Shown here: positions 1 through 50,702 of the stretch, one piece after another | Position numbering within the stretch: the first letter of the stretch is position 1 | How the letters are laid out: each line of letters begins with the position of its first letter | Source: Aeromonadales bacterium | GTDB taxonomy: Bacteria; Pseudomonadota; Gammaproteobacteria; Enterobacterales; GCA-002770795 | NCBI GenBank assembly: GCA_011322365.1 | Contig: DRNA01000172.1 | Coordinates: forward strand, 1-50,702 | Length of the DNA: 50,702 nt | Reading direction: 5' to 3' | The notes under the pieces: generated by a model | What the model was told of the DNA's origin: nothing | Databases searched by the model: none | What the model saw: only the letters and a program-made list of their open reading frames with translations | Made by a program: the position numbers and the translations under genes

Positions 1-1291
1 AGGTCTGTTCGATATAGATGGCGTGATGCGTGGTAAATATATGAGCAAGGCGAAATTTTTCTCCGCATTGGATCAGGGTTTTGCTTTTTGTGATGTGGTG
101 TTGGGTTGGGATTCCAGTGATGAGCTTTATGATAATGTCTCTTATACCGGCTGGCATACGGGTTACCCTGATGCTCCTGTCAGAATCATTCCGAATAGTT
201 GTCGTGCGGTGCCTTTTGAAGACAATATGTTGCTGTTTATGGCGGAATTTTGTCAGCAGGCGGAATCTCTTTGCCCACGTGGCGTGCTACGAAAAGTGAT
301 CGAAAAAGGCAAAGCGATGGGTTTTGAAGCGAGCGCGGCGTTTGAATATGAATTTTTTATGTTTAATGAAACCCCAGAGAGCATTCGCGAAAAAAACTAT
401 CAGAATCTTTCCCCCATTACTCCCGGCTCGTTTGGTTATTCCATGCTACGAAATTCTGTTCATGCGGAACTTTATCAGCAATTATTAGCCCTTGCCGAAG
501 CAATGGATTTTCCCATCGAAGGACTGCACACCGAAACCGGGCCAGGCGTTATTGAAGCCGCTATTACCTATGATAATGCCAGCAATGCAGCAGATAAGGC
601 GGCACTATTTAAAACCTTTACCAAAATCTGGGCACAGCGTAATAACATGATGGCAACCTTTATGGCGAAATGGTCTGAAGATTTGCCGGGACAAAGTGGT
701 CATATCCATATTTCGTTAAAAGACAGTAACGGTAATGCCGCTTTTTTTGATGAGACTAAAGAGCACAACATGAGTGAAATTCAACGCCATTTTGTCGCTG
801 GACAACAACAGTTAATGCCAGAATTTTTAGCCATGATAGCGCCAACGGTGAACAGTTATAGTCGCATGGTGCCGGGTCAATGGGCACCCCTTAATGCCAC
901 CTGGGGCATAGAAAACAGAACCACCGCGCTACGGGTTATTCCAGGGTCAGAAAAATCCCAACGGGTAGAGTACCGGCTGGGCGCGGCCGATGCGAATCCT
1001 TTCCTGGCATTAGCCGCTGCACTGGGATCAGGGCTTTATGGCATAGAACAAAAACTGCAGCCAACGGCCGCGATTGAAGGTAATGCCTATGAACAGGAAC
1101 AACCAGAAGCTCTGGCACTACCGCAAACCCTAACTGAAGCGGCACAGCGTTTAAAGCAGTCCGAGGTTGCCAACAATCTTTTCGGATCAGATTTTGTCGA
1201 TCATTTTGCCGCCTCCCGAGAGTGGGAAGAACGCCAATTTCGCCAAAAGGTAACCGACTGGGAGTTGCAGCGTTATTTTGAAATTATCTAG
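1..1291 (+). CDS. Glutamine synthetase family protein (gamma-glutamyl-amine synthetase-like), 5' end outside the window
   Basis: The frame is open from base 2 (GLFDIDGVMRGK...), so the listed GTG at 23 is not the real start. It reads as a GS catalytic domain throughout (GPGVIEAAITY, GQSGHIHISL, NSYSRMVPG, ENRTTALRV, VEYRLGAADANP). Confidence 0.85.
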   Translation, partial: GLFDIDGVMRGKYMSKAKFFSALDQGFAFCDVVLGWDSSDELYDNVSYTGWHTGYPDAPVRIIPNSCRAVPFEDNMLLFMAEFCQQAESLCPRGVLRKVIEKGKAMGFEASAAFEYEFFMFNETPESIREKNYQNLSPITPGSFGYSMLRNSVHAELYQQLLALAEAMDFPIEGLHTETGPGVIEAAITYDNASNAADKAALFKTFTKIWAQRNNMMATFMAKWSEDLPGQSGHIHISLKDSNGNAAFFDETKEHNMSEIQRHFVAGQQQLMPEFLAMIAPTVNSYSRMVPGQWAPLNATWGIENRTTALRVIPGSEKSQRVEYRLGAADANPFLALAAALGSGLYGIEQKLQPTAAIEGNAYEQEQPEALALPQTLTEAAQRLKQSEVANNLFGSDFVDHFAASREWEERQFRQKVTDWELQRYFEII

Positions 1292-1410
1292 GTAATGGTC
1301 AATAGTGTTTGTGCTTAAATTCCTTCGGGGTCATTGGACTAAGAGCAAATCTTTAAATTGACTTGCACTGATCCCATTATTTTCAGAAGACTAAAACGAC
1401 TACTAAATTC

Positions 1411-1789
1411 AAAAGCGAAAACCGTCAAGGGGAGATTACCGAATCTCCCCTTAACAATCCCCTGCGGCCCCCCGATCGCAAGCCCTGCGGGTCCCCGGAT
1501 TGAAAAATGTGCTTTCGAGTGGTCGTGCTACACAGACGTCCTGTCTGATCGCACTCAATCAGGCGTCCATGCCTGATTGACCACTGAGCACATTTTTAAA
1601 TCCGGCTTGCTCAAAGGGGGGAATCTCACCCCACTGTTCTATCTGAGAAACTTGTTCCTAACTATGAACGTACACTAGACTTCACATATGAAAATGTATT
1701 TTTTTCGAAACACGAAACACGCGCCTGAATTACTCAGTCATCTTGAGCGAAGTATAATGAAGTCGAAAGATCTTAAGAACCCACAACCA
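1411..1789 (+). repeat. Arm A of a long imperfect inverted repeat (partner 3744-4201)
   Basis: By-eye alignment with the reverse complement of 3744-4201. The outer hairpin 1427-1452 is identical in both arms and the blocks aacaatcccctgcggcc and gatcgcaagccctgcggg are shared. The arms also share the core 1495-1605 and a short inner palindrome, gtcatcttgagcg...gatcttaagaaccc. Confidence 0.85.
1495..1605 (+). other. Multi-hairpin structured core of arm A (candidate structured RNA or ssDNA element)
   Basis: Closing stem 1495-1513/1587-1605 (18 of 19 bp) and inner stem 1519-1524/1579-1584. There is a 4-bp stem 1525-1528/1551-1554 around hairpin 1533-1547, and a perfect 8-bp hairpin 1557-1578 with loop GTCCAT. 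Confidence 0.5.
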
Positions 1790-2275
1790 AAAGTTATTCA
1801 AAACATGTCCTACTTTGAGAAAAATATCTAATGTCCAGACATCACGCATCGTCAGCGATATATCAAGTGAACATAAATTCTGTGAAAGCTAAAAATCAAA
1901 TTTATGAGATAAAAATAAATTTTCGACATTCACTATGTTTGGCATGTAAAGCACAAAAGAAAGCACAAAAGGGACAGACACTTTCCCATTGTTGCTGAGT
2001 ACTTTTTATCTAGGAGTGCCTGTCCTTATTTCCTTGAACAATTGTTTGTCTTGGGTTTAACCATACCTTAAAACTGCCTTGTTTTGTATAGCAAAATTAC
2101 TAATGTTGAATTTTTCCTTACCCTGAAAGGTTTAGACAGCAGACAGGGCTTTAGTTATCGACCTTTTGTTTTAACAATTTAAACTTTGGAAAGAGTAAAT
2201 AACGCCGCAATATGGGGCGCATAAATGCTTGGCTAAAATTGGCGACGAAGGAGCACAAGCCAAGCGTGTGGAGTC

Positions 2276-2776
2276 CTACACATAATTACCTTGTAAGCTA
2301 CGCCCAAGTGCTGAACGAATTATGTTTATGTTTATCTTATTTTTACCCCAAGTCGCAACTGAAGACTGTTTGTAAGGGGAAGGATGAGAATTAATATAAA
2401 TATTGTCCTTTTCAAACTTGATAGTGATCAGTTCTCCCCAACTTCTCCATGTGCGCTTTGTCTCTGCAATGATTTCAGAGTTTTCCTTACTCTCCAACAC
2501 TTCCCAATCATGCTTTATTATTTCTTCCAAGCAAATCATATAATTTGCACTCGTACCGGGAAAATTCAGCGCTATAACTTTTAAATTTTCTTTTTGTTTA
2601 AAATGGAAACCCAAAGCCATTAACGTAAATGGAACAGCCATAATCAATGCTATTGGATCGAACTCAAGCATGAACAATGAGTACCCAGCCAAACCAATAA
2701 AAAAAGCGGGCAACACATACAGGAAAAACCAATCTTCCTTTCTCGGCTTTAGTTCTTTCTTCAACGCATACTCCAA
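2276..2776 (-). CDS. Hypothetical membrane protein (two N-terminal TM segments plus a soluble domain)
   Basis: 166-aa ORF with a TTG start. Hydrophobic stretches are FFLYVLPAFFIGLAGYSLFML and IALIMAVPFTLMALGF. No family was recognised. Confidence 0.45.
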   Translation of the reverse strand: MEYALKKELKPRKEDWFFLYVLPAFFIGLAGYSLFMLEFDPIALIMAVPFTLMALGFHFKQKENLKVIALNFPGTSANYMICLEEIIKHDWEVLESKENSEIIAETKRTWRSWGELITIKFEKDNIYINSHPSPYKQSSVATWGKNKININIIRSALGRSLQGNYV

Positions 2777-2885
2777 GTGCAGCTAAAGCCTAGCTCACCG
2801 CGCTGAGTGATGTGGCGACTTTTTTGTTGTACTTTGCAAAAAATGCTACACATTACGAAGTCCGGTGGAGCTACTTGTTAGAAAT

Positions 2886-3407
2886 TTATTCATTTATTAC
2901 CAACCCATAATACTCAATGATTTGCTTTGATGGGTATAGAAATTGTTTGTATCTCGCCCACTCAGGGTCTTGTTTTACATTTATATATGGTTTGCGGTCT
3001 TGGCAGTGTGTTGAGTAAAAACTGTTTAAAGCTTGCTCCGCTTCTTCCTTATTTTGTACGTAAATATAGTGCAACTGTTCATTTTGATAAGTAAATGTGC
3101 CTACATACTTGATTGGTATTTTTGACTCTAGATAGCTAACGAGAGCTTCTTGCAATTTGTTTAAACTATCGATTTGATTTGGACCAGGAAGGCCTTCTGT
3201 GTTCAATTTTTCATAGGTTATGCCAGTAACCATGACAAAAGGGTAATCAGTGACTGGAGCCAATTTGTTAAATCTCAAATCAACACGAGTAGAACTAGGA
3301 CCATTCTCTTGGCTGGATAGATAAGACCACCACTGTTCCTCAGCGGCTACTAAACCCGAAAAAAACAAGCCTATTACTATTATGATTCGGGACATTATTA
3401 GTCTCAT
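2886..3407 (-). CDS. Secreted DUF695-like protein
   Basis: Signal-like MRLIMSRIIIVIGLFFSGLVAAEE. The pattern W.Y....P....VDL....P....P...V, then GLP...Q...L..L...L and a C-terminal DPEWARYKQFLYP, resembles DUF695. The start was chosen at the ATG before the signal peptide; the ORF is open up to 3458. Confidence 0.5.
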   Translation of the reverse strand: MRLIMSRIIIVIGLFFSGLVAAEEQWWSYLSSQENGPSSTRVDLRFNKLAPVTDYPFVMVTGITYEKLNTEGLPGPNQIDSLNKLQEALVSYLESKIPIKYVGTFTYQNEQLHYIYVQNKEEAEQALNSFYSTHCQDRKPYINVKQDPEWARYKQFLYPSKQIIEYYGLVINE

Positions 3408-3743
3408 TTTATTTCTATCAGCTAATTCTAACGCAAATGGCATCTTAATACTTTTCACTATAATTCTTTTCTACTCTCATTTCAATTTGTGCCTTGTATT
3501 ACTCATAATTTAATTCAAAGACTTTTTGTTTATTAACCTAAATCTCTAAACTCTAATAAACACGGGTTTGTTAGCCTCTTCTCCATTTAGGTTGTTTCTT
3601 TTTTAGCTCGTTCCATGAAATATATACGCTGATGTTTTGACTTTCAAATTTAGACAAAATAGGCATTTTGCCTTTGTTTTCTGAAAGGCACTGCTAAAAG
3701 CCTGATGGTTTTTTGGGTAGTTTTGGTTTTCTGTAACAATGTA

Positions 3744-4201
3744 TGGTTGAGGGTTCTTAAGATCCTTCGATAAACTCAGGATGACAAAAAAGCGAGTTTC
3801 GAGAAATGATAGATTTTTAATAGTTATAAGCTTGAACAGAGGAGTGGGCTCCCCCCTTTAAGCAAGCCGGGTTTAAAAATGTGCTCAGTGGGCAAACGGA
3901 TATGGACATCCGATTGAGTGCGATCAGACACGGACAAGGTGAATGCCGTAGGCAGAGAGGGTGACCTGGGTTAAGTCTGTGTAGCACGACCACTCGAAAG
4001 TACATTTTTAAATCCGGGGTCCCGCAGGGCTTGCGATCTTGGCCGATAATAGCTTATCTCCAGGGAAGGAGTGTATGCAATAATCATGTTGGGAACATGA
4101 TTTGTCCTGCATGATCGGCATTCTCACCATCCATGGTGATCGGGCCGCAGGGGATTGTTAAGGGGAGATTCGGTAATCTCCCCTTAACGGTTTAGGCTTT
4201 T
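3744..4201 (-). repeat. Arm B of the long imperfect inverted repeat (partner 1411-1789)
   Basis: Its reverse complement aligns with arm A. It has the outer hairpin 4160-4185, the core 3867-4017, and the short inner palindrome gggttcttaagatccttcgataaactcaggatgac. It carries two extra internal segments (3930-3974 and about 4040-4140). Confidence 0.85.
3867..4017 (-). other. Multi-hairpin structured core of arm B
   Basis: Same architecture as 1495-1605. The closing stem is 17 of 19 bp. Hairpin 3894-3915 has the conserved loop, and three base pairs are changed on both strands relative to arm A. A 45-nt insertion sits in the loop of the small hairpin (stem 3925-3929/3975-3979). Confidence 0.5.
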
Positions 4202-4291
4202 CACTTCCAAAGCAATAGATATACAATACCGGCCATTATTGGTTAGAATAACTTATCATTGCCCCAACAGTTATAAACACTAAAAAACACT

Positions 4292-5683
4292 ATGCACCCA
4301 AAACAGATCACCCGTTCACCTATTGATGATTCCATTTATGTGGAGCGAGAATTGGCCAGCCCTGGTGCTATTGAAACTGCTCTGGTTACAGCCAGTAAAG
4401 CCCAGCAGCAATGGCAGAAAACTGGTGTGGCCGAACGGGCGGCCATTTGTCATGCTATGGTGGATGCTTTTATTGCCAATGAAGATGAAATTGCCGAGCA
4501 ACTTTGCTGGATGATGGGACGGCCTGTTCGTTATGCTAAAGGTGAGGTGGCGGGCATGGCTGAACGTGCGCGTTATATGATTGATATTGCGGCTGAGGCT
4601 CTGGCGCCCATTGAATTAGCTGAAAAACCGGGGTTTATTCGTTACATTAAACGCGAACCTCTGGGCGTGGTTTTTGTGGTTGCGCCCTGGAATTATCCCT
4701 ATCTGACGGCGGTTAATAGCATTGTTCCAGCAATTATGGCGGGCAATGCGGTGCTATTAAAGCACTCGGCACAAACACCTTTATGTGCTGAGCAGTTTGC
4801 CCGTGCATTTGATTTGGCGGGGTTGCCTGAAGGCGTGTTTCAATATTTGCACATGAGTCACAGTGATACGGAAAATATGATTAAAAATCCATTGATTGAC
4901 TATGTGGCTTTTACCGGCTCAGTAGCTGGTGGTGAAATGGTTGAACGGGCCAGTACCGGTCGTTTTATTGGCAAAGGTCTGGAACTTGGCGGTAAAGACC
5001 CTGCCTATGTGCGTGCTGATGCCGATATTGATTACGCCGTTGAAACCTGTGTGGATGGGGCATTTTTTAATTCCGGTCAATCCTGTTGTGGTATTGAACG
5101 TATTTATGTAGCCGCTCCGGTATTTGATGAGTTTGTGGAAAAAGCGGTGAAATTAATCAACGAGTATCGATTAGGCCGCTCCGATGAAATGGAAACAACT
5201 TTAGGTCCAATGGTAAGGGCCAGTGCAGCTGATTTTGTGCGAGGGCAAATTGATGAAGCCGTTAAAGCCGGTGCCATCGCACATATTGATAGCGGGCAGT
5301 TTCCTCTGGATCAACCGGGTTCTGCTTATCTGGCGCCGCAATTGTTAACCGGCCTGGATCACTCTATGAGCCTGATGCGAGATGAGAGTTTTGGACCGGT
5401 AGTGGGTGTGATAAAAGTTGACAGTGACGAACAAGCCATTGATTTGATGAATGATTCAGAATTTGGCCTGACCGCTTCTGTTTTCAGTTCGGATATTGAG
5501 GCGGCAACCGCAATTGGTGATCAACTGGATACCGGGACCTTTTTTATTAATCGTTGTGACTATCTTGACCCCGCGCTGGCCTGGGTCGGGGTTAAAAATT
5601 CCGGGCACGGTTGTACGCTTTCTGCGCTGGGGTATCACAATTTAACACGCCCTAAATCTTATCATTTAAAAACTGAAATTTGA
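4292..5683 (+). CDS. NAD(P)-dependent aldehyde dehydrogenase
   Basis: ALDH signatures are present: VVAPWNYP, FTGSVAGG, LELGGKDP and the catalytic-Cys region FFNSGQSCCGIERIYV. Confidence 0.9.
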   Translation: MHPKQITRSPIDDSIYVERELASPGAIETALVTASKAQQQWQKTGVAERAAICHAMVDAFIANEDEIAEQLCWMMGRPVRYAKGEVAGMAERARYMIDIAAEALAPIELAEKPGFIRYIKREPLGVVFVVAPWNYPYLTAVNSIVPAIMAGNAVLLKHSAQTPLCAEQFARAFDLAGLPEGVFQYLHMSHSDTENMIKNPLIDYVAFTGSVAGGEMVERASTGRFIGKGLELGGKDPAYVRADADIDYAVETCVDGAFFNSGQSCCGIERIYVAAPVFDEFVEKAVKLINEYRLGRSDEMETTLGPMVRASAADFVRGQIDEAVKAGAIAHIDSGQFPLDQPGSAYLAPQLLTGLDHSMSLMRDESFGPVVGVIKVDSDEQAIDLMNDSEFGLTASVFSSDIEAATAIGDQLDTGTFFINRCDYLDPALAWVGVKNSGHGCTLSALGYHNLTRPKSYHLKTEI

Positions 5684-5691
5684 GAACGCAT

Positions 5692-6870
5692 ATGGCGCTT
5701 GAACAATTTACCGCTAACTGGAACTACCCCACCAATATTCGACAGGGTCTGGGACGAATCAAAGAACTGCCGGATGTCTGTAAACAACTGGGTATGCAAG
5801 CGCCTTTATTGATTACCGATCCCGGACTTGCCGAAATGACTATAGTGACATCGGCTTGCAAAGCCTGTTGTGATGCCGGCCTGAGTTGTGAAATATTCTC
5901 GGATATTGTCAGTAACCCCACCGAGGAAAATGTGGCAAAGGGTGTTGAAGTCTATGGGCAAGGCGATCATGATGGCGTGATTGCCTTTGGTGGTGGCTCG
6001 GCCATAGATGCGGCAAAAGCGGTGGCATTGATGGTGGGACAGGATCGTCCATTGTGGGATTTCGAAGATATCGCGGATAACTGGAGCCGGGTGAATGTGG
6101 CTAAAATGGCTCCGGTTGTTGCCGTGCCCACCACGGCAGGCACCGGCTCGGAAGTGGGGCGTGCCTCGGTGATTACTGACAGTAAAAATCACATTAAGCG
6201 ACTCATTTTTCATCCAAAAATGCTACCTGAAATGGTGATTCTGGATGCGGAATTAACCTTTGGGCTACCGGCTCATCTGACTGCTGCAACCGGCATGGAT
6301 GCGTTTTCACATGCACTGGAAGCCTACTGTGCCGATTATTATCACCCCATGGCTGAAGGTATTGCATTGGAGGCCATCCGGCTGGTAAAGGATTATCTGC
6401 CTCGGGCCACCGAAAATGGCCAGGATCGGCAAGCACGTTCTCAATTACTGGTGGCATCCACCATGGGGGCTACGGCATTTCAACGGGGGCTGGGTGCGAT
6501 GCATGCACTGGCACATCCATTGGGCGCACTTTATAACAGCCACCATGGTTTACTGAACGCTATTCTGATGCCCTATGTTTTGCAGGCTAACCGAGCGGCA
6601 ATCGAAGTAAAAATAGCACGATTAGCCACTTATCTTGAGCTGCCTGATACCACTTTTTCCGGGTTTTTACGATGGGTAGTTGATTTGCGCGAACAACTGG
6701 GTATCCCGCATACCCTGGCTGACATTAATATTGATGAGGCTAAAAGTGAACAGATAGGGCAAATGGCTTTCGACGATCCCAGTGCTGCTGGTAACCCCGT
6801 GGCGTTTAGTGCATCTGAATACCGTCAACTTTTTGAAAACGCGCGCAGGGGTCGGTTATCGCTTGATTAA
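5692..6870 (+). CDS. Iron-containing (group III) alcohol dehydrogenase
   Basis: GGGSAIDAAKAVA and VPTTAGTGSE are present, plus His-rich metal-site blocks (GMDAFSHALEAY, MHALAHPLG). The ATG at 5692 is preferred over the TTG at 5680. Confidence 0.88.
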   Translation: MALEQFTANWNYPTNIRQGLGRIKELPDVCKQLGMQAPLLITDPGLAEMTIVTSACKACCDAGLSCEIFSDIVSNPTEENVAKGVEVYGQGDHDGVIAFGGGSAIDAAKAVALMVGQDRPLWDFEDIADNWSRVNVAKMAPVVAVPTTAGTGSEVGRASVITDSKNHIKRLIFHPKMLPEMVILDAELTFGLPAHLTAATGMDAFSHALEAYCADYYHPMAEGIALEAIRLVKDYLPRATENGQDRQARSQLLVASTMGATAFQRGLGAMHALAHPLGALYNSHHGLLNAILMPYVLQANRAAIEVKIARLATYLELPDTTFSGFLRWVVDLREQLGIPHTLADINIDEAKSEQIGQMAFDDPSAAGNPVAFSASEYRQLFENARRGRLSLD

Positions 6871-6947
6871 ATGGATCGCCATGCGTTAGATTGACATAAC
6901 AGCGTTTTAGCCGCAATTTCGGACTATATACTCGGACCATATACAAA

Positions 6948-8168
6948 ATGCATACAGCCTGCCATGAGTGCGATCTGTTAGTCGATATTCCTGACCTGCC
7001 CGAAGGCAGTAAAGCAGTTTGTCCGCGCTGTGATTATGTCATTACCTCAAAGCACAGGAATTCACAGGATCGGGTTTTGGCTTATGCCATCACCGCCTTA
7101 ATTTTTTTGATATTATCATTTATTTTTCCTTTTTTAACCTTTAGTGCTCAGGGCCAGGATAGAACCGTGACTCTGGTACAGAGCATTACCGTACTGGCTA
7201 ATGAGAATTTTATCAGTCTGTCGATTATAATTTTCAGTGCCATTATAGTTATACCGGCATTGTATTTGTTAAGTGCTATCTACATTTATATTTCGTTTAA
7301 AATAAAAAAATTATTGCCCTATACGGTCACCCAGTTAAAATTAATCGGGCATTTACAGCATTGGAGTATGGCTGAGATTTTTCTTATCGGTATTCTGGTT
7401 AGCTTCGTTAAAATTGCTTCATTAGCCGATGTGACACTTGGTCTGTCATTCTGGTCTTATGTGCTGTTTATTATTTTTATGACAGCGACTATTTTACATA
7501 TTGATCAACATCAGGCCTGGCGCTGGTTAATTGCTTTAAATCCTGAAAAACAAAGTAAACAGCATATTCCATCTGATTATAAAAGTTGTGATGTCTGTAT
7601 GAGTCTGGCAGAAGCAGGTGCAGAACACTGCCTTGTATGTGGCTCTAAGTTACATCATCGCATTGAAAACAGTTTACAGAAAACCTGGGCTCTTTTAATT
7701 ACCTCGGTCATATTATATATTCCTGCAAACCTGTTGCCGATTATGCATACGGTTTTTCTGGGTGAAGAAACAGCCAATACCCTATTAGGTGGTGTACTGG
7801 TTTTGTGGAAACACGGTTCCTACCCTATCGCCATTATTATTTTTATTGCCAGTGTGCTGGTGCCAGTGATAAAAATAGTGATACTGTCATGGCTTTGTTA
7901 TAGCATTCAAAGCCGAAGTCAGAAATCGTTTAAACAAAAAACCCGACTTTACCGTTTTACCGAATTGATTGGACGCTGGTCAATGGTGGATGTGTTTGTA
8001 GTAGCGATATTAGTGGCACTGATTAAATTGGGTAATATCATGAGTATTTATCCCGGTTGGGGTGCAGTCGCTTTTGCTGGTATGGTGGTGACCTCGGTGT
8101 TGGCTGCAATGAGTTTTGATCCAAGATTAATATGGGATAATGCAAATCAAGAGAGTGATCATGAGTGA
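6948..8168 (+). CDS. pqiA: Paraquat-inducible protein A (two PqiA repeats)
   Basis: There are two CxxC...CxxC zinc-ribbon-like segments (CHECD...CPRCD and CDVC...CLVCG), each followed by TM bundles. The gene precedes pqiB and pqiC. Confidence 0.88.
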   Translation: MHTACHECDLLVDIPDLPEGSKAVCPRCDYVITSKHRNSQDRVLAYAITALIFLILSFIFPFLTFSAQGQDRTVTLVQSITVLANENFISLSIIIFSAIIVIPALYLLSAIYIYISFKIKKLLPYTVTQLKLIGHLQHWSMAEIFLIGILVSFVKIASLADVTLGLSFWSYVLFIIFMTATILHIDQHQAWRWLIALNPEKQSKQHIPSDYKSCDVCMSLAEAGAEHCLVCGSKLHHRIENSLQKTWALLITSVILYIPANLLPIMHTVFLGEETANTLLGGVLVLWKHGSYPIAIIIFIASVLVPVIKIVILSWLCYSIQSRSQKSFKQKTRLYRFTELIGRWSMVDVFVVAILVALIKLGNIMSIYPGWGAVAFAGMVVTSVLAAMSFDPRLIWDNANQESDHE

Positions 8169-9807
8169 AGAAAAACACATTCCTCAAGCAAAAGTGAAAC
8201 CATTAACTTCAATTTCAAAAATCTGGTTAATTCCAATTGTTGCACTTTTTATTGGTGCATGGATGATATTTTTTCATCTTTATAGTAAAGGACCATTAAT
8301 AACCATAAGTTTTAATACAGCTGAAGGTGTTGAAATTGGTAAAACGAAAATAAAAATAAAAAATGTGGATGTGGGTGTTGTAGAGGACATTGAACTCAGT
8401 GAAAAACTTGACCGGGTGATTGTCACGGCGAGGATTCACAAACAGGACAGTAAATTTTTGACCACCGGTAGTGATTTCTGGGTGGTAAAGCCGAGAGTGG
8501 GTAAGGGTGGCATTTCAGGATTAAGCACGATTCTTTCGGGTGCCTATATAGAATTTGCACCGGGCCTTACCGATGAGAAAGCAGATAGTTTTGAAGGTCT
8601 GGACAGTGCACCGGTAACACCATCTGGAACCAAAGGACTGCATGTGACATTAGAAAGTGGTGCTTTTCGATCGCTGGATGTGGGTGATCAGGTATTATTT
8701 CACGGCGTTGAAGTCGGGCGCATAGAATATGTTTATTTTAATACAGAAGAACGTCGTGTGTATTATGATGCCTTTATCGAAAGTCCCCATGATGAACTTA
8801 TTACCACTAACACCAAATTCTGGGAACTCAATGGTTTTGAAATTGAATTGTCTGCCAATGGGATTGAAGTACAAACCGGCACATTGGAAACCATGATTTC
8901 CGGAGGTGTTACCTTTGATGTGCCTAATAAAATGCCTAGGGGAGAACGTGTTACCAGGCGAAAAGTATTTACCGTTTACCCGAGTAAAAATTCCATTAAT
9001 GATAATCAATATCGGTATTCGCTACAGTTTATTTTACTTTTTGATGATTCGATCCGGGGTTTAAAGCCGGGGGCACCGGTTGAATACCGTGGCATTAAGA
9101 TCGGCAACGTTACCCGTACTGATATTGACTATAAACAGATCAGTAATATTCTTGATAAAAATACCTTCATACCTGTGATGATTTCTCTGGAGCCAGGGCG
9201 TATGGGTTTTGACGATTCAGAGCAGATACTTCCCAAAGTAAAAGAAGAAATAAAAAACCTGATTAAAAAAGGCTTAAGAGGTGCTTTAGGGACAGGAAAT
9301 CTGCTCACAGGAAGCAAATATATTGAGTTACAATACGAGCAAGGGGTGACTCATGATATTGAGGAATTTGATACACTCACTGTTATCCCAACTTTAGAAG
9401 GTCAGTTTAGTCAGATCCTGAAAAAAGTCAGTAATATTATGGATAAACTGTATAAGTTGCCGCTGGAGCCAATGATAATCAGTGCAGACGACACATTAAA
9501 ACAGCTGAGTAAAACCCTGACCGATTTTTCAACAGCCTCTAAACAATTAGAAATTTTGTTAAAGCAATCAACTGATACAGAACTTGTTAATACACTGCAA
9601 GAGACCCTGGACAATTTTTCCAGATTAGCGAGGGATTTTTCATCCGGGTCGAAAACAAATGAAGAGCTACAAAGCACCTTACGCTTTATGCGAAAAAATT
9701 TACAGGAACTGGAACCCTTATTGAGGCAACTCAATCAGAAACCGAACAGTCTTATTTTTTCTAATCAGAAAAATGAAGATATCGTACCTGAAGGACAAAA
9801 CCAATGA
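8161..9807 (+). CDS. pqiB: Intermembrane transport protein PqiB (multi-MCE domain)
   Basis: N-terminal TM segment (IWLIPIVALFIGAWMIFF), repeated MCE-like blocks and a C-terminal coiled-coil region. The ATG at 8161 overlaps the pqiA stop by 8 nt. Confidence 0.88.
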   Translation: MSEEKHIPQAKVKPLTSISKIWLIPIVALFIGAWMIFFHLYSKGPLITISFNTAEGVEIGKTKIKIKNVDVGVVEDIELSEKLDRVIVTARIHKQDSKFLTTGSDFWVVKPRVGKGGISGLSTILSGAYIEFAPGLTDEKADSFEGLDSAPVTPSGTKGLHVTLESGAFRSLDVGDQVLFHGVEVGRIEYVYFNTEERRVYYDAFIESPHDELITTNTKFWELNGFEIELSANGIEVQTGTLETMISGGVTFDVPNKMPRGERVTRRKVFTVYPSKNSINDNQYRYSLQFILLFDDSIRGLKPGAPVEYRGIKIGNVTRTDIDYKQISNILDKNTFIPVMISLEPGRMGFDDSEQILPKVKEEIKNLIKKGLRGALGTGNLLTGSKYIELQYEQGVTHDIEEFDTLTVIPTLEGQFSQILKKVSNIMDKLYKLPLEPMIISADDTLKQLSKTLTDFSTASKQLEILLKQSTDTELVNTLQETLDNFSRLARDFSSGSKTNEELQSTLRFMRKNLQELEPLLRQLNQKPNSLIFSNQKNEDIVPEGQNQ

Positions 9808-10400
9808 AAAAAATAATACTTATACTTTCAGTTTTCTTTTTATTCAGCTGTACTTCATCTACTGAAAGAGTTCGCTATTATAGTTTGACTCTTGATAGTA
9901 AAATTCAGGCTCCGGTTAAAGATACTGTAAAACAAAAACAACTGGTTCTTATAGATCCCATTCGCTTAGCAAGATTTTTAAGGCAACCAGGGCTGGTGTT
10001 GCAAAGAGGTAATAATGAATTAATTACTGCTAACTATCACCGTTGGGCTGAACCACTGGATGAATTAATTAGTAAACTTTTACTAATTAATTTAAACAAT
10101 AAAAGTGAGAGGTTTTATTTCGAATCTTCAGATGGTTTTATTCGTGAGTCTGGCGCACCCCGATTAAAATTATATTTTGATAAGTTTCATGCCACCGATC
10201 ATGCGACGGTAGTTATTAGTGGGCGCTATGGATTAGTAGAGCCGGAAGCGAAAACACTTCAACTTACTGAATTTTCAATAGAAGAGATACAGACACATGA
10301 CGGTTATCTGGATACCGTTGAAAAGTTGAAGAAGACACTGGATAAACTGGCAGATGAAATATTATTGACACTCAACAATATGAACCTTGATAGGCTTTAA
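9804..10400 (+). CDS. pqiC: PqiC/YmbA-type auxiliary lipoprotein
   Basis: Lipobox FLFSC after a signal peptide. ATGA overlap with the pqiB stop. Motifs ANYHRWAEPL and the gene size fit the ABC-type transport auxiliary lipoprotein family. Confidence 0.8.
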   Translation: MKKIILILSVFFLFSCTSSTERVRYYSLTLDSKIQAPVKDTVKQKQLVLIDPIRLARFLRQPGLVLQRGNNELITANYHRWAEPLDELISKLLLINLNNKSERFYFESSDGFIRESGAPRLKLYFDKFHATDHATVVISGRYGLVEPEAKTLQLTEFSIEEIQTHDGYLDTVEKLKKTLDKLADEILLTLNNMNLDRL

Positions 10401-10432
10401 ATGAATAAAATAAAGATATTTCAGGTGGGATA

Positions 10433-10570
10433 GATTCATTATTCATAAGTAGCTAATTAAGAAAAATATAACTGAAAAATGGATGTCATCCCGACCTTGT
10501 GGAGGGATCTAAAAGCTTCAAAGCACATCTTCAAGTAGAGCGGGTATATAATTGCTCATGAATAAATCGC
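10433..10570. mobile_element. Shortened copy of the nested-palindrome MITE family
   Basis: The left end attcataagtagctaattaagaaaaatataactgaaaaatggatgtcatcccgacc matches the 14104 and 20467 copies. The right end is ...catgaataaatcgc. The central part is deleted. Confidence 0.6.
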
Positions 10571-10756
10571 TTGAGCAAAGCTGCAGAAATAAATAATTTA
10601 TTACAATATAAAATCTTATTCTTCACAAAAACACCTTAACCAGAGATGTTATTTGCACTCAATTCAGTTAACATCAATGATTCTCTGTTTTTATGCCAGG
10701 CAGCACGAGTATAAATTAATAGCCATAAGCCAATTGTTCACCCAGGAGATAAGTCT

Positions 10757-13700
10757 ATGAAAGGGTTCAAAATCAGCAGCAGAATGATAAAAATTACAGC
10801 ATTGGCGATGATCGGATGGTTAAATTTCGGTGCGGTAACAGCCTCAACTAAATTATTATCACAACCCGATATTTCCGATAATCAGATTACTTTTGTTTAT
10901 GCGGGTGATATCTGGATCGCACAAAAAGATGGCAGCTTACCCAGACGCCTGACTTCAATGGCAGCTGATGAACAAAATCCTTATTTTTCACCTGATGGTA
11001 AATGGATTGCTTTTTCAGCTAATTATAATAATAACTTTGATGTTTATCTGATACCGACTTCAGGTGGTCAGGCCAGAAGACTGACCTGGTATCCAGCTGC
11101 TGACTGGGTTAATGGCTGGAGCCCTGATGGAAAGTTTATTTTATTTACCAGCCGTAGAGAAATGCGGCAGGGCCGTAGTGCACAGGCCTGGCAGGTGGCT
11201 GCAAAGGGTGGATTTCCAGGCAGGATTATGGATGCGATTGTACAACAGGCAAGTTGGTCAGCGGATGGCAAAACTTTGGCCTATCAGCCGTATATCACCG
11301 CTCATCGTGGTCCAAGTGGCTGGCGTAACCATCGGGGTGGATCAACGCCGCCGATCTGGATTTTATCCCCTGGTGCTAATAATTATATTGAAATTCCTCA
11401 TGTACGAGCCAGTGATACCAATCCCATGTGGGTAGGAGGCGATGTCTTTTTTATCTCTGATCGCGATCGGGCTAAAAATATCTATCAGTATCAATTAAAA
11501 GATAAAAAACTGATACAGAAAACTCAGCATAAAAACTGGGATATTCAATCAGCTAATACCGATGGTAAAACGATTATCTTTAGCAGTGGCGGCGAGCTTC
11601 ATCTTTTAAATCCAGAAAATAATAAAGTCACGGATATCAGTATTGATATCCACCCGGATCTGCCCGAACTTAGAACACAATGGAAAGATGCCATGCCGGC
11701 AATGGAAAAGGTGGTGTTTTCACCCACAGGTAAACGCGCTCTAATTAGTGCCAGGGGTGAAATCTTTACCGTACCGCTGAAAGAGGGTTCGGTAAGGAAC
11801 CTGACAAAAACCGATGGTATACGAGAACGGGATGGGCTCTGGTCACCCAAAGGCGATAAGATTGCTTATAGTTCTGATAAAGATGGTGTACAAAAACTTA
11901 TTATTCGCGATCAATATGGCGATAAAATTATCCACCGTTATGCTCTGGGAAAACCAGCAGATTATCAATTACTGTTATGGGCTGGTAAGGGCAATAAAAT
12001 CATTTATGCCGATAATCATTTGCACCTCTGGTCCATCAATATAAATTCAGGTAAGCGCAGATTAATTGATACCAATAACAGACGATCGCCCTTTAATATT
12101 TCACTTTCTAAAGATGGCCGTTGGTTAGCCTACAATAAAAGTGGCGCTAATTTTTTAAGTAATATTAATTTATATGATTTTAAATCAGCAACACAAACAG
12201 TTTTAACCGATGGTATGAGTCTTGCTGATAATCCGGTTTTTAGCCCGGATGGGAAATACCTGTATTTTACCGCATCCACCAATGCTGGTACTACTGCGGT
12301 CGGTCTGGATATGAGCACTCAGGAGCGTCCGGTTAGAATGGGGATCTATGCGTTTGTTCTGGCAAAAGATGGTAAGTCGCCATTGATACCAACTTCAGAT
12401 GAAGAAGAAATAAAAAATAAAGATAAAAAGACTGATAAGGATAAAACGGATGATAAAAACGAAAAGGACAATGTGGTAAAAGTGGATTTGGCCGGCATTC
12501 AAAATAGGATGGTCGCTTTACCTGTTGATCAGAAGGCGTATTCTGCATTGAATGTCACAGCGGATGGTAACTTATTGTATATCAATACTGATCAACCCGG
12601 TGACAGTGTCAAAGCTAACGGAAATCCGGAGAATGATAGTCGATTAGTCTACTTTGACATGGAAGATCAAAAGGTTGCCACTATAGTTGAACATGTTCGT
12701 CAGTTTAAATTAAGTGAAGATGGTAAACATTTACTCGCCATAACCAATGAAGGGAAAATAATTAGCGCGGAAATTAAAGAGAAAATAAAAGCGCCTTTAA
12801 AAACCGAACCATTAAATACCGCTGATGTTAAGCTGGAAATTAATCCACGCCATGAATGGTCGCAAATTTTTAATGAAGTCTGGCGAACAGAGCGGGATTA
12901 TTTTTATGCGAAAAATATGCATGGTCTGGACTGGAAAGCGCTGGGTACAAAATACCGTAACCTGTTACCCTGGGTTGCTAGACGAGCAGATCTTAATCGG
13001 TTAATGGTGGATATGATTTCAGAAATGGAAGTGGGTCATAATCGAGTTTTTGGTGGTGACCTTCCAAAAGAAAAACCTGTTCCTGTGGGGCTTCTGGGTG
13101 CGGACATACGCTTAAAAAATAATACCTATGTGGTTGAAAAAATATATACCGGTGAAAACTGGAACCCGGCATTAAAAGCACCTCTGGCGGCACCGGGACT
13201 TGGCATTAAGGTGGGTGATAGTATTGTTGCTGTTAATGGAACCGCCGTTGATGGAAGTCGGAATCTGTTTTCTCTGTTTGAAAATACAGTCGGCAAGCAG
13301 GTCACATTGACAGTAAAAGCAAAAAACAGGCAACTAAAATCAAAGCATAAAATTAAAAATAAAACCCACAAAGTCATTATTGAACCTATCGCCAATGAAA
13401 GGGGTTTACGCTTCTGGTCGTGGATTGAAGAGAATCGTAAAGCCGTAGATAAAGCCACTAAAGGGAAGGTCGGTTATGTTTATTTACCGGATACGGCAGC
13501 GGGAGGTTTTACTTTATTTAATCGCATGTTTTTTGCCCAAACCGATAAGAAAGCCATGATTATTGATGAGCGTCGTAATAGTGGTGGACAGGCAGCTAAT
13601 TATATCACCGACATTCTAACACGAAAATATCTTGCCAGCTGGAAAGATCGTGATGGTATGCTGTTTGATACACCAGGTGGCGCGGTATATGGTCCCAAAG

Positions 13701-14074
13701 TGATGTTAATTGATCAGGATGCAGGTTCTGGAGGTGATTTTTTACCTTACAGTTTCAAGCGTCTGAAAATTGGGAAACTTATTGGTAAAACGACCTGGGG
13801 AGGATTGATAGGTATTGCCGCAAATCGTCAAACCATTGATGGTGGCATGGTGCTGGTTCCCTTTTTTAGATTCTTTACACCAGAGGGGGAATGGCATGTT
13901 GAAAATGAAGGTGTATCGCCAGATCTGGATGTGGTGTTAAATCCGGTGTTGGTGAATAAAGGCCGTGATACGCAACTGGAAGCTGCCATAAAAGAAGTTT
14001 TATCTGAATTGAAAACCTACAAGCCCATAAAACGGGAAAAAGCACCAGGGTTGCCAACTAAAGTTGGTCAGTAA
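10757..14074 (+). CDS. Tricorn-type protease homologue (beta-propellers + PDZ + S41 peptidase domain)
   Basis: Signal peptide, then many TolB-like blades (FSPDGKWIAF, WSPDGKFILF, WSADGKTLAY, WSPKGDKIAY, FSPDGKYLYF). A PDZ-like segment (GIKVGDSIVAVNG) is followed by an S41-type C-terminus (DERRNSGG, GSGGD). AGGAG lies 8 nt upstream of the ATG. Confidence 0.85.
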   Translation: MKGFKISSRMIKITALAMIGWLNFGAVTASTKLLSQPDISDNQITFVYAGDIWIAQKDGSLPRRLTSMAADEQNPYFSPDGKWIAFSANYNNNFDVYLIPTSGGQARRLTWYPAADWVNGWSPDGKFILFTSRREMRQGRSAQAWQVAAKGGFPGRIMDAIVQQASWSADGKTLAYQPYITAHRGPSGWRNHRGGSTPPIWILSPGANNYIEIPHVRASDTNPMWVGGDVFFISDRDRAKNIYQYQLKDKKLIQKTQHKNWDIQSANTDGKTIIFSSGGELHLLNPENNKVTDISIDIHPDLPELRTQWKDAMPAMEKVVFSPTGKRALISARGEIFTVPLKEGSVRNLTKTDGIRERDGLWSPKGDKIAYSSDKDGVQKLIIRDQYGDKIIHRYALGKPADYQLLLWAGKGNKIIYADNHLHLWSININSGKRRLIDTNNRRSPFNISLSKDGRWLAYNKSGANFLSNINLYDFKSATQTVLTDGMSLADNPVFSPDGKYLYFTASTNAGTTAVGLDMSTQERPVRMGIYAFVLAKDGKSPLIPTSDEEEIKNKDKKTDKDKTDDKNEKDNVVKVDLAGIQNRMVALPVDQKAYSALNVTADGNLLYINTDQPGDSVKANGNPENDSRLVYFDMEDQKVATIVEHVRQFKLSEDGKHLLAITNEGKIISAEIKEKIKAPLKTEPLNTADVKLEINPRHEWSQIFNEVWRTERDYFYAKNMHGLDWKALGTKYRNLLPWVARRADLNRLMVDMISEMEVGHNRVFGGDLPKEKPVPVGLLGADIRLKNNTYVVEKIYTGENWNPALKAPLAAPGLGIKVGDSIVAVNGTAVDGSRNLFSLFENTVGKQVTLTVKAKNRQLKSKHKIKNKTHKVIIEPIANERGLRFWSWIEENRKAVDKATKGKVGYVYLPDTAAGGFTLFNRMFFAQTDKKAMIIDERRNSGGQAANYITDILTRKYLASWKDRDGMLFDTPGGAVYGPKVMLIDQDAGSGGDFLPYSFKRLKIGKLIGKTTWGGLIGIAANRQTIDGGMVLVPFFRFFTPEGEWHVENEGVSPDLDVVLNPVLVNKGRDTQLEAAIKEVLSELKTYKPIKREKAPGLPTKVGQ

Positions 14075-14103
14075 TATTCAGAAAAAAAAGCTAATCCATC
14101 TGC

Positions 14104-14300
14104 ATAAGTAAGTCATAAGTAGGTACTTAAGAAAAATATAACTGAAAAAGGGGCGTCATTACGAGAGCTTGCCCCATGACCTTAGGGAGTGCTTTGGGTG
14201 CTGTAGTGGAGGAATCTTTCAGTGGCAGTAGTATGAGCAGAGCAAGATCTCTCCACTACGGTCGAGATGACAGGCTATTTTTTCTTAGAGATGCCATATA
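14104..14300. mobile_element. MITE copy (nested palindrome with an extra 33-bp module in the left arm)
   Basis: Runs from cataagtaggtacttaagaaaaatataactgaaaaaggggcgtcatt to ccactacggtcgagatgac, followed by a degenerate right end. The module cttgccccatgaccttagggagtgctttgggtg lies at 14168-14200. Confidence 0.7.
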
Positions 14301-14343
14301 GTAATTTACTGTTTTACCAAAAAAAATAACATTCGGAAAAGTC

Positions 14344-14949
14344 ATGTTTTTTATTAAAACTATAAATGCAGAAAATGCTGAGGGTAAATTAAAACAGATT
14401 TACCAGAGAGTAGCGGGGCCGGATGGAAAAATTGATCATATTTTGATCTCACACAGTTTACGCCCTCATACTCTTGAAGGACATATGCGCCTGTATAAAA
14501 ATGTTTTGCATCATAGTGCAAATACATTGGAAAAATCACAACTGGAAGCCCTGGGCGTTTATGTGAGCATGCTCAATCAATGCAGTTATTGCGTAGAACA
14601 CCATTTCCAGGGCTACAAAAAATTAATCAATGATGATGAACGTGCCGAGGCGGTACGTCAGGCAATGAAACAACAGACGTTATCAGATGTTTTTACCGAG
14701 CGAGAATTAACACTATTTCATTATGCAAAAAAACTGACCTTAAAACCTGCAAGTATTGTTGAGGAGGATATCAAAGAAATGCGTCAGGGTGGTTTTGATG
14801 ATGGCGAAATACTTGAAGTGAATCAGGTGGTGGCCTATTTTAATTATGCAAATAGAACCGTGCTGGGTTTAGGCGTAACATTAGAAAAAAGTGGTATTGG
14901 TTTGTCACCGAATGATAATGATGATGAGGAAAACTGGGGGCATAAATAA
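14344..14949 (+). CDS. AhpD/carboxymuconolactone-decarboxylase-like protein (peroxidase-related enzyme type)
   Basis: Shows the CMD-family pattern LEALGVYVSMLNQCSYCVEHH, and the size is typical of the family. Confidence 0.7.
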   Translation: MFFIKTINAENAEGKLKQIYQRVAGPDGKIDHILISHSLRPHTLEGHMRLYKNVLHHSANTLEKSQLEALGVYVSMLNQCSYCVEHHFQGYKKLINDDERAEAVRQAMKQQTLSDVFTERELTLFHYAKKLTLKPASIVEEDIKEMRQGGFDDGEILEVNQVVAYFNYANRTVLGLGVTLEKSGIGLSPNDNDDEENWGHK

Positions 14950-14961
14950 TGGAATTTAAAA

Positions 14962-16113
14962 ATGCCAGAAAATAATATTAACCAGACGGATGACATCTCT
15001 GAAAAAGACTATCTATTGGAGGTTTTGCTGCACTGTAAAGATCTGGAACAGACCCTGTCTTTTTATACCGACCAATTACATTTTAACATAGAGATGATCT
15101 TTCCCGCAGATGAACCTGGAGTGGCTTTGCTGTCAGGTTTTAATCAGCGTTTCCGCTTACAGAAAGACGGCCTTAAAGATCATAGTACTTTTCAGGTAAG
15201 GGGCGATTTTCCTGAAGAAAAAACTATCATCGCTCCCAACGGTTCGGAGTTTCACTTTATTCGGGCAGACGAGGAAATTGTTCTACCCGAACTTAAGCCC
15301 TCTCTGGTTATTACCCATCTTGATAAAAATTCTCAGTGGCATAATGGACGGGCGGGAATGCGTTATCGAGATTTAATTCCCGACAGGCAGGGTGGACGTT
15401 TTATTGCCTCGCATATTCATATCCCTGATGTGGGTCCGGTGGCAGATTATGTGCACTTTCACAATATCCGATTTCAGATGATTTTTTGTTATAAAGGTTG
15501 GGTAAAAGTGGTTTATGAGGATCAGGGAGAGCCTTTTATTCTGTATGCGGGTGATTGCGTATTGCAACCCCCTCAAATACGTCATCGTGTACTTGAAAGT
15601 TCAGAAAATCTTGAAGTTATTGAAATTGGATCTCCCGCAGAGCATCTGACTTTTGCTGACAGAAATATGACCTTGCCTAATGAGAGCATTAACCGGGAAA
15701 GAGAATTTAAAGGACAGAAATTTGTTCGCCATGAAGCTGAAAAAGCCTGCTGGATCCCCTGGCGAGAGGCGGGTTTTGAAATGCGCGACCTGGGTATTGC
15801 TGATGCAACCAGAGGATTAGCCGGTGCTTATGTGATTCGTGCTTTAGAAAAAAAGGGACTGGTAAATAATTCACTCTCGGGCAGAACTACTGATTGTATT
15901 ATTCACAAAGAAGAATTTCTGTTTTTGTTTATTCTCTCAGGTCAATTACAGGTTTTTATAGAAAGTCAGGGTGAAATACGATTAAACGCTGGAGATAGTT
16001 GTGTTATTCCCCAAAAGTTACCACACCGCATCATCGAATCTTCCGATGATGTTGAAATATTAGAAGTCAGATTGTCAGCAGATTTTAATCAGGTAAAAAC
16101 TATAAATTGTTAA
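14962..16113 (+). CDS. VOC (glyoxalase-like) N-domain fused to a bicupin
   Basis: The N-terminal VOC-like fold is LLEVLLHCKDLEQTLSFYTDQLHF. Two cupin-like cores follow (HIHIP...VHFH...GDCVLQPPQIRHRV and ...GDSCVIPQKLPHRI). The family assignment is only approximate. Confidence 0.55.
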   Translation: MPENNINQTDDISEKDYLLEVLLHCKDLEQTLSFYTDQLHFNIEMIFPADEPGVALLSGFNQRFRLQKDGLKDHSTFQVRGDFPEEKTIIAPNGSEFHFIRADEEIVLPELKPSLVITHLDKNSQWHNGRAGMRYRDLIPDRQGGRFIASHIHIPDVGPVADYVHFHNIRFQMIFCYKGWVKVVYEDQGEPFILYAGDCVLQPPQIRHRVLESSENLEVIEIGSPAEHLTFADRNMTLPNESINREREFKGQKFVRHEAEKACWIPWREAGFEMRDLGIADATRGLAGAYVIRALEKKGLVNNSLSGRTTDCIIHKEEFLFLFILSGQLQVFIESQGEIRLNAGDSCVIPQKLPHRIIESSDDVEILEVRLSADFNQVKTINC

Positions 16114-16127
16114 AATAGGGAGTTCGC

Positions 16128-17456
16128 GTGTCCAAACGCCCATTATTTACTAATCGATTGACCACCATCATTACCATGATTGGGGTCTCGGTGGGTTTGG
16201 GTAATGTCTGGCGTTTTCCTTATATGATGGGAGAATATGGCGGTTCAGCTTTTCTGTTTATTTACCTCATTTTCACTTTATTATTTGCCGTGCCCGCAGT
16301 GATGGTGGAGTGGGGATTAGGTCGCTCCACCCGAAGTGCGCCGGTAGGCGCTTTTACTAAAATGTGGGGGAACAGGGCCGGAACTATCATTGGCTTTATG
16401 TTGCTGTTTACGGTGTTGATAGCCGAATCTTATTATCTTTATGTGATCGCTAATATTACTTATGCTACCGGGTTTAGTTTGCTACAGGGTTTTAGTGCTG
16501 AGAATATTCCACTCTTCAAACGCAACCTGAGTGATCCCCTCATCCAGTATGGCATTATCCTGGTGTTGTTGCTGTTTTCTTATGTAGTTTTACACAAGGG
16601 ATTAAAAAAAGGTATTGAGTCTATCAGCAAAATTTTTGTACCATTTTTTGCGGTAGTGATGATTTTTTTAATTGTGTTTGCGTTAAATATGGAACATGCC
16701 GGAAAGTATCTTTGGGCATTTCTTTCAGCTGATTTTTCTGAGTTGAAACCCATCCATATTTTTGCTGCATTGGGTCAGGCATTTTTCTCTTTAGGATTAG
16801 GGGGCACTTTTTTACTGGTATTTGGAAGCTATATGCGTAAAGAAGAGGATCTGGTTAAATCTTCTTTTTTTATGGCCATAGGAGATATCAGTGCCGCATT
16901 ACTCGCGGGATTATTTATTGTACCCACGGTGTTGGCGCTGGGATTGGATATGAGTGCAGGGCCGGGGTTATTGTTTAATACCCTCCCCGAACTTTTTCAG
17001 CGATTACCTTTTGGACGTATTGCCGGATCTTTTTTTCTGTTGGCATTATTCATGGTGACCTTTATATCCAGTATTGCTGCTTTGCAGGTGTTGCTCAGCG
17101 GTTTGACCGAAGTATTTGGGAGCAAAATGAGTCGCAAAAGATTAATAATCAGTATTTTACTGGTAGTGGCAGTTATTATTTTACCCATTACTCTCCATCC
17201 TGATGTGATTGGATTACTTGATCTGGTGTTTGGATCGGGGATGCAGATATTGGGTAGTTTATTGGCGCTTCTGGCATTTAGCTGGGGACAGAGTAAGAAA
17301 GATGCCATAAAAGCCATTTTTGCTGGCACTAAAAATATAACACCCGATTCAACAATAAAACCCTGGCAACTGTATTTTTATTACTGGGTAAAATGGTGCG
17401 TTCCGCTGGTTTTGATAGTGGTGTTGGCCGGATATATTATTTCAAAACTGGGTTAA
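16128..17456 (+). CDS. Sodium-dependent transporter, NSS/SNF family
   Basis: NSS signature GLGNVWRFPY near the N-terminus and about 11-12 hydrophobic segments. GTG start with GGGAG upstream. Confidence 0.88.
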   Translation: MSKRPLFTNRLTTIITMIGVSVGLGNVWRFPYMMGEYGGSAFLFIYLIFTLLFAVPAVMVEWGLGRSTRSAPVGAFTKMWGNRAGTIIGFMLLFTVLIAESYYLYVIANITYATGFSLLQGFSAENIPLFKRNLSDPLIQYGIILVLLLFSYVVLHKGLKKGIESISKIFVPFFAVVMIFLIVFALNMEHAGKYLWAFLSADFSELKPIHIFAALGQAFFSLGLGGTFLLVFGSYMRKEEDLVKSSFFMAIGDISAALLAGLFIVPTVLALGLDMSAGPGLLFNTLPELFQRLPFGRIAGSFFLLALFMVTFISSIAALQVLLSGLTEVFGSKMSRKRLIISILLVVAVIILPITLHPDVIGLLDLVFGSGMQILGSLLALLAFSWGQSKKDAIKAIFAGTKNITPDSTIKPWQLYFYYWVKWCVPLVLIVVLAGYIISKLG

Positions 17457-17485
17457 TAACATAGCATTAAAGAGAGGTAAACAAC

Positions 17486-18568
17486 ATGACAGATAAACAG
17501 AAACAGGGTGTTCATGCTGTCAGTCAGGATTTTAAAGCCTATGAACAGGTAGAAAAAAACCAGAACTACCATCTGGCTGAAACCCCGGATGCCGATGAGT
17601 TCGATGAAGATTTTGTTATACAGACTCTCGATATGAGTGGGCTTCTAAGCGGCGACAAACAGGCCGGTAATTTATTTGCACAACAGTTAGGTAAAGCCAT
17701 GGAAGAGATAGGCTTTGTTATTCTCACGGGGCATGGTGTGGATACTGCGCTTTATGAAGAAGCCCAAGTTAAAATAAAGCAGTTTTTTGAAACCATCAGT
17801 GAACAGCAAAAATTAAACTATCTGGCCCAACGAGAAGGTTCGGTAAATCAGGGTTATTTTCCGATAAAACAAACCACCATTATCCACCCCGATCTGGTGC
17901 AGGGATGGGTATTCTGTCGTCGCGCCTTTAATATGGATAACGACAGCGACTATCAGGAAGATAAATTCTGGCCGGAGAAACATTATGAAGCTTTTTTCCG
18001 AAAAATATGTCAGGCACATGAGAAATTGGTGTTGCCGATAATGCAGAGCATTCTGCATTATTTTGACTGTGACAAAACTTTATATGATGAAAAACTCACC
18101 CGAGCTAATTTTGGCTTCAGATTGAATTATTATCCGCCACTGAACGATGAAGACATAAGTTCTGGTGCAGGCAGAATGTTAGGTCATGAAGATGTCGATC
18201 TTTTCACACTATTACCCGCACAGGATCTGGATGGATTACAGGTGCTTAATCGGAAAAATATGAAATGGGTGAAACTCAAAGCGCCTCAGGGCAGTATTGT
18301 AATGAATACGGGTGACTACATGCAACGTATCACTAATGACCGCCTTCCTTCTACAACGCATCGTGTCAGCTCGCCTCGTGATGAGTCTCGAATGCGAAAG
18401 TGTAGAATTTCTTTTCCCATGGCCATCTATATCCGCGAAAATGAGTACCTTGAGGTGCTTCCCGGATTGGAAAACCCACACTACCCGCCCATTAAAGCCA
18501 TCGACTTTCACACCAGAATCACCAGCAAATATTATGGTGATGATTATGCAATACGCCAGGAAAAATGA
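17486..18568 (+). CDS. 2-oxoglutarate/Fe(II)-dependent oxygenase (isopenicillin-N-synthase-like family)
   Basis: HxD (GHEDVDLFTLL), a distal His (STTHRV) and RxS (RISFP). There is an acidic N-terminal extension of about 45 aa. Confidence 0.8.
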   Translation: MTDKQKQGVHAVSQDFKAYEQVEKNQNYHLAETPDADEFDEDFVIQTLDMSGLLSGDKQAGNLFAQQLGKAMEEIGFVILTGHGVDTALYEEAQVKIKQFFETISEQQKLNYLAQREGSVNQGYFPIKQTTIIHPDLVQGWVFCRRAFNMDNDSDYQEDKFWPEKHYEAFFRKICQAHEKLVLPIMQSILHYFDCDKTLYDEKLTRANFGFRLNYYPPLNDEDISSGAGRMLGHEDVDLFTLLPAQDLDGLQVLNRKNMKWVKLKAPQGSIVMNTGDYMQRITNDRLPSTTHRVSSPRDESRMRKCRISFPMAIYIRENEYLEVLPGLENPHYPPIKAIDFHTRITSKYYGDDYAIRQEK

Positions 18569-18607
18569 GCTATCTTGATGGGTAAAATTTCATACTTTTT
18601 GCTTTAC

Positions 18608-18627
18608 ATATATGATATAACATATAT
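18608..18627. promoter_or_regulatory. Candidate operator ATATATG-N6-CATATAT upstream of arsR
   Basis: Perfect 7-bp inverted arms with a 6-nt spacer, 39-58 nt upstream of the arsR ATG. Related sites occur at 19027-19045 and 50041-50060. Confidence 0.35.
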
Positions 18628-18665
18628 AATAAGAATCATATGTAAGCTATAGAGGTCATCAGGTT

Positions 18666-19010
18666 ATGAACCCATTGAAATTTTATAAGTGTCTGTCGGA
18701 TGATACCCGTTTGCGTTGTTTGCTACTTATTGAAAAAGAGCACGAGCTTTGTGTGTGTGAATTGACAGCCGCTTTAAAAGAGATCCAGCCGAAAATTTCT
18801 CGCCATCTGGCACAATTGAGAAAATGTGGTCTGTTAATCGATCGTCGCCAAAGTCAGTGGGTATTTTATCAGGTTAATCCACAACTGCCTGAGTGGTGCA
18901 AATTAGTGTTGACACAAACGTTGTCAGCTAACCCTGAATTTATTAAAAAAAATCTACAGCAATTATGCAAGATGGATGATCGGCCAGTTCGCCCGGATAG
19001 TTGCTGTTAA
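18666..19010 (+). CDS. arsR: ArsR/SmtB family metalloregulator
   Basis: ELCVCEL metalloid-binding motif ahead of the wHTH (ISRHLAQLRKCGLL). The protein ends in CC. It heads an arsenic-type gene set. Confidence 0.88.
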   Translation: MNPLKFYKCLSDDTRLRCLLLIEKEHELCVCELTAALKEIQPKISRHLAQLRKCGLLIDRRQSQWVFYQVNPQLPEWCKLVLTQTLSANPEFIKKNLQQLCKMDDRPVRPDSCC

Positions 19011-19072
19011 AAAAATTTACAACTGCATATATGGTTTTTCATATGCTTAAGTTGCGAGTTTTTATGAAAAAT

Positions 19073-19113
19073 TGTCATCCTGAACGGAGCGTAGCGTAGT
19101 TGAAGGATCTTAA
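19073..19113. repeat. Short GTCATCC-type palindromic element
   Basis: The sequence tgtcatcctgaacggagcgtagcgtagttgaaggatcttaaaa is of the same type as the inner ends of the 1411-1789 and 3744-4201 arms. Confidence 0.6.
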
Positions 19114-19159
19114 AATCTGGCATGGAATATTTAATTAAAAATTTATCTGGAGAGAGTTA

Positions 19160-20188
19160 ATGTTTCAAGTATTTACCGATTTTGCCTCCTGGTTGATCTA
19201 CGATGTATTGGGATTATCACCGGCTACACGACTGGGTGATGCGTTACATTTTTTTGTGGAAGATACCAGCAAGATATTTGCACTGTTATTGGTGATGATT
19301 TATGTGATTGCCATTTTGCGCGCTTCACTGAATGTTGAACGGGTGCGGGATTACCTGTCGGCCAAACATCGTGGTGTGGGTTATCTGCTGGGTGCGGGTT
19401 TCGGCGCAGTGACACCTTTTTGTTCCTGTTCCAGTATCCCGGTTTTTCTGGGATTTACATCGGCTGGTATTCCGGTGGGTATTACCATGACATTTCTTAT
19501 TACTTCGCCATTGATTAATGAAATTGCAGTATTACTGTTACTGAGTTTACTGGGTTGGAAGATTACCGTTTTATACGTCATCATTGGTGTCGCTGTGGGA
19601 ATGATGGGTGGCTTTTTTCTGGATTTAATCCATGCTGAAAAGTGGCTGCAGGATTTTGCGGCAAAAGCTTATGCAAAAGCGAAACAACGGGATGCGCTGA
19701 TTAAAAAGGAAGCTGGTGACCAGCCTCTGCTGAGAACTGAGCAACAGAAAATACCCATGAAAGAGCGACATCAGTTTGCGAAAAAAGAAACGGTTGAAAT
19801 TATTCGGCGGGTATGGATATGGGTTTTTATCGGTGTCGGTATGGGCGCAGCGCTACATGGAATTGTTCCAGACGGCTGGTTGCAGCAACACCTCGGTGAG
19901 CGTCAATGGTGGTCTGTACCTGCGGCTGTTTTTTTGGGTATTCCGCTGTATTCAAATGCTACCGGTGTTATTCCGGTGATGGAAAGTCTGATTACCAAAG
20001 GCTTACCACTGGGGACAACACTGGCGTTTTGCATGAGTACCGTAGCCGCCAGCTTCCCCGAATTTATTTTGTTAAAACAGGTTATGCAATGGCGCTTACT
20101 GGCGACATTTTTTATTGTGTTATTGATTGCATTTACGCTGGTGGGCTGGGTATTTAACGCCGCGGGTTTGATGTCATTAATAAGTTAA
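19160..20188 (+). CDS. COG0701-type permease (ArsP-like)
   Basis: Polytopic membrane protein with the TPFCSCSSIP motif typical of this permease family. It is followed by the usual small thioredoxin-like partner. Confidence 0.75.
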   Translation: MFQVFTDFASWLIYDVLGLSPATRLGDALHFFVEDTSKIFALLLVMIYVIAILRASLNVERVRDYLSAKHRGVGYLLGAGFGAVTPFCSCSSIPVFLGFTSAGIPVGITMTFLITSPLINEIAVLLLLSLLGWKITVLYVIIGVAVGMMGGFFLDLIHAEKWLQDFAAKAYAKAKQRDALIKKEAGDQPLLRTEQQKIPMKERHQFAKKETVEIIRRVWIWVFIGVGMGAALHGIVPDGWLQQHLGERQWWSVPAAVFLGIPLYSNATGVIPVMESLITKGLPLGTTLAFCMSTVAASFPEFILLKQVMQWRLLATFFIVLLIAFTLVGWVFNAAGLMSLIS

Positions 20189-20216
20189 TGAGTTACTAAT
20201 GAAAGAGGAAAATAAC

Positions 20217-20453
20217 ATGAAAACTATTAAAGTACTGGGTAGTGGTTGTACTAAATGTGTTAAAACTGCAGAATTTATTGAAAAAGTTGCAACAGAAAAG
20301 GGTATAGATGTTTCCGTTGTAAAAGAAACTAATCCCGAGGCCATTATGGGTTACGGTGTGATGAGCACTCCGGCTGTTGTCATCGACGAAAAGCTGGTTC
20401 ATAGTGGTACCATTCCAACAAAACAGGATATTATCAACTGGTTATACAGTTAA
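20217..20453 (+). CDS. Thioredoxin-family redox-active disulfide protein
   Basis: MKTIKVLGSGCTKC... carries a CxxC motif and is about 78 aa. The ATG at 20217 has AAGAGGAA upstream. The 20199 start in the track is unlikely. Confidence 0.8.
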   Translation: MKTIKVLGSGCTKCVKTAEFIEKVATEKGIDVSVVKETNPEAIMGYGVMSTPAVVIDEKLVHSGTIPTKQDIINWLYS

Positions 20454-20466
20454 ACTAATTAAATGT

Positions 20467-20638
20467 AATAAATCTTCATAGGTAGGTACTTAAGGCAAAG
20501 ATAGTATGTCATCTCGACCGTAGTGGAGAGATCTCGCTCTGGTAGTACCTTTGACACTGTAAGATTCCTCCACCACGGTCGGAATGACACTTCTTTTTTG
20601 TTGTGTTTTCTCTTAAGTACCTACCTATGAATAAATCT
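20467..20638. mobile_element. Complete MITE (nested palindrome)
   Basis: Perfect 19-bp terminal inverted repeat, tcataggtaggtacttaag (20476-20494) with cttaagtacctacctatga (20612-20630). Inner inverted repeat is gtcatctcgaccgtagtggagagatct with agattcctccaccacggtcggaatgac. No ORF. Confidence 0.8.
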
Positions 20639-20657
20639 TAACAATGGGAAAATAAAA

Positions 20658-20885
20658 ATGACAGTTAATAACGCCGTTAATATTTTTGCCGGAACCGTGA
20701 TCATGAGTTCATTGTTACTTGCTCACTATATGCAGCCGATTAATCTGGGCCATCCTGGTTGGATCTGGCTGACTTTTTTTGCCGGGTTCAATCTTTTTCA
20801 AATGGGTTTCACCGGTTTTTGTCCGGCTAAATTTTTATTTAAAAAATTTGGCCTGAAAGATTCTGATGGAAGTTGTTGTTCCTGA
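20658..20885 (+). CDS. DUF2892 (YgaP-like) small membrane protein
   Basis: 75 aa with two TM segments, a FTGFCPAKFLFKKFG motif and a C-terminal CC. Confidence 0.7.
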   Translation: MTVNNAVNIFAGTVIMSSLLLAHYMQPINLGHPGWIWLTFFAGFNLFQMGFTGFCPAKFLFKKFGLKDSDGSCCS

Positions 20886-20942
20886 AACAACAAACCCTTA
20901 CAGTAGTCATAAAGAAATCAACAGGTTAAATGGAGACAGATA

Positions 20943-21956
20943 ATGACAATTAAACTGGGTATCAATGGCTTTGGTCGTATGGGCCGTTTGATTTATCGAG
21001 TGGCGACGGATATGGACAACCTGGAAATTATTCAGGTCAATGATCCGGGTGGTGATGCGCATACCATGGCTCACCTGTTGAATTTTGACTCGGTACATGG
21101 CCATTGGAAATATCAGGCAGAAGATGAAGGTGAAACGGTTAAGGTTAATAATCAACTGACGGCTTTCACTCAGAATCGGGCAATTAATGAAACCGACTGG
21201 TCCGGCTGTGATATTGTTATTGAAGCTTCGGGTCATTTCAAAAACAAAGAAATGTTACAGGACTATCTGCATCAGGGTGTTAAACGGGTTGTGGTAACAG
21301 CACCGGTGAAGCAACAGGGTGTGCTGGATATTGTTATCGGAGTCAATGATCAGCTTTATGACCCCGACAAACACCCCATTGTTTCGGCGGCTTCCTGTAC
21401 CACCAATTGCCTGGCGCCGGTGGTGAAGGTTATTCATGAGAAACTTGGGATTGTTCATGGCTCTATGACCACAATTCACTCGGTCACTAATACTCAGGTT
21501 ATCCTGGATGCCCCCTTAAAGGATTTACGGCGCTCGCGTGCCTGTGGCATGAGCCTGATCCCTACTACAACAGGTTCGGCCACGGCCATTACCCATATTT
21601 TCCCGGAGTTAAAAGGTAAACTGAACGGACACGCTGTTCGTGTGCCACTGGCGAATGCTTCATTAACCGATTGTGTATTTGAAGTCAGTCAATCGACCAG
21701 CGTTGAAGAAGTGAATGCTTTTCTAAAACAGGCATCTGAAAACGAATTAAAAAATATTATGGGTTATGAAGAGCGGCCTCTGGTTTCCATCGATTATAAA
21801 ACTGATCCGCGGTCGAGTATTATTGATGCGTTATCAACTATGGTCGTTAACGGCACACAGGTAAAAATTTATACCTGGTATGATAATGAATGGGGTTATG
21901 CCAATCGGGCTGCTGAGTTGGCACAAAAGATTGGTACTATCGATCTTAGCCGATAA
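20943..21956 (+). CDS. Glyceraldehyde-3-phosphate dehydrogenase (ArsJ-associated type)
   Basis: [12 protein letters not shown]-binding start, active site [10 protein letters not shown] and WYDNEWGY near the C-terminus. It lies directly upstream of arsJ. Confidence 0.92.
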
Positions 21957-22001
21957 TAGTCTCATGACCGTTTGAATCCATTCCGGGCTGGATAAAAACT
22001 T

Positions 22002-23231
22002 ATGTTTAAACTTGTAAATCTGCCGACTGAAATTAAACAATACCTGATCATCACCGGTAATTACTGGGCTTTCACGCTCACCGATGGTGCGCTACGTATG
22101 CTGGTAGTGCTACATTTTTATGAGCTGGGTTACAGTCCGCTACAAATTGCCATGTTGTTTCTGTTTTATGAAATTTTTGGGGTGATTACCAACCTTATTG
22201 GGGGTTGGTTAGGGGCAAGTCTGGGATTAAACCGCACTATGAATATGGGGTTGGGTCTACAGGTTGTGGCACTTTCTATGTTGTTGGTACCCAACACCTT
22301 ACTTACTATCCCCTGGGTGATGGCAGCACAGGCATTATCAGGTATTGCTAAAGATCTGAATAAAATGAGTGCAAAAAGTGCCATTAAAATTCTGGTGCCC
22401 AAAGAGGCTCAAAGCCAGCTTTATAAATGGGTAGCCATACTTACCGGATCTAAAAATACTTTAAAGGGTGCAGGTTTTTTCCTTGGGGGTGCATTGCTTA
22501 CTGTCCTGGGATTTAAAGGTGCCATTTTTTACATGGCATCGTTGTTGGTTATTGTGTGGATATTCAGCTTAATGGCATTGAAGCAGGATCTGGGAAAAGC
22601 AACAGCCAAACCTAAATTCAGCGAGTTGTTTTCCAAAAGCAGGGCTATTAATTATCTTTCAGCCGCACGGATGTTTTTATTTGGTTCTCGTGATGTCTGG
22701 TTTGTGGTGGCACTGCCTGTTTATCTGGATGCGGTTTTCCATTGGGATCATTGGACCGTGGGCGGGTTTATGGCACTCTGGGTTATCGGTTATGGAATTG
22801 TTCAGGGATTTGCACCTAAAATCACCCAAAAAAAGACCTCAAAAGTACCCGATGGAAAAAGTGCCTTTGTCTGGGCGGTCGCCCTTGCCATTATTCCAGC
22901 ATCCATGGCAGTAATGATGAGCAATCAATATCATCTGGTCGAGGTATTAATCGGTGGCCTGATGACTTTTGGTGTATTATTTGCGATTAATTCATCATTA
23001 CACAGTTATCTTATTGTCAGTTATGCCAGTGATGATGGTGTCTCGTTGGATGTGGGGTTTTACTATATGGCTAATGCCATGGGGCGTTTAATGGGAACGG
23101 TTTTATCCGGCTGGGTATATCAGCAATTCGGTTTGGTTGCCTGCTTATGGATCTCGGCTATTTTTATTATACTCGCAGCCGCTCTGTCATTGGGCCTGCC
23201 TCAGCATAAAATTGCCCTGGAGCATCGATGA
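22002..23231 (+). CDS. arsJ: MFS efflux permease ArsJ
   Basis: 12-TM MFS protein with N-terminal YWAFTLTDGALRMLVVLHFYELGYSP, as in ArsJ. It shows the canonical pairing with GAPDH. Confidence 0.8.
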   Translation: MFKLVNLPTEIKQYLIITGNYWAFTLTDGALRMLVVLHFYELGYSPLQIAMLFLFYEIFGVITNLIGGWLGASLGLNRTMNMGLGLQVVALSMLLVPNTLLTIPWVMAAQALSGIAKDLNKMSAKSAIKILVPKEAQSQLYKWVAILTGSKNTLKGAGFFLGGALLTVLGFKGAIFYMASLLVIVWIFSLMALKQDLGKATAKPKFSELFSKSRAINYLSAARMFLFGSRDVWFVVALPVYLDAVFHWDHWTVGGFMALWVIGYGIVQGFAPKITQKKTSKVPDGKSAFVWAVALAIIPASMAVMMSNQYHLVEVLIGGLMTFGVLFAINSSLHSYLIVSYASDDGVSLDVGFYYMANAMGRLMGTVLSGWVYQQFGLVACLWISAIFIILAAALSLGLPQHKIALEHR

Positions 23232-23617
23232 AAACAACTACTATCGGTCAGGCTGCGAAACAACTGGAGATCCATATTGAAACCATACGTTTTTATGAAC
23301 GTAAGGGATTAATCGAACAACCCCAAAAACCCGAGAGCGGTTATCGGCATTATTCAACCGATATCATTAATCGTATTCGTTTTATAAAACGCGCCCAGGA
23401 ACTGGGGTTTACTCTGAAAGAAATTGTTAATTTGCTCTCATTAAATGATCAACCCTGTACTCAGGTTCAGGATTTAGCGGAACAAAAATTGGCTTCCGTG
23501 CAGGAAAAAGTGAAAGATTTACAACGTCTTGAATTCGCTCTAAAGGAAATGATTGTGCAGTGTATGAACAACCCCGACGATGATCATTGCCCTATCATCG
23601 AAGCCCTTCAACCCTGA
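23228..23617 (+). CDS. merR: MerR, Hg(II)-responsive transcriptional regulator
   Basis: N-terminal HTH IGQAAKQLEIHIETIRFYERKGL. Cysteines at residues 77, 112 and 121 give the 35/9 spacing of the Hg-binding Cys triad. The ATG overlaps the arsJ stop (ATGA). Confidence 0.88.
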   Translation: MKTTTIGQAAKQLEIHIETIRFYERKGLIEQPQKPESGYRHYSTDIINRIRFIKRAQELGFTLKEIVNLLSLNDQPCTQVQDLAEQKLASVQEKVKDLQRLEFALKEMIVQCMNNPDDDHCPIIEALQP

Positions 23618-23641
23618 AAACGCCAAAGCTGATGGAATGGC

Positions 23642-23673
23642 TTGACTCCGTAGTAAAGTACGGGGTTTATACT
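23642..23673 (+). promoter_or_regulatory. MerR-type promoter/operator
   Basis: TTGACT (23642-23647), dyad CCGTA-N6-TACGG inside the spacer (23648-23663), then TATACT (23668-23673). This gives an over-long 19-20 nt spacer, as in mer operators. Confidence 0.7.
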
Positions 23674-23710
23674 GGAAAAAGTGATTGAAAACAGGTTGAG
23701 GACAATTGAA

Positions 23711-24160
23711 ATGAACAATGTTTTAAGTTTGGTTACCCGAATTGGTGATAAGGCAAGCTCTCTGGGTGCTGTAGTCTCTGCTATGGGGTGTGCTATGTGT
23801 TTTCCCGCCATTGCCAGTTTGGGTGGAGCTATTGGCCTGGGCTTTCTGGAACAATGGGAATGGACTTTTATTAATACCTGGCTGCCTGCTTTTGCCTGGA
23901 TTGCACTGGTGTTAAATGGATTAGGCTGGTTTAGCCACAGACAATGGAAACGAAGTGCCTGGGGCATGTTAGGCCCAATTTTATTGTTGTTGTCTTTGTA
24001 CCCATTTTTCCCCTACGCCTGGAGTATTTATGTGACTTATTCTGCATTGTTTTTAATGGTGGCAGTCTCATTGTGGGACATTTTTTCGCCTGCCAACAAA
24101 CACTGTGATAATGAGCGTTGTGAAGCCACTTCAACTACTAGCCAGGCTACAGGGGAATAA
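23711..24160 (+). CDS. merC: Mercury transporter MerC
   Basis: MNNVLSLVTRIGDKASSLGAVVSAMGCAMCFPAIASLGGAIGLGFL closely parallels the remembered Tn21 MerC N-terminus. It has four TM segments and WFSHRQW. GAGGA lies upstream of the ATG at 23711. Confidence 0.8.
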   Translation: MNNVLSLVTRIGDKASSLGAVVSAMGCAMCFPAIASLGGAIGLGFLEQWEWTFINTWLPAFAWIALVLNGLGWFSHRQWKRSAWGMLGPILLLLSLYPFFPYAWSIYVTYSALFLMVAVSLWDIFSPANKHCDNERCEATSTTSQATGE

Positions 24161-24162
24161 TT

Positions 24163-25608
24163 ATGACTGAAGTAAGCCGTTGTTGTTCCGATGAAAAATG
24201 TCAATCAGATAAACCGTTGCAGGTGGCCATTATCGGTAGCGGTTCAGCTGCATTTGCCTGTGCTATTAAAGCAGCAGAAGGTGGTGCCGAGGTGACCTTG
24301 ATTGAAGGTGCTGAAGTGATTGGTGGGTGCTGTGTCAATATTGGCTGTGTGCCCTCTAAAATTCTAATTCGAGCGGCACAATTAGCACAGCAACAACGTT
24401 CAAACCCTTTTGAAGGTGTTGCCGACCATAGTCCTCAGATCAGTCGTGTATTATTGGCAAAACAACAAACTGCCCGAGTGGAAGAATTGCGACAGGCGAA
24501 GTATTTAAACATTCTACAATCAAATCCGGCTTTAAAGCTGTTAAAAGGCTGGGCTCGTTTTCAGGATAAAAACACATTTATAGTGAAAAAAGCAGATGGC
24601 AGTGAAAAGGCAATCAAGGCGGACAGAATTTTAATCGCCAGTGGTTCTACACCCATAATCCCGCCCATACCGGGTCTGGATAAAACACCTTACTGGACAT
24701 CCACGGAAGCATTATTCTCAGAGCAATTACCCGAACATCTCATCGTTATCGGTTCATCTGTGATTGCGCTGGAAATAGCACAGGCCTATCGACGTCTGGG
24801 CAGTGAAGTGACTATTCTGGCTCGTCATCACCTGTTGTATAAAGAAGATCCATTATTAGGCGAAGAATTGACAAACTGTTTTGAAAAGGAAGGCATAAAA
24901 GTATGTAACCAGACACAGTCTTCGGAAATTTCGCATGATGGAAAGCAATTTACATTAGTAACTAATGTTGGCACGCTAAGCTCGGATGCACTACTCATTA
25001 GTACAGGACGGCGAGCTAATACTGAAAATCTGGGACTGGAAAATATCAATTTAAAAACTGATGAGAGCGGCAGAATTATCGTTAGTGAAAAAATGAAAAC
25101 TAACGTTAAACATATTTATGCTGCTGGTGATTGTTCCAGTATGCCACAGTACGTTTATGTGGCCGCTGCCGCAGGCAGTCGAGCAGGAATTAATATGACC
25201 GGGGGTGATGCCACACTGGATCTAAGTACCATGCCAGCAGTAATTTTTACCGATCCCCAGGTTGCCACGGTTGGGCTCACCGAAACCGAAGCAAAAGCAC
25301 AGGGCATTGAAACGGTTAGTCGTGTACTGGACATGGAAAATGTCCCCAGAGCATTAGCTAATTTTGAAACCGATGGTTTTATAAAACTGGTGATTGAAAA
25401 AAACAGCGAACAACTTATCGGCGCACAAATTCTGGCCCACGAAGGCGGTGAACTCATCCAGACAGCAGCTCTCGCCATTAAAAATAAAATGAAAATAACC
25501 GAACTCGCTGATCAGTTATTCCCCTACCTGACCATGGTAGAAGGCATCAAACTCTGTGCTCAAACCTTTAATAAAGATGTTAAAGAGCTGTCCTGTTGTG
25601 CCGGGTGA
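24163..25608 (+). CDS. merA: Mercuric reductase MerA (short form, no NmerA domain)
   Basis: FAD fold IIGSGSAAF, redox site GGCCVNIGCVPSK and C-terminal SCCAG. At 481 aa it lacks the N-terminal HMA domain. Confidence 0.92.
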   Translation: MTEVSRCCSDEKCQSDKPLQVAIIGSGSAAFACAIKAAEGGAEVTLIEGAEVIGGCCVNIGCVPSKILIRAAQLAQQQRSNPFEGVADHSPQISRVLLAKQQTARVEELRQAKYLNILQSNPALKLLKGWARFQDKNTFIVKKADGSEKAIKADRILIASGSTPIIPPIPGLDKTPYWTSTEALFSEQLPEHLIVIGSSVIALEIAQAYRRLGSEVTILARHHLLYKEDPLLGEELTNCFEKEGIKVCNQTQSSEISHDGKQFTLVTNVGTLSSDALLISTGRRANTENLGLENINLKTDESGRIIVSEKMKTNVKHIYAAGDCSSMPQYVYVAAAAGSRAGINMTGGDATLDLSTMPAVIFTDPQVATVGLTETEAKAQGIETVSRVLDMENVPRALANFETDGFIKLVIEKNSEQLIGAQILAHEGGELIQTAALAIKNKMKITELADQLFPYLTMVEGIKLCAQTFNKDVKELSCCAG

Positions 25609-25673
25609 TAGTTGGAATTATCTGTTGTTGCATGATTATGGGAATAGATATGTATGCCACTATGACGCACAGT

Positions 25674-25709
25674 TTGACAAGAGTTACTTTGTGTGCCATA
25701 TTGGCGCAC
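25674..25709 (+). promoter_or_regulatory. Candidate promoter with overlapping palindrome for the TA pair
   Basis: TTGACA (25674-25679), a 17-nt spacer and CATATT (25697-25702). The imperfect palindrome gtgtgccatattggcgcac (25691-25709) covers the -10. Confidence 0.45.
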
Positions 25710-25738
25710 AAGAAATAATGAGTTAGGATGTTGAAATT

Positions 25739-26032
25739 ATGAAAGCAAACTCAAGCCGCAAAGAAACTCGACTGGTTGCGAGAACTTCCTCAGAAATACA
25801 GGAAATTATTCAACGAGCTGCGGATTATTCAGGTGCAACACTGTCACAATTTCTTATTGATTCGGCTATGGAGAAGGCTAGCACCGTTATACAACGAACA
25901 GAAACGTTACAGTTATCAATGGCTGGGGCTGATGCGCTTTTTCAAGCTCTGGATAACCCACCAAAAGCAAATAAAAAACTACTTAAAGCGGCTCGTCACT
26001 ACAGGGATGTGGTCGATGACAGTAAACATTGA
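25739..26032 (+). CDS. DUF1778 (TacA-like, RHH) antitoxin
   Basis: 97 aa. The pattern R.TSEIQEIIQRAADYSGATLSQFLIDSAMEKA is typical of DUF1778. It overlaps the downstream GNAT gene. Confidence 0.8.
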   Translation: MKANSSRKETRLVARTSSEIQEIIQRAADYSGATLSQFLIDSAMEKASTVIQRTETLQLSMAGADALFQALDNPPKANKKLLKAARHYRDVVDDSKH

Positions 26033-26534
26033 AGCACTCTCACAGAAACATCTTCGAAAAAGTTTTGATTGTGGCATCCCGGAACTTAATCGGTTTTTAC
26101 AACAACAAGCCCGACAGAAAACGTTAAAACAAATCGCTAAAACCTATGTCGCTTATCAGGACGTTGAACCCCAAAAGATTATCGGCTATTACACCTTGAC
26201 AGGTTATGCCGTGTCTACTCCTCCCTCCCATCGAGATTATAAAAATTATCCACACACACTCAATGCGGTAAAACTGGCACGTATTGCTGTAGATAGCTCA
26301 CATCAGGGTAAACATATCGGTGAGTTATTATTGATCGACGCAATCTATCGAACCGTTCAGGTAGCAGAGCAAATTTCAGCTATTGGGCTGTATGTCGATC
26401 CGATGTATCCTGGTGTTATACCTTTTTATAAGCAGTATGGGTTTCTACCTGCCGATCCGGAGCAACGGTCATGCAAGGAAATGTGGTTGCCTGTTAAAAC
26501 CTGTATTGAGATTGAGAAAACCTTGAAAAGTTAG
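26016..26534 (+). CDS. GNAT-family acetyltransferase toxin (TacT-like)
   Basis: MTVNIEALSQKHLRKSFDCGIPELNRFL... plus an acetyl-CoA motif region (HQGKHIGELLLIDA). It has a 17-nt overlap with the antitoxin. The 25776 start in the track runs through the antitoxin in another frame. Confidence 0.8.
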   Translation: MTVNIEALSQKHLRKSFDCGIPELNRFLQQQARQKTLKQIAKTYVAYQDVEPQKIIGYYTLTGYAVSTPPSHRDYKNYPHTLNAVKLARIAVDSSHQGKHIGELLLIDAIYRTVQVAEQISAIGLYVDPMYPGVIPFYKQYGFLPADPEQRSCKEMWLPVKTCIEIEKTLKS

Positions 26535-26545
26535 ACGTGAATTTG

Positions 26546-27028
26546 AAGTAGCACGGGTATATATCCACCTATACCTACAACGCCATGGGCCAACGAGTGC
26601 TTAAAACCGTCAATGGCGTAAAAACCTGGTTTGGTTACGATGTTGACGGAAAGCTATTGTACGAACGAACAGGCTCTACCCATAAAAGTTATATCTACTT
26701 TAACAAGGAACTGATTGGTTTTACCAAAAACAATGTTGTATATTACGTCCATGGTGATCATCTGGGCCGACCTGAAGTGGTAACAACCACGTCAAACGCA
26801 AAAGTCTGGCAGGCCAGAAACACCGCCTTTAACCGCACGGTGGCTTTAGATACTATCGGGGGTTTGAATATTGGCTTCCCCGGCCAGTACTGGGACAGTG
26901 AAAAGGGTAGCTGGTATAATTATTACCGGGATTATGATCCGGAGATTGGACGGTATTTACAAAGTGTATACTCGGGGTCACACCAGTGTAACTTTTTGAT
27001 AAAAAGGCAAAAAACCAACATTATTTGA
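26546..27028 (+). pseudogene. Orphan Rhs/YD-repeat core remnant
   Basis: The frame opens straight after a TAG ([16 protein letters not shown]...). It contains YD-type repeats and the core-end block [30 protein letters not shown]. It then diverges just before the expected DPxGL and stops 26 codons later. There is no N-terminal part. Confidence 0.7.
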
Positions 27029-27356
27029 TTTCAATTCTCTCTAACAGGCTATTTTTATAGTAAAAATGCTAGTTTAAGAATATTTTGTTATACAACATTG
27101 TGAGTTCACTGCGGTATTAATGGCAAAAATAGCCATCTTAGCAATTTGATAGATTATATTTATATTAACTTTTAGTATTCAGTAGGTTAGGTTAGTACGA
27201 TCTCAAACAATCGACAATCTACTAACGGTTATTGAATAACTTAATTTTGCAAATAAATGTAGAAGTATGATTTAATAATATTAAAGGCTTCAAGTCCGAT
27301 GTTTGGGAAGTTTTAAATATAGAAAAAGGGGAACAATAAATGGAGTTAAATAAAAA

Positions 27357-27902
27357 ATGATAACAGGGAATGGACTATTGAAAAAAATTATACTAATTGC
27401 ACTCATTTTAATTCCAGCCATTAATTATGCTTCGGAGCGAAAAGTAAAGATAAAATACCTCTCTTCAATTGAACGAGATGAGCGTGTTGGGGTAAGGTAT
27501 TACAAAAGAGGTGAATACAAAAAGGCGTTTAAGATACTAAGCGAATCTGCACAATGGGGTATGAAACAACCACAATACCTTATGGCAATTATGTACTTAA
27601 AAGGCCAATATGTGAAACAATCTATTGCCACAGGAATGGCATGGCTTGGAGTAGCAACAGAAATAGATATCGAAGATTGGAAAAAAACCTTTGATGGAAT
27701 ATATAATAAACTCAATGAAAAACAGCAGGCTTATATCGATAAAAAGGTTGCTCTGTATATTCAACTTTACGGAATGAAAACACATAATCTGGCTTGTAAT
27801 AAGCGACAGGCACTTGATAGCAGGAAAGTAAGGATACATTGTGAATTAAGAGTTGACAGGGTATCTCCGAGATATGAACTTGAAAATGATCCCGAAAAAT
27901 GA
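27357..27902 (+). CDS. Secreted Sel1-like repeat protein
   Basis: Signal peptide, then Sel1/TPR-like units (YYKRGEYKKAFKILSESAQWGMKQPQYLMAIMYLKGQYV...GMAWLGVA). Confidence 0.6.
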   Translation: MITGNGLLKKIILIALILIPAINYASERKVKIKYLSSIERDERVGVRYYKRGEYKKAFKILSESAQWGMKQPQYLMAIMYLKGQYVKQSIATGMAWLGVATEIDIEDWKKTFDGIYNKLNEKQQAYIDKKVALYIQLYGMKTHNLACNKRQALDSRKVRIHCELRVDRVSPRYELENDPEK

Positions 27903-27989
27903 CATATCTTTTATTTATGATTCAGGTGCTACGCTTATTACTATTTATATGGTAATAGTCTTATCATGTAGTGTTTACTTTTAATATCA

Positions 27990-28175
27990 TAATTAGGAGC
28001 TCAAGAAAAAGATAACTGAGAAAAGGGGTGTCATTCCGACCCTAGTGGAGGAATCTTTCAGAGATAGTAGTATTGGCAGAGCAAGATCTCTGCACTACGG
28101 CACCCAAAGCACTCCCTACGGTCATCGGGCAAGTTTTTGAGATTTTTCCTAAAGTGCCTGCTTATGACTTAAAGG
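27990..28175. mobile_element. MITE copy (33-bp module in the right arm, inverted)
   Basis: Left arm ...gataactgagaaaaggggtgtcattccgaccctagtggaggaatct. The centre matches the 14104 copy. Module cacccaaagcactccctacggtcatcgggcaag lies at 28101-28133. The element ends about 20 nt before the kinase start. Confidence 0.7.
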
Positions 28176-28193
28176 TAAATTTATTTAGCCAAA

Positions 28194-29333
28194 ATGAATA
28201 TTCAATCAACTCCTACATTACTGCGTCGGCTAGAGAAATATATTGTTCAAAGTCTTGTTATTAGCCGAAGCACTACTCGGTCGTATAAGATCACTTTACT
28301 GGCTGTAGCTATTACAATTTTTTTCTTGATCTGGTTTATTTTACAGCTCACTGTTATTGACCAGACAGAACCTTTAATTGTGGTAGTAAAAGCGTTGCTG
28401 GAAACGGCCAATTTTATCTTTTTTTGCCATTACTTTGTTCGTTCTTATTTAAAAATGAATTTTGTCAATCGCCATTTACCGCTGAGGAGGGTCTCCAGCC
28501 TTTTATTGTTTTTATTGTTTACGGCTTTAATTAGCTTTTTTATATCGTTGGGATTCAATAAAATTGACTATTTTAGCCCTCTCGACTTTAAAATAATCGA
28601 ATTTATTGGTGATCAGGGTAATATCGATACATCATTTCCAACTGCTATCAGTTGGATTATGGGAATTGGGTTGAAGTTTTCGGGTTTTATTATCTGGAGT
28701 ATTTTTTATGTATTCTGGCACAGCCATCGATCAAAAAAACAACTTCAAAAACAAATGCATCAGGCACAAATTCAACAGTTAACTAACCAGCTCAGTCCAC
28801 ATTTTTTGTTCAATACGCTGAATAGTATTCGTGCGCTTATTTATGAAAATAAGGATAAAGCGGCTGATACAGTGACCCAATTATCTGAACTTTTCCGCAC
28901 CCATTTGCAGGCACATCTCAGTGCCCAGGCCACGCTAGAAGAAGAATTACAAGTTAGCCAAAGATATTTAGCCATTGAGCAAATCCGGCTTGAAGAGCGT
29001 TTACAGGTTACACTTCAAATTGACCAAAACTTATATCAACAAAAATTGCCCACATTGACATTGTTGACTTTGATTGAAAATGCCACTAAACATGGTATAT
29101 CACCCAATGTGGAGCCAGGCTATATTAATATAACTGCTGGAAAAATAGATCAGAAACACTGGTTTCTCAGTGTAGTAAACAGTGTAGGTTTAAATATTGC
29201 AACTGAAGGTACAAATACGGGATTAATTAACGTCGAAACAAGATTAAAGCTCATGTTTGCTGATAGTGCTATTATTAAACAACAGCATACCGAAAAAGAA
29301 TTTTTAATCAGGTTGGAACTACCTTATGTTTAA
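28194..29333 (+). CDS. LytS/YehU-type sensor histidine kinase
   Basis: Multi-TM N-terminal half, then the His_kinase signature LSPHFLFNTLNSI and an HATPase region (LIENATKHG, GTNTGLINV). Confidence 0.85.
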   Translation: MNIQSTPTLLRRLEKYIVQSLVISRSTTRSYKITLLAVAITIFFLIWFILQLTVIDQTEPLIVVVKALLETANFIFFCHYFVRSYLKMNFVNRHLPLRRVSSLLLFLLFTALISFFISLGFNKIDYFSPLDFKIIEFIGDQGNIDTSFPTAISWIMGIGLKFSGFIIWSIFYVFWHSHRSKKQLQKQMHQAQIQQLTNQLSPHFLFNTLNSIRALIYENKDKAADTVTQLSELFRTHLQAHLSAQATLEEELQVSQRYLAIEQIRLEERLQVTLQIDQNLYQQKLPTLTLLTLIENATKHGISPNVEPGYINITAGKIDQKHWFLSVVNSVGLNIATEGTNTGLINVETRLKLMFADSAIIKQQHTEKEFLIRLELPYV

Positions 29334-30057
29334 GGTAATGATAGTGGATGATGAACGCTTGGCACGTGTTGAGCTGAAACGTTTGCTGGGTCATTTTGAT
29401 GATCTCACTGTTGTGGCTGAAGCAAACAGTGCTAAACAGGCATTGAAATTAATAAAAAATCAGCAACCTGACCTCATATTTATTGATATTAAAATGCCAC
29501 AAATGTCTGGACTTGAGCTCGTCAGGGAACTGGAACATAAAGTTCAATTTGTATTTTGTACGGCATTCACCGAACATGCAGTCGATGCTTTTGAACTTGA
29601 TGCTGTGGATTATTTAGTGAAGCCGGTGAATCCTGAACGCCTGGCTCAAACCATCAAAAAATTTCGTTACCTTAGACAGGACAATAACGATGGAGAACAA
29701 TCTTCCTCCAACCAATATCTCCCTGCCAACCATGGTCTATTACTCAAGTTTAGAGATGGCAGCAAAATCGTGCGTTTAGAAGAAATTGACAGATTTCATG
29801 TTCTGGGTAATCATATTGAAATTTACTCTTTAGCTGGTAAATCGTACCTTCATTCGCCACTGTCTAAAGTCGCAACTCGACTCGATCCCAGGGTCTTTTT
29901 CAAGGCCAGCCGCAGTGATATTATTCGTGTGGATAATATTGATAAAATTGAGGAAGGTATGACACCAGGTAGTGTACTGGCGATTTTGAAATCGGGAGAG
30001 CAAATTGAAGTTAGTCGGCGTCAAGCCCAACACTTAAAAAATTTCTTTAACTTCTAG
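29326..30057 (+). CDS. LytTR-family response regulator
   Basis: Receiver domain (MIVDDE...DLIFIDIKMP...KP) plus a C-terminal LytTR DNA-binding domain. It overlaps the kinase stop. Confidence 0.88.
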   Translation: MFKVMIVDDERLARVELKRLLGHFDDLTVVAEANSAKQALKLIKNQQPDLIFIDIKMPQMSGLELVRELEHKVQFVFCTAFTEHAVDAFELDAVDYLVKPVNPERLAQTIKKFRYLRQDNNDGEQSSSNQYLPANHGLLLKFRDGSKIVRLEEIDRFHVLGNHIEIYSLAGKSYLHSPLSKVATRLDPRVFFKASRSDIIRVDNIDKIEEGMTPGSVLAILKSGEQIEVSRRQAQHLKNFFNF

Positions 30058-30344
30058 TAAAAGTTCAGTGTATAGCAAAATTGCACTAGTGATTTTGATT
30101 TATTCCTCAGGTTATTCTTTGACATACCTTAGATTGAAATAAGTGATTGACGCTATTTACATACTCAAAATCCAGCATCTTGGATGATTTTGGGTATAGC
30201 ATTTCACCGTTAACACTGGAATAAATCCTCCTTTTTTACCGAAAATCCTGATAAATAACCGTTGTTCATTATCTGAATCATCATTGTATTTCTTTCATTT
30301 ATTCTCAATAAAGCAGTATTTTAACGTTAATTGTGGAGAATCTA

Positions 30345-30764
30345 ATGAGGGAATTTATATTCATTTTAATATTATTAACCATTTCAGCTACACATGCTGC
30401 TGATACCAAAACACAATTTGGCGTTGGATTAGGGACACCTGGTGGTCTGAATCTGGTCGCAAAAGGGTTTATTAATGATACACCTGTACAATTTTCAATA
30501 GGTACTGCTGGTTCAGGTCTTTATGGATTGGAAGCTGGTTACAGTTTTTATTTTGATGATTCAAGCTCCTTTCGTTCCTCACAAATGGTTGTAGGTGTTA
30601 TCTACGCTGAATATGTAAATGAACATAATTCCCCAAATTATCCCTATATTGGGGTTACGACAACTTTTCAATGGGGAGGATTTTATATCGAACCCGGTCT
30701 TTCTTTAACGTACAACAGAACTGCCGGTGTTCTTCCAAATCTTCAATTTGGTTTTCTCTGGTAA
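30345..30764 (+). CDS. Small secreted protein, outer-membrane beta-barrel-like
   Basis: Signal peptide ending THA-AD, alternating Gly/aromatic-rich strands and a C-terminal ...LQFGFLW. GGAG lies 6 nt upstream of the ATG at 30345. Confidence 0.5.
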   Translation: MREFIFILILLTISATHAADTKTQFGVGLGTPGGLNLVAKGFINDTPVQFSIGTAGSGLYGLEAGYSFYFDDSSSFRSSQMVVGVIYAEYVNEHNSPNYPYIGVTTTFQWGGFYIEPGLSLTYNRTAGVLPNLQFGFLW

Positions 30765-30788
30765 ATGCAAAACAAACGGTTTAAATAA

Positions 30789-31133
30789 ATGAAACAGAAA
30801 AATAGCAAAATTTTGAATAATCTGGCTTCTTTATCTGAAACCGGTATTTCAACACTGGAAATCGCAGAGCGTGTTGCCAGTTCACATGGGACTATTATAT
30901 CGTGGGCTAGAGTAGTTTCTCGTCTGCAGGCAGGTAATACCTTATCTCTGGCTTTAGCATCTAGTGATTTGATTAATCCTTTTGAGCAACAAATTATCGC
31001 TTCTGCAGAATTTTCAGGTCGGACTTCAGAGGGTTTGCGAGTCATTGCAAAATCTTATGATAAAAGACGACAATGGGTTGGTCGAGCTCAGGCAAAGTTA
31101 CTGTCATTTGAGGTATATACCCGTTCTACTTGA
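30789..31133 (+). CDS. GspF/PilC-like (T2SSF) N-terminal domain fragment
   Basis: 114 aa. Residues up to ...AKSYDKRRQWVGRAQAKL parallel the N-terminus of the next gene. The sequence then diverges and terminates with no TM segments. Confidence 0.45.
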   Translation: MKQKNSKILNNLASLSETGISTLEIAERVASSHGTIISWARVVSRLQAGNTLSLALASSDLINPFEQQIIASAEFSGRTSEGLRVIAKSYDKRRQWVGRAQAKLLSFEVYTRST

Positions 31134-31528
31134 AGATGCATGTTTCAGTGTTTAGCTGGTCAATCCGAACAAGTCACAACTCACAGGGAAAGAAAATGCT
31201 CCATGATTTTTCTTTCTTCATATAGTCCGGCCATGGACATAAATGGCTTGCCCCTTACAAGAGTTGCAAAACTTCTGCTCCCAGCTTATTCATAAAGAAG
31301 TGATGTATATCTTTTGGGTCATTCATTAAATTGTAGTAAAATTAAATATATGTAATACGAACAGGTTTAAATTAAATCAAACACCGCAATAGTAATATTT
31401 TTAATGATCTGGCCACACTAACTGATGCCGGGATTTCTACACTGGATGCCGCAAAACGTGTTGCTCAGTCTCACTCGGATCTGCAGGCCTGGTCAAGAGT
31501 TATTTCACGTTTACAGGCAGGTAATCCT

Positions 31529-32284
31529 TTGTCTTCGGCTTTGGCGTCAAGTGGTTTGATTAATTCTTTTGAACAACAACTTATTGCGGCAGCAGAATTT
31601 TCGGGCAGGACAGCAGAAGGTTTGCGTGCAATCGCAAAGTCTTATGACAAAAGACGACAACGGGTAGGACGTCTTAAAGCAAAGTTATTTTTACCCTTTG
31701 CTGTCCTTGTAATAGGAATTCTTACTTCTGCCATATTGAAACTTTCCGGTGATCAACCATCATCAATTGTATTAGTTATAATGCAAGCTTTATTTTATAT
31801 TTTTATTGCATTATTACTAACGCGATGGCTGTTAAGCATTTTCCGTAAAGATGTTTCAAGTTTATTAAGCAGGTTGAAGTATTTAAAGTCAACCAAACTC
31901 TATCGGCAGATTTTCGAGCAAACTGTTTTTGGTGCTTTGTTATGGCAGTTAAAATCCGGCATTGATTTTGAAAAAGCTTTTATTAACATTGCTTCCTTAT
32001 TAAAAGATAAACCCATCAGTAACAAGCTGAAGATTATCAGCAGGAAATGTGCTCAGGGAGCAAGAGTCTCTGAGAGTATCAGAGCAAGTGATTTACCGAT
32101 TACTAATGAATTTTTACAGATCCTCACTGTAGCAGAAGCCAGTGGCAACTGGGAAGGTTCTGTTGGTAACTATCTGCAAAAACAATCGGCAATGGTGGAT
32201 CTGGGTATTGATGAAATCTATGAGTGGGTACCGAAACTCTATTATAGCATTGTTGCATTGATCGCAATCATGATTATTCTTTAA
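31529..32284 (+). CDS. Compact GspF/PilC-like (T2SSF) membrane protein, start uncertain
   Basis: Two T2SSF-like soluble segments (SFEQQLIAAAEFSGRTAEGL and NEFLQILTVAEASGNWEGS) separated by TM segments. In-frame homology to 30789-31105 extends up to 31376, but that stretch has no ATG, GTG or TTG. Confidence 0.6.
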   Translation: MSSALASSGLINSFEQQLIAAAEFSGRTAEGLRAIAKSYDKRRQRVGRLKAKLFLPFAVLVIGILTSAILKLSGDQPSSIVLVIMQALFYIFIALLLTRWLLSIFRKDVSSLLSRLKYLKSTKLYRQIFEQTVFGALLWQLKSGIDFEKAFINIASLLKDKPISNKLKIISRKCAQGARVSESIRASDLPITNEFLQILTVAEASGNWEGSVGNYLQKQSAMVDLGIDEIYEWVPKLYYSIVALIAIMIIL

Positions 32285-32394
32285 GTCACTTTAATATGTG
32301 AATGCCTTCTAGCGTCAGGGCGGATGGACCCGCAATCATTTGATATGTAGGATTGTGAGTATAAAAATTGTTGATGGAATTTGCTTGTAATGCC

Positions 32395-32533
32395 AGGCGT
32401 AAGATTCCTCGGCTGCGCTCGGAATGACAGAGGAGTGGGGCTCTGAATGACAGAGGAGTGGGGCTCTGAATGACAGAGGGGTGGGGCTCGGAATGACAGA
32501 GGGGGGGCTCGGAATGACTTGGGGTGGAGCTTG
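32395..32533. repeat. GTCATTCC-type palindrome followed by a 21-23 bp tandem array (about 4.5 units)
   Basis: gtaagattcctcggctgcgctcggaatgac is followed by head-to-tail units gaatgacagaggagtggggctc(t/g) from 32421. ORFs 32286-32783 and 32336-32557 are translations of this repeat. Confidence 0.85.
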
Positions 32534-32604
32534 GTTTAATCTTGGGATCGAAAACATTTAAAATGCCACAATTTCGAAACAGTTCTCCAGTTTTAAATTC
32601 CAGG

Positions 32605-33711
32605 TTAGTTTTCCTTCCCTTTAATAAATGCCACCGCCAGATCAGGATAATCGGTAAAGATACCATCCACACCCAGTTGATATAAAAAGATATCCAGTAA
32701 ATCATAAAAGTCTTTCGCATAAGCTGGAATACGCCCCTGATCTTTCCGGAAGGTATAGGGGTGTACCAGTAGACCTTCGGCATGGGCTTCTTTTAGTAAG
32801 GGAGTGAAGACCAGGTGTTCTTTAGTCGATTGATCTGAAACCAGCATAGGTTTCCAGGGTCCGACACCATCAGCATAGCGAGTTATTTTTTTCATGGCCC
32901 CTGGTTTTAGCATCCAGTCATAGTTATATGGAACCGGTTTTCCGTTAACAAATCTCACTTTTTCATACCAGTCCGTCATGGCTATCAGTTGTATCAGTTT
33001 TAAACTTATGTGTAATTGAGGAAATAATTCATCATGAATACGCCGGGTTTCTTCCGGGTCGAAACATTGAATAAATATTTTATCTTGACGAGATTTATAG
33101 CCATATTTTTTTAATATTTCCAAAGTTACCTTACTGATATCCCGTCCTTCCAGTTTATGAAACCAGGGGGCTTTTATTTCCACATACAGACCAATATTTT
33201 TGCCGGTGCTTTTATTTAAACCCTGGATTAATTCAATTTCCTGTTGCAAGGTAGAGACTTTAAAGGTTGATTTAAACAATGGAAACCTTTCCGGGAAGAT
33301 GGCCTTTTTCTTATGGGTTTTCGGATCAATAGTAAAGCCTTCCGTCATCTGCAGGCTTTTGATTTCCTTTAAAGTGAAATCAATGGCAAACCAGCGCTTT
33401 TTGCCCATAACCATTCTGAAGCGTTTGGGGAAAACATCCATAACGTCGGTTACTCTGTCGAGGTAGTGATCGTGTAATACCACCAGTTGATTATCTTTAG
33501 TCATAACCACGTCCTGCTCAATATAGTCAGAATTCATGGCATGGGCCATGGCCTTGGCTTCCAGAGAATGTTCGGGCAGATAACCGCTGGCCCCACGATG
33601 GGCAATAACGATTTTGTCTGAAGGTGAATTGGCTAGTGTTTCAGCACTTAATGAAATCATTGTGGAAATTAATAAAAGCAGGAAGAAAGCTGGAAAGTAT
33701 GTATTGTTCAT
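32605..33711 (-). CDS. glpQ: Periplasmic glycerophosphodiester phosphodiesterase
   Basis: Signal peptide, then VIAHRGASGYLPEHSLEAK...IEQDVVMTKDNQLVVLHD. It lies downstream of glpT. Confidence 0.9.
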   Translation of the reverse strand: MNNTYFPAFFLLLLISTMISLSAETLANSPSDKIVIAHRGASGYLPEHSLEAKAMAHAMNSDYIEQDVVMTKDNQLVVLHDHYLDRVTDVMDVFPKRFRMVMGKKRWFAIDFTLKEIKSLQMTEGFTIDPKTHKKKAIFPERFPLFKSTFKVSTLQQEIELIQGLNKSTGKNIGLYVEIKAPWFHKLEGRDISKVTLEILKKYGYKSRQDKIFIQCFDPEETRRIHDELFPQLHISLKLIQLIAMTDWYEKVRFVNGKPVPYNYDWMLKPGAMKKITRYADGVGPWKPMLVSDQSTKEHLVFTPLLKEAHAEGLLVHPYTFRKDQGRIPAYAKDFYDLLDIFLYQLGVDGIFTDYPDLAVAFIKGKEN

Positions 33712-33729
33712 CAGATAATTCTCAGTAAG

Positions 33730-35085
33730 TTATTTTTTTTTCGATAGTTTATTCTGGTGGTGTGCTTTTTCATGTTTCACCGTTAAGCCGATAAATAAAA
33801 TGGCCAGTAGACAACCGCTAACCAGTAATACAAAGCCACCATTCCAACCAAAACTGTCTACGGTAAAACCCAGAGCAATATTAGCCACAACTGCACCGCC
33901 AAGATAACCAAACATGCCGGTCAGTCCTGCTGCTGTTCCCGCAGCTTTTTTCGGCACTAATTCCAGTGCATAGAGCCCAATTAACATCACCGGGCCGTAA
34001 ATGAGAAAACCGATAGCCATGAGAGCCGCCATATCAATTTGTGGGTGACCGGCGGGGTTAAACCAGTAGATGAGTACGGCGAATAGCACCAGACACATAT
34101 ACAAAATAGCAGCGGGCGAACGCAACCCTTTAAACCATTTATCGCTAATCCAGCCACAGAGCAAAGTACCGGGTATCCCAGCCCATTCATAAAAGAAGTA
34201 AGCCCAGGAACTTTCATCAAAGCTAAAGTTTTTAACCTCATGTAGATAGGTGGGAGTCCAGTCCAGCACCCCATAACGGATGAGGTAAACAAAGGCATTG
34301 GCAACGGCGATGTACCAGAGTAATTTGTTGTTTAAGACATATTTGAGGAAAATTTCTCGGGCAGAAAATTCCTTTTCGTATTCGTCCTGGTAATCACTGG
34401 GAAAGTCCTGACGATAGTGTTCAATAGCTGGCAGACCACAGGATTGCGGGGTATCCCGCATTAACAGGAAACTGAATACAGCAACAAAAGAAGCAACCGC
34501 CGCCGGTACGTAAAAGGCGCTATGCCAGTCATTGAACCAGGCCATACCTAATATTCCCAGAGGCCCAATTAAACCGCCCCCCACATTGTGAGCGACATTC
34601 CAGATTGAGACGATACGTCCTCGCTCATTACCGGAATACCAATGGACCATAGTACGGCCACAGGCTGGCCAACCCATTCCCTGAGCCCAGCCGTTTAAAA
34701 ATAATAAAACGAACATTATGCTAATACTACTGGTGGCCCAGGGAACTAATCCCATAAAAAACATCACTGATGCAGATATAAGTAACCCGGTTGAAAGGAA
34801 AAATCGTGCATTACTCCTATCAGAAACATTACCCATAAAAAATTTGCTAAGACCATAGGCTATAGAGACTGCAGAGAGTGCCAGCCCCAGTTCGCCCCTA
34901 CTGTAGCCCTGTTCATCAATGAGATAGGGCATTGCAAGAGAGAAGTTTTTTCTCACCAGATAATAACCGGCATAGCCGACAAAAATCCCCATAAAAATCT
35001 GCCAGCGAAGCTTTCTGTAGGATTTATCGACTTCATCATCGGCTAGTAAGGGTAGATGTTTTGCCGGTTTAAAGAGACCTAGCAT
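33730..35085 (-). CDS. glpT: Glycerol-3-phosphate transporter (MFS, organophosphate:Pi antiporter)
   Basis: The N-terminus [10 protein letters not shown]...[26 protein letters not shown] is typical of GlpT. It has 12 TM segments. Confidence 0.9.
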
Positions 35086-35306
35086 GATATGAACCTATCA
35101 AAATGAGTTTATTAATGGCTAAAAACCAACAAAAGCTGATTTTGGTAATAATACCATTATGTTGTTATTGTTTCTTATTGTCACAGATTGTATATTATTG
35201 AATGGTTTGATGGTTAAATTACATCAAATATACATCCTCACATGTTGTACTGTATACCAGGTAGGGAAGGGTGGCTTCTAAAAATAATACAAAAAAGGAT
35301 ACAATT

Positions 35307-37622
35307 ATGGATAAATTCTACAAACATCCCAGGACAAAATTTGTTTTGACGGGTGTTTCATTACTCATGGCTACAGCATTGAATGCCGTCCAGGCGAAAG
35401 ATGCAAATTTTATAGTAAATTGTAAAGCTGATTGTGGAACACTAATAGAAAAAGTCACTAGTCTGGGTGGCAAGGTTACCAATAAATATAAAAACATTAA
35501 TGCTATCTCTATTACTATGGATAGTGATAACAGAGCACAGTTACAGACTGTAAACCCTGCTGCAATAATTATTAAAGATAAGATTTTTAGCCTTCCAGCG
35601 CCTAAAGATGAGATAAGTCTTAAAGGTAAAGCTGATTTTACAGTATTAAAAGGGGATAAGTTAGACAAGTTTATCAAACAGGCACCAAAAGGGTTTGATT
35701 TTAATAATATTTTAACTGGTGCAGCAACGATGAATGCTGCAGGTTTTTCAGGTCAGGGCGCAGTGGTTGCTGTCATTGATACGGGTACAGCAAATAATGC
35801 CGACGTAGTACCCTCGCTGGCAGGTTCTGTCATAGGTGGGGAAAATTTTGTTCCTGGAGAGGGTGAGCCTTCTGCAACCAGTACTGCAAACGGTCCTCAT
35901 GGTACAAACACGGGTTCCATGATAGCGGCCCATACTTTCTTTTTATTAGATTCATCATCATCATTTGCTCAATCAGTAGCGAATAACCAACCTGCAAGTA
36001 TTTATACTGACTTTTTCCCTGGAGTATCCGTTTTACCACTATTTGGTTCAGCTCCGGAGGCAAAACTTTATGCGCTTAAGGTTTTTGCAGCTGCTGGTGG
36101 TGGCTCTCCAGAGTCACGCATAATTGCAGCAATGGACAGGGCAATTACGTTGCGTACCAACTATAATGACGGCATGCCTGTAGAGCCAGTAAATCCAGGT
36201 TGTGGCGCTGAAGATGATCCATGTATATATGACTCTTTGAATATTAAAGTTGTAAATATGAGCCTGGGTGGAGGGACACTCTATGCAGCAAAAGATCTTG
36301 AAGATCAATTAACCAATAAAATGTTAGATGCAGGTATTACTTTAGTTGCTTCTGCAGGAAACGAAGGTTTTGCTGCGATTACTGGTGGCAGTCCTGGTAC
36401 AGGAGAAGGGGCACTGACGGTGGGTGCTGCAAGTACTGTTGGAAATGAAAGAATACTTCGAGATTTACAATTCGGGCTGGGTATAGGTGCTTTTTATCGT
36501 CCTGGAAATCATCATCAGATGGCAACATTCAGTTCAAGAGGCCCTAGTGCAGATGGTCGTATTTCAACAGATGTTGTTGCCAATGGTTTTGCTTGCCTTG
36601 TGCAAAATGCTAATGGTTCATTAAATCTAGCTAGTGGTACATCTTTCTCTGCTCCAATGGTAGCAGGGGCTGCGGCCACTTTGGTAAGTGCATTCCCGGA
36701 GGCTTCAGCTGTTGAAATACGCAATGCTTTAGTACAAAGTGCAAATCCAGATATTCTGGGAGACAATTCGGGAGCTATCGACCAGGGTGCCGGATTTATT
36801 GATATCCCAGCTGCTTACGGTTTGCTGGCTTCGGGCTCTGTGAATACCTCTCTTCCAAAAGGAAAGGGTAACAAGATCCTCGCAAATAATATCAAAAGTC
36901 TTGGACTCAAAGTGTTATCGGCTGATTTCAGACATGTGAAAACCAAGCATGTTGCTAACTTAAAAGCGGGTCAGGTAGCTCATTTTTTCATTGAAAGTAA
37001 ACCTGAGACAGATAGGATTACCATTAACATCGATAACGTAAAGGCTTCATTACCAGCGGATGAACAAAATTTATTTTTTGGTGATGATGTGTATTTTGTG
37101 TTGCAGGATGCTATTACACATACTGACGCTATCATTTCGAGTGGTTTTGTTGTAAATGGTACAGAGATTGTGGTTGATAACCCTCAGACTGGAATACTGA
37201 GATTGGCTGTCATGGGTGACTGGACCAATGCTGGTGACATTTCGGCAGATATCTCTATTCTTGGCCATAAAAGTAAGCAGCCTCATAACGTTCGTAAAGG
37301 AAGAGTTGATCAAAGTGAAACTCAAACCGATACGATTTACATTCCAGATGGAACCACACAAGTTACTTTTGAACTGAAGTGGAGAAATAATTGGGGGGCT
37401 TACCCAACAGATGATATAGATTTAATCTTGCTGGACCCAAATTTTGATGCATATTTTGATGGTGCGACATTCTCAAGTCCAGAAAGAGTTGTTATCAATA
37501 ATCCAACTCCTGGAGAGTGGACAATGTTTGTGCAAGGTTTTACCGTACAGAATGTTAATGAAGGCCCTGGTAGTAAGTGGCAGATGAGTATTACTGATCA
37601 GGATGGAAATTCAATTAAATAA
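35307..37622 (+). CDS. Secreted subtilisin-like (S8) serine protease with C-terminal beta-rich domains
   Basis: Signal peptide ...ALNAVQA and the catalytic triad blocks VAVIDTG, HGTNTG and GTSFSAPMVAG. AAGGA lies 6 nt before the ATG at 35307. Confidence 0.88.
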   Translation: MDKFYKHPRTKFVLTGVSLLMATALNAVQAKDANFIVNCKADCGTLIEKVTSLGGKVTNKYKNINAISITMDSDNRAQLQTVNPAAIIIKDKIFSLPAPKDEISLKGKADFTVLKGDKLDKFIKQAPKGFDFNNILTGAATMNAAGFSGQGAVVAVIDTGTANNADVVPSLAGSVIGGENFVPGEGEPSATSTANGPHGTNTGSMIAAHTFFLLDSSSSFAQSVANNQPASIYTDFFPGVSVLPLFGSAPEAKLYALKVFAAAGGGSPESRIIAAMDRAITLRTNYNDGMPVEPVNPGCGAEDDPCIYDSLNIKVVNMSLGGGTLYAAKDLEDQLTNKMLDAGITLVASAGNEGFAAITGGSPGTGEGALTVGAASTVGNERILRDLQFGLGIGAFYRPGNHHQMATFSSRGPSADGRISTDVVANGFACLVQNANGSLNLASGTSFSAPMVAGAAATLVSAFPEASAVEIRNALVQSANPDILGDNSGAIDQGAGFIDIPAAYGLLASGSVNTSLPKGKGNKILANNIKSLGLKVLSADFRHVKTKHVANLKAGQVAHFFIESKPETDRITINIDNVKASLPADEQNLFFGDDVYFVLQDAITHTDAIISSGFVVNGTEIVVDNPQTGILRLAVMGDWTNAGDISADISILGHKSKQPHNVRKGRVDQSETQTDTIYIPDGTTQVTFELKWRNNWGAYPTDDIDLILLDPNFDAYFDGATFSSPERVVINNPTPGEWTMFVQGFTVQNVNEGPGSKWQMSITDQDGNSIK

Positions 37623-37641
37623 CAAATAATTAATTTTCATC

Positions 37642-37672
37642 AAAAGGGGAGCTAAATTGCTCCCCTTTTTTA
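37642..37672. terminator. Bidirectional rho-independent terminator
   Basis: aaaaggggagc-taaatt-gctcccctttttt lies between convergent genes. Confidence 0.8.
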
Positions 37673-37700
37673 ATTCTCTGCGAGATTGAATGAACTTAAA

Positions 37701-38321
37701 TTATTTCTCTCGGCAATTTAGCGCAGTATGCCCATTACTAAAAAAGCTGGATTTTCCCTTATTGTGAGAAAGTGTCACAAAATAACCGGGTTCATCACTC
37801 TTAAATATGGAAACCCCCGTTTCACATAAGCCGCGGTATTGAGACCAGTCAGATTTATTGACGCCCAGCAAATGTATACTTTTTGATTTAATATGTGGGT
37901 CCTGAAGTAACAGCTTACGTGAGAGTTGAATAGATTTAACCATTGCAGATTGAGGTTTTATTGGGATTGTTGTATTTTTTTTAGAATTGAAGATATTATG
38001 TTTTTTGCAAATAATTGCCCTGGTCATACTGGTATGTACATAGTAAATATGGTCATTGACTCTGGCTTCTACCAAATAGCCAGGGGTTATCACTGGTAGA
38101 TAATATTGATTATTTTCCGGGCAACCAAGCGCACTATTAGGCCATTCTTTCTCTATAAATTTTTCAATAGTAATATCTTTCTCATTTATCTGAAATTCAT
38201 TCACTAGAGTATGAATTACTTTTTGTCTGATATCTTCGTTTAAAGAGGCACCCATGGATGTAGTTCCAGTAAATAGAAATAGACCAGGGATCAGCATATG
38301 CCAAATATAATTAATGTTCAA
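37701..38321 (-). CDS. Hypothetical secreted protein with two related Cys-containing domains
   Basis: Signal-like N-terminus. Two segments share W...(L)GC...PGY.V...Y/F...C spacing: EKEWPNSALGCPENNQYYLPVITPGYLVEARV...YYVHT and KSDWSQYRGLCETGVSIFKSDEPGYFVTLS...FFSNGHT. Confidence 0.5.
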   Translation of the reverse strand: MNINYIWHMLIPGLFLFTGTTSMGASLNEDIRQKVIHTLVNEFQINEKDITIEKFIEKEWPNSALGCPENNQYYLPVITPGYLVEARVNDHIYYVHTSMTRAIICKKHNIFNSKKNTTIPIKPQSAMVKSIQLSRKLLLQDPHIKSKSIHLLGVNKSDWSQYRGLCETGVSIFKSDEPGYFVTLSHNKGKSSFFSNGHTALNCREK

Positions 38322-38937
38322 AACAATCTCCTTATAGATAGATATTTTGGTAAAAAATAGTAACTATTATACCCTTTGTGTTTCAATATTTCTGATTCGA
38401 ATAACTGGCGATGTGTAGAATTTATGGTTAAATATAGAGCCATAACCATTCAAAAAGCAGGTTTTAGAGTTCAAGCAGAGTGTCAGAGCAAGGCACAACT
38501 TGAAACTAGCACCCAACAAAGCACACCCTGCGGTTACGGGGCGGGCTCTGGTTATTCCCTTAATGAAAGTTGCATTGGCTAAGTCCTTCACCACATCCGT
38601 GCAGGTAACACAGTGCTGGCTTCCTGCTTGAACTCTCGCAGGGCAAGAGGAGAAGCAGGTGATTCGACTCTAGAGTATCCTTATTTGGTTAGAATTAAGC
38701 TTAGCTTTAGACAAGAAAAACCAGCAAATATGTGTATTGTTGTGGTTCTTAGCGTTGATATTGCTTCCTTTTATGCATAAGATTGCTTTAGTAGTTTCAA
38801 AACCTTACAGGTTGACTGACTTCCGACTTTGTATTTCAATGAATTAGCGGTATATCGGTTTAATATGCCGATTTAGACGAGAATTTGACTCCCTTTTCAA
38901 AGCTGAAGTTAATTACTATGGAGATTTTGAATCTTAA

Positions 38938-41199
<2,262 letters not shown>

Positions 41200-41226
41200 T
41201 AACTTTAACTTACTATTTTAATCAAT

Positions 41227-41258
41227 AAAAAACCGGCTATTGAATAGCCGGTTTTTTT
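41227..41258. terminator. Bidirectional rho-independent terminator
   Basis: aaaaaaccggctat-tgaa-tagccggttttttt lies between convergent icd and the MAPEG gene. Confidence 0.85.
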
Positions 41259-41271
41259 GATCAACTTATTT

Positions 41272-41655
41272 TTAAATTAAAGTAGAAATCGCACCAACCA
41301 ATGCACCAATAACTAACGAGAAATTGCTGATAAAGGTCAGTATCATACCAAACCCACGTTTTGAGGGATTTGAAATATACATAGCTGAATATATCTGACG
41401 GCCAATAATAAAAACTACTCCAGGTAAAATAACCCAGGTTGAACTGACATAGTAACTAAAGGCTAACATGCCGGGCATAAAGATAATTATCTGCTCGAGC
41501 GTATTCATCTGCACTCGAAACATTCTTTCCCAGGTCTCATTTCCCGCAACATGTGGCGCAGTGATTTCAAATTTACCTCGATTAGCACCCACACGGCCGA
41601 CAAAAAACATATATTGCAGTAAAGCAATCAGAATAATAATAATGGCATAAATCAT
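41272..41655 (-). CDS. MAPEG family membrane protein
   Basis: 127 aa with 3-4 TM segments. RVGANRGKF...ERMFRVQMNTLEQ matches the MAPEG pattern. Confidence 0.7.
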   Translation of the reverse strand: MIYAIIIILIALLQYMFFVGRVGANRGKFEITAPHVAGNETWERMFRVQMNTLEQIIIFMPGMLAFSYYVSSTWVILPGVVFIIGRQIYSAMYISNPSKRGFGMILTFISNFSLVIGALVGAISTLI

Positions 41656-41859
41656 TTGAAGCTCTCTTTGTTGTTATTTTACTATACAGCATAATCTTTT
41701 GCTGCTAAAAGGCAACTATTAATAAAGGTAACTATTGAAACGCCTGAATATTAGAGATGCCCTTTAATTAGTAACTGACAGCAAAACACTATTTTGATAA
41801 AGTGGCAGTCCTAAAGAACATTAATAAGAAAATTAATGTACATCTAGTGAAACCATGAG

Positions 41860-42891
41860 ATGAATTCAGTGAATCAGTCAGCAGGAAGTAGAAAGCAAAT
41901 TAGTCTTCAACGAGGTATTTTACTAACTAATCTGGGTACGCCTGATGCTCCTACTGCCAGCGCACTTCGTCCCTATTTAAAACAGTTTCTAAGTGACCAC
42001 CGCGTGGTTGAAATACCTGAAATCATCTGGTGGTTTATTCTTCATCTTCTGATCCTGCCATTTCGTGCACGATCATCAGCTCGCCTGTATCAACATATCT
42101 GGACCGATGAAGGTTCACCGTTACTGGCCATTACGCTCAAACAGGCAAAAAAACTGCAAAAAAAACTGGATCAATTCTGTGAACAGAATAATGATAGCAC
42201 ACCAGCTGTTGTTAAAGTCGGGATGCGTTACGGTCATCCTTCTATAAGTCGAGCTTTAGAAGAATTTAAAATGGAAGGTATTCATCACATTTCCGTTTTG
42301 CCTTTGTATCCGCAATATAGTGCAACTACAACAGGTTCTACCTTCGATGCGGTCGCACAGGTTTTAGCAAAACAGCGATGGGTGCCTTCTTTGAGATTTA
42401 TTAATGGATATCATCTGAATGAACAGTATCTCAATGCACTGGTTGAATCAATCCGAGAGCACATAGCTGAATGTGGAAAACCTGAGAAATTATTACTATC
42501 ATTTCATGGCATCCCTGAAAGAAGCATCGCCTTAGGCGATCCTTATTATTCATTTTGTCAGCAGACCACAGAAGCGCTGAAAGAAAAACTTTATCAGGAA
42601 GATATTGATATCTTGCTGTGTTTTCAATCACGTTTTGGCAAGGCAACCTGGCTTCAACCTTATACAGATAAAACATTGATGGGGCTGGCTGAAAAAGGTA
42701 TTAAAAATATAGCTATCTGCTGTCCTGGTTTTTCTGTCGACTGTCTTGAAACGCTTGAAGAAATTCAGGTTGAAAATAAAAAAATATTTTTAGATGCAGG
42801 CGGTAAGGATTATCAATATATTCCATGTTTAAATGATGATAGTTCACACGTTGAGATGATGTTTGAACTTGTCACAAAAAATAATTTTTGA
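41860..42891 (+). CDS. hemH: Ferrochelatase
   Basis: ILLTNLGTPDAPT..ALRPYLKQFLSDHRVVE, LPLYPQYSATTTGS and SFHGIPE are present. Confidence 0.92.
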   Translation: MNSVNQSAGSRKQISLQRGILLTNLGTPDAPTASALRPYLKQFLSDHRVVEIPEIIWWFILHLLILPFRARSSARLYQHIWTDEGSPLLAITLKQAKKLQKKLDQFCEQNNDSTPAVVKVGMRYGHPSISRALEEFKMEGIHHISVLPLYPQYSATTTGSTFDAVAQVLAKQRWVPSLRFINGYHLNEQYLNALVESIREHIAECGKPEKLLLSFHGIPERSIALGDPYYSFCQQTTEALKEKLYQEDIDILLCFQSRFGKATWLQPYTDKTLMGLAEKGIKNIAICCPGFSVDCLETLEEIQVENKKIFLDAGGKDYQYIPCLNDDSSHVEMMFELVTKNNF

Positions 42892-42907
42892 AAGTCAAGG
42901 TGAAGTA

Positions 42908-43804
42908 ATGAGCGAGCATCATCATCACGAAATTAAAGGGAAAAATCTTTTCATTACTATCATTTTAAATATTGTTATTACCGTATCACAAATTTTAGGA
43001 GGTATCCTTTCGGGATCTCTGGCGTTACTCAGTGATGCGCTGCATAATTTTTCTGATGTGATGGCTTTGATTATTGCCTGGTGGGCGAACAAAATTTCTC
43101 TGAGAAATAAAACTTCTGATAAAACCTACGGCTATAAACGTGCACAAATTGTTGCTGCTTTATTTAATGGCGCTGTTTTGGTTGGCATTGGTTTTTTTCT
43201 GATTGTTGAAGCTATAAGTCGATTACAACATCCTGAACCCATCGGTTCCAATCTGGTTATTTACCTGGCGTTGCTGAGTATCGTATTAAATGCCGCCAGT
43301 GTATTGTTAATAAAAGATGATAGTCATGGTAATTTAAATATCAAGGCGGCTTACCTGCATTTGCTAACCGATGTAATGACTTCAATAGCGGTATTAATTG
43401 GTGGCTTATTGATGAAATACTACCAGTTATTCTGGGTTGACCCATTGGTCACTATTATTATTGCAATTTACCTTATTCAGGCTTCCTATTCACTGATAAC
43501 AGAATCCGTGTCAATTTTAATGCAGTCAACACCCAAATCAGTCGATTTGCAGGATATAGAAAATACAGTAGAACAGATAAAAGGACTAAAAAATATTCAT
43601 CATATCCACCTGTGGCAACTGGATGATCACCAGCTTATTCTGGAAGCACACCTGGACTTCGATGAAGATTTACCAATATCAAAAGCCACTCAAATCGAAT
43701 CACAATTAGTGAAGGTGCTGGCAGAAAAATTTGCTATTACTCATGTTACTTTACAGGCTGAATATAACGTTGATGATGACAAAGGTTTATTTTGTACCCA
43801 TTAA
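42908..43804 (+). CDS. Cation diffusion facilitator (CzcD/ZitB-like)
   Basis: His-rich N-terminus (SEHHHHE), LLSDALHNFSD and HLLTDV metal-site motifs, six TM segments and a C-terminal cytoplasmic domain. AAGGTGA precedes the ATG at 42908. Confidence 0.88.
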   Translation: MSEHHHHEIKGKNLFITIILNIVITVSQILGGILSGSLALLSDALHNFSDVMALIIAWWANKISLRNKTSDKTYGYKRAQIVAALFNGAVLVGIGFFLIVEAISRLQHPEPIGSNLVIYLALLSIVLNAASVLLIKDDSHGNLNIKAAYLHLLTDVMTSIAVLIGGLLMKYYQLFWVDPLVTIIIAIYLIQASYSLITESVSILMQSTPKSVDLQDIENTVEQIKGLKNIHHIHLWQLDDHQLILEAHLDFDEDLPISKATQIESQLVKVLAEKFAITHVTLQAEYNVDDDKGLFCTH

Positions 43805-44127
43805 GCCGTCAATTGAGAAGAAATATGTTGCAGATAATTATGCATATTGAAATAACCTATCATTGCTTCAAACATCATTCTCCACATGAGTTCCATCATC
43901 AAAAATAACACAATATAAGTGATACGAACATACCATTGGTTTTTGTTGGATAGTGAAGTAAAAAAAGATTTGATAAAATCATTTAAAGATCTTAATAAGG
44001 CATATTTTTCTAATAAATAGTGTCTGGACTTCCATAGTAAAATGGGAATTACAATGGCACCAATATAGTAAACTATCAGTAATATAAGAGGCGTTATAAA
44101 ATAATCAAAGGTTAAAAAGTCTTTCAT
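43801..44127 (-). CDS. Small membrane protein, DUF4282-like
   Basis: MKDFLTFDYFITPLILLIVYYIGAIVIP... with a second hydrophobic segment followed by MELMWRMMFEAMI. Confidence 0.45.
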   Translation of the reverse strand: MKDFLTFDYFITPLILLIVYYIGAIVIPILLWKSRHYLLEKYALLRSLNDFIKSFFTSLSNKNQWYVRITYIVLFLMMELMWRMMFEAMIGYFNMHNYLQHISSQLTA

Positions 44128-44185
44128 AGTGATCCTGATATAAAATGAACAGAACTGGGAGTAATTGATACGAAAAATACTAACA

Positions 44186-44869
44186 CTAAACTATAGTGCC
44201 AAAGATGTGACCAATTACGGCAGTGACTCCCATAGCCAATGCTCCCCAGAATGTAACGCGTAAAGCACCTTTTGTGATATTGGCCCCACCGAAATATGCC
44301 GCCACTGAACCTAATATCCCTAAAAAAAATAATGAGCTGATGGAAACAGTTAGAATAAGTGTGTTTAAAGGTGCAAAAGCAACCAGCATAACCGGCAATA
44401 GTGCACCAATGGTAAATGATGCTGCCGATGATAATGCTGCCTGAATTGGACGGGCTTTTTGTATTTCAGATAATCCTAATTCATCTCGGCTATGAGCTTC
44501 CAGCGCATTATGCGCCATAAGTTGATCCGCTACCTTGACCGCCAGTTCTTTATCAAGCCCTCTGGTGACATAAATATTGGCTAATTCTTCATGTTCTTCT
44601 TTGTCAAAGTTTGCCAGTTCATATTTTTCACGATCTAAATCAGCCTTTTCAGTATCAGACTGGGAGCTGACTGAAACATATTCACCCGCGGCCATTGACA
44701 TGGCGCCAGCAATTAAGCCTGCAATGGCGGCAATAAGTAATTCACTACGCCCGGTATTTGCAGCGGCGATTCCGACTACCAGGCTAGAGGTAGAAACAAT
44801 GCCGTCATTGGCACCAAGTACTGCTGCACGAAGCCAACCTATTCTTTCGTTAAAGTGTGTTTCAATCAT
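44186..44869 (-). CDS. VIT1/CCC1 family iron/manganese transporter
   Basis: WLRAAVLGANDGIVSTSSLVVG and AGEYVSVSSQSD are present, with a C-terminal TM bundle. Confidence 0.85.
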   Translation of the reverse strand: MIETHFNERIGWLRAAVLGANDGIVSTSSLVVGIAAANTGRSELLIAAIAGLIAGAMSMAAGEYVSVSSQSDTEKADLDREKYELANFDKEEHEELANIYVTRGLDKELAVKVADQLMAHNALEAHSRDELGLSEIQKARPIQAALSSAASFTIGALLPVMLVAFAPLNTLILTVSISSLFFLGILGSVAAYFGGANITKGALRVTFWGALAMGVTAVIGHIFGTIV

Positions 44870-44910
44870 TATTATTACAACCTATGTCTTTTGAAAGTAG
44901 CTGATGCTCC

Positions 44911-45141
44911 CTACCTCAATGCTGCATTCAGTTCGTCAACTACTTCACTCCAGTCACTATCTTCTTCAATGGCCTCTCTGATAAATTCAGCCTGAGCGGG
45001 TGTCCAGAAAGGCGCATCGGCTAAAGCGACGGATTCAGGTAAAGGACTATGGCTGGATATAAAATTGTCAATATCTTTATCAGTGTTACCCAACCCGAGT
45101 TGTAAGAAAAGATCATTTAATGAGTGATATTCAGCTTTCAT
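44911..45141 (-). CDS. DUF2789 family protein
   Basis: MKAEYHSLNDLFLQLGL...FISSH.PLP....LADAPFWTPAQAEFIREA..EDSDW.EVVDELN matches the DUF2789 pattern. The ATG at 45141 is preferred to the longer ORF. Confidence 0.65.
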   Translation of the reverse strand: MKAEYHSLNDLFLQLGLGNTDKDIDNFISSHSPLPESVALADAPFWTPAQAEFIREAIEEDSDWSEVVDELNAALR

Positions 45142-45366
45142 GTTGTTCTCCCGTAATTGATTAGTAAAATTGTACTTAAGTACGCCTTTGAAAATAATTA
45201 TATAAAACACCTGTATGGAGTATATGATTATTTATGGTGAAAAATTCAAGGTGAAATCTTTCATAATCATTAGGGTGATTGGATAAATCGTGTAATTTTT
45301 TCATAAGCCTTTGTTCAAGTTTCCAACCTTTTCTATCTGAAACTGGCTTTAATGCATCTTTGTAGA

Positions 45367-45804
45367 CTAATTTAGTCTGAATTTTAATTCAATGATTGTT
45401 GCCTTCTGGAAGTAAAAAGACAAAAGTTGGAGTGTCTGGACTATGAGCTTTTTTATTGTCGTGTCAGAAGCTATGGCGCTGATCAGCAAAAAAGCAATCA
45501 ACAGCCACGTCAACCAGTACTCAGCGATATATTGACTTAAGTAAGCACCGAGTGGTGTACTGATGATGATGGAAAGCACTAAAGGGATGGCAAATTTAAA
45601 ATCCAGTACACCCCGAATAAGATTCATTATGCTGGCACTGATAGTGCTGCTTGTATTGATGAATAAAGAAACCGTTTTGGCCAGCATGGTTGGCATCCCT
45701 GCCATTGGGAAAATGGTGACTAAAGCAATAGCCGATCCCACGCCTCCCATCGAAAACAGTGTTGAAAACAACAGTGTCAGGAAAAAATAACTGACCAAAT
45801 CCAT
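45367..45804 (-). pseudogene. Truncated TauE/SafE (DUF81) anion-exporter-like gene
   Basis: The first 115 aa or so look like one TauE half (GGVGSAIALV...INTSSTISASIMN...PLGAYLSQYI). The rest is unrelated, and the second half of the family (normally about 250 aa in total) is missing. Its start overlaps the RND stop (TGATG). Confidence 0.5.
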
Positions 45805-48800
45805 CAGCTGGACTGCTCCGTGGTGATGCTTTCATCTTTATCAAAACCATAGGCAAACATGGGGACATAAATTAATGTTAACAGTGTACCTACGATCAAT
45901 CCGCCTACGGCTACATCGGCCAGTGGAGACAAACGTTCCAGACCAACGGCCTGTTCCAGTGCGATGGGGATCATGCCAGCGATGGTACCGAAAGCCGTCA
46001 TCATAACCGGCCTGAATCGAACCTTTACACTTTCCAGAGCGCTTTCAAATGCCGATTCTTTTAAGCGGAAATTTTGATAAAAATCGATTAATAACACCGC
46101 ATTTTTTATAATAATACCAAACAGTAACAGAATACCGATGAGACTGGGCATACAACTGGGCTTATCAAATATCAACATACCCCAGGATGCGCCAATCATG
46201 GAAAGTGGTAATACCACAATCATAATCAGTCCCAGTTTTACCGACTTATAAATAACAATTAAAGTTAATGCCAGAATAACAATTCCGATTGCAATGGCTT
46301 TAGTCATGCGCTGAAAACTATCATCCAGAGATACAATATCGCCTTCCTCACTGATGATAAAGCCAGCTGTGTCTACCTGCTCCAGTGCTTTATTTGCATC
46401 GTCGGTAATATGTGTGACAGGTCGAGTGGATCGATAGCCGTTGACATCAATGCTATAAAGCATCTGGTCCCGTTCAATTTTTGCCTGAGTCAGTTTATGT
46501 TTTACTCTGGCCACAGCATTGAGTGGAATTTCATCACCATTTGGCAGGTGCAGCAACATGGATTTCAGACTCTGGATATCTTCACTGAAACTTCCCTTCA
46601 GGTAAAGCCGGACATACTGCGTACTCATTGATGACAGGGAGCCACTTAATGAAAGTATCTGACCACTGATAGGGATCTGTCTGGCAATGGCGGCAGGGGT
46701 TAAACCGTAACTCAGGGCTTTATTGGCATCAATATCTAACTGAATCTCACTAAAATCACTATCCCAGCTTTTTGAAATACTGGTCAATCCTTTTACCGGC
46801 GTAAGGACTCGAGCTATCTTATCGGCAACTTCAGGGAGATTCTCATAATCACTGGATTTTATCCTGACATCCAGTGGTGCTTTAATAGAACTGATAGCCG
46901 TGGCACCAAAATCATACACGTCAACAATTTTGACACCTTTAAGCGTATGCAACTGGTCGCGTATTTCATCTTCCAGTTGCCAGAGTGTTTTCTTTCGTTC
47001 AAACCGATTCACTGCATTGATGGTAATGGTGGCTTCGGTAGGCAGATTACCACTTCCGAGAGAGAGTACGCCCATTTCTGAGCCAAAGGCCACAGAACTC
47101 ATTTTGATTTCCGCTAATCCATGTAACCATGTTAAGAAGGATTTTATATTTTTTTCAGCATCTTCAATGCGATCGTTGGAACTAAAAACAATATGTGCTT
47201 TGATGATGCCGGTATCCATTGGCGGCATGGTATCTTTGCCGATAATGGGCATGATATTTTTAACGCTTATAATTAATACGACTAAAACGCCAACGGTTAA
47301 CAGCACTTTACGCCATTTTGAATGACCACCATTGGTATATTTTAAAATGCCCACATAAGGTGTGACCAGGCGACCTACAGATTTCTGATACAAGCGTTCA
47401 AAAAATTTTTCAACTCGATTTTTACCCGTACCATTTTTGTAGAGGTAGACAGATAATTTTGGTATAAAAGTAATGGATAGAAAATAGGATACCAATAATG
47501 CAATAATTAAAGTGGCAATTAATGGACGGAAAATATATTGGGGAAAATCACCCACAAACATCAGCGGAAACATAATGACAATGGTGGCAATGGTACCGGC
47601 AAAGACCGGAGAGAGTACTTCTCGTGTGCCTTCCTTTATCGCTTTTTGCAGATCCTCATGTAGTTCGCCCAGGTGTCGTTCAATGTTTTCCAGCACCACA
47701 ACAGCGTCATCGACCAACATACCCAGAGCAAGAATAATGGCGGTATAAACAACAATATTCAGCTCGCCGCCAGTGAGGTAAATAATGCCCATGGTGCCAA
47801 AAAATACCAGAGGAATTGATAATCCGGCGGCGATAATGGCACGGAAATTCCCCAGAAAAAATAACAGCACAATTAAGGTATACATAATGGCATCGCGAAG
47901 GGCTTCCAGCATATTGGTGTTGGCGGTTTCTATCAGATCGCGTTGGGTATCACTGATTTGAAACTCAATTTGCGGATATTGCGCCTGCAGTTTTACTAAG
48001 TCTGCCCGTGCAGCTTTGCTGACATCAAGTACACTGCCACCGGGTGCTCTTTGTATGGCCAGGGCAATACCTTCTTTACCATTTCCCATGTAACCACTAA
48101 AGCGTTTTTGATAGCCCCAGTCAACACGGGCAATATCCTGTAGTTTGACGTTGGATGCAACGGCCAGTTGCTTCAGGTTTTCCACATTAGCCTTATCACC
48201 GTAATAGGTCAGGGTAAAAAAGCCCTCTTTACCTTTGATAAATCCAATGGGCATATCTTTGTTGGTTTCACTGATTACATTGGCCACCCGGGAAAAATCC
48301 AGACCGTATTTTTTTGCCTTGAGCGGGTCAACAATAATATTTATGGCACTCTGGTAACCACCAAACACCTCGACATTGCCTATGTTAGCGTTACTGAGTA
48401 GAAAGGGTTTGATAAAACTGTCTGCAATTTTACGGATATCTGCCAGTTGCAGGGTCTTATTTTTGGCCGTCAGGGTAATGACCTCAACTGGCAGGGTAAA
48501 GGCACCTACCGTGTAGATGGCAGGGTTGGCATTGGGAGGTAGCTTACTTCTGGCTATGGACAGGGCATTGCTCACATCAACCGCGGCGGCATCCAGCCCT
48601 TTTTGATATTCAAATTCGGCTTTTACAATGGAGAAATTAGCCACATTAACTGAACTGACTTCACGAATTAGCCCCAGACGGGAAATTTCTTCTTCAATGG
48701 GTTTTGATACCGTAGAAGCGGCCACTTTTGCCGTGGCACCGGGGATCTGGGTGATCACAATTACCTGTGGTCTTTCGGCATCGGGGAAAAGATTTTTTGG

Positions 48801-48890
48801 CATTTCAACCAGGCCCATAATGCCAATAATAAAAAACGCAGCAATCAGAGAAAAGGTCAGGTAGGGACGATCAAAGAAATAATTAAACAT
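45804..48890 (-). CDS. RND efflux transporter permease (AcrB/CzcA superfamily)
   Basis: 1028 aa with the 12-TM, two-large-periplasmic-loop layout and an N-terminus of the type MFNYFFDRPYLTFSLI. It lies downstream of an adaptor gene. Confidence 0.9.
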   Translation of the reverse strand: MFNYFFDRPYLTFSLIAAFFIIGIMGLVEMPKNLFPDAERPQVIVITQIPGATAKVAASTVSKPIEEEISRLGLIREVSSVNVANFSIVKAEFEYQKGLDAAAVDVSNALSIARSKLPPNANPAIYTVGAFTLPVEVITLTAKNKTLQLADIRKIADSFIKPFLLSNANIGNVEVFGGYQSAINIIVDPLKAKKYGLDFSRVANVISETNKDMPIGFIKGKEGFFTLTYYGDKANVENLKQLAVASNVKLQDIARVDWGYQKRFSGYMGNGKEGIALAIQRAPGGSVLDVSKAARADLVKLQAQYPQIEFQISDTQRDLIETANTNMLEALRDAIMYTLIVLLFFLGNFRAIIAAGLSIPLVFFGTMGIIYLTGGELNIVVYTAIILALGMLVDDAVVVLENIERHLGELHEDLQKAIKEGTREVLSPVFAGTIATIVIMFPLMFVGDFPQYIFRPLIATLIIALLVSYFLSITFIPKLSVYLYKNGTGKNRVEKFFERLYQKSVGRLVTPYVGILKYTNGGHSKWRKVLLTVGVLVVLIISVKNIMPIIGKDTMPPMDTGIIKAHIVFSSNDRIEDAEKNIKSFLTWLHGLAEIKMSSVAFGSEMGVLSLGSGNLPTEATITINAVNRFERKKTLWQLEDEIRDQLHTLKGVKIVDVYDFGATAISSIKAPLDVRIKSSDYENLPEVADKIARVLTPVKGLTSISKSWDSDFSEIQLDIDANKALSYGLTPAAIARQIPISGQILSLSGSLSSMSTQYVRLYLKGSFSEDIQSLKSMLLHLPNGDEIPLNAVARVKHKLTQAKIERDQMLYSIDVNGYRSTRPVTHITDDANKALEQVDTAGFIISEEGDIVSLDDSFQRMTKAIAIGIVILALTLIVIYKSVKLGLIMIVVLPLSMIGASWGMLIFDKPSCMPSLIGILLLFGIIIKNAVLLIDFYQNFRLKESAFESALESVKVRFRPVMMTAFGTIAGMIPIALEQAVGLERLSPLADVAVGGLIVGTLLTLIYVPMFAYGFDKDESITTEQSS

Positions 48891-48894
48891 CAGC

Positions 48895-49992
48895 TTACTC
48901 CTTGATATCAGCTCGGGCTATTCGGGATCCAGATAATAGCTTGAGCATAATATCTGGTTTAGCGAGCACATATTCTACCCCTGAAGCTATTCCTTTGATG
49001 ACATAGCCTTCACTACCATCAGCAATCACTGAGACCGGTTTAGCTACGGTTTTATCGCCTTCTACGGTGAGTAATAAATGTTGTTGATTAATGTTTAATA
49101 AGCCGTCAACCGGGATAAGAATTCCAGGCCCTTTATAAACCGTGAGCCTGACTTTTTGTCGACTGCCGGTGGGCAGGTTTGTCTGGGTAGGGCAACTGTA
49201 TTCATTAAGACCATTTAAGGTACTATGCAGGGAATGTAAATCGCAATATTCATTTTGGTAAATCAGTTCAAGGGGCTTAATTTGTTGCGCCACTCGTGTC
49301 ACAAAGCGTTTTTCAGTGCCTCCAGCCAGGCTCAGCAGCACCTTGCCACTATTGGCAATACCGCCACGCGAAACGAAGGTTTTACTTACCACACCATCAA
49401 AAGGCGCTTTGATACGGGTATAACTTAAAGTGTCCTGTAATTCCTTAATATTTTGAGATAAGGCAGCGGCATTATTTTTCATACCTTCGATGGTCGCTTT
49501 AAGGCTGATAATCTGTGAAGCCTCCGTGTCGTATTTATCTTGAGATACAGCCTGAATAGCTAACAATTCCCTGTTATGTTGATGTAATCTGATGAGATTC
49601 TGTAATTCAGACCTTTTGGCTTTGATCTGATTATTTACTTCACTGATTTTAAGTCTCAGCCCTTTTTCTCTGGCCTTTAAATCAGTGGCATCAATGGAAA
49701 CCAGTAAATCGCCTTTTTTAACTCTGCTACCTGCGGGTACAATAAATAGAATACGAGCGGTGACTTTGGATGCGATATTCACATCCGTATCGCTTTGCAC
49801 TTCTGCAAGGTAAGGTAAGGTTATCTGAGTTTCCGTCAGCCTGGTTTTTGCCGTGGAGACCACCACAGCATAGGTTTTTACGGGTGGGATCTGATTTAAG
49901 GCATTTTTTTTATGCTGGATTAAAGCAATACCTGAAATAATGATGAATAGCGCTACGCCATAACCCGTAATTTTAGTTTTTCTGGATAACAT
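48895..49992 (-). CDS. RND efflux periplasmic adaptor (membrane fusion protein)
   Basis: N-terminal TM anchor, a lipoyl/hairpin coiled-coil region (DLKAREKGLRLKISEVNNQIKAKRSELQN) and beta-barrel segments. Confidence 0.85.
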   Translation of the reverse strand: MLSRKTKITGYGVALFIIISGIALIQHKKNALNQIPPVKTYAVVVSTAKTRLTETQITLPYLAEVQSDTDVNIASKVTARILFIVPAGSRVKKGDLLVSIDATDLKAREKGLRLKISEVNNQIKAKRSELQNLIRLHQHNRELLAIQAVSQDKYDTEASQIISLKATIEGMKNNAAALSQNIKELQDTLSYTRIKAPFDGVVSKTFVSRGGIANSGKVLLSLAGGTEKRFVTRVAQQIKPLELIYQNEYCDLHSLHSTLNGLNEYSCPTQTNLPTGSRQKVRLTVYKGPGILIPVDGLLNINQQHLLLTVEGDKTVAKPVSVIADGSEGYVIKGIASGVEYVLAKPDIMLKLLSGSRIARADIKE

Positions 49993-50215
49993 ATCCCTGC
50001 CCTCAAGGTCGATTTAATAATTGTGTATTAGTATATCATAATATATGAATATATACATATACATTTTTTCATATGAGCATTGATTTAACCATGACTTACA
50101 TCAACTAAAATGGCCAATGCTCTTTAATTCTGCATCTTCAGGTATCATGGGTAACTTAGGCTGCATCATTAGTGTCAGTTTCGCCGTTGGTGGTTTTCTG
50201 ATAGTATCGATTCAA

Positions 50216-50702
50216 ATGACCCCGCCAGGAGTTAAGGTGTTATCCGATTCAGAAAAGTTACCGCTTGCTATCGCTCAGATTGCTCCGGTCTGGTTTAATC
50301 GTCAAGCTACTTTGCACAAAGTGCTTCAATATATTAGTGAAGCGGCCGAGCAAAAGTGCCAGTTAATTGTTTTTGGTGAAGCGCTGGTTCCTGGCTATCC
50401 CTTCTGGATAGAACGAACAAATGGTGCGAAATTTAATTGTGAAAGACAAAAATTGATTCAGGCAGAATATGCCAGGCAGGCGGTACAGATTGAACGGGGT
50501 GATCTGGATACACTGTGCCATGAGGCCAAAGATAAGCAGATTGCTGTATATCTGGGTATCATTGAGCGTCCAAAGGATCGTAGTGGGCATAGTCTGTATT
50601 GTTCGCTGGTTTATATTAATCAACAGGGTGAAATTAAATCCGTGCACCGGAAATTAATGCCCACCTATGAAGAAAGACTGAGTTGGGCCACAGGTGATGG
50701 GC
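50216..50702 (+). CDS. Nitrilase/CN-hydrolase family protein, 3' end outside the window
   Basis: Absent from the ORF track because there is no stop in the window. My translation reads ...LPLAIAQIAPVWFNRQATL...QLIVFGEALVPGYPFW...YCSLVYINQQGEIKSVHRKLMPTYEERL, with the catalytic Glu and Lys blocks. The start is ambiguous: ATG 50216, or GTG 50237 preceded by AGGAG. Confidence 0.75.
   Translation, partial: MTPPGVKVLSDSEKLPLAIAQIAPVWFNRQATLHKVLQYISEAAEQKCQLIVFGEALVPGYPFWIERTNGAKFNCERQKLIQAEYARQAVQIERGDLDTLCHEAKDKQIAVYLGIIERPKDRSGHSLYCSLVYINQQGEIKSVHRKLMPTYEERLSWATGDG

Follow-up and report, generated by a model that had tools for sequence, protein, structure and literature searches.

TwoAYGGAY-family elements in a divergent doublet around integron-type cassettes, within an operon of an uncultured marine gammaproteobacterium

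TwoAYGGAY is a widespread bacterial RNA motif known since 2010, when it was rated "probably RNA" (Weinberg et al. 2010, PMC2864571), and its function has been open ever since. Rfam holds it as family RF01731 in CL00106, its clan for Csr-Rsm protein binding, and a match to the CsrA site has been proposed (PMC4333381); no demonstration of CsrA/RsmA binding by TwoAYGGAY was found in the literature. A September 2026 preprint (bioRxiv 10.64898/2026.09.22.753630) describes the Pseudomonadota members as divergent doublets with elongated basal stems, structural extensions, and copy-number variation, with covariation seen across thousands of copies. The doublets are normally without cargo, at a median spacing of 249 bp (IQR 163-312 bp), and in Pseudomonas the copy-number variation is extreme and accompanied by a REP association, REP arrays being linked in Pseudomonas fluorescens SBW25. 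The preprint finds that the Pseudomonadota elements behave like a mobile element and leaves both the means of movement and the role open; integrons go unmentioned in it.

The window analyzed here, meaning the whole stretch of DNA, is 50,702 nt long and comes from an uncultured marine gammaproteobacterium in a hydrothermal-vent metagenome, whose best named aldehyde dehydrogenase match is 75% identical. The locus adds to the family a member from an uncultured gammaproteobacterium distantly related to named genera. Two copies of the element, A and B, are present, made up as follows.

1466..1623, minus strand: copy A, TwoAYGGAY core and elongated basal stem, with CCCCCC...GGGGGG and GCAAGCC/GGCUUGC enclosing the closing stem (RF01731, our covariance model R1, fold z-score)
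1556..1579, minus strand: hairpin 1 of copy A, 9-bp stem with loop AUGGAC at 1565-1570; bears three compensatory pairs relative to copy B
1533..1547, minus strand: hairpin 2 of copy A, CAGAC/GUCUG stem with the 5-nt loop AGGAC
1417..1462, minus strand: 3' tail hairpin of copy A, core AAGGGGAGAU-UCGGUA-AUCUCCCCUU, followed by a U-rich tract (terminator scan); contains the 44-nt stretch identical in copy B
1624..1806, minus strand: 5' flank of copy A, common to copy B apart from indels (alignment), presumed promoter or regulatory region; includes a 20-nt box GGGTTCTTAAGATCTTTCGA (1763-1782)
3849..4044, plus strand: core of copy B (R1), hairpin 1 loop AUGGAC, hairpin 2 CAGAC-ACGGAC-(39-nt extension, 3936-3974)-GUCUG
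3722..3848, plus strand: 5' flank of copy B; contains box GGGTTCTTAAGATCCTTCGA (3751-3770) and, at 3781-3810, a weakly promoter-like ATGACA-18-AATGAT
4039..4141, plus strand: palindrome-rich 103-nt insertion in the 3' part of the copy B basal stem, missing from copy A, with GATC on both sides
4142..4207, plus strand: 3' tail of copy B, with copy A's hairpin at 4157-4188 and an interrupted U-tract

A covariance-model scan with Rfam aligns the minus strand at 1488-1612 to RF01731 over the full length of the model. The score is 46.9 bits, with 43 as the gathering score and E = 1.5e-4 over the whole window; in the alignment the outer stem of the Rfam model, which is of the Clostridia type, is largely deleted. 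The multi-hairpin element, read as its reverse complement, is a structured RNA element of the TwoAYGGAY family; the family is already catalogued and the element itself is not new. The original prediction, made from the letters of the DNA, had left the motif unrecognized. By the criterion that it had itself set, this part does not stand, since the Rfam scan it had proposed names RF01731 TwoAYGGAY. It had also folded the complement, and it had missed the setting, namely the divergent doublet, the integron-cassette cargo, and the insertion into an operon. In the region of copy A the match is confined to the minus strand, where the plus-strand loops GTCCAT and GTCCT read AUGGAC and AGGAC. Two one-sided stem changes in copy B give G.U on the Rfam strand and an A.C mismatch on the strand first folded, an asymmetry that cannot separate RNA from single-stranded DNA because G.T wobbles are tolerated in DNA hairpins too, which counts toward the DNA-level explanation weighed below. 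Copy B has no match to RF01731 at E ≤ 5 in the Rfam scan, and is linked to TwoAYGGAY only via 94% core identity to copy A and via R1, which scores copy A at 196 bits and copy B at 164.6 bits.

The fold is a three-way junction, with two hairpins on a long basal stem, on which the MFE and centroid folds of both copies and the alifold consensus agree. Copy A folds with an MFE z-score of -6.5 and copy B with one of -4.7, and no shuffle equals the native fold. In both copies GCAAGCC/GGCUUGC and CCC(CCC)/GGG(GGG) pair beyond the Rfam match to elongate the basal stem. The stems and loops of copy A lie where they had been predicted, namely a closing stem at 1495-1513/1587-1605 (18 of 19 pairs), GTGGTC/GACCAC, GTGC/GCAC, and the hairpins at 1533-1547 (loop gtcct) and 1556-1579 (loop GTCCAT, 1565-1570), and alignment of the copies confirms an inverted copy B at 3867-4017. 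In the last of those hairpins, our hairpin 1, the three double substitutions that had been pointed out are real and the 6-nt loop, AUGGAC, is the same in both copies, but one broken copy B pair had been overlooked (T.T on the strand first folded, A.A on the other). The CAGAC/GTCTG base of hairpin 2 is kept as claimed, but copy B encloses 45 nt there instead of 5 (39-nt insertion, 3936-3974). The extent given, about 110 nt, proves too short, since the homology covers about 1405-1806 against 3722-4207, with the 103-nt copy B insertion at 4039-4141.

The two cores differ by 14 substitutions, with half of them (7/14) falling in hairpin 1. Eight substitutions are at paired positions, where 6 make up the 3 compensatory pairs and 2 give G.U, and the consensus structure has 0 pairs broken by the 8. 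Because a two-sequence shuffle control of pairing preservation was not significant (65/500), the statistical weight for structure comes from the RF01731 match. That match above the gathering score, together with the pairing-preserving differences, supports the earlier claim of selection on structure rather than on sequence. The alternative is that nothing here has a selected function: a palindromic duplication, at most a bidirectional terminator, in which hairpin 1 changed by chance or by gene conversion. It can draw on the number of sequences, which is only two, on the shuffle control, and on the 7 of 14 core substitutions in hairpin 1, which could be a patch copied from another family member. 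We regard it as very improbable: an independently built covariance model matched above its curated threshold, all 8 paired-position substitutions keep pairing on one strand, the identical loops match the family-defining AYGGAY motif, and the family covaries across thousands of copies (10.64898/2026.09.22.753630).

A protein-coding explanation of the element was considered and rejected. The open reading frames at 1358-1576, 3817-4005, and 4008-4130 have no Pfam match, and the copies differ by a 103-nt indel and by substitutions that track the pairing.

What the copies have in common with TwoAYGGAY (RF01731) is a pair of successive hairpins rising from one basal stem, the loops being AUGGAC and A(C)GGAC, and a gammaproteobacterial host. 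Hairpin 2 is where the copies depart from the family description, having in copy A the 5-nt loop AGGAC, one base short of AYGGAY, and in copy B a non-terminal ACGGAC with the 39-nt extension, a copy that Rfam does not call. With the Pseudomonadota members in particular the locus shares the elongated basal stem, the divergent orientation of a doublet, and a large structural extension in one copy. It differs from them by lacking a 5' GMTBT array and 3' REP-type repeats and by having cores 2.2 kb rather than about 250 bp apart. For the GMTBT(T) array of 5-6-mers, six published 5-mers were looked for in the 200 nt upstream of each copy; one copy has 1 match and the other 0, where the window at large averages 1.1 per 200 nt, and the Pseudomonas-type 3' large (REP-type) repeats are absent at both copies.

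Copy A (1466-1623) runs on the minus strand and copy B (3849-4044) on the plus strand, a divergent arrangement, inside an inverted-repeat-bounded unit of about 1405-4207 with arms of about 400 nt each. The arms differ by about 6-8% plus the 39-nt and 103-nt indels, and the longest stretch identical between them is 44 nt, in the 3' tail hairpin. The shared 5' flanks sum to about 310 nt and the remainder between the cores is cassette cargo, which accounts for a distance of 2.2 kb where about 250 bp is usual. The unit lies within a longer intergenic stretch.

1292..4291, no strand assigned: whole intergenic stretch, from the stop of a glutamine-synthetase-like gene (1291) to the start of an aldehyde dehydrogenase gene (4292)

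Across 77 related loci the median spacer between these two genes is 43 nt; 76 of the loci stay within 446 nt, and the nearest relative has 30 nt. By comparison with these relatives, the 3.0-kb stretch 1292-4291 is an insertion into an otherwise tightly conserved operon, and it is new here. Since the spacer is a few tens of nucleotides in relatives (≤446 nt in 76/77 loci), this empty-site comparison documents arrival by insertion, rather than leaving it to be inferred from copy number. The only larger spacer among the 77, of 1.85 kb in one relative (L009), was considered as a related element and rejected; what occupies it is an unrelated, ordinary gene of 527 aa that lies on the opposite strand. 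The hairpin at 1417-1462 is terminator-like for copy A, and on the plus strand would also end the upstream glutamine-synthetase-like gene. The insertion gives that upstream gene a terminator and cuts off from it the aldehyde and alcohol dehydrogenase genes, with which it once shared an operon, and the splitting of a conserved three-gene operon implies a physiological cost or a rewiring at the locus.

A rival explanation is that the element acts as DNA rather than RNA, its hairpins being recognized in single-stranded form by a trans-acting transposase or recombinase, the divergent doublet being the mobile unit, and any transcript being incidental. Analogues of such elements are the REP/REPIN sequences for RAYT enzymes and the IS200/IS605 ends for TnpA. 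This explanation would account for the inverted doublet, whose arms measure about 400 nt, and for the presence of an insertion where 76 of 77 related loci have none. A same-species metagenome contig (L001) begins at 4041, inside the 4039-4141 insertion; such a break at the element's edge, though the copies share at most 44 identical bases, suggests more copies or polymorphism. Also on its side are the extreme copy-number variation and REP association in Pseudomonas (10.64898/2026.09.22.753630) and the 5' flanks, in which no conserved strong promoter was found. Set against these, Pfam finds no transposase or RAYT gene in the 50.7 kb, and the flanks show no clear target-site duplication, just an 8-nt direct repeat CCATTATT at 1374-1381 and 4233-4240, with a chance expectation of about 5%. 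The invariant GGA loops and the terminator-like 3' hairpin with its U-tract are explained directly by an RNA and not by a transposase site, and the "probably RNA" rating of 2010 (PMC2864571) points the same way. We consider a purely DNA-level element somewhat unlikely. Like REPIN/REP (RAYT) elements and MITEs, the copies are intergenic, structured, non-coding repeats in inverted doublets that are insertions relative to relatives; unlike them, they have no RAYT or transposase encoded nearby and no clear target-site duplication, and an arm consists of a three-way junction of 160 nt with its flanks, against a palindrome of 20-40 nt in REPIN/REP.

Between the two 5' flanks lie the following parts.

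1807..3721, minus strand: AT-rich cargo (31-40% GC), integron-type cassettes plus about 400 nt of other sequence (1807-2200)
2886..3458, minus strand: DUF695 cassette gene with a signal-peptide-like N-terminus (Pfam PF05117, 2.6e-22)
2785..2883, minus strand: attC1, CTAACAAG...GAGCUAGGCTTTAGC, a homologue of the Glaciecola DUF695 cassette's attC, with the 3' core changed from GTT to TTT
2276..2776, minus strand: second cassette gene, for a membrane protein of 166 aa (or shorter) without a Pfam family
2200..2296, minus strand: attC2, CTTACAAGG...GCGGCGTTATTT; window 2277-2199 matches two other attC of the Glaciecola array at 86% over 79 nt and 90% over 41 nt

The cassette genes at 2200-3576 each have an attC homologous to an attC of a cassette array, that of Glaciecola sp. 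MF2-115 (L004), in which nearly every small gene is followed by YTAACAA...GCGTTAKR. Over 639 nt, window 3417-2783 shares 81% identity with a cassette of that array (5991-6627), and homologues of the 166-aa membrane protein occur in small-gene arrays or beside IS110 transposases. The core sites RYYYAAC/GTTRRRY are not intact, the attC1 3' core being TTTAGC and the attC2 5' core CTTACAA (TAAC to TTAC), and the single-stranded DNA folds of attC1 and attC2 have z-scores of only -2.2 and -2.6. A strict RYYYAAC/GTTRRRY scan gave 0 sites in the window and 3 even in the Glaciecola array; the strict consensus being too stringent, the attC sites were called by homology. By this homology, two integron-type cassettes with decayed attC sites lie in the center of the doublet, which is new here. 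The window contains no attI, and Pfam, searched with 41 of its ORFs (39 of the 42 that reach 120 aa, and 4 shorter ones), shows no integron integrase or other recombinase.

Among named arrangements the cargo most resembles a CALIN, reportedly a cluster of attC sites lacking an integrase in the sense of Cury et al. 2016. The likeness concerns the cargo only: small genes in one orientation, an attC-like imperfect palindrome after each, with a YTAACAA start and a GCGTTA-type end, 81-90% DNA identity to cassettes and attC of the textbook Glaciecola sp. MF2-115 array, and an IS110-family insertion in attC1 of a sister strain. In contrast to a CALIN, the core triplets are mutated and the array sits between two TwoAYGGAY elements inside a metabolic operon. 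The sister strain has the same cassette pair at 99% identity, with the IS110-family insertion sequence occupying its attC1. The possibility that two contigs (L216 and L217) carry the DUF695 and ORF166 cassettes in separate settings was rejected: they are this one array, split by the IS110-family insertion in attC1. Also rejected was the idea that each TwoAYGGAY copy is itself a cassette, with the 5' flanks ((C/A)TAAC...GTTA) as attC, since their single-stranded DNA folds are no better than shuffles (z -1.1 to +1.0).

With cargo in place, the 2.8-kb stretch 1405-4207 might be a single non-autonomous transposon-like element, the arms being its terminal inverted repeats and the cassettes its cargo, all moved whole. 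Long imperfect terminal inverted repeats around AT-rich foreign cargo would fit, as would the absence of the whole stretch from relatives, the candidate 8-bp direct repeat CCATTATT at 1374-1381/4233-4240, and the cassette pair at 99% identity in the sister strain. That repeat, however, is 25-30 nt beyond the arm homology and has about 0.05 expected occurrences by chance, and an arm divergence of about 6-8% with 39-nt and 103-nt indels speaks against one recent event. None of the sequence sets searched contained a second copy of the unit. Since family doublets are normally cargo-free (median spacing 249 bp, 10.64898/2026.09.22.753630), later entry of the cassettes into a pre-existing doublet is at least as likely, and we judge movement as one composite unit improbable.

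The reading we prefer, and to which we give about an even chance, is that of a pair of mobile-element-like small-RNA genes, each with two GGA loops that would serve one CsrA/RsmA dimer, lying in a cassette-bearing operon insertion. The evidence of the locus does not establish a mechanism, and the function proposed may be regarded as putative. Each copy would be transcribed outward from the center and end at its 3' hairpin, giving an RNA of perhaps 200-260 nt from copy A and more than 350 nt from copy B. In its favor, a terminator-like hairpin with a U-tract lies on copy A's own strand, and the shared 5' flanks (about 310 nt) come near the doublet spacing of the preprint (IQR 163-312 bp). The 20-nt box occurs in the window only twice, in the two 5' flanks, against 0.01 expected, and the 5' flank is unstructured as single-stranded DNA (z about -1 to 0).

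In copy A the two GGA-containing loops are 28 nt apart. Mercante et al. 2009 are said to have found that one CsrA dimer bridges two sites 10-63 nt apart, a range into which this spacing falls. The copy A hairpin 1 context C-AUGGAC-G fits what we take to be the CANGGANG type of Rsm site. On this reading the two loops would bind both RNA-binding faces of one CsrA/RsmA dimer, and the RNA would titrate CsrA/RsmA as CsrB and RsmX/Y/Z do, at low valency. As in the Csr/Rsm small RNAs (CsrB, CsrC, RsmX/Y/Z), GGA is presented in loops, the 3' hairpin is terminator-like, and the Rfam clan is the same (CL00106). The element departs from them in having two loop GGA against 5-22 in known sponges, no GacA/UvrY box, and a duplicated, mobile-element-like character. 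GGA totals 7 in 256 nt, which is not enriched, with two in hairpin loops per copy and the others mostly in stems.

Several observations weigh against the small-RNA reading. Only two copies were available, the two-sequence shuffle control is not significant (65/500), and alignment and promoter scan show no convincing sigma-70 promoter common to the two 5' flanks. The GacA/UvrY box TGTAAG-N6-CTTACA is absent from either 5' flank at up to 3 mismatches (13 matches in the window against 25 expected). There are just the two loop GGA, the one in copy A's hairpin 2 within a 5-nt AGGAC and its copy B counterpart in a non-terminal ACGGAC, and GMTBT and 3' large repeats are missing. Multi-copy mobile behavior is unusual for Csr/Rsm sponges, and the window encodes no mobilizing enzyme. 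On the small-RNA reading the element would spread as non-autonomous mobile elements do, being moved by some protein that is encoded elsewhere, and either the doublet came first and the cassettes entered its center later or the whole unit moved together.

The source genome was examined over these 50.7 kb, with two element copies in the comparison, and further copies were sought in other sequence sets. In 1.5 Mb of syntenic loci drawn from 80 related genomes, neither R1 nor a two-hairpin GGA descriptor picks up anything beyond the window copies. A two-anchor pattern around hairpin 1 has 0 matches in genome contigs and JGI metagenome contigs, two collections from which the source species is absent. 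A junction 16-mer has 8 viral and at least 120 metagenome matches, all random, with none in a TwoAYGGAY context or matching R1; three other viral scans gave 0 matches, and blastn against plasmids gave none.

Integron cassettes are placed exactly between two TwoAYGGAY copies, and it is conceivable, if quite improbable in our estimate, that the center of the doublet is a preferred landing site for them or that the doublet is their vehicle. The doublet would then insulate the cargo, supplying terminators directed outward and possibly promoters as well. If true, this would connect the spread of cassettes beyond integrons, into core operons, with a mobile small-RNA element of the Csr/Rsm type. The reconstructed center of the doublet, with a slash at the junction, reads ...CCAAAAGTTA/TAACAATGTATGG...

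The Rfam 15 scan of the whole window gave one match above threshold, to RF01731 TwoAYGGAY RNA at 1488-1612 on the minus strand, aligning the full model at 46.9 bits, above the gathering score of 43, and copy A very probably belongs to this family. The original prediction had not recognised the motif and, since the RF01731 match is on the minus strand, had read the strand opposite to the one that matters. The plus-strand loops GTCCAT and gtcct become AUGGAC and AGGAC on the minus strand, which are the AYGGAY-type loops that gave the family its name. Two one-sided stem changes, which are G.U on the Rfam strand versus A.C mismatches on the other, are independent support for this strand. Copy B received no Rfam call, even at E <= 5. 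A covariance model that we built from copy A and trimmed copy B (R1) scores 196 bits on copy A and 165 bits on copy B, these being its own source sequences, and it extends the basal stem past the Rfam match to 1466-1623 in A and 3849-4044 in B. The locus adds a new member to TwoAYGGAY from a lineage that has been little sampled, and one of its copies is a variant.

TwoAYGGAY has been rated as probably RNA and not cis-regulatory, with sources in human gut samples, gamma-Proteobacteria and Clostridiales (Weinberg et al. 2010, PMC2864571). Both loops fit a model of CsrA-binding sites, and a CsrA-sequestering sRNA was proposed (Gardner and Eldai 2015, PMC4333381). For Pseudomonadota, a preprint of 24 September 2026 (10.64898/2026.09.22.753630) describes a lengthened basal stem, additional hairpins and large extensions of the structure, about ten to 202 copies per genome, and frequent doublets (68% divergent; median 249 bp between elements, IQR 163-312); its authors read this as mobile-element-like expansion with function unresolved, and it makes no mention of integrons. 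The source species itself is not represented in the genome and JGI metagenome collections searched, where no further copy of the lineage's element was found. Relaxed patterns for the element gave random matches only, and 1.5 Mb of DNA from related genera held zero copies.

The stems and loops proposed for copy A were all found at their coordinates, as read on the plus strand:
1495-1513/1587-1605, closing stem, 18 of 19 pairs formed
within it, inner stems GTGGTC/GACCAC and GTGC/GCAC
1533-1547, hairpin CAGAC-gtcct-GTCTG
1556-1579, last hairpin AATCAGGC-GTCCAT-GCCTGATT

The second, inverted copy is likewise present at 3867-4017, and a three-way-junction fold is common to the two. In their alignment, the last hairpin keeps its pairing through the three double substitutions that had been noted (A-U to G-C, G-C to A-U, C-G to U-A) and its 6-nt loop is the same, with one pair broken in copy B that the earlier account lacked. 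Those three compensatory pairs make up 6 of the 8 substitutions at paired positions, the other 2 being A to G and C to U. The fold has z = -6.5 in copy A and -4.7 in copy B against shuffles, with 0 shuffles equally good. Selection on structure had been correctly proposed, but the statistical case comes from the covariance-model match and the published family and not from the copy pair alone, because a column-shuffle control on these two sequences only gave 65/500, which is not significant. Hairpin 2 of copy B reads CAGAC-ACGGAC-(39 nt)-GUCUG, with the insertion at 3936-3974.

The copies face away from each other, A encoded on the minus strand and B on the plus strand, and so form a divergent doublet. 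Homology between them begins about 180 nt (A) or 125 nt (B) upstream of the core in the RNA sense, includes within the shared 5' flanks a 20-nt box, GGGTTCTTAAGATCYTTCGA, that has no other occurrence in the window, and extends across the core to a 3' tail in which the final 44 nt do not differ between the copies. This tail folds into a strong hairpin, which in copy A precedes a U-rich tract; a terminator scan flags the copy A hairpin on the minus strand at 1462-1417. The 5' flanks of both copies are unstructured, with weak promoter-like matches whose register is not conserved between copies, and hold no GacA/UvrY-type box. The GMTBT repeats of Pseudomonas TwoAYGGAY were found at neither copy, a difference from that genus. 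A second insertion in copy B, of 103 nt (4039-4141), lies within the 3' half of the basal stem. Present in copy B only, it is rich in short palindromes (GGCCGAT...ATCGGC, ATCATGTT...AACATGAT and CACCATCCATGGTG) and has GATC on both sides.

Each copy may be transcribed outward, ending at the 3' hairpin, and one CsrA/RsmA dimer could bind both of its GGA loops, whose spacing in copy A is 28 nt; the bridging range of such a dimer was reportedly given as 10-63 nt by Mercante et al. in 2009. If one dimer is bound, the RNA would therefore be a low-valency titrator of CsrA/RsmA, and the element itself may multiply as a non-autonomous mobile element. We regard this combination of outward sRNA, titration at two GGA loops and non-autonomous mobility as evenly balanced between right and wrong. 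Its main rival, in which the hairpins act in single-stranded DNA and are recognised by a trans-acting transposase, would explain the doublet and the insertion equally well but leaves unexplained the GGA loops and terminator-like hairpin, which are invariant and in transcript orientation, and we think it unlikely.

The context is more interesting than the element, being an operon insertion with integron cassettes at the doublet centre. The genes concerned are:
left of the unit, glutamine-synthetase-family protein gene
2276-2776, minus strand, 166-aa membrane protein gene
2886-3458, minus strand, DUF695 protein gene
right of the unit, aldehyde dehydrogenase, then iron-dependent alcohol dehydrogenase and PqiA/MlaD genes

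In GCA_054009875.1, the nearest relative in the protein collection (aldehyde dehydrogenase 78% identical), the gene order is the same and only 30 nt separate the first two genes. In the 77 related loci where both genes are neighbours, the median spacer length is 43 nt, and 76 of the spacers do not exceed 446 nt. By this comparison, the window spacer of 3000 nt (1292-4291), holding the inverted-repeat unit at about 1405-4207, is a documented insertion into a conserved operon. The lone larger spacer (1847 nt) is in the related MAG NORP108, where an unrelated 527-aa gene lies on the opposite strand (L009 3951-5534); NORP108 carries a different insertion in the same spacer, which has therefore been struck more than once. 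At the nearest relative's locus, a TonB_C-domain gene sits between the alcohol dehydrogenase and pqiA (L002 11645-12076), and the window (6870-6948) is without it.

The sole direct repeat at the unit's flanks is CCATTATT at 1374-1381 and 4233-4240; with a chance expectation of about 5% and a position beyond the arms that can be recognised, it makes only a weak case for a target-site duplication. In a hydrothermal-vent metagenome, a contig that belongs to the same species (L001, 99.9% identical) starts exactly at 4041, on the edge of the 103-nt insertion. The longest identical stretch between the window copies is 44 bases and the contig's assembly used k = 127, so the break hints at more near-identical copies or polymorphism. 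Under any reading, the insertion supplies a terminator to the upstream gene and leaves the aldehyde and alcohol dehydrogenase genes without the promoter that used to drive them, a role that promoter-like sites at 4198-4249 may have taken over.

The two minus-strand genes lie in an AT-rich segment of 1.9 kb that separates the 5' flanks. The nearest named DUF695 homologue (79%) is from Glaciecola sp. MF2-115, where the gene is part of a textbook chromosomal cassette array: small genes all pointing one way, the majority with a YTAACAA...GCGTTA(K)(R) imperfect palindrome behind them. This array (L004 1-12522, JBLBVM010000056.1) lies downstream of recQ and comprises 15 or more small genes, its attC sites being of type YTAACAA...GCGTTAKR; the stretch examined held no integrase. 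Window 3417-2783 matches the Glaciecola cassette including its attC at 81% identity over 639 nt, and 2277-2199 matches two other Glaciecola attC sites at 86% and 90%. A strict attC consensus scan of the window found zero sites; the 3' core of attC1 is TTTAGC versus GTTAGG in the Glaciecola site, attC2 starts CTTACAA, and their single-stranded folds are only modestly better than shuffles. The window sites are decayed. Pfam searches with 41 window ORFs, covering 39 of the 42 that reach 120 aa and 4 shorter ones, revealed no integrase, transposase or RAYT, and the cargo is therefore a small attC-site cluster without an integrase.

Both cassettes recur, 99% identical, on two contigs of a sister strain from ENA JOHN19-1 metagenomes, where attC1 is interrupted at TCTAA|CAAG, window 2876-2880, by an IS110-family insertion sequence (PF01548/PF02371; L216 1-731, L217 1-1008). 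On a further contig (L218), a more remote homologue of the gene for the 166-aa protein has an IS110 transposase directly downstream. An IS1111 subgroup of the IS110 family targets attC sites specifically, and such targeting would fit the insertion sequence in attC1. As to the order of events, cassettes could have entered a pre-existing doublet, or the whole 2.8-kb unit could have moved. Entry into a pre-existing doublet is favoured because the conserved 5' flanks together come to about 310 nt, matching the preprint's usual doublet spacing, and the arms have diverged by 6-8% with large indels.

The window also holds an unrelated MITE-like family of about 170-200 nt, intergenic, at 10443-10550, 14109-14290, 20466-20640 and 27987-28171, with terminal inverted repeats TCATAAGTAGGTACTTAAGAAAAA...TTTTTCCTAAAGTACCTACTTATGA, inner palindrome TGTCATTCCGA..GTAGTGGAGGAATCTT..AAGATCTCTCCACTACGGTCGAGATGACA and zero Rfam matches. 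At 32394-32507, a 23-nt repeat, GCTCGGAATGACAGAGGAGTGGG, occurs four times in tandem and has the motif GGAATGACA in common with this family. A 198-nt direct repeat, 78% identical, occurs at 30903-31100 and 31490-31687, 587 nt apart; the second copy reaches into the 5' end of ORF 31529-32284, whose match to type II secretion protein F is only partial. Inside the 7.4-kb interval bounded by the MITE-like copies at 20466-20640 and 27987-28171, consecutive genes for a MerR-family regulator, MerC and a pyridine-nucleotide-disulphide oxidoreductase (23228-25608) resemble a mercury-resistance operon.
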